The notes beneath the pieces were generated by a model, which saw only the letters and a list, made by a program, of their open reading frames with translations, was not told the DNA's origin and ran no database searches. Positions 1 to 64,000 of a stretch of 64,000 bases of DNA are shown piece by piece. Position 1 is the stretch's first letter. The number at the start of each line of letters is the position of its first letter. This DNA comes from Candidatus Raymondbacteria bacterium RIFOXYA2_FULL_49_16 (GTDB lineage Bacteria; Fibrobacterota; OXYB2-FULL-49-7; XYB2-FULL-49-35), in contig MFYT01000023.1 of NCBI GenBank assembly GCA_001789205.1, forward strand, positions 19,003 to 83,002, read 5' to 3'. The position numbers and the translations under genes were made by a program.

Positions 1-70
1 GCGCCATTGCCACGGTTGTGACCGCTGAACTGGAAAAGGACCTCAAAGGAGAGACGGAGAAGAAATAAAC

Positions 71-604
71 ATGGCAGCGCTCAATCTCTGTTATTATGGG
101 AACCCCCTGCTCAAGAAGAAGTCGCGTGATGTCACTGATGTCACGCCGCTCAAGCAGTTCATCGACGACATGTTCGAGACCCTGTACACAGAGGGAGGCG
201 TGGGGCTTGCCGCTGTCCAGGTGGGCAACCCGCTCAACCTGTTTATTGTTAACGTGTCGTGGAAAGACGGCACGGAGGAAGAGGAGCGGAGTCCTGGCGT
301 CGAAGAGGTCTTCATTAATCCGAAAATCTTGTCCCTCCATGGCGATGATGTGGAGGTCGACGAGGGGTGTCTCAGTATTCCCGATGTCAGGGAACTGCTG
401 ACGAGAAAGTCCCATGTTGACATAGAATACACCGACCGTCACGGAAAAAGGAAGACTGAAAAAAGCGTTTCCGGCCTCAAGGCGCGCGCCATTCAGCATG
501 AAATGGACCATCTGAACGGTATCCTGTTCGTCGATAAACTGCCGCCCACCAAACGGCTGTTTCTGAAAAGAGAGCTGAAAAAGATCGCCAAGGAATTTTC
601 TTGA
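71..604 (+). CDS. def: peptide deformylase
   Basis: Translation has the three PDF motifs: GLAAVQVG, EGCLSIPDV, HEMDHLNG. Length 177 aa is typical. Confidence 0.9.
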   Translation: MAALNLCYYGNPLLKKKSRDVTDVTPLKQFIDDMFETLYTEGGVGLAAVQVGNPLNLFIVNVSWKDGTEEEERSPGVEEVFINPKILSLHGDDVEVDEGCLSIPDVRELLTRKSHVDIEYTDRHGKRKTEKSVSGLKARAIQHEMDHLNGILFVDKLPPTKRLFLKRELKKIAKEFS

Positions 605-1953
605 AGCGGCTGCTCTTCCCGGCCATTGTCTGGTGCGTGTTTTTTTCCCTTGGCTGTATGAGGCCCATGCTTGAAAAACCCGTCAAGCGCATGGCCGAAT
701 TACCCCCGGTTCCCCCGCCAGTGCCAATGCAGGGCGACAGCGCAGCCAGCGCCCTTGCTGATACCACCGCGGTGATTGTCCCCGATACAGCCGCCCCTGA
801 AACGGGAATTGCCGTTTTCCAGGTTGAACGCAATTCAGTGCGCGTGCTTCTTGGACACGCGCAGCCGCATTTCAGGATCAAAGTCAGTGGCGCGTACGCG
901 GTTTTTTGTGAGAACAGGAATGCGGGCCGGGTTGAAGGCGATGTCAATGTTTCACGGTATGGCGCCCGGCTCTCACTGGGTCCCAGCCTCATGGAACTGG
1001 TCCCTCCTGTCGAGATTGTTTCCCTTGCCAATGAAGGACGGTTTTCCTACGATGGCAAGACGTGCAGGGGAAATTGCATCATCAGGCCCGACGCAGAGGG
1101 CAATGGGTTTCTTGTTATCAACGAGCTGCCCATGGAAGACTATCTTAAAGGGGTGGTGCCCTACGAAATCGGCAAACGGGACTCGTCGTGTTTTGAGGCG
1201 CTCAAGGTACAGGCAATCGCGGCCAGGACCTATTCCTATTCCCGCCTAAATCGTCACGCTGACGAGGGATTTGACGTGTATTGCGACCAGAGCGACCAAG
1301 TGTATAACGGCGTGGAAGGCGAATACGGCCTGGCAAGCGCGGCAATTGAACAGACCCGCGACATTGTTATGGTCCATGCTGATACGCTTATCCATGCCTA
1401 TTATTTTTCCACCAGCTCCGGGGCCACGGAAAACATCGAGGAAGTTTGGCCAGACAAGGGCATGAGGCCGTATCTCAGGTCTGTGTACGACTCGATTTAT
1501 AATACCCAAAGTCCGGTTTTTACCTGGACCGAAGAATGGAGCGGATACGCGCTTTCCCGGATACTCAATGCAAATATGCGTTCGATTGTCGCTGATTATC
1601 AGAAGGCCGATCTTCAAGACGTGTATGTTGAAGAATATACCAGCGCAGGCAGAGTGAAAAGCCTGGTCATTGTCGCGGGCGGACACACCTACCGGGTCTA
1701 CGGCGACAAGACGCGCTGGGCCCTGCGGCGGCCTGAGAAAGGCAACCCGATTCTCAGGAGCGCCTGGTTCAGGCTTTCGGTCGAAAAGCAGGGAGGACGC
1801 GTTGTCCATGTACGGGCAAATGGCAGAGGGTATGGCCACGGCGTTGGCATGTCGCAGATAGGCGCGCTTGGCATGGCCCAGGTCGGCAAAAGCTTTGAGG
1901 AGATCGCCCGGTTTTACTATACCGGCATTATCCTGGTGCGGGTACGAATTTAA
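601..1953 (+). CDS. SpoIID/LytB-domain protein (putative peptidoglycan-lytic/amidase-enhancer type), N-terminal signal/TM
   Basis: 450-aa ORF, hydrophobic N-terminus, central and C-terminal region resembles SpoIID/LytB family (YYFSTSSGATENIEEVW, GHGVGMSQ). 4-nt overlap with def stop. Confidence 0.55.
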   Translation: MKRLLFPAIVWCVFFSLGCMRPMLEKPVKRMAELPPVPPPVPMQGDSAASALADTTAVIVPDTAAPETGIAVFQVERNSVRVLLGHAQPHFRIKVSGAYAVFCENRNAGRVEGDVNVSRYGARLSLGPSLMELVPPVEIVSLANEGRFSYDGKTCRGNCIIRPDAEGNGFLVINELPMEDYLKGVVPYEIGKRDSSCFEALKVQAIAARTYSYSRLNRHADEGFDVYCDQSDQVYNGVEGEYGLASAAIEQTRDIVMVHADTLIHAYYFSTSSGATENIEEVWPDKGMRPYLRSVYDSIYNTQSPVFTWTEEWSGYALSRILNANMRSIVADYQKADLQDVYVEEYTSAGRVKSLVIVAGGHTYRVYGDKTRWALRRPEKGNPILRSAWFRLSVEKQGGRVVHVRANGRGYGHGVGMSQIGALGMAQVGKSFEEIARFYYTGIILVRVRI

Positions 1954-2462
1954 AATTTGGTTTTAAGCAACGCAACAGGGTGAAACAGCTGGGAAAGAAC
2001 ATTGAGCGTAAACGAATAAATGCCGGGTTCTTTTGACTCCCTCGATCCAGCCACATTTAATATCCGTACTTTGTTTTTCCTGATGAAAGTGACCAGTTTT
2101 TTCTCCGGCTGATCGTCCATTGCCGAGAGATGAAGGCATGGCCGTTCGTGGGCCACGGCAAAGGCGATCGTGTCTTTTGAGCCTCCGGTTGGTTTTTTCG
2201 CCAGGGTGAATATGACCGTGGCCTGGGCCAGAACGACGTTTTTTTCCGTGCGCAGCGAATAGTCGGCAAGCGCGGTTTCTTGGAGCCTGTAACGATTGCT
2301 GAGCGTCCCATCCTCGGCAAGCCTGCCTTTTGGACAATAGCCGGCATGCGGAAGGCCTGCTGCCAGGGCAAAGTCCAAAGCCGCGCGATCCGCGCCGGTC
2401 TGGCCTCCTGAGACAATGGTAAAAGATTGGTTATTAGTTCCTAAGACAGCCGCTGGTTTCAA
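1950..2462 (-). CDS. SLOG/LOG-like Rossmann protein of the 'putative molybdenum cofactor carrier' type
   Basis: N-terminal IVSGGQTGADRAALDFALAAGLPHAGYCPKGRLAEDG matches the conserved SGGQTG(V/A)DRAALD...CPKGR signature I associate with the MoCo-carrier/SLOG family. TTG start overlaps the HEPN stop (TTGA on the minus strand). Confidence 0.5.
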   Translation of the reverse strand: MKPAAVLGTNNQSFTIVSGGQTGADRAALDFALAAGLPHAGYCPKGRLAEDGTLSNRYRLQETALADYSLRTEKNVVLAQATVIFTLAKKPTGGSKDTIAFAVAHERPCLHLSAMDDQPEKKLVTFIRKNKVRILNVAGSRESKEPGIYSFTLNVLSQLFHPVALLKTKF

Positions 2463-2896
2463 AATATGTCACACGGGATCAATCGGCAGATTGTTTTTCT
2501 CACTCTTCGGGCAACTGAAACTGCTTGGCGCGTTTGCTTCAAGGTTATTGGCAAATAATCACCGGGGTATCTGCTGGTGACAGCATAATCGGTCATCTGT
2601 TCCTGTTCTTTGGGCGACATCCAGCCTTTATATTCTTTTGGCAACAACGCTGAGAGTACTGATAAATCGTGTGTTCTTGGAAAGTGGATTCCCAAATATA
2701 CCAGCGCAGCTTTCAGGGATTTTTCTATGCATTGCTGGGCATGAAAACAGATCGTATCGGTGGGAGCTTTTTTCCCAAGCTTTAATGTCTGGAGCGCTGT
2801 TGTCAAATCATTATCGGCTTTGGTCATCCATCCGGCTATTACGGCGGCGCGTTCATCGAGTCTTTGCATATAAGACCTTGCCCTCACGTTCTGCAA
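2459..2896 (-). CDS. HEPN domain protein (toxin-like partner of MNT)
   Basis: 145 aa. The ...HAQQCIEKSLKAALVYLGIHFPRTHDLSVL... stretch is a classical HEPN helix pair. Its start overlaps the upstream MNT ORF by about 44 nt. Confidence 0.7.
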   Translation of the reverse strand: MQNVRARSYMQRLDERAAVIAGWMTKADNDLTTALQTLKLGKKAPTDTICFHAQQCIEKSLKAALVYLGIHFPRTHDLSVLSALLPKEYKGWMSPKEQEQMTDYAVTSRYPGDYLPITLKQTRQAVSVARRVRKTICRLIPCDIF

Positions 2897-3146
2897 CCCT
2901 TGCTAGAGTGCCGGGGATTGACCTGCCTCTTAAGTATTCCTTTTGACCCATGACGATCACATCCTTTGCCACCTTAATGTCGTGCAACGCCATTCGGATT
3001 TCGACCTGTTTACGCCGCTTATCGACAGTATCGGGCATGATAACAAGGAGGTCGATGTCACTGTCTGGAAAAACGTGCCCTGTGGCGCACGAGCCGAAAA
3101 GAATTACCTTGTCCGGCCGGAAGGCGCGTTGTATGCGACTGGTCAT
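2853..3146 (-). CDS. minimal nucleotidyltransferase (MNT, Pol-beta superfamily)
   Basis: LFGSCATGHVFPDSDIDLLV is the GS...DxD nucleotidyltransferase motif. I chose the start at the internal Met (MTSRIQ...). The ORF is open up to 3347, so the real start could be further upstream. Confidence 0.65.
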   Translation of the reverse strand: MTSRIQRAFRPDKVILFGSCATGHVFPDSDIDLLVIMPDTVDKRRKQVEIRMALHDIKVAKDVIVMGQKEYLRGRSIPGTLARVAEREGKVLYAKTR

Positions 3147-3274
3147 AGTCTGGATTAATCTCCGGCGCCATGATGGACGAATAATGGAAGGAAGTACGGA
3201 CATGGGGAAAATATCATTCTTTTCTAGGATTAAAATCAAAGGAAGTTTTGGGAAGACTAGGGCAAAATGACATG

Positions 3275-3304
3275 TTGACAAAGACTGGAAAATATTGTTA
3301 TATA
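3275..3304 (+). promoter_or_regulatory. sigma70-like promoter candidate (TTGACA, 17-18 nt, TTATAT/TATATT)
   Basis: TTGACA at 3275-3280, followed by a 17-nt spacer with TG, then an AT-rich hexamer. No convincing downstream CDS. It may be an outward promoter of the decayed IS, or drive a small RNA. Confidence 0.2.
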
Positions 3305-3716
3305 TTAAACGATACATTTTGCTCTTTGACACCCCTGAGAAGCCCAAACAATGAATAAAGGTTCCTCGTTCAACAATGAATTCTGATGTATGGCCCGATA
3401 TTTCTCGTTCAGAACCCGTTTGGGAATGCTCTCATTCAAATGGTTATACGTTTTGAGAGCTTCCCAAATAAGTTGACCAGTAACCGGCTCTGCATGCACC
3501 CGGTTAATACGAGGTCACATTTTATTAAAAGAATTGAAGCTGTTCCGGGAATTTTTCCGGTCTTTTTTCTGATTGCTGTAGTATCACGATCATCCTTGTC
3601 CATTGTTTATCTGTCAGAATTATCATTCGGACTTCGCCCTCAGGTGGTGTTAAGACTTTTACCCTTTTCACATGAGTATTTACCTTTTCAGGTGAGCCGC
3701 AAGGCCGTGCATACAC
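3305..3716 (-). pseudogene. degraded IS5-family (DUF4096-type N-terminus) transposase remnant
   Basis: Two short minus-strand ORFs. The upstream one starts M..MIILTDKQWTRMIVIL, resembling the LTDEQWxRIxPLLP N-terminus of IS5/DUF4096 transposases. The downstream fragment has ...LFIVWASQGCQ, similar to the (V/I)LRTGCxW helix. Both are broken by stops. Confidence 0.25.
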
Positions 3717-3810
3717 GCTATTTTGAATAAAGACAAAGTCATCATTTATTAGGTCAGGGGAAGGGAAATAGAAGGCCCCCTGTGCTTTGTGTGCTACAGG
3801 GGGCCTATTT

Positions 3811-3885
3811 TGGAGCGAGAGACGGGACTTGAACCCGCGACAGCTACCTTGGCAAGGTAGAACTCTACCACTGAGTTACTCTCGC
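3811..3885 (-). tRNA. tRNA-Gly (anticodon GCC)
   Basis: Reverse complement reads GCGAGAGTAACTCAGTGGTAGAGTTCTACCTTGCCAAGGTAGCTGTCGCGGGTTCAAGTCCCGTCTCTCGCTCCA. It is 75 nt with a 7-bp acceptor stem, D-arm, anticodon stem CTACC/GGTAG with loop TTGCCAA, a GGTTCAAGTCC T-loop and a CCA end. Confidence 0.85.
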
Positions 3886-3905
3886 AAATCTTTTACGCAA
3901 GCCTA

Positions 3906-6900
3906 TTAAAATAATAAATTGAACACACCGCCGCCATAATAAGTTTTGAAATTCTCTCCGCCGCTTTCGGCCGTATCGGTCCCGTATTCGTAGCCGCCTT
4001 TCACCGAGATGGACATCATGATGGTAAGACCCACCTTGATTTCGCTTTCTACGCCGTATACTTTCAGCACTTCATTTACCTTGTTGAATGCGCCAGTCCA
4101 GACGCCATCAGCGTTGTTTTTCTCTTCCTTGTAGTCAGTGTTCTGGTTTGAAAAGTAACCCTTGAGGTTCAGCGTGAGTTTTTGGGGAATCACCTTGACT
4201 TCGAAGCGGTCTTCAAGGCGAAAGAGCTGCTTGGCCTCGTCCTTGTATTTTTTTGTCCTTATCTGATAGCTGGTCTTTAGCTTGTTGCCAATACGGCTTT
4301 TAAAAAGCTTGAGCGCGAAGTCGAATTTTGTCTTGATCTGGTGGCCGTCATTTTTTTCCCATTGGAGCGTGTCAGCGTAGGAGAGCGCAGGGTCAAAGCG
4401 GTTCATGTCGTTAATGAGGATGACGCCGCCGTCGAGTTTGAGACGCATGGATGTGAGCACTTCGCTTGAATAGGAGGGTATGTAGACCAAAGCGCCGCCA
4501 AAGGTCATGCGGCCTTCGGCATCGGTGTATTCAGTGGCATTTACGGTCTCTTCTGAACCATCCACCGATATCTTCATGTCTTTGCTCTTGGCGTCCCGTT
4601 TGAGCGCAGGCACCCATTCGTAATAGTAGGAGAAGTTTGGTTCAAACGAAAAGGGGCCAATGGGCATCTTTATATCAAGGCCTCCCTTCAGCTTGTTCTC
4701 GACTGGCTGGGAAAGAAAGCTGAGCGAAGGATCGTTTACCACTGAGTCTCCAGCCACGGAATCAGCGACCATGATTGGGTCTTCGCCGAGAAAATCCGGT
4801 TTGATGCTGGTCTCTTCTTTTGCCGCAGCTTCCCAGTCAAAGGCCGTATTCAGATCAATGCTTTTCGTGAGCCCGCTAAGTATATTGACATCAAAAGATT
4901 TTGATCCATTGAACCGGGCTTTGTTCAGGTTGCCCACCTGGGGCTTTATCGACGGGTTGCCGCCCGTATAGAAGTCGTGCTGCGCGCGGATGTATTCGAC
5001 CGTGGCGTCGAACCCGCTCAGGTTGAAGTTGACGCCAATCAGCCCCGCGGTCATCTGCGTCAGGTTAAAGTTGTGGTGGATAAGCGTGTCTTTTGAATAG
5101 GCGAACGACGACCCATCGCCCGAATCAACGTCAGTGCTCAGGGTGTCGGCGTAGCCAATATCCACTTCCGCGAATGCGGAAAGATTGTCGCGGATCTGCA
5201 TTGTGGCGTTGATGCCGCTATTGTACGATTGGAGTTTAGGGTCGGCGCCGTACAGTTCCGTTGAGTCGAGACTGACACCGGGATAGAGAATGGGATTGTT
5301 TACATGGCGTGTTGTCAGGAAATGGGCGCCCACGGAGAGATCGCGGGAAACATTGCTTTTGACAGAGGCCAGGCCCAGCCATTCCTGGCGGATGGGTGTG
5401 GTATTGCTGTCGAGCATGTCGGGCTTGAGGCCTTTGGGATAGGGAATGGTGGATTGGCCGCCGGAAATGGACATGTCGAGCGAACGCCCCTGTTCGAGGG
5501 TTGATGTTTTTTCGTACTTGAGACCCCGGATTTGGCGCGAGGACACGGAGATTTCAGACTGATCTTCGGAAAAATCGCCCAAGACAATTTCGTGGCCCGG
5601 CAGCGTGGTAGTGAGATTGATGACCTCGAATTTTTGGATATTGCGGTACGCCTCAAGGTTGCGCAGATGGTCGTCACCCGTGGTAGAACCCATTTTGTTG
5701 TAGTTGCCGTAACCGTTGATAGTGAGGTCGCTCTCACGGTCGCCCACCTTGCTTTGCAGGTAGAGTGAAAGCTCGGGCCTGAATCCGGGAATATACGTGG
5801 TTTGGTGGGGAAGGGCCGAATCCGCGATGTTGGCGTGGACCGATTCGTTCAGGTCGTTGACTGCTCGGTAGGTGAGACCAAGCGAGACCTGGCCCAACAG
5901 ACCCATGCGGGCGGTGAATGATTCGCCGCGCGAAGGCGCGGAGAGAAAATCGCCCTTGAAGCCCACGGTGTCCCTGAATTCTTTTTCCCGCACCTTCACT
6001 GCGGTGATTTTCTGCGGTTCGGGCATCAGCTTGGCCACCTCTTCGGGAGTGACAACGCGCAGGTCTTCGACGTTTCGCTTGATCATGAAGAGTCTGTTGC
6101 TTTTGATTTCCTGATCAGTGAGTACGCCGACCCGGTTTTTAAGCACCCAGATATCTTCGAGTTTTACCTGGGCCCGTTTGTCCGTAATAATGCCGAAGTC
6201 GTTGTCCTCAATGCGAGTACGAGACATGTTCAAGGTTGAAAAAGGATGGCAAACCACGCCGTGGGTAATATTGTGTATCAATCCGCTGTCGACACTGACC
6301 TTTGAGCCGCGGTCAACGTTGAGACCCACGATATGGCCTTTGCCTAACTGCGTATACCGGACCTGCACGTCGGACTGCAGGGCGTAAATGCAGCTGATTG
6401 AATTGTTTTGGAACGAGCAATTGGCAATGGTAGCATTGCCGTTGTCGACATGGATGCCGAAATTGCTGTTTGAGATGGTGCACCAAGTGAAATAGGAACG
6501 CTGGTTTCCCCGGATGTAGATGCGATCCCAATCCCACGCCTTTGCGTCTTTTTTCGCTGATTTGAACACAATGGGCGCTCCCTCAACGCCTTCGGCCATG
6601 ATCTGGCCGTAGACCACGATGGTTGAGTAGTCGCCCCCCACGAGCACTGTGACACCCTTCTCAATGGTGAGGGTCTTGTTCGCGGGGACCACCACGTTGC
6701 CCACCAGGAGATAGGGACTCTTGTCCGTTGATAGTGTGCCGTCTATCTCGTCCTGCATGATGACCGTGGCCTTTGCGGCCTCTTCGCTTTCAGCTAGCTC
6801 CTTGGCGTCGATGGCCTCGGCTTCGAGAGAGAGCGGTTCGAGCTGCAGGACAAAATCCTTGACCCATTTGTCCGAAACAAGCATCACATCGCCGGGAAGT

Positions 6901-7289
6901 TTTTCGCTAATTTCTATCACGGTTTCACCGAGTTTGGTGTCCACCACGGATATGGTGGCGATGAATTCAGCGCGCTGTTTGCGCAATTGGCCAATGGCAA
7001 GAAGGTCGATGCCCAGTTCTTTTGCCGCTGAACGGTAGCATTCATCGTTGCCGCAGCCGCCCATTTTTTCAATGAGGGCCGCCAGCGCCACTTTGGATTT
7101 TATCGAGAACATTTTGGTGTCAGAGAGCGCGGCAAGCACTTTTTGTTCGAAAAAGTCGACCATTTCCGTATTGGCGCCGGGCGCCCGCTTTATTTCAAGC
7201 AGCGTCAGGGAACGTTCAGCGGACACCGGAGAAGCCAGTATACTTGTTATAAGCGCGCCAATGGCGACGATAGAGGAAAAATATTTCAT
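3906..7289 (-). CDS. large outer-membrane-type protein: signal peptide, right-handed beta-helix (NosD/pectin-lyase-like) region, C-terminal beta-rich domain ending in Phe
   Basis: 1127 aa. N-terminus MKYFSSIVAIGALITSILASPVSA. Central repeats are beta-helix-like (NCSFQNNS..., hydrophobic/Asn ladders). The long Tyr/Gly/Ser-rich alternating C-terminal region ends ...YYGGGVFNLLF, an OMP beta-barrel-like terminal aromatic. Confidence 0.5.
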   Translation of the reverse strand: MKYFSSIVAIGALITSILASPVSAERSLTLLEIKRAPGANTEMVDFFEQKVLAALSDTKMFSIKSKVALAALIEKMGGCGNDECYRSAAKELGIDLLAIGQLRKQRAEFIATISVVDTKLGETVIEISEKLPGDVMLVSDKWVKDFVLQLEPLSLEAEAIDAKELAESEEAAKATVIMQDEIDGTLSTDKSPYLLVGNVVVPANKTLTIEKGVTVLVGGDYSTIVVYGQIMAEGVEGAPIVFKSAKKDAKAWDWDRIYIRGNQRSYFTWCTISNSNFGIHVDNGNATIANCSFQNNSISCIYALQSDVQVRYTQLGKGHIVGLNVDRGSKVSVDSGLIHNITHGVVCHPFSTLNMSRTRIEDNDFGIITDKRAQVKLEDIWVLKNRVGVLTDQEIKSNRLFMIKRNVEDLRVVTPEEVAKLMPEPQKITAVKVREKEFRDTVGFKGDFLSAPSRGESFTARMGLLGQVSLGLTYRAVNDLNESVHANIADSALPHQTTYIPGFRPELSLYLQSKVGDRESDLTINGYGNYNKMGSTTGDDHLRNLEAYRNIQKFEVINLTTTLPGHEIVLGDFSEDQSEISVSSRQIRGLKYEKTSTLEQGRSLDMSISGGQSTIPYPKGLKPDMLDSNTTPIRQEWLGLASVKSNVSRDLSVGAHFLTTRHVNNPILYPGVSLDSTELYGADPKLQSYNSGINATMQIRDNLSAFAEVDIGYADTLSTDVDSGDGSSFAYSKDTLIHHNFNLTQMTAGLIGVNFNLSGFDATVEYIRAQHDFYTGGNPSIKPQVGNLNKARFNGSKSFDVNILSGLTKSIDLNTAFDWEAAAKEETSIKPDFLGEDPIMVADSVAGDSVVNDPSLSFLSQPVENKLKGGLDIKMPIGPFSFEPNFSYYYEWVPALKRDAKSKDMKISVDGSEETVNATEYTDAEGRMTFGGALVYIPSYSSEVLTSMRLKLDGGVILINDMNRFDPALSYADTLQWEKNDGHQIKTKFDFALKLFKSRIGNKLKTSYQIRTKKYKDEAKQLFRLEDRFEVKVIPQKLTLNLKGYFSNQNTDYKEEKNNADGVWTGAFNKVNEVLKVYGVESEIKVGLTIMMSISVKGGYEYGTDTAESGGENFKTYYGGGVFNLLF

Positions 7290-7418
7290 AGGCTATGTCC
7301 CTTTTTTGGCTGGGGTTGTGTGTCTGCCGATAATATAATTATAGAATTGGGCTATGGGCAAAAAAGAAAAAGACGGCGCTTTCGCAAGCGCCGTCTAACT
7401 GGTTCTATGGTTTCCGGT

Positions 7419-10313
7419 TTACCGTCCAGTAATGGTTATTGACCCGTCCTGGAGTTTTTCCCTGTCAGTGATGTCGATGACCCTGATATGGAAATTGATT
7501 TTCTTGGTATCGCCCTTTTTCCTGAAGAGGCCCTGGCTGTAGGGAATCAGGAGATCGTCGAATTCAAGGTCGCTGGGGATGCGTGTATTTTCGTAGATGG
7601 ACTTGGAACCCCCGTCGTACCAGAATTCAACGCGTTTGACTAGACGGTAGTCTTCGACCCCTTCGATGCGAAAGGCGATGGATATTTCTTCAGCGCCCGC
7701 ATCGCTACCGGGCGGCGGCGGCGGAAGAATACGCTGGATTCTGGTGGAATTCCAGGTTGCGGGACTCAGCGGCCTCAGATAGGGCTGCTTGCTGATGAAT
7801 CCCGCCTTGGTCAGGGTCTTGGTAACCGTATTGCCGCCTTTGTCCTTTGCCTTGATGGTATATTGGATGTTTACACCATCGACATAATTCACCAATTGGG
7901 TCGCTCCATTGGTGGTTACGTCGAACTCATCTATCTGGCCTTCGCCCGATGCCTGGACCGTTACCTGAACCTCTTCGTCGGCCTTTGGACAGAGGAAGGA
8001 GCGGTCAAAGACCTTGATCGAAAGTTTGTCAGCCATCTCCTGAACCTGAAGCTCGGGTTTTTCCGTGTTTACCAGCGGACAGGTCCATGTCACGGAGATT
8101 TCCTTGTTTTCGGGGTTTGCCGCTTCATCAGCGGCGGTGAAGACGACTTCAGTTTCCTGGAAGCAGGCCTTGTCTGTGTTGATGATCTCGTAATTATAGC
8201 TCCTGATGGTGCCGCCCGCACCGGAAAGCGGGACAATTTTATCATTGGCCCGTAGTTCAACCGCGTTGGTTTTTACTTCGATCACTATTTTGGGAGCCAC
8301 GCATTTGGGCTGGGCAACCAGAAGCACCAGGTCGTATTTCTGTTTTTCATAACGAAAGGACACGGAACTCTTTTTTTCACCAGTGCGCTGGGAGGCGCCC
8401 GCGTTCACATTGACGGGCACGCGGATAGGCGCTGACGTAACGCCGTTGCAGCTGCTTTCGACGATAATGTCGAATTTTTTACGTACATCGGCGCCTGATT
8501 CGAGAATGGCCGACACCTCGACATCATAGTCGCCTGTTTCATCGGACATGGGATATTCGCATTCAAAGGTCCCATCGGAAAAGACGCGCGCCTCCTTGAC
8601 CCCGTCAATGAGCACCTTGGCAAGCGCTGGCGTGACTTTACCGCGAATAATGACCGGCAGCTTGATGAGCTTGGCGCTGTTGCGCGGCTCCGTGACCGTG
8701 AGGGTAAGGGGCTGGTCCTGGCCAGCGCCAAAACCGCTATTGACTGTTGCCGAAAACGAGGTGCCGGTCACTGTTGCCGGAGTACCGTTGATTTTTATGG
8801 TGGCTGCGGGATTGGTCGTGTTGCCTTTGACCGTAAAGACCGGGTCGACATCCGCGTTGCTGGAAGGTTCGGTGATCTCAATATCGCACGCGTTATCGCC
8901 GAGAGAGACCCTGACCTTTACCATGGCTTTCTGGGTTTGTCCCTTGGCGGTTGCCGTGATGGCAAGGGTATGCTCGCCAAAAGTGCGCGGCAGTTCGTAG
9001 AGACCGGCGAAGTTGCCCGAAGCGTCAGCTGTTACCTTGGCGCCCGAGCCGAAGGTGACAATTGCGCCAGGCAGAGTAATGCCCCGGACCGGGATCTTGT
9101 TTATTTTAACGAACTCTTCGCCTTCGGCAGGGGCATTGATTATGAGCGCAAGCTCCTTGGGCGTTTCAATGATGGAGACGTTTACCGAAAGGCTTTTTGA
9201 GAGGGCGCCCATTTTCGCGGTAAAAGTGACCTGGTAGTTACCCGGCGCCGCTGAAGGGAGTTTGTATGAGGCGGAGAAGCTGCCGGTGCCCGAGACAGTG
9301 ATCACCTGGCCATCGCCGAGTGCGACTGTGGCGTCCGGCGTCGCTGTGCCAGCGACATCAATGGTGTTACTGGTGGTGGTGGCGCCTTCGACGGGCGACT
9401 CAATGGCCAGGTCGATGGTTTTGGGCGCCGCGCCGCCTAGAACCACCTTCTTGGTTTTTGTGGCTGTGAGACCATCTTTGATCGCGGTGAACGTGATTTG
9501 CTGTTCGCCCGCGGCGTTTTCCGGGAAGGTATACGAGGAGGCGAAGCTGCCGTCGGCGCCGGGTATAATGTCGGCGCCGCCGCTGACTTTGATCACTGCG
9601 CCGGGAACGGTTTTACCCGCAAGGGCCACGACGTTGGAGGACAATACTGCGTCATCTTCAGGTGAGGTGATGTCGAGGAAAATGTCCCGCGACCCTTGTT
9701 GCCCTGGAGCGCCGGATATCGCCTGGACATTGACGCCTGCCGTTCCTTGGTTTACGGTTGCCTGCTGATTGGTGAAAACGAAGACTGGTTTGCCTCCTGA
9801 TTTGCTCGAAACTTCAACTGATCCTTCACGCACCTGGATGACCGTGCGGCCCTGCTGCACATTGACCCCGAGTTCCGTGCCGCGGATGGCCGCAGTGGCT
9901 GTGGGCGTTTCAAACACAAAACTCGACCGTGTGTTAGTGAGCTTTTTGACGTTCGCCAGGATGCTTCCGGTTTTGACCGAGAGCTTTGTGTTGTCGGCCT
10001 TGGTACGGCTGTCGCTGGAAAGTTCAGAGAGCTCGAATACGGTGTTTTCGGAGATGGTGATGACACTGCCCTCGGAGGTCTCAACATCGGCGCGGGATTC
10101 GACAAAGGTGCGGATCGCATCCCTACTTTTCAGCCGCAGGCCTATTTTAACTTCGCGCCATTCTTTTTCCTTATCACTTTTTACCATGACCTTTCCGACG
10201 TAGAATTTAAGCGTTGCACCGCGTTCTTTTAATTGTTGTGAAAAGGCGGCGCTGATAAAGATCGCGATAAAGAAGAGAAGAGAGAGGAACGAAACCCTAT
10301 TCAATATTTTCAT
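7419..10313 (-). CDS. large secreted protein with an N-terminal FecR-like domain followed by multiple Ig-like (Big) repeats
   Basis: 964 aa. Signal/TM MKILNRVSFLSLLFFIAIFISAAFS. The N-terminal KFYVGKVMVK...GSVITISENTVFELSEL resembles a FecR domain. Long Thr/Gly/Val-rich tandem Ig-like segments follow. Confidence 0.5.
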   Translation of the reverse strand: MKILNRVSFLSLLFFIAIFISAAFSQQLKERGATLKFYVGKVMVKSDKEKEWREVKIGLRLKSRDAIRTFVESRADVETSEGSVITISENTVFELSELSSDSRTKADNTKLSVKTGSILANVKKLTNTRSSFVFETPTATAAIRGTELGVNVQQGRTVIQVREGSVEVSSKSGGKPVFVFTNQQATVNQGTAGVNVQAISGAPGQQGSRDIFLDITSPEDDAVLSSNVVALAGKTVPGAVIKVSGGADIIPGADGSFASSYTFPENAAGEQQITFTAIKDGLTATKTKKVVLGGAAPKTIDLAIESPVEGATTTSNTIDVAGTATPDATVALGDGQVITVSGTGSFSASYKLPSAAPGNYQVTFTAKMGALSKSLSVNVSIIETPKELALIINAPAEGEEFVKINKIPVRGITLPGAIVTFGSGAKVTADASGNFAGLYELPRTFGEHTLAITATAKGQTQKAMVKVRVSLGDNACDIEITEPSSNADVDPVFTVKGNTTNPAATIKINGTPATVTGTSFSATVNSGFGAGQDQPLTLTVTEPRNSAKLIKLPVIIRGKVTPALAKVLIDGVKEARVFSDGTFECEYPMSDETGDYDVEVSAILESGADVRKKFDIIVESSCNGVTSAPIRVPVNVNAGASQRTGEKKSSVSFRYEKQKYDLVLLVAQPKCVAPKIVIEVKTNAVELRANDKIVPLSGAGGTIRSYNYEIINTDKACFQETEVVFTAADEAANPENKEISVTWTCPLVNTEKPELQVQEMADKLSIKVFDRSFLCPKADEEVQVTVQASGEGQIDEFDVTTNGATQLVNYVDGVNIQYTIKAKDKGGNTVTKTLTKAGFISKQPYLRPLSPATWNSTRIQRILPPPPPGSDAGAEEISIAFRIEGVEDYRLVKRVEFWYDGGSKSIYENTRIPSDLEFDDLLIPYSQGLFRKKGDTKKINFHIRVIDITDREKLQDGSITITGR

Positions 10314-10468
10314 TGCAAGCCCCCTGGTTTTCAGGTACTATTGATTAAAATATACTTAAACAACTCGAAATACAACATTTAAAATAAATATTATTTGATA
10401 GCATGGTGAAATATTTTTTCGGTAATCAGACATACATTATTAATATAAATTAAATAGCTATTTTCTTC

Positions 10469-10484
10469 TGTGATTTCAATCACA
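10469..10484. promoter_or_regulatory. CRP/FNR-type palindromic operator candidate, TGTGA-N6-TCACA
   Basis: Perfect TGTGAtttcaaTCACA sits in the AT-rich divergent intergenic region between the 964-aa gene (start 10313, minus strand) and the small plus-strand gene at 10618. TATAAT follows at 10491-10496. Confidence 0.3.
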
Positions 10485-10617
10485 TTTGGTTATAATACAT
10501 TCAAAATCAGAGGCTTATAATAAATAAATCCCTGCTATTATTTGCTTGATTTGTTGTAATGCTATAAATTATAATATAGTTATAGTTCTTTTTGAAATTT
10601 TTTGGAAGGAAAATCAC

Positions 10618-10998
10618 ATGGTTCCTGAAATGGTTGAAGAAAAAGTTGACGTTGTTGAAAAGATCAATAGAAATGAAACGGTTGAGGCAATCAGCGTCAA
10701 TTATGAAGAGAACGGTATTCTTCTGGTCAAAGAAATAAAGAAGGAAATCCTTTCCCGGGGTGCTTGGGCAACGGTAATGTTCCTATACCAGGAATACGAT
10801 CGGGCGAATAGTTCATATAAACCACCTAAAATTTCTTTGCGCCGCTATCAGAAAAAAAATGGCAACTATATCCAGCGGAGCAAATTCAGTATTTCCGGCG
10901 AAAAACAAGCGGGTCTTATTTCTCAAAAAATTAGTGATTGGTATCGCGAATTCGGCGGTGTTGTTGCCGGCGGATCTTCGGACGACGCCGAGGCCTGA
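10618..10998 (+). CDS. hypothetical acidic small protein
   Basis: Reading frame begins at MVPEMVEE and is preceded by GGAAGGA. Length 126 aa with no recognisable motif. Its stop immediately precedes the ybeY start. Confidence 0.4.
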   Translation: MVPEMVEEKVDVVEKINRNETVEAISVNYEENGILLVKEIKKEILSRGAWATVMFLYQEYDRANSSYKPPKISLRRYQKKNGNYIQRSKFSISGEKQAGLISQKISDWYREFGGVVAGGSSDDAEA

Positions 10999-11008
10999 AG
11001 AACGCATT

Positions 11009-11410
11009 GTGCCATTGGTATCGGTTTTTTCGCGCTGTTCGAGCCACCCTTTTCCCCTCAAAGTCCTCCAATCACGCGCCCAGAGGCTTTTAGCGCATGA
11101 ACTGCCCGCTGCCGCGCCGGTCTTCATTGTGTTGTGTGGAAACCGGTTTATCAGGACGCTGAATAACAAATACAGAAAAAAGGACAGGCCCACAGACGTC
11201 CTTTCGTTCAATTTCAACGATCCTGATCTTCTGGGAGAGATTTATATTTCCCTTGAAAAGGCCCGTTCGCAGGCCCGCGAATATGGTATTTCCCTGAAGC
11301 AGGAGGTTTGGCGCCTTGCGACCCATGGTCTTTTCCACCTGCTCGGATATACGCATCATAAAAAAAGAGACAGGGTTATCATGCAGCGGAAAGAAGCCTG
11401 TTATCACTGA
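11009..11410 (+). CDS. ybeY: endoribonuclease YbeY (rRNA maturation factor)
   Basis: C-terminal HGLFHLLGYTHH is the YbeY H3xH5xH zinc motif, and PTDVLSF lies upstream. GTG start chosen at 11009, just after the stop of the preceding ORF. The six-frame ORF extends to 10859 and overlaps. Confidence 0.8.
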   Translation: MPLVSVFSRCSSHPFPLKVLQSRAQRLLAHELPAAAPVFIVLCGNRFIRTLNNKYRKKDRPTDVLSFNFNDPDLLGEIYISLEKARSQAREYGISLKQEVWRLATHGLFHLLGYTHHKKRDRVIMQRKEACYH

Positions 11411-11478
11411 AGAGACTAGCACCCCCTTCTTTGTAGCAAAAACAATACCATAATTATTATCTTAAAAGTAGGAAAAAT

Positions 11479-12366
11479 ATGGGCGAGACTAATATAAAAC
11501 ACGACCATGAAATCGTCGAGGAGTTGATCGACGAAGATATTATTGGCCTTGAGAGCGGTGACATTATTGACCGGATTGAGGCGGTTGAAAAATACAACAA
11601 GGTCAAAAACCGGCATGGTAAAACATTTTACCAGAAGCTTATTTTCGCCCTTACGAATATCCGGATAGACGAGAAAACCGCCAGTGATGACTGGAAAAGC
11701 ATCCTCCTCCACATGCGTGCCATGAACCAGAAACTTGGTAGAAATGTAGGCATCAGGGTTGCCACGTTGGATTTTTACACCAACTTCAAAAAGCAGATTG
11801 TGAGTCCTAAGATAATCGATATGAACGAATACACTACCACGGTGCGGCAGTCGATTACCGACCCCCTTACCCGGTGCTACAATCGCCGGTATTTCGATTA
11901 TCTCATTAAGCACCACTTCGTGGTTGCGCAGGAGACCGGGAAACCCATTGTCTTTTGCATGGCGGATATCGATGATTTCAAGCTTTTCAATGACCGGCAT
12001 GGCCATATTGCGGGCGACCTTGCGCTTATTGAAATTTCCCGCATTCTAAACGCGGTGACTCGGAAGACCGATATTGTTGCGCGCTATGGCGGCGAGGAAT
12101 TCGGCATTATAATGCCGGGCGTCAGGAAAAAGGACGCTGAAAAGGTCTGTTCGCGGTTGCGTAAAGCTGTTGCCGCTTACCGGTTTCCGGGCGGGACCGG
12201 TCTTACGGGCAAAAAGATGACTATTTCAGTGGGCATTGCCGGTTCCGAGGATGGACCAGCGACACACATGGACCTGATCCAAAAGGCCGATACCGCGCTC
12301 TACCAATGCAAGAATGGCGGGAAAAACTGCGTCAGGCTTTTTCAACCTGTTTTGGTGTCCCAATGA
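11479..12366 (+). CDS. GGDEF-domain diguanylate cyclase
   Basis: RYGGEEFGIIMPG is the GGEEF active-site motif, with DIDDFKLFNDRHGH upstream (GGDEF domain). The N-terminal ~150 aa is an unknown sensory region. Confidence 0.8.
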   Translation: MGETNIKHDHEIVEELIDEDIIGLESGDIIDRIEAVEKYNKVKNRHGKTFYQKLIFALTNIRIDEKTASDDWKSILLHMRAMNQKLGRNVGIRVATLDFYTNFKKQIVSPKIIDMNEYTTTVRQSITDPLTRCYNRRYFDYLIKHHFVVAQETGKPIVFCMADIDDFKLFNDRHGHIAGDLALIEISRILNAVTRKTDIVARYGGEEFGIIMPGVRKKDAEKVCSRLRKAVAAYRFPGGTGLTGKKMTISVGIAGSEDGPATHMDLIQKADTALYQCKNGGKNCVRLFQPVLVSQ

Positions 12367-13208
12367 TCAACGGCGCAACACGGCTATTGGGGGTCATTGG
12401 CAGTCCCATTGAACATACACGGTCGCCGCACATGCACAACGAGGCGCTTTCCAGGCTTCGCATCAACGCGGTCTATGTGCCGCTCAAGGTTGAATCGCAT
12501 ATGCTCAAGGCCGCGGTCAACGGGTTGCGCGCATTTAATTTCCTGGGCGCAAACGTGACCATTCCCTACAAAGAGGCGGTGGCGCCGTATCTCGACAGTA
12601 TATCAAACGAATCGGCGCTTATTGGCGCGGTTAATACTATTGTCAACCGTCGTGGCCGGCTTTGGGGCACCACTACCGATCCTGACGGCATTCTGGGAGC
12701 GCTCAAACGCGGCACAATGGGCTATGAGGGAAAACGGGTCACCATCATGGGAACAGGCGGGGCGGCGCGTACGGCGCTTTTCACCTTTCTACTTAACGGC
12801 GTGCGTGATATCGTGGTCGCGGGCCGGCGGCCTGAACGGGCCCGGAGTATGGCGGCAAAGGCGCGGCGGGCATGCGGCGTCCTGGTGCCGGTCCTCTCCC
12901 TTGACAGCGGCGAGTTCAGGGACCGTATACGCGAAACAGAGCTTCTGGTCAATGCCACCTCCGCGGGTATGTATCCGCGTATGCGTGAAACGCCGGTAGC
13001 GGCCGCATTGCTGCACGGGCGCATGGCGGTCTTCGACATGATTTATAATCCGCTGGTCAGCAGGTTTCTCCGCGAGGCCGCGCGCGCCGGGGCCAGGACC
13101 ATGAACGGCCTGCCAATGCTTGTGTATCAGGGCATGGCCTCTTTTACGCTCTGGACTGGAAAAAGAACGGCGTTCGAAGTATTTTATAGAAAGGCGCTTG
13201 CTGCATGA
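12363..13208 (+). CDS. aroE: shikimate 5-dehydrogenase
   Basis: [34 protein letters not shown] and a [11 protein letters not shown] Rossmann motif. The ATG at 12363 overlaps the GGDEF stop (ATGA). Confidence 0.8.
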
Positions 13209-13930
13209 ACCAGATCCGCACCGACAGGATTGTCAGGGTATACAGCGGCCGCAAGGTTGTCAACGAGGTTTCCATCACCGTGAACAAGGGTGAAGTCGTG
13301 GGCCTTCTGGGACCCAATGGCGCGGGAAAGACAACGAGTTTCTATATGATCGTTGGTCTGATCAAACCCACAAAAGGGAGGATTTTCGGCGATGACCGCG
13401 ACATCACCAGCCTGCCCATGTACCGCCGCGCGCGCGTGGGCATCGGCTACCTGCCCCAAGAGGCGTCGGTGTTCCGGAAACTGTCTGTCGAGGACAATAT
13501 CATGGCCATTCTCGAATCACTGAAAATACCGGACCATGATCGGCGCGAACGGCTCGAACAATTACTTGAAGACTTTAATATCACCGCGGTCCGGAAAAGC
13601 CTGGCCTACACGCTCTCGGGCGGAGAACGAAGGCGTACGGAAATCGCCCGCTCGCTTGCCACCACCCCGGATTTCATGTTGCTCGACGAACCCTTTGCGG
13701 GTATTGACCCCATTGCGGTCGAGGACATCCAGTCGATAATCTCGGGGCTCAGGCAAAAAGGCCTGGGCGTGCTTATTACCGACCATAATGTACGCGATAC
13801 CCTTGCCATCACCGACCGCGCCTATATTATATGCGAGGGCCAAATTCTCAAGGAAGGCACAGCGGAATTTCTCGCCAACGACCCTGAGGCGCGGAAAATT
13901 TATCTGGGCACCAACTTCAAGCTGGATTGA
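13205..13930 (+). CDS. lptB: LPS export ABC transporter ATP-binding protein LptB
   Basis: Walker [10 protein letters not shown], signature LSGGERRR, Walker [11 protein letters not shown]. It is 241 aa and lies immediately upstream of rpoN, the canonical lptB-rpoN arrangement. ATGA overlap with aroE. Confidence 0.85.
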
Positions 13931-13943
13931 TACGGAGGCGATT

Positions 13944-15422
13944 TTGAACATTTCCCTAGAGACCTCGTTAAAACTGAGCCAGACGCTGTCGCCGCAGATG
14001 ATCCAGTCGCTCAAATTGCTCCAGTATTCCAACCTCCAGCTCGAACAGGTGATCCGTCAGGAGATGCAGCAGAATCCCATTCTGGAAGAGGTCCCTTCCG
14101 ACGAGCCTGTACAAGAAGATCCTGTCCAAGAAGAGGAGTCGCGCGAAGAACCCGCGCTCGCTGAAGAGGCCGCCCCTGAGGCGCCTGTAGCCGACACCCC
14201 TTCTTCAAACGACGACGAACCAGCTGAAACGGCCCAAAGCGAGGATGAAACTGATTGGGAAGAGTATTTCGATGACGGGTTCGACCTTGGATATCGTACT
14301 ACCGAGGAGGAACGGGTCGATGAGATCTACGAGAAAATTCCAGTGAACACAGCCTCGCTTGAGGAGCACCTGCTCAAACAGCTTCAGGAAAAGAGCCTTG
14401 CACCCGGCCAGCAGGCCATTGGCGAATTTATCATCGGCAACATCAACGACAAAGGGTACCTGGTGGTCACACCCGAGGATATCGCTAGCCGTTTTTCAAC
14501 TGACGTCAAACATGCGGAAGAGGTCCGGCACATCATCCAGAACTTCGATCCCCAGGGAGTCGCGTCCCTTAATCTGCAGGAATGCCTGCTTACCCAGATA
14601 CGGGCAAAAGGCATGGGATCATCGCTTATGGCGGCGATTGTTTCAGACCATTTCGAATTGTTGAAAAAGTACCACCTTCCCGAAATAGCCCGGAAGCTCT
14701 CGGTCCCGGTCACCGAGGTGCAGAACGCGGTACACGATCTCTCAAAGTTCGAACCAAGCCCTGGAACGCTTATTGGGTCTGGGCGGCCGCAAGTAATCAT
14801 TCCTGACCTTATTGTAAATAAACTTGAAAACGGGGAGTTTTCGATAACGCTCAACGACGGTTCCGTGCCCATAATGCGTGTGAGCCAGCCCTATCTTAAT
14901 CTGCTTAAACGGGAACGGAAAAAGTCCCCCGATGTGCGCAAATATCTTTCAGAAAAGCTCAATGCCGCGAATTGGCTCCTCCGCTCCATTGAGCAGCGCA
15001 AGATCACCATGATCAAGGTAATGACCGCCATTGTCGACAAGCAGCGGACCTGGTTCGAAAAAGGTCCGCCCAATCTCAAACCGCTCATTCTCCAGGAAAT
15101 CGCGGACCAGATCAGTATGCACATCTCCACGGTCTGCAGGGTCACCAATGGCAAATATGTGCAAACGCCCTATGGCATCTTTGAATTGAAGTATTTTTTC
15201 AGCGGCGGGGTCGATCAGGACGATGGTACCGAGATGTCCACATCGGGTGCCAAGGACCTCATCAAGGAGTTCATTGACAACGAAAACAAGAAGCGGCCCT
15301 TAAGCGACCAAAAACTGGTTGAGATGCTGCAACAGCGGGGTATCCAGGTGGCGCGCCGGACAATATCAAAATACCGGGAACAGATGAATGTTTTGCCCGC
15401 GAGGTTGAGGAAGGAGTTCTAA
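13944..15422 (+). CDS. rpoN: RNA polymerase sigma-54 factor
   Basis: N-terminal LKLSQTLSPQMIQSLKLLQ (region I), an acidic linker, and a C-terminal RpoN box ARRTISKYRE. TTG start at 13944 with GGAGG 5 nt upstream. Confidence 0.85.
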   Translation: MNISLETSLKLSQTLSPQMIQSLKLLQYSNLQLEQVIRQEMQQNPILEEVPSDEPVQEDPVQEEESREEPALAEEAAPEAPVADTPSSNDDEPAETAQSEDETDWEEYFDDGFDLGYRTTEEERVDEIYEKIPVNTASLEEHLLKQLQEKSLAPGQQAIGEFIIGNINDKGYLVVTPEDIASRFSTDVKHAEEVRHIIQNFDPQGVASLNLQECLLTQIRAKGMGSSLMAAIVSDHFELLKKYHLPEIARKLSVPVTEVQNAVHDLSKFEPSPGTLIGSGRPQVIIPDLIVNKLENGEFSITLNDGSVPIMRVSQPYLNLLKRERKKSPDVRKYLSEKLNAANWLLRSIEQRKITMIKVMTAIVDKQRTWFEKGPPNLKPLILQEIADQISMHISTVCRVTNGKYVQTPYGIFELKYFFSGGVDQDDGTEMSTSGAKDLIKEFIDNENKKRPLSDQKLVEMLQQRGIQVARRTISKYREQMNVLPARLRKEF

Positions 15423-15502
15423 AAAAGGCGCGAGGCGCGAGGACCAAAGGCGCGAGGAAGATATCCTCGGTCCCTCGGTCCTGGATCCTCGATCCTGCAT
15501 GT

Positions 15503-16369
15503 ATGCATACAGTACTTCGAAAACCAGCATGGCTTAAAAAACCTATACGTGAAAGCGACGGGCGTCGCAGCGTCGAACATATACTCCAGCGGCAGGGCTT
15601 ACATACCGTCTGCCGCGAAGCGTGCTGTCCCAATCTTTCGGAATGTTTTGCCAGGGGCACGGCCACTTTCCTGCTCATGGGAGCGCGCTGCACACGGGCG
15701 TGCCGCTTCTGCGCCGTGGATCATGGCGTTCCATCGCCGCTCGATTCCGGCGAACCGGTACGAATTGCCGCCGCAGCTCGTGACATGGGATTACGGCATG
15801 CGGTACTTACCTCGGTCACGCGCGACGATCTTCAGGACGGGGGAGCCGCCCATTTTTGCGCCGCCATTTCCGCTCTCCGGAGAACATCGCCCGGTATTGT
15901 CGTGGAAGCGCTCACCCCCGATTTTCAGGGGAGCGAGGCTGCGCTTGCTGCGCTTGCGGAACACGCCCCGGATATTTTCAACCATAATGTTGAAACCGTA
16001 CCGCGGCTCTACCATATCAGGCCCGGCGCCTTGTTCGAACGCTCGCTCTCGGTGCTTGCCTGTGCCAGAGCGCTTATGCCCGGGGCGCGGATAAAATCAG
16101 GCCTCATGGTCGGTCTGGGTGAGACCCGGGACGAAGTTTTTGAGACAATTGCCCGGCTCAGACAGAGCGGTTGCGATATGCTCTGCGTGGGACAATACCT
16201 TGCCCCCTCTAGGGCCCATGAGCCGGTTGTCGAATATGTCACCCCAGGCCAATTCGACGAATATCGGGACCACGCGCTGTCGCTGGGCTTTTCCGGGGCT
16301 TTGTGCGGGCCTTTTGTACGCAGTTCGTACATGGCCGATACGGTAACAGTGGAAACAGAGACAGTGTAA
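15503..16369 (+). CDS. lipA: lipoyl synthase
   Basis: KPAWLKKP, LHTVCREACCPNLSECF, and the radical-SAM CTRACRFCAV motif. Confidence 0.85.
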   Translation: MHTVLRKPAWLKKPIRESDGRRSVEHILQRQGLHTVCREACCPNLSECFARGTATFLLMGARCTRACRFCAVDHGVPSPLDSGEPVRIAAAARDMGLRHAVLTSVTRDDLQDGGAAHFCAAISALRRTSPGIVVEALTPDFQGSEAALAALAEHAPDIFNHNVETVPRLYHIRPGALFERSLSVLACARALMPGARIKSGLMVGLGETRDEVFETIARLRQSGCDMLCVGQYLAPSRAHEPVVEYVTPGQFDEYRDHALSLGFSGALCGPFVRSSYMADTVTVETETV

Positions 16370-16395
16370 AACACTATATTTCAAAGGGAGAACAC

Positions 16396-16725
16396 ATGAA
16401 CATCCAATTTACGGCGCGTCATTTCACCGCTTCTGACATGCTCAGGGAAAGCATCACCGACCAGGTTCGCGACCTCACCCGGTTTTTTGAAAACATCATT
16501 TCAGTGCATGTCGTTCTTGACGCCGAGGACAAGCTCAGACGCACCGCTGAACTGGTTGTTGCCACCAGAGGGAAGAGCATAACCGGAAAGGGGAGCGGCG
16601 AAAATATGGGCAAGGCCGTTGATCAAGCCTTTTCAAAAGTTGAGCGGCAACTGAAAAAACTGAACCAGAAGATAAAGGGCCATAAAGAAAAGGGCTTGCG
16701 CAAAACAATGCAGGAGTCCATGTAA
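16396..16725 (+). CDS. hpf: ribosome hibernation promoting factor / sigma-54 modulation protein
   Basis: MNIQFTARHFTASDMLRESI... is typical of the HPF/RaiA/YfiA fold. AAGGGAG RBS upstream. Position after rpoN is conserved. Confidence 0.85.
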   Translation: MNIQFTARHFTASDMLRESITDQVRDLTRFFENIISVHVVLDAEDKLRRTAELVVATRGKSITGKGSGENMGKAVDQAFSKVERQLKKLNQKIKGHKEKGLRKTMQESM

Positions 16726-16739
16726 TTCCGGAGGTTTTC

Positions 16740-17717
16740 TTGGGAGATTTTGTCCTCAGTAAAAAGAAGCAGAGCATCACGGCCGACGAGCTTTTTTCAA
16801 AGAATGCGGACCTGTTTAAGACGCGTTTTCTTACTGGAAAAAAGGGGCTGGGCCGCAAGATAGAGTCGCACGAAATACACTATCCCGCGCTCGCGCTCAC
16901 CGGGTTTCTTGACCGGTTTGCCTTCAAGAAAATCCAGTTTATATCCGAGATCGAATGGCATTACCTGGGCGCGCAATCGCCCGCGCGCCGAAAAGAGTGC
17001 GTTGCCAAAATATGCGAGTTCGCCATTCCCGCCATCGTGGTCACGCGCGGCCGCAAAGTGCACAATGAACTTTTTGACGCCTGCAGGAAATTCCATGTTC
17101 CCTTCTACAGCACGCCCCTTTCCTCCCAGGACCTCCATTTTAAGATGTCGGATTTTCTCGAGGAGTATTTTGCGCCGCGCATTACCCTGCACTCAAGCCT
17201 TGTCGACGTCTATGGCATTGGCCTTCTCTATACGGGCAAGAGCGGCATCGGCAAGAGCGAGTGTGTTCTCGATCTGGTCGAACGGGGCCACCGTCTGGTT
17301 GCTGACGATATTGTCACGGTCATGAAAAAGGGGAACACCCTTATTGGAAGCGGCAGTCCGCTCCTGGGTCACCATATGGAAATCAGGGGCGTGGGCATTA
17401 TTAACATCGAGGCGCTTTTCGGGGTGCGGGCCATTCGTATGAACAAGAAGATCGAAGTCATGGTCGAGTTAGTCGAATGGGGAAACAGCGCCAACTACGA
17501 ACGGTTGGGCCTTGACGAGACCACCACCGGCATCCTGGACGTGCCTGTTGACAAGATCACCATCCCTATTTTCCCGGGGAAGAACATAACTGTCATTTCC
17601 GAGGTCATTGCCATGAATAAACTGCTGAAAATGAACGGGATCAATTCCGCGGCAGAATTCAACCAGCGGCTGTTGAAAACATTGCAGAACAAACAACAAT
17701 CAAGGAGCGGGACATGA
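16740..17717 (+). CDS. hprK: HPr kinase/phosphorylase
   Basis: Walker A GKSGIGKSE and HMEIRGVGIINIEALFG are HprK signature motifs. TTG start. Confidence 0.85.
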   Translation: MGDFVLSKKKQSITADELFSKNADLFKTRFLTGKKGLGRKIESHEIHYPALALTGFLDRFAFKKIQFISEIEWHYLGAQSPARRKECVAKICEFAIPAIVVTRGRKVHNELFDACRKFHVPFYSTPLSSQDLHFKMSDFLEEYFAPRITLHSSLVDVYGIGLLYTGKSGIGKSECVLDLVERGHRLVADDIVTVMKKGNTLIGSGSPLLGHHMEIRGVGIINIEALFGVRAIRMNKKIEVMVELVEWGNSANYERLGLDETTTGILDVPVDKITIPIFPGKNITVISEVIAMNKLLKMNGINSAAEFNQRLLKTLQNKQQSRSGT

Positions 17718-18619
17718 GGACGCGCAGGACCGATTTTATCGTCGGATTCGTCATTACGGTCGCATTGATCATTCTTGTCGCCGGGGTCATATACCTCAAG
17801 GAATACAGCATCGGCAAGGAGACGCGCGCCGTGTACGCGCTGTTCGAGGACATTGGTACCCTTTCCGTGGGCGACCCGGTCAAGATAAACGGCGTGAAAA
17901 TGGGCAAGGTGGTCTCTCGTGAGCTCCAGGGCAACATGGTGCTGGTGGGCATGGAGATCGACGCCACTGTCGTGATTCCCTCTGATTCGCGCATCACCAT
18001 CCAGAACGTGGGTCTCATGGGCGAACGCATGATTGGTGTCCGCCTGGGCAGCGACCCGCGGCCCATTGACCCCGCAGTTCCTATGAAGGGTTACTTCGAC
18101 AGCGGGATCGCCGAGGCGATGGGCATGCTTGGCGAAGTCTTCGGCGACGCCAAGGAACTCGTGGTGCTGGTGCGCAAGCTTGCCGACCAGACCGTCGCCA
18201 ACGATGAATTCGTCCAACTCTTCAAGACGCTGACCCAGCGGCTCGACCGGCTGTCATTTTCAGTAGAACGCCTGGTGAACGACAACGAGGCGCAGCTTAA
18301 CACGGTAGTAAAAGACGTCCAGTACTCCACGACCGAGCTCAAGTCGCTGCTCCAGAACAATCGCGACAAGATACAAGTCATTGTCGATAATTTATCCACC
18401 GCCTCGGTCAGCGCTGACCAGTTGATTAAACGCGCTGATAAAATAGCGAACGACGCCCAGCAAATACTTGCTAAAATCGCGAGCGACAGCAGCACTGTGG
18501 GTCAGATCATGCAGGACAAAGAGCTGTATAGCACGCTGAAAAGTACCGTCACCCAGGCTGATTCGCTCCTGAAAACCATCAATAAGCAGGGAAAACTAAA
18601 AGTAAAGATAGGGTTCTAA
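17714..18619 (+). CDS. MCE/MlaD-family protein (N-terminal TM plus MCE domain and coiled-coil tail)
   Basis: TM helix FIVGFVITVALIILVAGVIYL. MCE domain YALFEDIGTLSVGDPVKINGVKMGKV. Start overlaps the hprK stop by 4 nt. Confidence 0.7.
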   Translation: MRTRRTDFIVGFVITVALIILVAGVIYLKEYSIGKETRAVYALFEDIGTLSVGDPVKINGVKMGKVVSRELQGNMVLVGMEIDATVVIPSDSRITIQNVGLMGERMIGVRLGSDPRPIDPAVPMKGYFDSGIAEAMGMLGEVFGDAKELVVLVRKLADQTVANDEFVQLFKTLTQRLDRLSFSVERLVNDNEAQLNTVVKDVQYSTTELKSLLQNNRDKIQVIVDNLSTASVSADQLIKRADKIANDAQQILAKIASDSSTVGQIMQDKELYSTLKSTVTQADSLLKTINKQGKLKVKIGF

Positions 18620-18625
18620 TGTCCT

Positions 18626-18904
18626 ATGGTAGAACGCATTGTTGAGATCAAAAACAAGTATGGGCTGCACGCGCGGCCCTCAGCCGCTTTTGTCCAGGCG
18701 GCAAGCCAGTTCAAGTCCGACATCTTCGTGGTCAACGATGATAAATTGGCGAACGGCAAGAGCATTATCTCCATCATGGTCCTTGCCGCCGAATGCGGGG
18801 CCAAGATAACTCTCCGCATCGAAGGCGAGGACGAAAATGAAGCAATGGCCGCCCTGGTCAAACTCATCGAGAACAAATTCAATATCAGAGAAGAAGACTT
18901 GTAG
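18626..18904 (+). CDS. ptsH: phosphocarrier protein HPr
   Basis: GLHARPSA (His15 region) and KSIISIM (Ser46 region, the HprK target). 92 aa. Confidence 0.85.
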   Translation: MVERIVEIKNKYGLHARPSAAFVQAASQFKSDIFVVNDDKLANGKSIISIMVLAAECGAKITLRIEGEDENEAMAALVKLIENKFNIREEDL

Positions 18905-18907
18905 GCC

Positions 18908-20686
18908 ATGAAGACCTTGTCCGGCATCCCGGCCTCCCCGGGTATCGCCATTGGCCTCATCCACGTCATCAACCAGGAAGAACTAAGCATCAAGGAGATC
19001 ACCCTTGATACTCCCGGGAAGGTGCAATCCGAGGTTGAAAATTTTACCCTAGCGCTGCGGAAGACCGAAGAGGAGCTTGTTGCGGTCCAGAAAATGCTCC
19101 GTAGCCATCTGGGCAAGGACGAGGCGAGCATCTTTGACGCACATCTTCACATCCTCAAGGACATCGCCATTTCCCAGAAAACCGCGGCTATCATAAAAAA
19201 CGAGAAGAAGAACGCGGCCTTTGCCCTTAAAAGAGTGGTGGACGAGACTATTGTCGCCTTCAATGCGATGCAAGACGATTATCTGCGCCAGCGGGTTCTT
19301 GATGTTCAGGATGTTTACAAGCGGGTGCTCAATCATTTGGTTGAGGATTTCGTAACCGGCGTGGACCCGGTTGACCTGTCCGAGAAATCGGTTTTTGTGG
19401 CGCGGTCGCTTGGCCCCTACGACTTCGCTTTTTTCGAGCAGGGCAGCATGCTGGGCGTGGTGACCGAGACGGGTGGTGCGGCCTCGCATTTTGCCATTAT
19501 CGCGCGGTCGCTCGATATTCCCGCGGTTGTGGGATGCGAAGGAGTCACGCTTACCGCTGTAAACGGCGCCACTATCATTATCGACGGTGGACATGGTACG
19601 GTCATTCTCAACCCTGATTCTGATACCCTGGAAAAATATTCCCGGCAACAGAAACGGTATATCAGCCGGGAGCAGAAACTTTTTGCTCAGCGTGATCTGC
19701 CGCCGATTACCATCGACGGCCGTATGATCGACATTGCGGCCAATCTCGAACTGCCTTCGGAAATCACCTCCATCCTTGAGCATGGATGCCGGAATATCGG
19801 GCTTTGCCGCACCGAGTTTCTCTATCTGCTGAAAAAAAGCCCGCCGACTGAGGAGGAACAGTTTCAGACCTACAGCGATTTCCTCAAGAAAATGCACCCG
19901 GGATATGTCATCATTCGCACGTTCGATCTGGGTGGCGATAAAATATCCGGTATGATCAAGACCGAGTCCGAGGCGAATCCGGCGCTGGGTTGGCGCGCTA
20001 TACGCATCTGCCTGGACGAAGAAGATCTTTTCCGGACCCAGTTGCGCGCCATTCTGCGCGCCTCAATTTTTGGCAATCTCAAGGTCATGTTTCCCATGAT
20101 CTCGTCGGTCGAAGAACTGCGACGCGCCCTGAAGATTTACAACGAGGTCAAAAAAGAATTACTTGGCAAGCTCGTGCCCGTGAGCGAGCGCATCGATGTG
20201 GGCGTTATGATAGAGGTACCCTCCGCGGCCCTTGTCGCGGACGAGTTGGCCAAAGAGGTCGATTTTTTCTCCATCGGCACCAATGATCTTACCCAGTTTC
20301 TGTTGGCCGTTGACCGGGGCAACAAGCGCCTGGCCCCTCTCTTTGACTCCCACAATCCCGCGGTGCTTAAAATGATCAAGTCCGTCATAAACGCCGCGCA
20401 TAGCAATGGCATCTGGGTTGGTGTGTGCGGGGAAATGGCAGGCAATCCCCTGTCGGCGCTGCTTCTGCTTGGTATGGGCGCTGACGAACTTTCCATGAAT
20501 ACGATTTCAGTGCTCGAGATAAAGCGCATTATCCGTTCAATCACTTTTGACGAGATCAGGAGCGTTGTCGAGGAAGCCCTGACTCTTGAGTCGTCACGGA
20601 AGATTAGTGTATTTTTACAGCGCAAATTCAGGAAGAAGGTTTCCTTCAGCCATTTATATCAGGAAGTCTTCAAGGTAAAATCATGA
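18908..20686 (+). CDS. ptsI: phosphoenolpyruvate-protein phosphotransferase (PTS enzyme I)
   Basis: GGAASHFAIIARSLDIPAVVG (active-site His region). The PEP-utilising C-terminal domain has IGTNDLTQF and GVCGEMAG. Confidence 0.9.
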   Translation: MKTLSGIPASPGIAIGLIHVINQEELSIKEITLDTPGKVQSEVENFTLALRKTEEELVAVQKMLRSHLGKDEASIFDAHLHILKDIAISQKTAAIIKNEKKNAAFALKRVVDETIVAFNAMQDDYLRQRVLDVQDVYKRVLNHLVEDFVTGVDPVDLSEKSVFVARSLGPYDFAFFEQGSMLGVVTETGGAASHFAIIARSLDIPAVVGCEGVTLTAVNGATIIIDGGHGTVILNPDSDTLEKYSRQQKRYISREQKLFAQRDLPPITIDGRMIDIAANLELPSEITSILEHGCRNIGLCRTEFLYLLKKSPPTEEEQFQTYSDFLKKMHPGYVIIRTFDLGGDKISGMIKTESEANPALGWRAIRICLDEEDLFRTQLRAILRASIFGNLKVMFPMISSVEELRRALKIYNEVKKELLGKLVPVSERIDVGVMIEVPSAALVADELAKEVDFFSIGTNDLTQFLLAVDRGNKRLAPLFDSHNPAVLKMIKSVINAAHSNGIWVGVCGEMAGNPLSALLLLGMGADELSMNTISVLEIKRIIRSITFDEIRSVVEEALTLESSRKISVFLQRKFRKKVSFSHLYQEVFKVKS

Positions 20687-21996
20687 AAAAGAAACCGTTT
20701 CGCATCGGCATTGTCGGCTTTGGCACTGTTGGCCGCGGCACAGCGCAGATTCTTCTGCTCGAGCGCGAACGCATGGCGCGCCAGGCGGGGGTTGACATCG
20801 AGCTTGCGCGCATTGCCGATGTGCGGACCGATCTGGGCGATACCCTGGGTTTAGGCCCCGGGGTCTTTACCACTGATTTTCGCGCCATTATCAACGATCC
20901 CTCCATCGATGTTGTCGTTGAACTGGTGGGCGGAACTACCATTGCGGCCAGTGTTATCACCGAGACGCTCAAGGCGGGAAAGCACGCGGTTACCGCGAAC
21001 AAGGCGCTCCTGGCCGAACAGGGCAACCTGCTTTTTGCCATGGCCCGCGAACAGGAGCGTATGATCGGCTTTGAGGCCGCGGTGTGCGGCGGCATCCCGG
21101 TCATCCGTTCGCTGCGCGAAGGCCTGGCCGGTAATACCATTCAGTCGCTTTTCGGCATTGTGAACGGCACGGCGAATTTTATCCTCTCCAAAATGCGGTT
21201 CGAGAAACTCACCTTTAAAGCGGCGCTCAAGGAGGCGCAACGTCTGGGGTTTGCCGAGGCAGACCCCACGTTTGATATCAAGGGTATTGATTCCGCGCAT
21301 AAGATATCAATCCTCGCGTCCCTTGCCTTTGGACAGTTTTATCGCTACCAGGACTTTCATATCGAAGGTATAACCGCCATTTCTGACCTCGACATCACCT
21401 ATGCTGAAGAGATGGGGTATGTGATCAAGCTTCTGGGCGTGGCTATCATGACCCCATCTGGCCGGCCCTTCATATCCATTGCCCCGACGCTCATTCCCGC
21501 TGACGAGATACTTGCCGCGGTCAATTACGAATACAATGGCGTGTTCATCAAAGGTAATTTTGTGGGCCACACGCTCTATACGGGCAAGGGCGCGGGCGGT
21601 CTTCCCACAGGTAGCGCTGTGGTCAGCGATATCGTCCATATAGCCCGGTACGGGGCATGCGAGAAGGACTACTTGCTCATGTACCCGGACGGCGTGCATG
21701 GCAGCGTGGTTTCCATTGATGAGATCGAGGCCGAATACTATATCAGGCTTACCGCGTTCGACAAACCCGGTGTCATGGCAAAAATATCGGGCGTGCTCGG
21801 CGCGCACGGCATCAGTATCGCCACGCTTATGCAAAAGGAGAGTACGGTCAAGGGCGACGCGATTATTGTCATTAAGACGCATGCCTCGCTTTCGCGTAAT
21901 GTCCGCAGCGCGCTTGACGAAGTAAACCGACTCGATGTCACTGTGGAAAAGGCGGTCAAATTACGTATTATCAATGACTTATATAAACAACAGTAA
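20683..21996 (+). CDS. hom: homoserine dehydrogenase
   Basis: FRIGIVGFGTVGRG NAD-binding N-terminus, catalytic domain, C-terminal ACT domain. ATGA overlap with ptsI. Confidence 0.85.
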   Translation: MKKKPFRIGIVGFGTVGRGTAQILLLERERMARQAGVDIELARIADVRTDLGDTLGLGPGVFTTDFRAIINDPSIDVVVELVGGTTIAASVITETLKAGKHAVTANKALLAEQGNLLFAMAREQERMIGFEAAVCGGIPVIRSLREGLAGNTIQSLFGIVNGTANFILSKMRFEKLTFKAALKEAQRLGFAEADPTFDIKGIDSAHKISILASLAFGQFYRYQDFHIEGITAISDLDITYAEEMGYVIKLLGVAIMTPSGRPFISIAPTLIPADEILAAVNYEYNGVFIKGNFVGHTLYTGKGAGGLPTGSAVVSDIVHIARYGACEKDYLLMYPDGVHGSVVSIDEIEAEYYIRLTAFDKPGVMAKISGVLGAHGISIATLMQKESTVKGDAIIVIKTHASLSRNVRSALDEVNRLDVTVEKAVKLRIINDLYKQQ

Positions 21997-22011
21997 AAAG
22001 GAGACGTTGGT

Positions 22012-23226
22012 TTGAAGATCATTACGCAGAAGTACGGCGGCTCGTCGGTGGCCACTACGGAAAAGATAAGGAGAATAGCCGAGAAAGTTAAAAAGCGGGT
22101 CGATGGCGGGTACAAGCTCATCGTGGTCCTTTCAGCCATGGGAAAAACCACAGACAATCTCATTGCCTTGTCCGAGGAGATCACCCTCAAGCCTTCGGCG
22201 CGGGAAATGGACATGCTCCTTTCAACGGGCGAGCAAGTCACTATCGCGCTTTTCTCCATGGCCCTGCACGAGCTTAACGTGGGCGCGATTTCACTCACGG
22301 GCCACCAGGCGGGTATTGTGACCGACACCGTGCACCGCAAGGCAAAGATCGTCTCCATTGATAACAACCGCATCATGAAGGAATTCGAGACCAACGATGT
22401 GGTGGTCGTGGCCGGGTTCCAGGGCATTGACCAGGAACACAACATCTCCACGCTCGGCCGCGGCGGTTCCGACCTGTCGGCGGTGGCCATTGCCGCGGCG
22501 TTGCGCACCGAATGCTGCGAGATATACACTGACGTCGATGGCGTGTTTACCGCTGATCCGCGTATTGTTCCTGCGGCAAAGCATATTCCCGAGATTTCAT
22601 TTGACGAAATGCTTGAACTTGCATCGAGTGGGGCAAAGGTAATGCAGGCCCGTTCCATCGAATGCGGCAAGAAATACAATATGCCCATTTGGGTCAAAAA
22701 CACCTTCAACGACACTACGGGAACACTAATTAAGGAGGAAGACGAGACTATGGAAAAGGTTATGATTCGCGGCGTCGCGCTCGAGAAAAAAGAAGCCAAG
22801 GTAACCCTTAAAAGCGTGCCTGACAAACCCGGTATTGCCGCGGAAGTGTTCAGCCGTCTTGGCGCGGGGAATATCAATGTTGACATGATTGTCCAAAACA
22901 GCTCCACGGACGGTACAACCGACATCTCTTTTACCGCTCCCAAGGAAGACCTGCCGGTCATGATGGAAACCGCGAACAAGATAGCCAAGGAAATCGGCGC
23001 CCCCAAGGTCGATGTCAATCCCAGCATTGCAAAGGTATCCATTGTGGGTATTGGCATGCGCAGTCATGCGGGCGTTGCCGCAAAAATGTTCCGGGTACTT
23101 GCGGACAACAATGTGAATATTGACATGATTTCGACCAGCGAGATCAAAATATCCGTGGTTGTCCCGGAAAAAGACGGCGAAAAGGCCATGCAGTCGCTCC
23201 ACGCGGCATTTGAACTCGACAAATAG
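22012..23226 (+). CDS. lysC: aspartate kinase
   Basis: QKYGGSSV, VVVLSAMGKTTD, and two C-terminal ACT domains. TTG start preceded by AAAGGAG. Confidence 0.85.
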   Translation: MKIITQKYGGSSVATTEKIRRIAEKVKKRVDGGYKLIVVLSAMGKTTDNLIALSEEITLKPSAREMDMLLSTGEQVTIALFSMALHELNVGAISLTGHQAGIVTDTVHRKAKIVSIDNNRIMKEFETNDVVVVAGFQGIDQEHNISTLGRGGSDLSAVAIAAALRTECCEIYTDVDGVFTADPRIVPAAKHIPEISFDEMLELASSGAKVMQARSIECGKKYNMPIWVKNTFNDTTGTLIKEEDETMEKVMIRGVALEKKEAKVTLKSVPDKPGIAAEVFSRLGAGNINVDMIVQNSSTDGTTDISFTAPKEDLPVMMETANKIAKEIGAPKVDVNPSIAKVSIVGIGMRSHAGVAAKMFRVLADNNVNIDMISTSEIKISVVVPEKDGEKAMQSLHAAFELDK

Positions 23227-23265
23227 GTTTTTCCCACGGCGTTCCTGAACGTCCAGAAGGGTCCC

Positions 23266-24201
23266 ATGCAGCTTCATGTTGCGGTCTTTGTGGTGTGCGG
23301 TCTTTTTTTACTTACTGGCGGCGCTGAATTTCTTGTACGGGGCAGTTCCCGTCTTGCTTTACGGCTCGGACTTTCTTCCCTTGTTGTCGGACTCACGGTC
23401 GTGGCTTTTGGCACCAGCGCGCCCGAACTTGTGGTCAGTATCAAAGCTGGATTAGACCGCGCGGGCGACATCGCGGTTGGCAATGTGGTGGGTTCCAATA
23501 TTTTCAACATCGCCGCCATCCTGGGGCTTGCCGCCCTGGTGCGTCCCCTGAGCGTTCACCGCCAGGTCCTCCGGATTGATACGCCGGTCCTGGTGGCTGT
23601 CTCGCTGCTGCTGGTCCTTTTTCTTCGCGACAGGGCCATTGGCCGCGGCGAGGCGCTGGTCTTTTTCGCGGGTATTGTCTCGTACGTTTGGTTTACGCTC
23701 TCTGCCAGCAGGAAACAAGCGGTCAACTCAATGGCGCGGGATGCCATACCGATTCCGGGTACCATCCCCAGCGATATCATTTTTATCCTTGCCGGTCTTG
23801 CGGCGCTTGTTTTTGGCTCCCGCCTTTTTGTCAGCGGTGCCACTGGCCTGGCCAGGGCATGGGGGGTTTCCGAAGCAGTGATTGGACTGACCATTGTGGC
23901 AGCAGGCACCAGTTTGCCGGAGCTTGCAACATCAGTTGTCGCCGCAGTAAAAAAAGAGACGGATATCGCCGTGGGGAACATTATTGGATCGAACATCTTC
24001 AATATTCTTGCTATATTAGGTATCTCCGGGTTGCTCACACCCCTTCAGGCGCAGGGCATCGGCAGTGCTGATGTCGGCGTCATGATGGCTGCCACGCTGA
24101 TTCTGATTCCTTTCATGCGTACAGGATTTGTATTAAACCGTGTTGAAGGCGCCGTTCTTCTGGCGCTCTATTGCGGGTATGTGTGGTATCTTCTGCGGTA
24201 G
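23266..24201 (+). CDS. CaCA-family cation/Ca2+ antiporter (YrbG-like)
   Basis: Two alpha-repeat motifs GNVVGSNIFNI and GNIIGSNIFNI in a protein of roughly 10 TM helices. Confidence 0.8.
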   Translation: MQLHVAVFVVCGLFLLTGGAEFLVRGSSRLALRLGLSSLVVGLTVVAFGTSAPELVVSIKAGLDRAGDIAVGNVVGSNIFNIAAILGLAALVRPLSVHRQVLRIDTPVLVAVSLLLVLFLRDRAIGRGEALVFFAGIVSYVWFTLSASRKQAVNSMARDAIPIPGTIPSDIIFILAGLAALVFGSRLFVSGATGLARAWGVSEAVIGLTIVAAGTSLPELATSVVAAVKKETDIAVGNIIGSNIFNILAILGISGLLTPLQAQGIGSADVGVMMAATLILIPFMRTGFVLNRVEGAVLLALYCGYVWYLLR

Positions 24202-24222
24202 CCAATAAAAGTGTTTAAAAAG

Positions 24223-26049
24223 ATGAAAAAAATAGTTATACTTATCGTAATAATAATGAAGATTAACGCTTGTCCACAACAACCTGATATCTTTTCCAAT
24301 ACTGTTATTACCGTAAACACTCCGGTTTCTGTGATAAAAAAAACCGACAATCATTACTTCTTCGATTTTGGGAAAGACGGGTTTGGCAAAATTGCGCTAC
24401 GCATCAACAACCCGCACAACGGCACACTGATCATCCATGCAGGAGAAAAATTATCATCAGCGCAAACTGTTGATCGCAACCCCGGTGGCGCCATTCGGTT
24501 CCAAACAGTTAAACTTGCGACAATATCTTCTCGGCACAGCTATATTGTACCATTTATGGCTGATACGCGAAACAGCAATCCCCCGGCAATGATACTGCCC
24601 GATTCCTTTGGCGTGATTATGCCATTCCGTTATGTGGAAATTGAAAACCTTGCCTGTCCAATTCGGGAAGTCTCAGTGAAAAGAATGATGTACACCTGCT
24701 GCTTCAACGATACGGCCAGTTATTTCTCATGCAACGACACTATTCTGAACCAGGTTTGGGAACTGTGCAAATACAGCATCAAGGCAACTAGTTTTTGCGG
24801 GGTGTATGTCGATGGAGACCGTGAGAGAATACCGTATGAAGCTGACGCTTTCATTAATCAACTAGGGCATTATTGCGTTGATAATCATTACGGAATGGCC
24901 CGGAACACAAACGAATATTTCATGCGTCACCCTACCTGGCCTACAGAGTGGTTGTTGCATACGGTATTGCTGTTTTACTTCGACTTCCTGTATACCGGCG
25001 ATACGGAGCCTCTCAGAAAACATTACGAGGCTCTAAAAGTAAAAACGTTGACGGACCTGGAAAGGGAAGACGGCTTGATTACTTCTCAGTCCGAAAAGGT
25101 TGATGATGTTTTTATGAGAAAACTTGGATTTGAAAATGAAAAGCAGCGGATCCGCGACATTGTAGACTGGCCACCCTCACAAAGCGAAACAAGCTGGAAA
25201 CTTGCCGCGCCTGAAGGCGAACGCGATGGATACGAAATGAAAGAAATTAATACCGTGGTGAATGCTTTCTATTATCAGAATATGAAACTGATGGCTGAGA
25301 TTGCCACTGCTTTGGGAAGGGAAGGGGACGCTGCTTTATTTCAAAAAAAAGCCAGTCGTGTTGCTGCAACAATTAACGCTATACTATTTAATAAAAACGA
25401 AGGCGTGTACATTGATGGCGTCAACTCAACCCACGCGTCGCTTCATGCCAATATGATACCGCTGGCGTTTGGCCTGGTCCCCGCGGAACATGTTAAAGCT
25501 GTTGCCGGGTTTATCAAATCGAGAGGAATGGCGTGCAGTGTGTATGGCGCTCAATATTTGTTGGAAGGATTATACAAGGCAGGCGAGGCCGAATACGCCC
25601 TTTCGCTGATGACCGCTACGCACGACCGCGGCTGGTATAACATGATAAAAACAGGATCGACTATAACCATGGAAGCATGGGACATGAAATACAAACCCAA
25701 TGCCGACTTGAACCACGCCTGGGGTACTGCTCCGGCAAATATCATTCCGCGTTATCTTTGGGGCATACGGCCAATAGAGCCGGGGCAAAAAAAAATAATC
25801 ATCAATCCCCAGCTTGCCACTTTAACAGAGAGCAAAATTAAAGTTCCTTTTAAAGATGGGGCTATTATCGCGGAGTATAAAAAAGACGGTTCTATCGAAA
25901 AATATGCTTTTACTATCCCCCAAAATATGAATGTTGAATTTGTCGGCGATTATGATTCGAAAAAGGTGACTGTGAATAACAAGAAAGTCAAAGACAAGGG
26001 CGGTATTAGGCTCGTTCCTGGAGTAAACACTCTTATATTTATACAGTAA
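24223..26049 (+). CDS. GH78-like alpha-L-rhamnosidase, catalytic (alpha/alpha)6 domain; probable lipoprotein
   Basis: C-terminal half (LAFGLVPAEHVKAV, YLLEGLYKAG, GSTITMEAWD, LNHAWGTAPANIIPRYLWGIRP) matches the rhamnosidase six-hairpin pattern. N-terminus MKKIVILIVIIMKINAC is a lipobox-like signal. The six-frame ORF begins at GTG 24211. Confidence 0.55.
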   Translation: MKKIVILIVIIMKINACPQQPDIFSNTVITVNTPVSVIKKTDNHYFFDFGKDGFGKIALRINNPHNGTLIIHAGEKLSSAQTVDRNPGGAIRFQTVKLATISSRHSYIVPFMADTRNSNPPAMILPDSFGVIMPFRYVEIENLACPIREVSVKRMMYTCCFNDTASYFSCNDTILNQVWELCKYSIKATSFCGVYVDGDRERIPYEADAFINQLGHYCVDNHYGMARNTNEYFMRHPTWPTEWLLHTVLLFYFDFLYTGDTEPLRKHYEALKVKTLTDLEREDGLITSQSEKVDDVFMRKLGFENEKQRIRDIVDWPPSQSETSWKLAAPEGERDGYEMKEINTVVNAFYYQNMKLMAEIATALGREGDAALFQKKASRVAATINAILFNKNEGVYIDGVNSTHASLHANMIPLAFGLVPAEHVKAVAGFIKSRGMACSVYGAQYLLEGLYKAGEAEYALSLMTATHDRGWYNMIKTGSTITMEAWDMKYKPNADLNHAWGTAPANIIPRYLWGIRPIEPGQKKIIINPQLATLTESKIKVPFKDGAIIAEYKKDGSIEKYAFTIPQNMNVEFVGDYDSKKVTVNNKKVKDKGGIRLVPGVNTLIFIQ

Positions 26050-26067
26050 TTTTATTTATTACTTGAT

Positions 26068-26100
26068 GAGCATGCAGGCGAAGCCTCAAGCGGCATGCTC
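26068..26100. terminator. GC-rich hairpin in the convergent gap between the GH78 gene and the PMI gene
   Basis: GAGCATGC...GCATGCTC 8-bp inverted repeat with an internal AGGC/GCCT sub-stem. No strong U-tract. Confidence 0.25.
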
Positions 26101-26248
26101 TCCTGCAAAGCGAATGGTGTTGGTATTTGATATTACCCTCCCGGCTTTTGTCTTCCCGCCTAACGCCAACAAGAAGTTTGGAAAATACCTGATTGTGTTT
26201 TGCTTCGTGTTGTGGAATATCAATGACACCAATGTGATGCCTGATGGT

Positions 26249-27358
26249 TTATTGTGGGATTTCCGGGGGCAGGGCCTCTACTATGCGCAGGGGCGAGACA
26301 GTGGAATCGGATTCGTACCGCACGGAGACCGCGGAAAAAGGAACAAGGAAGGTGTCGCCCTGATGTACCACCAAGGTGTCTCCTTTGCTGACTATTTTCC
26401 CCGCGCCCTGGTACACGATGCACATCATGAAAGAGGAGGCATCGCGTGGAAGGTTATAGGCGGTCACGTAGTTGCAGTTGAAATAGGATGACATGAAACC
26501 GGGAAGCACCTTCTGCACGCCCTCCCGCGCTGCCGTGGGATCGAACCGGGTCTGATAGGTTTCAAGAATATTTTTACCTTGGATCGAATAATCAAGTGTG
26601 TCGAGCATACGTTGACCGCCGAGGTTCATGTGCGTCTGGTAATCGTCCAGGTCCCAGCACGGGCCTTTGCGGTCAAAGTGAAAGACCAGGTCCGAGGGCT
26701 CCTGGATCTCGGCAAGGAAAACGCCTGGACCAACGGCGTGGATGATGTTCGCGGGAATGGAAAAAACATCGCCCGGGGTAACGTATATCTTGTTCAGTGC
26801 ATTGAGCATGGCGGAAACGTCCTGGGCCTTGAACCAAGAGTCAAAATCGTTTTTTGTAACATTGTCCTTAAATCCGAAATAGACATGGGGCTTCTCATTG
26901 TCTATTTCCCTGCCGCCCAGGACAATCCAGCATTCGGTTTTGCCGTATTTTGCATTGAGGTGTTTTTTCGCAAAATCGCGGTCAGGATGGGTCTGCAGGG
27001 GCAGGCGGATTTTTGAATCGAGCAGTTTTACCAGGATTTCAGGGCTTGGGCCAAACGCGGCAACATGCTTTTCCCCGAAAAAATCGAGCGCTACGGTTTT
27101 GTCCTTCAGCAGGTCGGCAAAGACCATGTCGTAGGCGGAATTGCCCTCGCGCAACACGATAGTGCTCAACCCTTCGTTTTTCAGATGCTCCCTGCCGCGA
27201 TTTACGGCATGGGTAACAGAACCGACCCAGTCCTCGGGGAAAAAACCATCGGCCAGGCTGGTTTTACGGCGGAGTTCATCGATGCAGCGGCCGCCTTGGT
27301 AGATGCGCCAGACCCTGTTTTCTTTCAGGAGCATGGGCGTGTCTAATTTCATGATCAT
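26249..27358 (-). CDS. type I mannose-6-phosphate isomerase-like cupin
   Basis: VTPGDVFSIPANIIHAVGPGVFLAEIQEPSDLVFHFDR parallels the PMI type I active-site segment, plus ECWIVLGG. Confidence 0.6.
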   Translation of the reverse strand: MIMKLDTPMLLKENRVWRIYQGGRCIDELRRKTSLADGFFPEDWVGSVTHAVNRGREHLKNEGLSTIVLREGNSAYDMVFADLLKDKTVALDFFGEKHVAAFGPSPEILVKLLDSKIRLPLQTHPDRDFAKKHLNAKYGKTECWIVLGGREIDNEKPHVYFGFKDNVTKNDFDSWFKAQDVSAMLNALNKIYVTPGDVFSIPANIIHAVGPGVFLAEIQEPSDLVFHFDRKGPCWDLDDYQTHMNLGGQRMLDTLDYSIQGKNILETYQTRFDPTAAREGVQKVLPGFMSSYFNCNYVTAYNLPRDASSFMMCIVYQGAGKIVSKGDTLVVHQGDTFLVPFSAVSVRYESDSTVSPLRIVEALPPEIPQ

Positions 27359-28764
27359 TGATGGTAATTAATATATCTTAGAACAGAGCCAGCGTCAAAG
27401 AAATCCTTGAACCTGCCCGCCCCAACACCCGCGCACAGCGCTGCGCCCAATGCCGCCTCTTCACAATACAGGGGCACGCGCATGCGCATGCCAAAGGTTT
27501 TTTCGAGAATTTTCCCAAGAAGCGGATTTTTCCGTACACCATTGCCAGAACCAACCAGCATGGTCATTTTTTTTACCACCGCACCGGGCATCATCCGGTA
27601 ATACTCGTGCAGCTCATGCGCCATGCCAGCAAGCACTCCTCGGATAAGGGCGCCGGGCTGCAGGTTATCGAGTGTTATGGTATTGATGGCCCCGCATAGA
27701 GAGGGGTTGTCGCGTGTTCCGCAAAAACGGGTATCAACAAGCAGGCTGGGGAAGCGATCAGGTGCAATGCGCGCTGCTTTTTCCATGCGGGCATAGATGT
27801 TGCGCGCGCTTGTTCCAGCCATTTCTCTGCAGACATGCTGGAAAAAATCAGCGAGCAGGGCATAGGCCTTTCCACCGCAGAGTGAAGCACCCACGGCAAT
27901 GTATCCTGATCCGGGAAAGGGCCGCAGGTCGAGTCCCTTCAGGCGCAGATAGGAGGGAAGAAAGGCCGATACCTGGCCGCCGGTGCCCATATTGACAAGC
28001 AGTGAGTTTTTTACACTCCGCAGCGAACCAAGCACGCTGGCCTGATTGTCGCCCAGGGCCGCAAACACGGGAACATTGCCAGTGGTCACTCCTATATGTG
28101 TTCCCGAAGACACCAGGTTGGGAATCAGGGAAGGTCGAAGACGCGCCTGCATGAGTGTACTAGTATCAAAGCGCAATTTTTCCAGGTTAAAAAGTCCCAG
28201 GCTGGCGCTATTCGTGGGGTCCATGACCGGGACCTTCCCCTGTGTCAGTTTCATGACCGCATAATCGCCGATGGTGCAGAGAAAAACAGCGGTCCGGGGA
28301 ACAAGCTTGTTCCGGATGTTATAAAAATGGGTGGCAAGACCAAAACCCGGTGCAGCGGCCAGGCCCGTGAGGTCGCAAAGCAACTGTGCGTAGGTTTTTT
28401 GCCCAGAGCAGGCGAGTCCAGCCCTGCTGTCCTGCCATGTGAAAAGCGGGCTTACCGCAGCCCCGTGTTTATCAACATAGAGCATGCCGTGCATCTGGCC
28501 GGTAATACCAATGCCTGCGCAGGGGGATGAAACCTTTAAAAGGGTGTTAACCAAAGAGCGCACAGAGGCTGCAATGGCGTCCGGCGCCTGGAGTTTTTCC
28601 CACGCATGCCTGCCGGGAAGGTGCGCCCTGTTGTCCCTGGTGATTGATTCAAGTATCCTGCCTGTGTTGGTGTCAATGGCCACTCCGCACAGGGAGGTGG
28701 TGCCTATATCGATGCCTATGAAACGCATGGGGTATTTCCTCTGGAAAGATGGTTTTTTCCCCAT
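27355..28764 (-). CDS. FGGY-family carbohydrate kinase (xylulo-/rhamnulokinase-like)
   Basis: N-terminal MRFIGIDIGTTSLCGVA and C-terminal GGG.... motifs of the FGGY family. The start may be the internal MRF Met (~28728). The long ORF overlaps the GH2 gene end by 49 nt. Confidence 0.7.
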   Translation of the reverse strand: MGKKPSFQRKYPMRFIGIDIGTTSLCGVAIDTNTGRILESITRDNRAHLPGRHAWEKLQAPDAIAASVRSLVNTLLKVSSPCAGIGITGQMHGMLYVDKHGAAVSPLFTWQDSRAGLACSGQKTYAQLLCDLTGLAAAPGFGLATHFYNIRNKLVPRTAVFLCTIGDYAVMKLTQGKVPVMDPTNSASLGLFNLEKLRFDTSTLMQARLRPSLIPNLVSSGTHIGVTTGNVPVFAALGDNQASVLGSLRSVKNSLLVNMGTGGQVSAFLPSYLRLKGLDLRPFPGSGYIAVGASLCGGKAYALLADFFQHVCREMAGTSARNIYARMEKAARIAPDRFPSLLVDTRFCGTRDNPSLCGAINTITLDNLQPGALIRGVLAGMAHELHEYYRMMPGAVVKKMTMLVGSGNGVRKNPLLGKILEKTFGMRMRVPLYCEEAALGAALCAGVGAGRFKDFFDAGSVLRYINYHQ

Positions 28765-30701
28765 TGTTTTTTCATGTCTCTGAAAAGGCCTTTCAGTCTG
28801 GTAAAAACCTGTTTTGGGCGGCCTTCGTAATCAATGACAGCGTCAGACATCTGCGGCCAGTTGTCGCGTACATTCCAGATCAAAAAGCCGCTGAATTCCG
28901 GGTCCTCACAATACCGGCGTATCCACGCGCACAGGGCTTCCGCCTGCAATGCCTGTGACCAAGCAACAGCCTGATCAATGGTTCTGGGCAATGGCTTTCC
29001 GCATGCTCGCAGGGAATCGAGTATCTTTTCCGGGCCCCTGAAACGTGCAACCCGCGTGGTGTTTGCCCCATGGTATTTCCATTCAAAAGTATCAAGGGGC
29101 CATTCCCGGCCTTGTGAAAAATATTTTTTAATGGTGGTCAGGGACGGCAGACTCAGATGGCCGAATTCCGACATGAATCTGCACCGTATGTTCCAGTTTG
29201 CCGGGTCCTTGTAATGCGAACCGTGATTATAATAGTGCAGGTCGCCTTCTGTCCAACAATCAGGATTTTTTGGGTTTGACGGCGTTGTGGGCGAAGAAGG
29301 CAGATAGGGCGTACCCGGGACCAGCTCATCGCAGGCAGCCTGGATTATTTTTCTGGTCAAAGTGTTCTTAAAAACCAGGTGCGGCCAGAACTCATCGTTC
29401 TCATTGTCTCCGGTCCACAGGGCGATACAGGCATGGTTGCGCAAGTCTTTTAAAATAGTACGGGCTTCAACGTCAATCTTTTGCGCAAATTTCGAGGTCT
29501 GAGGATACCAGCCGCATCCCATCATAAAGTCGTGCCATACTAATATGCCAAGCCGGTCGCACTCACTGTAAAAATGGTCGTTTTCGTAGATGCCGCCACC
29601 CCAGACACGCAGCATGGTGCACCCCACACCTTCAAGTTTTTCCAGCGTACGAGTGGTTTCGCTGTTTTTTATACTGCCAAAGATGGCGTCAAGGGGAGTC
29701 CAGTTCAATCCGGTGATGAAAATATCCTGTCCATTGCATCTGAACATAAATGACGTTGCACCGCTTTTCTGTTTTTCCTGAACCAGTTCCAGTGAACGCA
29801 GGCCAATTTTCAGGGTTTTTTTATCGAGCGGTTGTTTTCCTGAGCACAGCGTTACACTCACATCGTACAATTCCGGCTTGCCATAGCCAAGGGGCCACCA
29901 GAGCCGGGGATTGAGTATTTCAATGCGGCATGATATTTTTTTGACACCTTCTTTTGGTTTTATGGTTACGGTCTTTTGCACACAGCCTATTTTAATGTCC
30001 AGTTTCGCTTGTTTGCCATTGCCAACCCATTGATGCTCTATAATAACATCAATAATAGCTTTTTTTTTATTTACTTCCAATTGACGGAGCCAAGTATCGG
30101 TTATTCTTGCCTTGGGGCAGACAACAAGTTCCACAGGCCGCCAGATGCCGCACGTGACCATGCGCGGGGCAATGTCCCAGCCAAAGCTCATCGATGGTTT
30201 GCGGCAAAAGAGCCGCTCAGGGGTCCAGAGAAGATTTTTATGCTTTGTGTCCACACAAATCTCGTAGGCAGGCGCTGCAAGGCGCACAACCAGTTCGTTT
30301 CTTTTCTTCAATTGCCTGCCAGCGTCAAATTCATGCCTAATGAACATATTGTCAGTTTTGCCGATGATAGCTCCATTCAACCATATTGTGGCGAAACAAT
30401 CCAGGCCATGGAATATGAGAAAAGCGCGTGAGCCAACGCTGATTTCCTGAGCAGAAAATTCTGTCCGATACCACCAATCTTTCAATTCGGTCCAGCGTGC
30501 GTGGTCCAGGTTCATGTCCTTGTACAGGCCGGGCAGAACGCCGTGGCGTACAAGGTCCAGATGGATGTCGCCTGGCACCTGCGCGTCCATGGTAAAGGCT
30601 GATGCGGGTAGAGGTTGCGAAACGTCAGCGCCGCCATATTCGGTGTAGGTGAGATACCAGTTCTTTTCGATGAGAGAGGTGTATTTTAAAGATTGATTCA
30701 T
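28716..30701 (-). CDS. GH2 beta-mannosidase-like glycoside hydrolase
   Basis: N-terminal VPGDIHLDLVRHGVLPGLYKDMN...WWYRTEF and IWLNGAIIGKTDNMF are classic GH2 (beta-mannosidase) sugar-binding-domain motifs. 661 aa. Confidence 0.7.
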   Translation of the reverse strand: MNQSLKYTSLIEKNWYLTYTEYGGADVSQPLPASAFTMDAQVPGDIHLDLVRHGVLPGLYKDMNLDHARWTELKDWWYRTEFSAQEISVGSRAFLIFHGLDCFATIWLNGAIIGKTDNMFIRHEFDAGRQLKKRNELVVRLAAPAYEICVDTKHKNLLWTPERLFCRKPSMSFGWDIAPRMVTCGIWRPVELVVCPKARITDTWLRQLEVNKKKAIIDVIIEHQWVGNGKQAKLDIKIGCVQKTVTIKPKEGVKKISCRIEILNPRLWWPLGYGKPELYDVSVTLCSGKQPLDKKTLKIGLRSLELVQEKQKSGATSFMFRCNGQDIFITGLNWTPLDAIFGSIKNSETTRTLEKLEGVGCTMLRVWGGGIYENDHFYSECDRLGILVWHDFMMGCGWYPQTSKFAQKIDVEARTILKDLRNHACIALWTGDNENDEFWPHLVFKNTLTRKIIQAACDELVPGTPYLPSSPTTPSNPKNPDCWTEGDLHYYNHGSHYKDPANWNIRCRFMSEFGHLSLPSLTTIKKYFSQGREWPLDTFEWKYHGANTTRVARFRGPEKILDSLRACGKPLPRTIDQAVAWSQALQAEALCAWIRRYCEDPEFSGFLIWNVRDNWPQMSDAVIDYEGRPKQVFTRLKGLFRDMKKQWGKNHLSRGNTPCVS

Positions 30702-31030
30702 GGGAGGAATATAAATTCTCGGGCAGAATGATACAATACCACAAAAACATCAATTTGTGATTCAGACAGTGGGGAGAGGTTTTTAGCCTAGGCGGGTGGG
30801 GATGGTGGTTTTGGCGGGCGTCAAATTGGTCGTAGGATGGCACATCAGTTCAGCGAAGGATAAACTACAATGTCGAAGTCATTCTTATAAATTATAGCGG
30901 CAAGCGATTTACTGGCTGAGGCAATAAACGATCTGTGGCAGTATAATTATGAGGTGCACAACAAAGCTACTGTAAGGCTGGACGAGGGCGAGGCACAGAT
31001 TTTGTTTTTGAAGTTTTGTATACAGTTCAA

Positions 31031-31968
31031 TCAAGGCGGACGGGGGTTACCCATCAGGTCAGTCAGTTCATGACGCAGCCGCCGGCATTTCTCGCCGATT
31101 TTTTTGCGAGCCTCATCCCCAATTCCGATGGTCGTCAGTTCAATCAATTCCAGATGGGTAAACAGCCCATAGTAGTTTTTTCTGTAAACGATAGTGTAAT
31201 TTTTAACGGGCAATAGTTGTCGCCGCATGCTCAGGGGTGTTTTCGCGGTGAACTTCTCTGGTCCTTTACGCAAGAGATACAGTTGGAGCAGGTTATAGGC
31301 CAGCATTGTAAAAACGGTTTGATTAGCGACAAGCGAGAAAGCACGAGAGGTAAAGCGGGTCAAGTCGCTGAAACACTTTAGTTGGCGGTATCTTTCTTCA
31401 ATAGCTGTGCGTAAATGGTATTCCCGCCCCGCCGTAGCTGGGTTGTGGTTTTGTTGGGTACTGAGCAGCAACCAGGTTTCTTCGTGGCCGTCAGCGTAGT
31501 ACTCCTTGTTGGCAATGACTGTCAATGGTACTGTACAGGATGACCAGCTGGTAAATTCGCCGATAGCCGCTGCTTCTTTCTTCACAATGACAGTATCCGG
31601 CGCCGGAGCCGGTTGTTCCTGTTTAACCTCTTTTTTATACGTTTTCCAGAACAATTCCGTTTCTGAAACTAGCCTGATGTTTGGCTGGCCGATTAATGCA
31701 TCCAGTACGGCAATTGCCTGGAGTGGCGTCAGGGGGTTTGGCAATATTCCGGCGTGCGTCGTTATACGCACAAATGAATGCGCAATTTTTCCAGCACGGC
31801 CGAAAGCGTTTCCTTGTCTTCAAGCGGCACATGGGGAGTTCCCATGGAAAAGGAGAAGGAGGGCAGGGTGAACAGTTTTCTATTGCCTGCTTCAGAATGG
31901 CCTCGTGCAGGCAGATTGTCGTTCTGGTCATGGTTTTTCATCTCCAGTTTATATACCATCATATTCAT
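31031..31968 (-). mobile_element. decayed IS4-family (DDE_Tnp_1-type) transposase, frame-disrupted
   Basis: The 246-aa ORF carries the C-terminal DDE-region pattern ...HLRTAIEERYRQLKCFSDL...VFTMLAYNLLQLYLLR (Y..R..IE..F+.LK ... YNL). Upstream coding continues in two other frames (31635-31931 and 31762-31968) without a single intact ORF. Confidence 0.5.
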
Positions 31969-32285
31969 TATAATGCAATAATTAGTTCATCATGATGAAT
32001 AAAAAGTCATGACGCCATGGTGTTATATTATATAACATTTTACTGATTAGCCTGCATGGGAATAAAGCGTGTGCTGATGAACATGCAATTCTACCAGCAA
32101 CCCAATCCTACAAAAGCTACAAAAACATTGACTTTGACCGTAAGTTACAATCGTAAAAGACAGAAAAGCAATGTTTTTAAATTAAAATAAATCGTGTGCG
32201 CGGTGGTACCGCTTAATAGGCATCTTAATATATTGCGCATACGATTCCCAGTAATTATATTGTTGCTTGACAAGTTCCTGATTGA

Positions 32286-35200
32286 TTGTTATGGCATCAA
32301 AAAATTATGGGAAGGCAGGTTGGAGTGAAAACAAAACACTGCTGTTTGTTTCTTTTATTGATATTCACGACTGTTTCTTTTGCGGTCACGACGCGATATG
32401 TCTCTGTCGGCGCATGCACTGATTATACCAGCGGCAGCGCCTCTGTCGATTCCGGTTCTCTCGTGGTCACTGGTACAAGCACAGTCTGGCTCGACAGCAA
32501 CCGGGGCTGCGGAGACAGCATCATAATAAACAGCACCGGCTACACCGTCGATTCCGTGACCTCAAACACGCGGATCGTACTCACCTCTGCCGCCACCGCC
32601 ACATATAGCGGTTCCACATACAGCGTCAAACGCAAGAAATCCTCATTCTCCTCATGGGAAAGCCAGAACAAGAACCTTGTTACCGCAGACCAAAACGAGG
32701 TGGCGATATTTTACAATGACGGCTCTGAGTTCACTGCACAGGACATAAACGGATGGACAACGGATTCGCTGCATAGGATAACCATGACCGCGAACGCCTC
32801 CAACCAGCATAACGGAATAGAGGTATCGGGCGCAGTAATCAACTGCCAGGGCGGGGTCTGGAATCTATATATAGGCTGCACAACGCTTGAGAATCTGGAA
32901 GTTAAGAATTCCGGCGGCTACGGATTATATCTTGCTGGCGTGAACAATGTTGTGCGCAACTGCCTGTTTCATGGCGGCAGCACGCATGGCATTCACGTGT
33001 ATTACAACGGTTCAAAAGACAGTATTTATAACAACATCGTGCATGGCTTTGATTCCGCGGGTATCGACATTTCCACCAACCAGTGGAACCTTGTTGCCAA
33101 TAATACGGTGTATGGCTGCCATAAGGGCATACGCAGCAGCCATGGAAATTACTCATATAACAACATGTACGTTGTGAACAATCTCTGCGCTGGCAATGGC
33201 GCGGACTACTGGGAAGTGCCCGGATCAGTCGGCTTCAATTCCAACGACAGCAACAATATTTCCAGCGACAGTTCTCTTGCTTTGGTCGGCGCAGGGCCGC
33301 ATTGCAAAAACAATGTCACCCTTTCTCAGATAGCATTTGCGGACACGGCAACCGCAACAAGAGACCTGCATATAACATCAACAAGCATTGCCCGCGATTC
33401 AGGCGCTAACCTGAGCAGTTATTTTTCAATTGATATTGACGACAGCACGCGCAGCGGTTCCTGGGACATTGGCGCTGATGAGTATTTTGCGACAACACCT
33501 GTTTATAAAATACGCTTTGTCTCCATCGGCTCCCGAGCCGATTACGCTTCCGGCAGCGTCTCAGTCGATTCCGGCTCCCTCGTCGCGACCGGTACAAGCA
33601 CAGCCTGGCTCGACAGCAACCGTGGCTGCGGCGACAGCATCATAATAAACGGCGCTGGCCATACTATCGACTCAGTGACTTCCAACACTCGTATTGTTCT
33701 TGCGGAAAGAGCAAATGCCGCGTATTCAGGAAACAGTTATTCCATTAAGCGCAAATATGCCACATTACAGGCATGGGCGAGCACGCACAGGGACCTTGTT
33801 ACGGCCAACCAGAGCGAAATGGCGTTGCTGTATAACGACGGAGCGGAGTTTGTAGTCAGCTGGTTAAGCCACATAGACGATGGGTGGAATACGGATTCGC
33901 TGCATAGGCTGACCATATCCGCGGATGCCAGGAACCGGCACACGGGTATCGCCGGTACCGGTGCAGTGATAAACTGCCAGGGCAGCGTCTGGAATCTTTA
34001 TAAAGGCTGGACAACGCTTGAGAACCTAGAAGTCAAAAATTCCAGCACCTACGGGTTATATCTTGCTGGTATGAATAATGTTGTGCGCAACTGCCTGTTT
34101 CACGGCGGGGACAACCGGGGCATCCACGTAGCGTATACGGGAGTAAACGACAGTGTTTACAACAATATTATATACGATTTTGATTCCGCAGGCATAGACA
34201 TTGCCACAAACCAATGGAACCTTGTCGCAAACAATACTGTGTACGGTTGTTTTAAAGGCATACGAAGCAGCCACGAAAACTATGTTTATAACAACATGCA
34301 TGTGGTCAACAATATTGCCATGGGAAATGTTTATGATTTCTGGGAGCTTGCCGGTTCCGTGGGATTTGACGGAAACGACACCAATAATATCTGCGGCGAC
34401 GCCAGCCTGAACACAATCGGCATTGGGTCCAAGAACCATTATAACGCAAGCTTTACCAGCATTGCTTTCATTGATACGGCAATTGCAAGTTGCGATCTGC
34501 ATATTCACAGCTACAGCGTGGCAAAGAGCGCTGGTGCGGATTTAAGCGGATATTTTACCACAGACATAGATAATGTGACCCGTACCAGCCCCTGGGACAT
34601 TGGCGCTGATGAATATACCGGGCCTGGGGAAATAGTGCTTTCAGACCATCCGGCAGGCCAGGAACCGAATGCATTCACAGGCAAAGGGTCAGAGACAAAT
34701 GCCGAACTGTTTGCGTTCAAATTGTATTCCGTGGATAACCCGGCGATAACACGCCTTGTCTTTGACATTTCCAATATAAATGGCCTGACCAATGCGGACT
34801 GGGCGGGTGTTGAGCTTGTGGTTGATGCTGACAGCAATGGGAGCATTGGTACAGGGGAGAACACGACAGTCGGCGGTGCCGGGGTAGTGAATCAGGATTC
34901 AGGGATAATCACCTTTTCCACCAGTTTTTCCGTGAACGGGACAAAATATTATATCTTGCGGGCTGATTTTGCTTCGTTGTCGCACAATGATGGGGTTACG
35001 ATTTCATTTAATTCAGATAGTGTTATAACAACGGCTGATATTTCTGGCAGTGTTTCAGCTGCGCAACACCATGAATGGAATCCGTCAGGCATTTCGAAAC
35101 GGACCACGAGATACAACGACAAAGCGCAGGTCGATTACCTGATTATTACCAAGGATGAACCCCGAATTCTTAATGAATTTAAGCGCCTTGCGACCTATAA

Positions 35201-38200
35201 ACAGGCCAAGGGCATGAAAGTTAAGATAGTGACAGCGGACAGCATCAAGACCATATTCGAAGGTTCTGACCTCCAGGAAAAGATCCGAAAATATATTCAG
35301 TATGCAAAGAAAGAATATAAGGTCACCTGGGTGCTTCTTGGCGGTGATTATGCGATAATTCCTCCGCGTTACCTCTATTCCAGCATGAACGGCGGCAGCG
35401 CCATTTTGAGTGACATGTATTATGCGTGCCTTGAATCTGATTTTAACCTGGACAAGGACAATCATATCGGCGAAGTCGCGGATAATGCGGACATTTTTCC
35501 GGATGTTGTGCTTGGCAGGCTACCCTGTTCCGACTGGAACGAGGCTCGGAAAATGATTGATAAAAGCATAGAATATGAATATAAAGGCCTTGCTGGAGCA
35601 GGGGAGCGTAAAATACTGCTCTCCGGTATTGACATGCTGGGGAAAAGATACAGCCCGCAGGACTCGGCATATATCGATGATGGAACTTATTATAACCATA
35701 GGGTACTGAAAGATATAATCAAAGCCGGGTTTGACGGAGATTTTACCGAAATATTTGAAGATTCGATCACCCCGGCAGACTCGGTCATCGACGATTCCAT
35801 AAAAGTCCCATTGAATACATTCATCGATTCTTTGTTCGGGAACAGTACCGCCTCGCCTGCAAACCTGTGGATCCATTATGGCCATGGTGCGGAAGAGGCT
35901 GTTATCTACAATAACCACAGCCTTCTTACAACGCATCTTCTCAAAAAAGAAGTCAATGCAAAATATCAGAAAAACGCCGGACATGCCCTGATTATTGGTT
36001 GCGGTACCCTGACGCCGAATTCGGCTTCCCTTGCAAAGAAAATGTTGACCTATTATGAAGGCGCAAACACCTATTTTGCCGCATCGAACTGGGATTATCC
36101 TTCAACCTCTCTGAATATCCACAAAGCATACATGCAGGCTTTGTTTGAAGACACGGCCATGTCCGCGGGTCTTGCAGCAACTCTGGCAAAACTCAATGAG
36201 GAAGCTGCATCTGGTGCGGAGCAGTTTGATTTTTCAAAACGTTGGGTATTATTGGCGTACAATTTCCTTGGCGATCCTGAACTGCCGCTCTGGAAAGACA
36301 CGCTGTCTGAATCAACAAGGCTGAATGTTCCGGGCATTGGTTCTCTGGTCATTGTTGAGGGCGCACAGATTTGCACTCTTGATGTTCAAACAGGGTCTGT
36401 ATCGGCCGATACAAACACACGCGTCTGCATATTCCAGGACAACTCGAACATAACGCGCGCCAGGGTGAACGCAGACGGTAAGGCAATACTGAACTTTACG
36501 GCAAAGAAGAGCGCATACGAGCCGGTTTTTATTGGCGTAATGCACGATAAGTTTGCGCCAGTAATGTACCGCATAGACAGTGTTTCAAACGTATCGGGCC
36601 CCAGTTTGTTTTTAATAAAAGAATTGACCAGAGATTCAAGCAAAACAAGTTCAGACACTCTCCATTTTTCATTTGAAATCAGGAATGAGGGTGGGTCAGA
36701 TGCGTATGGAGTTGGCGCTATCATTTCATTGACAGACCCTGCGGATTCGGGTTTTGTAGCCATTCTTACGACCATAGACAGCACGGATTCCATTATCGTG
36801 TCCGACCAGGCTACGATGGCTTTTTCCATCAAACTCAACAGGGCCAAACAGACACACCGTATTATTACTTTTAATACAACGGTTGGCTGTAATGGGGGTC
36901 ATGCATACAGCGGAAGATTTGCAATAGATATTGGCGAGAAACGGCTTGTACTGCAGAAAGGTACAACCTCGAAAAGCGGAAATGAATATACTTTGCAATA
37001 CACAGTTAAAAATAAAGGTACGCATGCCATTACTGGCGATAGCTTACGCCTTATTGCAACAGAAGGTGACAGCGCAATTGTGGACATATCCCCGGCAATG
37101 CGGACAGTAACGACCATTCAACCGGATTCACAAAGGACCACAAATACATTTATCGTAACTGTATATCCGGATTGGCCATACCAGACATCACTTTTGAAAC
37201 TTGTAATGGCTTATGATGGTATTCGCGAGACGTTGACGGTAGACCTGGAAGCCCCGGATACAATACCGTCATTTGTGGCAGTGCCCTATGGGCCGGGCAA
37301 AATATACCTTGAATGGGCAAAACCAGCGGATAATGATATTGCCGGATATTATCTGTATCGCAAACACGCAGACAGCGCATCATTCAGGCAGATCAACGGC
37401 CTCATAGGAAATTCCTTTTATGTTGATGAAGATACCGCAGCAATCAAGAGCAACAACGGTTTTGTTTATTACGTAAAGGCGTTTGACCGTTCCATGCATG
37501 TTTCAGATAGTATTTACGACACGGTTAAAGTAGAACTTGCCATGAAATCAGGGTTCCCCATGGACCTTGAAAACGGTCATGGCGGTGCGCCAAAGATAGC
37601 GGACCTTGATGGCGACGGTGATCAGGAATTCATGTTTCCCATGGCTTCAAACGAAGTCAAGGCGTATCATCATGATGGGCAGGAATATTACCAGAAATAT
37701 GAGAACGACGGATATGCGTTCAGTTTCTCTTCAGGTCAATATGCTATGCATCATCAGCTGGGTATAGGCGATGTTAATGGAGACGGCACGCAGGACATGG
37801 TTATTGCCGCTGGTGAGAGAGTGTATGTGTATAGGGGTGGAAACTACCCGGACACTGTGCAGATATTCTCTCAGCATACGGATTGGGCAGGGGAGAACCA
37901 GGATTTTAATATTACCGCGCCGATTGTGTATGATTTTGACAATGACAACAAGAGCGAAATTGTAACCGCTTCATTCAATGGCAAGGAATATGTTTTATGG
38001 ATGGATGGCAGTACTTTGAAGATAGATAGTTGCAATACGGTGTATGGTTTCGACAGGCCATTCAGTCTTGGCGATGTTTATGGTGATTCCAAAAAAGAAA
38101 TAGTGGGTTATTCTTCCACATGGGGTGGGCCCTATGTTCATTTCTTCCATTACGCTGACACTGGATTATGCGACCACGATTCACTGAAATGGAAGAGGGA

Positions 38201-45929: not shown

Positions 45930-47822
45930 ATGAGATTATTAGTCTGGCTTCTATTGTCTTCCCCGCTTCTCATTACCGCTCAAAACATCGCCAATATCAA
46001 CAGCGACACACTGAACAACAAAGCACTGCTTCCCATATCCGACACCGCGAAAATCCCGGAAATGAACTTCAAAGACGCTGATATCCGCGATGTTCTCCGC
46101 ACCCTTGGCATGCAATATAGCCTCAACATCTGGCTCTCACCAGACGTCAGAGGCAACATCCCGGTCAATTTCAAAAACATCAAAGTCAAAGACGCCCTGG
46201 ATTTTATCATTACCAAATACGGTTTTCAGTACAAAATCCGCAATGGCATCATAGAGGTCTCCAAGCCCACTCCGCCGCCAGCACCGCCACCGCCAAAGAT
46301 CCCCTGCGTTGTCAAACTCGTAAACGGCAACCTCTCGCTTGATCTCCGCCAGGCTTCCATTGATACAGTGATCAGACTCATCATGAACGAATGCAGCGAA
46401 AACATCATTGTTGAAAAAGGCGTTACTGGAACCTTGACATGCCTTTTGAACGAAATTCCGCTCGAAAAAGCCCTTACAGCTCTTTTTGAGAGCAATGGTT
46501 TTGAGATTGTAAAAAAGAACGGAATCTGGTATGTGGGCAAACCTGTTTGGACAGCAAGCAAAGACGAAGGTGGACAGAAAAGCAGGCTTGCCATTAACGT
46601 GGATAGCGGCAAGGTGAAGATGGAAGTGACCGACGCCTCGCTGGGCGATGTCATAAACATCATAAGCTCCCGGGCGGGCATGTCCATCTTTGTGTACGGC
46701 AGGCTCGAAGGCAAAATCAGCGCAAAAGTAGAGGACTTCATTCCAGTGGACGACGCACTTAAATATCTCCTTACCAACACCAAGTACACTTTCTGGAAGG
46801 AAAAAGGCATATATTTCATAGGGGAAAACACAGCCCAGGCAGTCAATACCGCTGAACTGGTAAAGCTTAAATACATGAAGGCAGAAGACGTATCAAAACT
46901 TCTTCCAGAAGCCATCATGAAAAGCCTCAGGGTCAATGTACTCAAGGAGCAGAACGGGATTATTTTTGTGGGCACATACGATTATATTTCATCCGCAAAA
47001 GAGTTCATCAACATCGTGGACCAGCCAATTGCCCAAATACTCATCGAAGCGCTCGTTGTTGATTTTTCAATCACAAAAGCGCGTTCAATAGGATTAAAGC
47101 TGTTTACCGCAGGGGGCAAGGCAGGCGGCCAATCATTGTTTCCAGATGTTAATATTACCGCCACTGGGGATGATATCAATAGCCTCAGGGACCAGCCCAT
47201 CAGTGATTACTTTACATTAAAACAAATTGCCCGCCTACCCTCGCAGTTCAGGGCCCAGATAAGCGCCCTTGAGCAGGAGGGGCTTGCAAACGTGGTTTCC
47301 ACCCCGCAAATAGCAACGCTCAATGGCAACAATGCCACGATACTGATAGGAACCACCCAATATTTTCTCCTCAGGTCATCCATCACCACAACCGGCGTAA
47401 ACCCTGTTGTTTCGCAAAGCCAGCATTTTGAACAGATAAACGCGGATGTAAGCCTTTCGGTCACACCCTGGCTCACTGGGGACAGGGAGGTTACGGTTGA
47501 AGTCATGCCAAGTTTCCACATACCCGGCAATTCAGTGAACGACAGCATACCGCCGCCCATCAACAAACGAGAGATCAAGTCAACAGTCCGTTTACGCGAT
47601 GGGGAGACGTATGTTCTGGGCGGCCTCATTGAAGAAACAGAGCGCAAGTCCATGAGCGGGTTGCCCTATTTGTCCAAGATACCATTCCTGGGCTGGTTTT
47701 TCCGGACCAACAAGACCGAACACCTCAAGACCCGCATGATGATCTTTCTTACACCCCACATTTACTATGGCAACGAAGGGGCTGTTGACAAAGTAAAGAT
47801 GATCAAGAGCCTGCAGGAATAG
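45930..47822 (+). CDS. gspD: secretin (T2SS GspD / PilQ family)
   Basis: C-terminal secretin domain: VVSTPQIATLNGNNATILIG, GETYVLGGLIEETERKSMSGLPYLSKIPFLGWFF, MIFLTPHIY. N-terminal N0-like domains and a Pro-rich linker PPPAPPPPKIP. Confidence 0.85.
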   Translation: MRLLVWLLLSSPLLITAQNIANINSDTLNNKALLPISDTAKIPEMNFKDADIRDVLRTLGMQYSLNIWLSPDVRGNIPVNFKNIKVKDALDFIITKYGFQYKIRNGIIEVSKPTPPPAPPPPKIPCVVKLVNGNLSLDLRQASIDTVIRLIMNECSENIIVEKGVTGTLTCLLNEIPLEKALTALFESNGFEIVKKNGIWYVGKPVWTASKDEGGQKSRLAINVDSGKVKMEVTDASLGDVINIISSRAGMSIFVYGRLEGKISAKVEDFIPVDDALKYLLTNTKYTFWKEKGIYFIGENTAQAVNTAELVKLKYMKAEDVSKLLPEAIMKSLRVNVLKEQNGIIFVGTYDYISSAKEFINIVDQPIAQILIEALVVDFSITKARSIGLKLFTAGGKAGGQSLFPDVNITATGDDINSLRDQPISDYFTLKQIARLPSQFRAQISALEQEGLANVVSTPQIATLNGNNATILIGTTQYFLLRSSITTTGVNPVVSQSQHFEQINADVSLSVTPWLTGDREVTVEVMPSFHIPGNSVNDSIPPPINKREIKSTVRLRDGETYVLGGLIEETERKSMSGLPYLSKIPFLGWFFRTNKTEHLKTRMMIFLTPHIYYGNEGAVDKVKMIKSLQE

Positions 47823-47870
47823 GGGCTGGCAGAAGTGTGGGTACAAGTGAATTCATCCCCCAAAAATGTA

Positions 47871-47906
47871 TTTTTTTTGAATGCCCCCCCTAACAGGGGG
47901 GCATTC
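47871..47906 (+). other. perfect 11-bp G/C-rich hairpin preceded by T8, between gspD and the gspL-like gene
   Basis: TTTTTTTT GAATGCCCCCC ctaaca GGGGGGCATTC. The U-tract lies 5' of the stem on the plus strand, so it is not a canonical intrinsic terminator in either orientation. Confidence 0.4.
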
Positions 47907-48096
47907 CCGCGAACATTACTATGGGGGGTAAAATATTAAGTCCTTTATCCGTGGTATTTCTTATTCCCTGCATAACTCTTCCTGCCTTGGCGTCACACCC
48001 AACGGCACGACCACTCTCCCCCAAAACTTTGATCCAGACGGCGAACGCCTTACCCTCTCATATTTCGGCCATACCCTCATCATCCGGGTTCTTGAA

Positions 48097-49275
48097 GTGC
48101 CAGTTGCCGAGGACACGCTCGACTGGCTCATGAAGCACCCTGAGGCATTCCTGCCGCATTCCATGACCTTTGATGATGTCTGTTTTGATTACATCGTGCA
48201 ATCATCCGACAACACCGTGAACAGCGTGGTTGTCGCAATTGCAAGAAAAGACGCGCTTGACCAGGAACTGGAAATATTCAGAAAGTCCGGGTTCCGGTTT
48301 TCGCGCATAACCAATGGCCCCCTTGAATTCATCCTTGCAAACCTGCAAAAATTTGAACAAACAGCATGCGGGGTTGTGCTTATAGAGAAGGAGCAGGCCT
48401 TTGTTTTTGTCCTGGTAAACAGGGACATAAAATTATACAAGCATATTACTATCGGAACCCATGCTGCGGCAAATGACATCAAACAGTTCATAGAAGAAAT
48501 AGATCCTGTGCTTGTCCAATATTGGGAAATGAATTTGTATGGAACACCCATTGAAACATGGTACATTGCAGGCGAATGTCCTTTGTACATAGATTATTGC
48601 AAACAGCAGGGTCGCAATGTTACGCAAATGCAAAGTGCGTTTCAGTCTGTCGGTGAAGAAATCGTATTTCACACGGCAATGTCAACAAGCAAGAAGGGCG
48701 GCAACAGGATCCAGCTTGCGCAGAAGACAGACAAAGACCTTGCCCGTCGCATGCGTTTTAAGAGGGTTTACCGGGTAGCCGCCAATATCGGCCTTGCCGC
48801 AGCGGGACTTGTCATTGCGTTCCTGCTTTTGTTGCGCCTGGGCCTGTACGCATGGGATTACAATACCCGCGACGCATACGCCTCGTACAGCGGGACAATA
48901 GAAAAACTTAAGTCTGTTAAGCAGGAAAACAGAAAATTGTCCCTTGAACTGCGGCAGGACCAGGGCCTTTTTGCCAACAGGTCTGGCGTGTTCAGGCTTC
49001 TTGAATCTGTGCGCAACAGCGTCCCGGACTCAGCCTGGTTCTCATCGCTCAACTATCAGAAAGGCGTGGACAAGGGGCCGGAACTGCTTGTCACAGGCTT
49101 TGCCGTCAGGGAAGAGGCGCTTAAGAATTTATTGGTACAGCTCGAAAGCAAGAAGGAATTCGGCAAAGTGACGCTCAATTTTACCAAGGACATTCCCGCT
49201 GCAAAGGCCTTTGGGCTTTCCAAGGGCAAGGCGCGGTATGGGCTGGTTTATTTTAAAATTACAATGGCATTATGA
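48097..49275 (+). CDS. GspL-like bitopic assembly protein (PilM-like cytoplasmic domain, TM, PilN-like periplasmic coiled-coil domain)
   Basis: LMKHPEAFLPHSMTFDDVCFDYIV resembles the PilM/GspL actin-like N-terminal region. TM VAANIGLAAAGLVIAFLLLL, then a coiled-coil periplasmic part. The frame is open upstream to 47932 with PilM-like sequence (SFIRGISYS...) but no ATG. First in-frame GTG is 48097. Confidence 0.45.
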   Translation: MPVAEDTLDWLMKHPEAFLPHSMTFDDVCFDYIVQSSDNTVNSVVVAIARKDALDQELEIFRKSGFRFSRITNGPLEFILANLQKFEQTACGVVLIEKEQAFVFVLVNRDIKLYKHITIGTHAAANDIKQFIEEIDPVLVQYWEMNLYGTPIETWYIAGECPLYIDYCKQQGRNVTQMQSAFQSVGEEIVFHTAMSTSKKGGNRIQLAQKTDKDLARRMRFKRVYRVAANIGLAAAGLVIAFLLLLRLGLYAWDYNTRDAYASYSGTIEKLKSVKQENRKLSLELRQDQGLFANRSGVFRLLESVRNSVPDSAWFSSLNYQKGVDKGPELLVTGFAVREEALKNLLVQLESKKEFGKVTLNFTKDIPAAKAFGLSKGKARYGLVYFKITMAL

Positions 49276-49826
49276 AACAGTTTGCCTTTATAACAGATAA
49301 TCCTGGTTTCCGGAAATACAGGTTCGAGATATTATCAGCCATTGTCCTGGCTGTTATCCTTGGCCTTGTGCTTTATATTATTCAGCCTCTTGCCAGTTCG
49401 TGTATGGACAATGTATCTGATCTTTTTGGCCGCAAAGAGGCAATTGCCGAAGCGCAGAACTTTGAGAAGAACCTGAAAAGGGTCATTGGCCAGAACAACG
49501 AGCTTAAAGCAAAGGCAGCAGGCCTTAAGATGAACATGTCCAATGGCCGCACGCTCTCAAACATCTACGCAATGGTAAATACGGCATCGAGCTCTTCAGG
49601 CATTACTGTTGTCACAACAAACGCTTTGCCGGAAGAAGAGGGGGGCAATTACATCAGGCTCAGGTTTGATATTGAGGTCAAAGGGCCGTATAACGCGGTG
49701 GGAGGTTTTTTGGAATCAATGGAAAAGTCCGGGTATATTGTAAGCGTCGATGAACTTGTCATGGACAATACCTTTGGACCTGAATTATCAGGCAAACTTC
49801 GAATATCGCTGTATTTATATAAATAA
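49272..49826 (+). CDS. GspM/PilO-like protein (N-terminal TM plus periplasmic domain)
   Basis: TM ILSAIVLAVILGLVLYII, a coiled-coil segment, 184 aa, ATGA overlap with the upstream gene. Assignment is by architecture and context only. Confidence 0.35.
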   Translation: MKQFAFITDNPGFRKYRFEILSAIVLAVILGLVLYIIQPLASSCMDNVSDLFGRKEAIAEAQNFEKNLKRVIGQNNELKAKAAGLKMNMSNGRTLSNIYAMVNTASSSSGITVVTTNALPEEEGGNYIRLRFDIEVKGPYNAVGGFLESMEKSGYIVSVDELVMDNTFGPELSGKLRISLYLYK

Positions 49827-49835
49827 CAATAAGTT

Positions 49836-50294
49836 ATGAAGAAAAAAGTAATAATTGTCATGATAGCCATAGCTGTTGTGGTCTGGGACATCAATTTACG
49901 CAAGATATTGTATGGCTTTAAAGGGGACGCTATAACAAGCCCTGATGAATCCAAACAGGATTCAGCCCAGATAACGTCTGTTAACGCGCCAGAAGGCCCT
50001 GCATTCAATCCAGAGGGCCGCGATCCATTTGGACCAGCAGTTATCAAGCAGCCTGCAAACAGCACACCCCAGAAGGTGGGTAAACCAACGCAGTCGGAAA
50101 CCCAGCCCCCGCCATGGAGGTTGGACGGCGTTCTTTGGCAAGAGGGCAACCCTGTTGCCATCTTAAAGCAGACCAATACTGACCGGACCGAGATGGTTAA
50201 GGAAAAAGGCGTTGTTGAAGAAATGGTTATTGAGAAGATCGAGAAGGACAAGGTGCATGTTCTTTACAGGAAAAAGGCCTTTGTCATCCAATAG
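49836..50294 (+). CDS. GspC/PilP-like protein
   Basis: TM MIAIAVVVW, Pro-rich linker, C-terminal beta-domain GVLWQEGNPVAILKQTNTDRTEMVKEKGVVEEMVIEKIEKDKVHVL resembling the PilP/GspC HR domain. Confidence 0.4.
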   Translation: MKKKVIIVMIAIAVVVWDINLRKILYGFKGDAITSPDESKQDSAQITSVNAPEGPAFNPEGRDPFGPAVIKQPANSTPQKVGKPTQSETQPPPWRLDGVLWQEGNPVAILKQTNTDRTEMVKEKGVVEEMVIEKIEKDKVHVLYRKKAFVIQ

Positions 50295-51630
50295 CCTCTC
50301 AAACCAGGATGGCTACATCGCCTACCTGGTACTCACGCTGCTTGTCATCATAGCCTTTCTGCTCAACGCTGTTTTTCTGGGCTATGCGCGGCAGAACAAG
50401 GGACTCGAAGATGCGAAGAAAAAGATACAGCTGGGATATGTTTTACGCGTGGCAGAGGATTATATAGGCAATCTTATGAATTCACCAGACGGGCCAATTG
50501 GCCTTTTGGCTGAAAATGAATTCAAAAAAGAACTCGATCCAGAGAGCGGTTTTATCATCTCCGCTTCACGAAAAGGGTGCGTGATGGATTGCGTCATAAA
50601 GGCCCGGTATAAAGACCGTGTCGTGACCGTGAACAAGACAATCGGGCAGAGGCACAAGTATCTCCAGAACAGCGCCCTGTACGTGTTTGGGGGCATGTCC
50701 GGGCTCATTCTCGGGGGCAAAGCAGCAATAGAAGGCGATGTGCATCTGCCGTCAGGAACAGTGAACACCAGCAGCTCGGGGTATTTTAGATATACAGGGC
50801 AGGTCCCGGTCAAAGGCCGGGTACTTGGCGATGCTGGCAAGTACGACGCATATCTCGATAACAGGCTTGCAATGGCAGAGGCTGCCACTGCCGAAGCCCT
50901 GATAAACAGGGTGGTGCAAAAAGGCGCAGGAGCTGCATCGGGCAATATATCAGGGGCCTTTTCAAACCCTGGCACTGTTTACGAACATTCTGGAGACGCA
51001 ATATTGGACAATGCTGGGTCAATTGATATGAACAAGGGTACGCTGGTAATGACCGGAAATTTATTTCTAAAGGGCCAGAGCTCCTTGTGTAACGGGTCTA
51101 TTTACATTAAAGGGGCCATTGAATTAAGGGACAACAGTTCACTTACTGAAGTTATTGTTGTTTCCGGAAACGGCATATCAGCATTTAATCAAACTGCGCT
51201 CAAGGGACAGTTTTTCACATCAGGGACAATAAGTATCAACAACTATACGATGTGCAGGAATTTCACATTATTATTTTCAGATCCAATGCTTTTCAATAAC
51301 GAGACAGGCAGTCCGGGAATCAGGATAATGGACCGGGCAAAAGTCCATGGCGTTGCTGTGTTGAACGCGCCAGAGCAATCCAGGAACATAGGGTTTGTTC
51401 TCGATGAAGAGGCAACTATCAATGGTTTTCTGTATTGTTCCGCAGGCGCGGACATTCGCGGCATGGTCATGGGCCAAACATGGGTCAGCACCCTTGCCTG
51501 CCAATACGACCGCACCCTGCACGGCAGCACCATGAAGGACGGCAGGCTTGAAGTTTTAAAACAGGACTGGCAAATCTATGTTCCCCCACTTTTTGGCGTA
51601 AAAAAGGACCTTGCGTTCTATGATGAATGA
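50257..51630 (+). CDS. large minor-pseudopilin-like protein (GspK-like?), N-terminal hydrophobic helix without Glu+5
   Basis: N-terminal ...NQDGYIAYLVLTLLVIIAFLLNAVFLGY (G then hydrophobic, Leu at +5). A large Gly/Asn-rich periplasmic domain follows. Start is uncertain: the frame is open from 50212 and overlaps the previous gene. Confidence 0.3.
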   Translation: MFFTGKRPLSSNSLSNQDGYIAYLVLTLLVIIAFLLNAVFLGYARQNKGLEDAKKKIQLGYVLRVAEDYIGNLMNSPDGPIGLLAENEFKKELDPESGFIISASRKGCVMDCVIKARYKDRVVTVNKTIGQRHKYLQNSALYVFGGMSGLILGGKAAIEGDVHLPSGTVNTSSSGYFRYTGQVPVKGRVLGDAGKYDAYLDNRLAMAEAATAEALINRVVQKGAGAASGNISGAFSNPGTVYEHSGDAILDNAGSIDMNKGTLVMTGNLFLKGQSSLCNGSIYIKGAIELRDNSSLTEVIVVSGNGISAFNQTALKGQFFTSGTISINNYTMCRNFTLLFSDPMLFNNETGSPGIRIMDRAKVHGVAVLNAPEQSRNIGFVLDEEATINGFLYCSAGADIRGMVMGQTWVSTLACQYDRTLHGSTMKDGRLEVLKQDWQIYVPPLFGVKKDLAFYDE

Positions 51631-51961
51631 AAAAGGTTTTACCATGGCCGAAGTCCTGGCAGCGCTGGTCATTTTCAGCCTTGTCGCGGTCCCTGCCACG
51701 CTTACCATGACACGGATTGCAAAGGGCCTAAAAACAACAGACAAGGTCCTTGGCCTGCGTATTGCCCAGGAATCGCTGAACACCAGCCTTGCCGATGAAT
51801 CGGAACGATATAATATCGAACGCGAAGTGATGATCAATGATAAAAAATGTAAAATTATCCGTATGGTTGAAGAAAACGATTTGTCCATTATCACGGTATC
51901 AGTATTCTGCCAGAGAAGACCCCTTGCATCGCTCAAAGGCTATATTTTCAGGAGGAGTTAG
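51611..51961 (+). CDS. minor pseudopilin (GspI-like)
   Basis: Prepilin-type N-terminus EKGFTMAEVLAALVIFSLVAV (G-F-T-x-x-E). 116 aa. Confidence 0.5.
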   Translation: MRSMMNEKGFTMAEVLAALVIFSLVAVPATLTMTRIAKGLKTTDKVLGLRIAQESLNTSLADESERYNIEREVMINDKKCKIIRMVEENDLSIITVSVFCQRRPLASLKGYIFRRS

Positions 51962-53154
51962 TGGCAAAATTTATTTATAAAGCAACAGACCTTCGGGGTT
52001 CCCATATCCAGGGCGAGCTTGAGGCAGCTTCAAAACAGGATGCTGTTGAGGCGCTCGAAAAGCGCAAACTGACTATTTTGTCTGTAAAACGCGACATTGA
52101 CCTTAATCCTTTTAAAAACCGGGTTTCGGGAGCAGTCATAAGCCGTTTTACGCGCCAGCTTTCGGCAATGGTAAGCAGCGGCCTTCCATTGGCAGAGGCC
52201 CTTGGGGTGCTGTCAAAACAGCGTGATTCGCGGAAAATGCAGACCATGGTACAATCTGTGCTCGATGATATAAAGGCAGGCAAACCCTTTCACGAAGCCC
52301 TTGGCAAGCACCAGGCAATACTGGGGCCATTGTATGTCAGCCTTGTTAAAGCGGGCGAAAGCGCAGGAGCCCTTGGCGAAATTCTGGAACGGCTTGCCGA
52401 CCATTTGGAAAAAAGTGATGCAATAAAACGCAAGGTACGCGGCGCGCTCCTGTACCCGGCAGTTATTTTGCTTGTCGCAATCTCAGCAGTCGCCATATTG
52501 CTGGTGTTCGTGGTCCCTTCTTTTGCAAAGATGTTCGCGGACCTCAATAAAGAATTGCCAATGCTTACCCTGGTGATAATAAACGCCTGTACTTTTATAA
52601 AGACGAAAATAATATTGATCCTTGCCGCGGTTGCGGCTCTTTTTCTTGCGTATGGCCGTGTAAAAAAGACCGCGCGTTTCAGATCTGCAATGGATGGGTT
52701 TGTTCTTAAAATACCCTATTTTGGCAGCCTGTTGAAAAAGGCGGCAATAGGCCGTTTTACCCGCACGCTTGCGACACTGCTTAAGGGTGGCGTTCCCCTG
52801 GTTAAGGCGCTTGAAATTTGCAGCGCAGCAGCGGGAAATATGCGGATCGAGAAAGTGATCCTGGACAGCGTTAGAAATGTTTCCAGCGGTAACCCTCTCC
52901 ATGAATCGCTTTCTAAGGACCCGCTTTTTCCTGAAATGACCATCCAGATGATTGCGGTGGGAGAAAAGATAGGGGAATTGTCTAAGATGATGGAACGGGT
53001 CGCGCTGTTTTACGACGGTGAGGTGTCTGCGGCAGTGGACAGCGTATTGTCCATTATCGAGCCAGTCATGATTGTTTTTCTTGCGGTAATTATTGGCGTT
53101 ATTCTTATTGCCATGTATTTACCGTTGTTCGACATGATGACAGGGATGAGCTGA
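51961..53154 (+). CDS. gspF: type II secretion / type IV pilus platform protein GspF/PilC
   Basis: Two repeated GspF domains. N-terminal MAKFIYKATDLRGSHIQGELEAASKQDAVEAL is typical. Three TM segments. 397 aa. Confidence 0.85.
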   Translation: MAKFIYKATDLRGSHIQGELEAASKQDAVEALEKRKLTILSVKRDIDLNPFKNRVSGAVISRFTRQLSAMVSSGLPLAEALGVLSKQRDSRKMQTMVQSVLDDIKAGKPFHEALGKHQAILGPLYVSLVKAGESAGALGEILERLADHLEKSDAIKRKVRGALLYPAVILLVAISAVAILLVFVVPSFAKMFADLNKELPMLTLVIINACTFIKTKIILILAAVAALFLAYGRVKKTARFRSAMDGFVLKIPYFGSLLKKAAIGRFTRTLATLLKGGVPLVKALEICSAAAGNMRIEKVILDSVRNVSSGNPLHESLSKDPLFPEMTIQMIAVGEKIGELSKMMERVALFYDGEVSAAVDSVLSIIEPVMIVFLAVIIGVILIAMYLPLFDMMTGMS

Positions 53155-53657
53155 TGCTGAAGAATCAGAAGGGTTACACCCTTACGGAACTTATCGTTGT
53201 ACTCCTGCTCATGTCCGTAGTATCGCTTTTTGCTTTTCAGGCATATTTGTATATCCAGAAACGGTATGTGGAATGGGAAAACGACAACCGGGCTGCCATG
53301 GTCATAATGCGGCTGACCCAGGGCCTTGAAGAGCATATTGGCAGGGCCAACCGGCTTATGATTGCTGAAAAAAGCAGTCTTGAATTACGGGACACAAAGG
53401 GTGTGCTCATCAAAGTTGAGGCAATGGACAGGAAACTGCTTATCGGGGACAGAAACATGCTCTCCGATGGGGCGTTGCTGCAACAGGTGGATTTCGAGTA
53501 CTCTTCGAGCGGAAAGCCCGAGGTGGAGGGCAACACCGGCGCCATTGATTGCGTGGCATATACCATAGTGTTCAGCCATGGAAAAAAGATATATTCATGT
53601 AAAGGAAGCATAGCCTTGCGTAAGCTCAATACATTCAACATTACGGGGACCGTATGA
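53154..53657 (+). CDS. pseudopilin (GspH/GspJ-like)
   Basis: Prepilin N-terminus QKGYTLTELIVVLLLMSVVSL. 167 aa. Confidence 0.55.
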   Translation: MLKNQKGYTLTELIVVLLLMSVVSLFAFQAYLYIQKRYVEWENDNRAAMVIMRLTQGLEEHIGRANRLMIAEKSSLELRDTKGVLIKVEAMDRKLLIGDRNMLSDGALLQQVDFEYSSSGKPEVEGNTGAIDCVAYTIVFSHGKKIYSCKGSIALRKLNTFNITGTV

Positions 53658-54082
53658 AGGGAAAAAGACGCACGCCGTTATTGAACCAGAAGGGGTTCAC
53701 GCTCACCGAACTTCTGGCCGTCATCATCATTATCGGCGTGCTGGCCATGATAGCTATTCCAAAATATATGAGCGTGGTTTCAAAGTCCAAAGTTGCTGAA
53801 TTCAAGCCCATTTTGCGGCAACTGTACACGCTGGAGCAGTCGCATTTTGACGAATATGGAAAGTACACATCAGATTTAGAAACTCTCAGTTTTGATGTGC
53901 CCAAATCTGAATTTTTCGATTATTCCATTGAATGCGACACGCTCCATTTTACCGCAAAGGCAGTGTGCAAGGGGAATATTAAGAATTCCAAAGGTGACCT
54001 TCTCAATGGCGAATGGGTGGGCATCACCGAAAAGGAAGACCGTGTGGGCAGTGATAAACTGAAGAAATTCGCGGGGTGGTGA
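53654..54082 (+). CDS. major pseudopilin / type IV pilin-like protein (GspG-like)
   Basis: QKGFTLTELLAVIIIIGVLAMIAIPKY is the class III signal plus N-terminal helix typical of GspG. 142 aa. Confidence 0.65.
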   Translation: MKGKRRTPLLNQKGFTLTELLAVIIIIGVLAMIAIPKYMSVVSKSKVAEFKPILRQLYTLEQSHFDEYGKYTSDLETLSFDVPKSEFFDYSIECDTLHFTAKAVCKGNIKNSKGDLLNGEWVGITEKEDRVGSDKLKKFAGW

Positions 54083-54188
54083 GCTATAGTTTGTTTAGGA
54101 AGATTAACACGAGGAGATCAAGGTATTTAATCTGTCATACCCCGAGGTAGACGAGCAATAAACACTTAAAGAAGATTGGAGTAAAATT

Positions 54189-55094
54189 ATGGCATATAAA
54201 AGATTAAAATTACTTATTATATGGGAAGTCTTATTGTTGGGTCAAATATATGGATCGACCTATATTACTATTTCGTCAGATAAAAAAGATTACTTGGTTT
54301 ACGACCCTATTTATTTAACAATGGAATTTGACACCTTAAAAGCGCCAGCTAATTTTATTTTTGGTAGTCTTGAAAATTCGAACGTTAATATGGTTTTAGT
54401 AATAGAAACTCCAAGTGGGATTCTTAGTTACACACCGCCAGAAACAGACATTACCATCGATAGAGAAGCATTTCGTATAGGTAGAATATATACTACTGAA
54501 TACGCTACAATCGTATTGCATAGAGGAATGGCAATAACGTCACTACCAGGGAAATACTTGTTATTCATTAGGCAAAAAACACAAAATAAAACAATATCCA
54601 ATAAAATTCAATTAGTCATATCAGAGCCAGTGTTAAATAATGATACAAAGGCAATGAGAATAATCAAAAACAAACCAGAAGCATATGCATTGTTTATATA
54701 TCTTGAAGGAGGAGAACATATTAAAGAAGGTTTTGCAATTCTTAAAGACCTTTGCGAAACAAATTCATCATATACAGAAATTGCCAAAACTGTATTAATG
54801 CTGAATTATAGCGAACGGTATTATGATTGGAAACAAAATAAAATTGAACGAGAAATAGATTTTAATAAAGTAGAGAAATATTTAAATGAAGTCGATATTG
54901 ACAAAATGCCTGAATATTTAAAATTAAGAATGTGTAGTAAAATATTACGGAACACCAATCGTGGTCGAATTAATAACTCTCTTTTTAATAAGCTGAATAC
55001 AATAAAGAATAATGTGACTGGTAGTAAACGAGTTCATAAAACACGCTTATATAATTTTTTAAAGATGAGTGACGGTTTAATAAAGAAGAACTGA
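54189..55094 (+). CDS. hypothetical secreted protein (low GC)
   Basis: Signal-like LKLLIIWEVLLLGQIYG. No recognisable domain. AT-rich. Confidence 0.35.
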   Translation: MAYKRLKLLIIWEVLLLGQIYGSTYITISSDKKDYLVYDPIYLTMEFDTLKAPANFIFGSLENSNVNMVLVIETPSGILSYTPPETDITIDREAFRIGRIYTTEYATIVLHRGMAITSLPGKYLLFIRQKTQNKTISNKIQLVISEPVLNNDTKAMRIIKNKPEAYALFIYLEGGEHIKEGFAILKDLCETNSSYTEIAKTVLMLNYSERYYDWKQNKIEREIDFNKVEKYLNEVDIDKMPEYLKLRMCSKILRNTNRGRINNSLFNKLNTIKNNVTGSKRVHKTRLYNFLKMSDGLIKKN

Positions 55095-55112
55095 ATTAAA
55101 AAGGATTATAAT

Positions 55113-64000: not shown

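Follow-up and report, generated by a model that had tools for sequence, protein, structure and literature searches.

A canonical MNT-HEPN module adjoining a cpYpsA-family SLOG gene in Candidatus Raymondbacteria

Described MNT-HEPN modules and the pair in Candidatus Raymondbacteria

MNT-HEPN modules of the COG1708/COG2250 type are predicted toxin-antitoxin systems (Makarova 2009, PMC2701414; Anantharaman 2013, PMC3710099). They were found inserted in unrelated operons, such as the lysine operon of T. thermophilus HB8 and an acetyltransferase cluster of D. radiodurans (PMC2701414). In some conflict systems, SLOG domains sense nucleotides (PMC9503650; PMC6459960). In SLOG defence systems based on nucleotide signals, Thoeris ThsA among them (PMC7272460, PMC9503650), the SLOG domain is fused to, or conserved beside, an effector and a signal generator in many lineages.

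The locus studied here lies in a stretch of 64,000 nucleotides, hereafter the window, from a MAG of Candidatus Raymondbacteria, a groundwater bacterium. Three consecutive open reading frames of the minus strand span positions 1950-3347. The list of reading frames and Pfam bear out the original prediction that these are three real genes, and its domain names MNT, HEPN and SLOG are right since searches with PF01909, PF05168 and PF12694 all match. The genes belong to a block of ~1.9 kb bounded by tRNA-Gly and by the housekeeping genes def and spoIID, a setting for which the predicted 'defence island' is an overstatement.

The minimal nucleotidyltransferase (MNT) gene occupies positions 2853-3203 (minus strand, 116 aa). 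Its start codon is most likely the ATG at 3203 and not position 3347, judging from the alignment to homologues of 104-132 aa, most of them of 106-125 aa. The protein matches PF18765 (Polbeta, E=9.2e-11) and PF01909 (NTP_transf_2, E=1.5e-10) with ~42 bits and carries the Pol-beta motif LFGS...DSDID (LFGSCATG...DSDIDLLV). The HEPN gene (2459-2869, minus strand) starts at ATG 2869, giving a 136-aa product that matches all homologues. It overlaps MNT by 17 nt; the ~44 nt first proposed are valid only for a mechanical TTG start at 2896. The HEPN protein matches PF05168 (E=1.7e-21, 77 bits, cutoff 22) and is identical over 136 aa to a named Candidatus Raymondbacteria protein. No R-x(4-6)-H motif occurs in its 136-aa sequence, and RYPGDY stands where the canonical Rx4-6H motif would be. 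Among the HEPN homologues of alignment A2, H43, H67 and Y101 are invariant and Y105 is nearly so.

The pair shares with COG1708/COG2250-type modules (PMC2701414, PMC3710099) the position of MNT 5' of HEPN, the overlap of the two genes, the size of both proteins (<150 aa), the GS...DxD motif of MNT, the PF05168 domain of HEPN, a D in place of the motif H and further conserved H residues. Nothing essential differs; here, an unrelated third gene has its start within the stop codon of HEPN. MNT is also found directly upstream of HEPN in 65 of the 66 loci of its closest homologues. MNT and HEPN are a canonical mobile two-gene module of this type, of the HEPN-T clade. Characterised HepT/MntA pairs belong to the same superfamilies and have the same gene order, although their HEPN proteins are of the DUF86/PF01934 type with Rx4-6H whereas the window HEPN matches PF05168 only, and no characterised HepT or MntA was among the PDB matches at E<=0.1. 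A conserved tyrosine also lies beside the HEPN motif arginine in the window protein and is a candidate for nucleotidylation, and the same logic, i.e. neutralisation of HEPN by the nucleotidyltransferase, likely applies here. By analogy with characterised HEPN/MNT toxin-antitoxin pairs, HEPN would be the growth-inhibiting, RNA-targeting partner, which MNT would neutralise by binding and/or nucleotidylating the conserved tyrosine, presumably Y101 or Y105 in RYPGDY.

The cpYpsA-family gene and its linkage to the pair

The third gene (1950-2462, minus strand) codes for a protein of 170 aa that matches PF12694 with E=7.5e-51 (172.1 bits, cutoff 26.2) over positions 1-144 of the 145-position profile. 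Its fold is fixed because a solved homologue exists, the 'putative molybdenum carrier protein' of PDB entry 3IMK (E=5.2e-32). The predicted SGGQTGADRAALD...CPKGR signature is present, with the SGGQTGADR and CPKGR motifs conserved, and since all family-invariant residues (35/35 columns) are kept, the gene is not a dead passenger. Besides cpYpsA, Pfam gives only sub-threshold matches to DNA_processg_A and YAcAr, and PF03641, the model for LOG or a Chlamydomonas-type MoCo carrier, is absent from the matches at E<=0.1. Of the initial description as a LOG-like 'putative molybdenum-carrier'/SLOG protein, the SLOG superfamily and PF12694 are thus retained while LOG proper is abandoned: judged on its sequence, the protein is a member of the cpYpsA clade of the SLOG superfamily.

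The cpYpsA family (circularly permuted YpsA) comprises 6,733 clusters at 50% identity and its genes are present on 32 IMG/VR viral contigs. Fusion partners are diverse, and HEPN and NTase are absent among the top 25. cpYpsA is a stand-alone Rossmann-like nucleotide-binding or -processing protein of many phyla and phage contigs, with no fixed partner; a literature search on PF12694 or 'putative molybdenum carrier' retrieved no papers. The window copy resembles the family in its full-length match, its complete set of invariant residues and its typical size. It differs by an N-terminal extension of 12-15 residues and by a TTG start overlapping the upstream gene, unlike its homologues, which are mostly solitary genes with their own start. 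This TTG (2462-2460) overlaps the HEPN stop codon TGA (2461-2459) as TTGA, as had been noticed originally. It is the sole canonical start: an in-frame TGA precedes it by two codons, and the sequence between it and the conserved core lacks ATG, GTG and TTG. At the other end, the cpYpsA stop overlaps that of the convergent gene spoIID (TTAA, 1950-1953). Co-transcription of the three genes is plausible because no promoter or terminator beyond chance level parts them, and they are probably co-transcribed. Of the original prediction, the tight chaining of the genes stands, while the three-component system that it proposes finds no support.

About 170 related loci were compared overall. The cpYpsA survey comprised 115 loci, i.e. 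80 from genomes, 32 from viral contigs and three from metagenome contigs with DNA; genome loci were searched by phmmer and custom HMMs (E<=1) within 4 kb, and viral loci within 3 kb. Neither HEPN nor MNT was detected near cpYpsA at any of them (0/80, 0/32 and 0/3, respectively), which contradicts the proposal that the SLOG gene is hard-wired to HEPN-MNT. With 115 of several thousand cpYpsA loci sampled, the 95% upper bound of the linkage frequency is ~2.6%. The gene tables of the closest cpYpsA relatives (55-60% identity) contain neither HEPN nor MNT. Conversely, cpYpsA was found at none of the 80 loci of the closest HEPN homologues, 53 of which had at least 450 bp downstream. The neighbours of cpYpsA are heterogeneous, the commonest Pfam family occurring at 3/74 loci upstream and 4/75 downstream in neighbour tables that cover the top 25 families. 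RlaP, a Pol-beta NTase, lies upstream of cpYpsA at 2/74 loci; two Nostoc loci considered as RlaP carriers were rejected, ABC ATPases being encoded there. The genes downstream of homologous HEPN pairs are likewise assorted (Macro, DeoC twice, LpxD, DUF499), and 4-nt stop/start overlaps also occur there, TTGA into DUF499 at locus L122 and ATGA into DeoC at locus L135. In a compact genome, an overlap of stop and start codons is not in itself proof that genes are functionally coupled.

We therefore favor, with a probability of about three in four, a canonical MNT-HEPN module adjoining an independent cpYpsA gene, their linkage being a lineage-specific accident of genome packing and not a three-component system. 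In this Raymondbacteria lineage, the space between tRNA-Gly and cpYpsA is taken up by the mobile pair and a cas2-like remnant, which leaves cpYpsA without intergenic space of its own. cpYpsA would then most likely depend on read-through of transcription starting at the MNT-HEPN promoter, with translation from the TTG overlapping the HEPN stop. As a counterpoint, the TTGA overlap, the sole start and the lack of an intergenic promoter tie cpYpsA expression to the pair, which could be exploited functionally.

Surroundings and origin of the block

Upstream of MNT lies an AT-rich stretch (3204-3590, ~40% GC). Part of it (3528-3590) is shared with the 3' end, outside the Pfam match, of a cas2-like reading frame that is open from 3815 down to 3528. 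Pfam identified no family in the reading frames of 3204-3590. The MNT-HEPN(-cpYpsA) transcript presumably has its promoter in this stretch; a promoter scan remained at chance level, with no convincing sigma-70 site in it. The segment next to the tRNA gene, formerly read as a decayed IS, is a 5'-truncated cas2-like pseudogene (3591-3752, minus strand) that matches CRISPR_Cas2 (PF09827) with E=1.7e-9 (38.2 bits, cutoff 23.8) over positions 22-74 of the 74-position profile. The IS remnant was rejected as Pfam found no transposase in any stop-to-stop segment of 3190-3815. No CRISPR array is present within the window. The neighbouring tRNA, recognised in the original prediction as tRNA-Gly, is tRNA-Gly(GCC) (3811-3885, minus strand; ARAGORN; Rfam RF00005, 66.5 bits), and Rfam detected no ncRNA besides it. 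A hairpin at 3773-3806 (minus strand, -25.6 kcal/mol, z = -4.9, 0/200 shuffles as stable) followed by a U-rich tract is likely the intrinsic terminator of tRNA-Gly, parting its transcript from the downstream block.

These surroundings bear on a variant of the preferred reading that differs only in origin. The whole 1.9-kb block (cas2 remnant, MNT, HEPN and cpYpsA) might be a decayed integrated mobile element carrying cpYpsA as independent cargo, instead of a resident cpYpsA joined by the pair. The adjoining tRNA, the truncated cas2-like gene inside the block and the cpYpsA genes on viral contigs are consistent with such an origin, as is the frequent location of the closest cpYpsA relatives amid nuclease, Abi and immunity-like genes. 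Composition points the same way, GC3 being 0.46 for HEPN, 0.55 for MNT, 0.55 for cpYpsA and 0.38 for the spacer whereas the def, spoIID and beta-helix genes on either side have 0.63-0.66; cpYpsA, whose own GC3 is below the flanks too, may have come in with the pair. The dip is real, but it is weak evidence because GC3 ranges from 0.24 to 0.73 across the window, and composition was discarded as proof of foreign origin. Moreover, neither an integrase nor an att-like direct repeat of the tRNA-Gly 3' end was found, and no related genome devoid of the block was retrieved. Presence/absence polymorphism of the pair was likewise not observed: the contigs that encode the same Def and HEPN proteins show 100% identity from 1801 to 4000, gene calling being their sole difference. 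As an account of the origin of the block, a decayed element is less likely than not.

Role of the pair and of the third gene

The preferred reading takes the pair as a toxin-antitoxin module. An older view, modelled on kanamycin nucleotidyltransferase, regards HEPN as a substrate-binding subunit (PMC3710099). MNT and HEPN would then be the catalytic and substrate-binding parts of a two-part nucleotidyltransferase, with cpYpsA as an unrelated neighbour. The missing canonical RNase motif of the window HEPN agrees with this view, and so does the nature of its structural relatives of the PF05168 family in the PDB (1WOL, 1UFB, 1O3U), which are structural-genomics proteins without demonstrated toxin activity. 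In addition, no NCBIfam model, HepT included, matched HEPN at E<=0.1, and MntA (NF047752) scored 33.8 bits on MNT, below its cutoff of 60. However, HEPN-T members with D for H keep another conserved H as a possible alternative active site (PMC3710099), and H43 and H67 are both invariant here. A toxin-antitoxin role of such pairs is also favored by their MNT-first order, by the small size of the proteins, by their mobile and patchy occurrence and by a toxicity screen at genome scale (PMC3710099, PMC2701414), and the two-part enzyme is unlikely.

Least probable is a true three-component system, in which cpYpsA would sense or process a nucleotide such as AMP or oligo-AMP on HEPN, or else a signal derived from NAD/ADP-ribose, and tune the neutralisation of the HEPN toxin by MNT, with translational coupling setting the stoichiometry. 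In its most specific form, this would be a young lineage-specific variant where cpYpsA, captured into the MNT-HEPN operon and coupled to HEPN, modulates the nucleotidylation state of the toxin by sensing or removing nucleotides. The TTGA overlap with no alternative start, the lack of intergenic signals beyond chance and the intact cpYpsA motifs are in its favor. Sensing and processing roles in nucleotide-centred conflict systems are known or predicted for SLOG domains (PMC6459960, PMC9503650), and a Macro domain gene that follows one HEPN homologue after 54 nt, together with 2H phosphoesterase domains fused to some cpYpsA proteins, hints at ADP-ribose and RNA-end chemistry near these families. 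The resemblance to the Thoeris ThsA-like systems lies in the SLOG fold and in the original idea of a sensor beside an effector, whereas the linkage here is not conserved. PADLOC returned weak superfamily-level matches only (ShosA, E=8e-4; PsyrA, E=0.012).

The lack of recurrence at cpYpsA and HEPN loci alike, and the similar 4-nt overlaps that join homologous HEPNs to unrelated downstream genes, argue against such a system. The trio is moreover confined to one near-clonal population, whose contigs have at least 99.4% DNA identity to the window. Within it, contig L207 shares 3,684 bp with the window and departs from it there in one respect only, a 23-bp deletion (2180-2202) that shifts the cpYpsA frame and takes out its invariant GGS motif. 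MNT and HEPN are intact in this contig, so the components are not retained together. In contig L001, cpYpsA carries the substitutions R26S, at an invariant residue, and K45N. A three-component system is, on these grounds, very improbable; if true, it would be the first case of a HEPN-MNT module equipped with a third component dedicated to nucleotide binding, and the large cpYpsA family would gain a function. Some minor value lies in any case in the biochemically uncharacterised PF05168-type HEPN/MNT pairs and cpYpsA family, and in the cpYpsA-deletion variant, which offers any test of this locus a control that already exists in nature.

Identity and expression of the three genes

The minus strand of the window carries three successive open reading frames between 1950 and 3347, and the locus belongs to kinds already known, an MNT-HEPN pair and a cpYpsA gene. 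The genes and domain calls of the original prediction held, whereas its overlap length, its IS remnant and its three-component reading did not. The domain calls were borne out by Pfam matches to PF18765 / PF01909 for MNT (listed at 2853-3347, minus strand, E about 1e-10), to PF05168 for HEPN (listed at 2459-2896, minus strand, E=1.7e-21) and to PF12694 for the SLOG-type cpYpsA (1950-2462, minus strand, E=7.5e-51, 172 bits for a cutoff of 26.2, profile positions 1-144 of 145). The latter had been called SLOG/LOG-like; the LOG part of this label was dropped, PF03641 giving no match at E<=0.1.

The overlap between MNT and HEPN, first put at 44 nt, measures 17 nt, because translation of HEPN from the ATG at 2869 gives a 136-aa product that exactly matches a protein recorded in a Candidatus Raymondbacteria MAG and aligns at the same length as all its homologues. 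Alignment with MNT homologues, mostly of 106-125 aa, indicated that MNT begins with the ATG at 3203, which yields a protein of 116 aa. The HEPN stop (TGA, 2461-2459) and the cpYpsA start (TTG, 2462-2460) overlap as TTGA, just as predicted. This TTG is the sole canonical start of cpYpsA, since an in-frame TGA lies two codons 5' of it and no ATG, GTG or TTG occurs between it and the conserved SGGQTG core. The 3' end of cpYpsA meets the convergent spoIID gene, the two stop codons overlapping as TTAA.

Sites resembling promoters or terminators are as frequent across 1700-4000 as chance alone would produce, and the scan of this region for a separate promoter or terminator between the three genes detected none. 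Together with the gene boundaries and the TTGA overlap, this makes co-transcription of cpYpsA with the pair, and coupled initiation of its translation, likely from the sequence. The cpYpsA gene would then merely be expressed from the transcript of the MNT-HEPN pair.

Gene partners and population variants

A three-component system combining MNT, HEPN and the SLOG protein was contradicted, on a criterion set by the original prediction itself, by the neighbourhoods of cpYpsA homologues. Eighty cpYpsA loci were taken from different genomes (Verrucomicrobiota, Planctomycetota, Desulfobacterota, cyanobacteria and others) and searched within 4 kb of cpYpsA with phmmer, using the window proteins, and with HMMs built from 120 homologues each. 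HEPN or MNT was found in none of the 80, even at E<=1, and both were also absent beside cpYpsA on 32 viral contigs. The Pfam scan of the immediate neighbours returned 71 families upstream (n=74) and 95 downstream (n=75), no single one of which occurred in more than 4 loci.

Gene tables of the closest cpYpsA relatives listed AbiTii, Endonuclease_NS, HNH, TPR or nothing, and never HEPN or MNT. These relatives sit among nuclease and immunity-like genes, and some cpYpsA genes may be linked to polymorphic-toxin or immunity loci. The contig of one relative, P0002 (JGI 3300067032), carries a second cpYpsA copy 2.3 kb from the first, with AbiTii, a faint GIY-YIG and a weak Rap1a match. In loci L204 and L205, an Endonuclease_NS gene and a 66-aa ORF are directly upstream of cpYpsA, a position occupied in L206 by a gene for an HNH protein.

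The reciprocal survey covered 80 metagenomic loci with the closest HEPN homologues (39-63% identity). MNT is directly upstream in 65 of the 66 loci having room upstream, and cpYpsA occurs in 0 of the 80, 53 of which extend at least 450 bp downstream. Same-strand genes located at most 60 nt 3' of the homologous HEPN code for a Macro domain protein, two DeoC-like aldolases (loci L110 and L135), LpxD, a DUF499 ATPase and three proteins without Pfam match. In two loci the HEPN stop overlaps the following gene by the same 4 nt as in the window, as TTGA into a 924-aa DUF499 ATPase gene in L122 (3420-6194) and as ATGA into the DeoC-like gene of L135 (3384-4076). Such overlaps with unrelated genes thus amount to about 4% for this HEPN subfamily. 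The Macro domain, like SLOG, is tied to ADP-ribose chemistry; its gene, a single case (L102:805-1386, plus strand, PF01661, E=2.9e-44), lies 54 nt 3' of the homologous MNT-HEPN pair. That MNT-HEPN pairs have recently inserted into unrelated operons was already documented (Makarova et al., PMC2701414).

Every contig bearing the three genes is essentially one sequence, 100% identical over 2,200 bp outside two variants. The first one, L001 (JGI 3300009296), differs by 4 SNPs over 2,121 bp. Those at window-equivalent positions 2328 and 2387 cause the cpYpsA changes R26S and K45N, which affect the invariant R26 of the GADR motif and K45 of the CPKGR motif and may be due either to relaxed constraint or to sequencing errors at low coverage. 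The only changes in the pair, HEPN L4V and MNT T115S, both stem from one SNP in the gene overlap. The second variant, L207 (JGI 3300025051), is identical over 3,684 bp save for a 23-bp deletion (window-equivalent 2180-2202) that frameshifts cpYpsA and eliminates its invariant GGS motif, with MNT and HEPN intact. The two variants, too few for statistics, argue that cpYpsA is dispensable alongside the pair and hence not an antitoxin-like component. Functional effects of the cpYpsA capture in this lineage are very improbable.

Predicted activities of the pair and of cpYpsA

The HEPN protein belongs to the HEPN-T/PF05168 clade: it carries RYPGDY in place of the Rx4-6H motif, and H43 and H67 are invariant in the alignment. 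This fits the description of HEPN-T in which 'D replaces conserved H... a conserved H elsewhere' (Anantharaman et al., PMC3710099). [quoted passage not shown] The pair is best viewed as a putative toxin-antitoxin-like module, in which MNT would neutralise HEPN by binding it and/or by nucleotidylating a conserved tyrosine. Alternatively, MNT and HEPN could form a two-subunit nucleotidyltransferase instead of a toxin and its antitoxin.

The cpYpsA protein matches the solved structure 3IMK, a 'putative molybdenum carrier protein' (E=5.2e-32), and retains 35/35 columns invariant among 29 family members. It is a predicted stand-alone SLOG-fold nucleotide-binding protein. It belongs to a very large family, with more than 7,800 clusters passing at 90% identity, a lower bound as only 8,000 candidates were scored, and with 6,733 clusters at 50% identity in an exhaustive search. 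Once near-identical copies, P0001 (98%) and the deletion variant P0362, are set aside, no relative exceeds about 60% identity. Domains fused to 64 longer members include YAcAr, DUF6794, receiver, GNAT, FolB, S24 peptidase, 2H phosphoesterase and RNase H, among others; the 25 listed include no HEPN or NTase. This repertoire is nucleic-acid and nucleotide oriented. Individual architectures in P0426, P0465 and other long members of set A5 comprise RNase H, HNH plus S24 peptidase, 2H phosphoesterase, receiver, GNAT, FolB, deaminase and DUF6794.

Genomic surroundings

The three genes are flanked on one side by def and spoIID, identified by Pfam, and on the other by a tRNA-Gly(GCC) gene (3811-3885). 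A strong hairpin 3' of the tRNA gene (-25.6 kcal/mol, z=-4.9) is likely its terminator. Directly after it, the supposed IS remnant turned out to be a 5'-truncated cas2-like pseudogene (3528-3815, homologous part 3591-3752, minus strand) matching PF09827 over profile positions 22-74 of 74 (E=1.7e-9, 38.2 bits). Neither a CRISPR array nor other cas genes were seen in the window, and no att-like repeat was found.

The spacer 3204-3810 has 40% GC. GC3 is 0.46 for HEPN and 0.55 for both MNT and cpYpsA, compared to 0.63-0.66 in flanking genes, but this dip is weak evidence of foreign origin because GC3 ranges widely across the window. Two gene blocks (42063-45795 and 54189-58117) have a very low GC3 of 0.24-0.36, the mean over the window being 0.53, and are probably islands gained by horizontal transfer. 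Just outside the window on its left side, at some 6-8 kb past def, the source contig (L198:1-2400) encodes an ISAZ013-type DDE transposase together with a toxin-antitoxin pair of the Gp49/HTH (HigBA-like) type, so that mobile and toxin-antitoxin genes lie dispersed in this region with housekeeping genes between them. A single ORF of 3,255 aa occupies 32286-42053 on the plus strand, and the related contig L199 encodes a giant protein like it, 3,248 aa long, with Beta_helix, Peptidase_C25 and FG-GAP matches.
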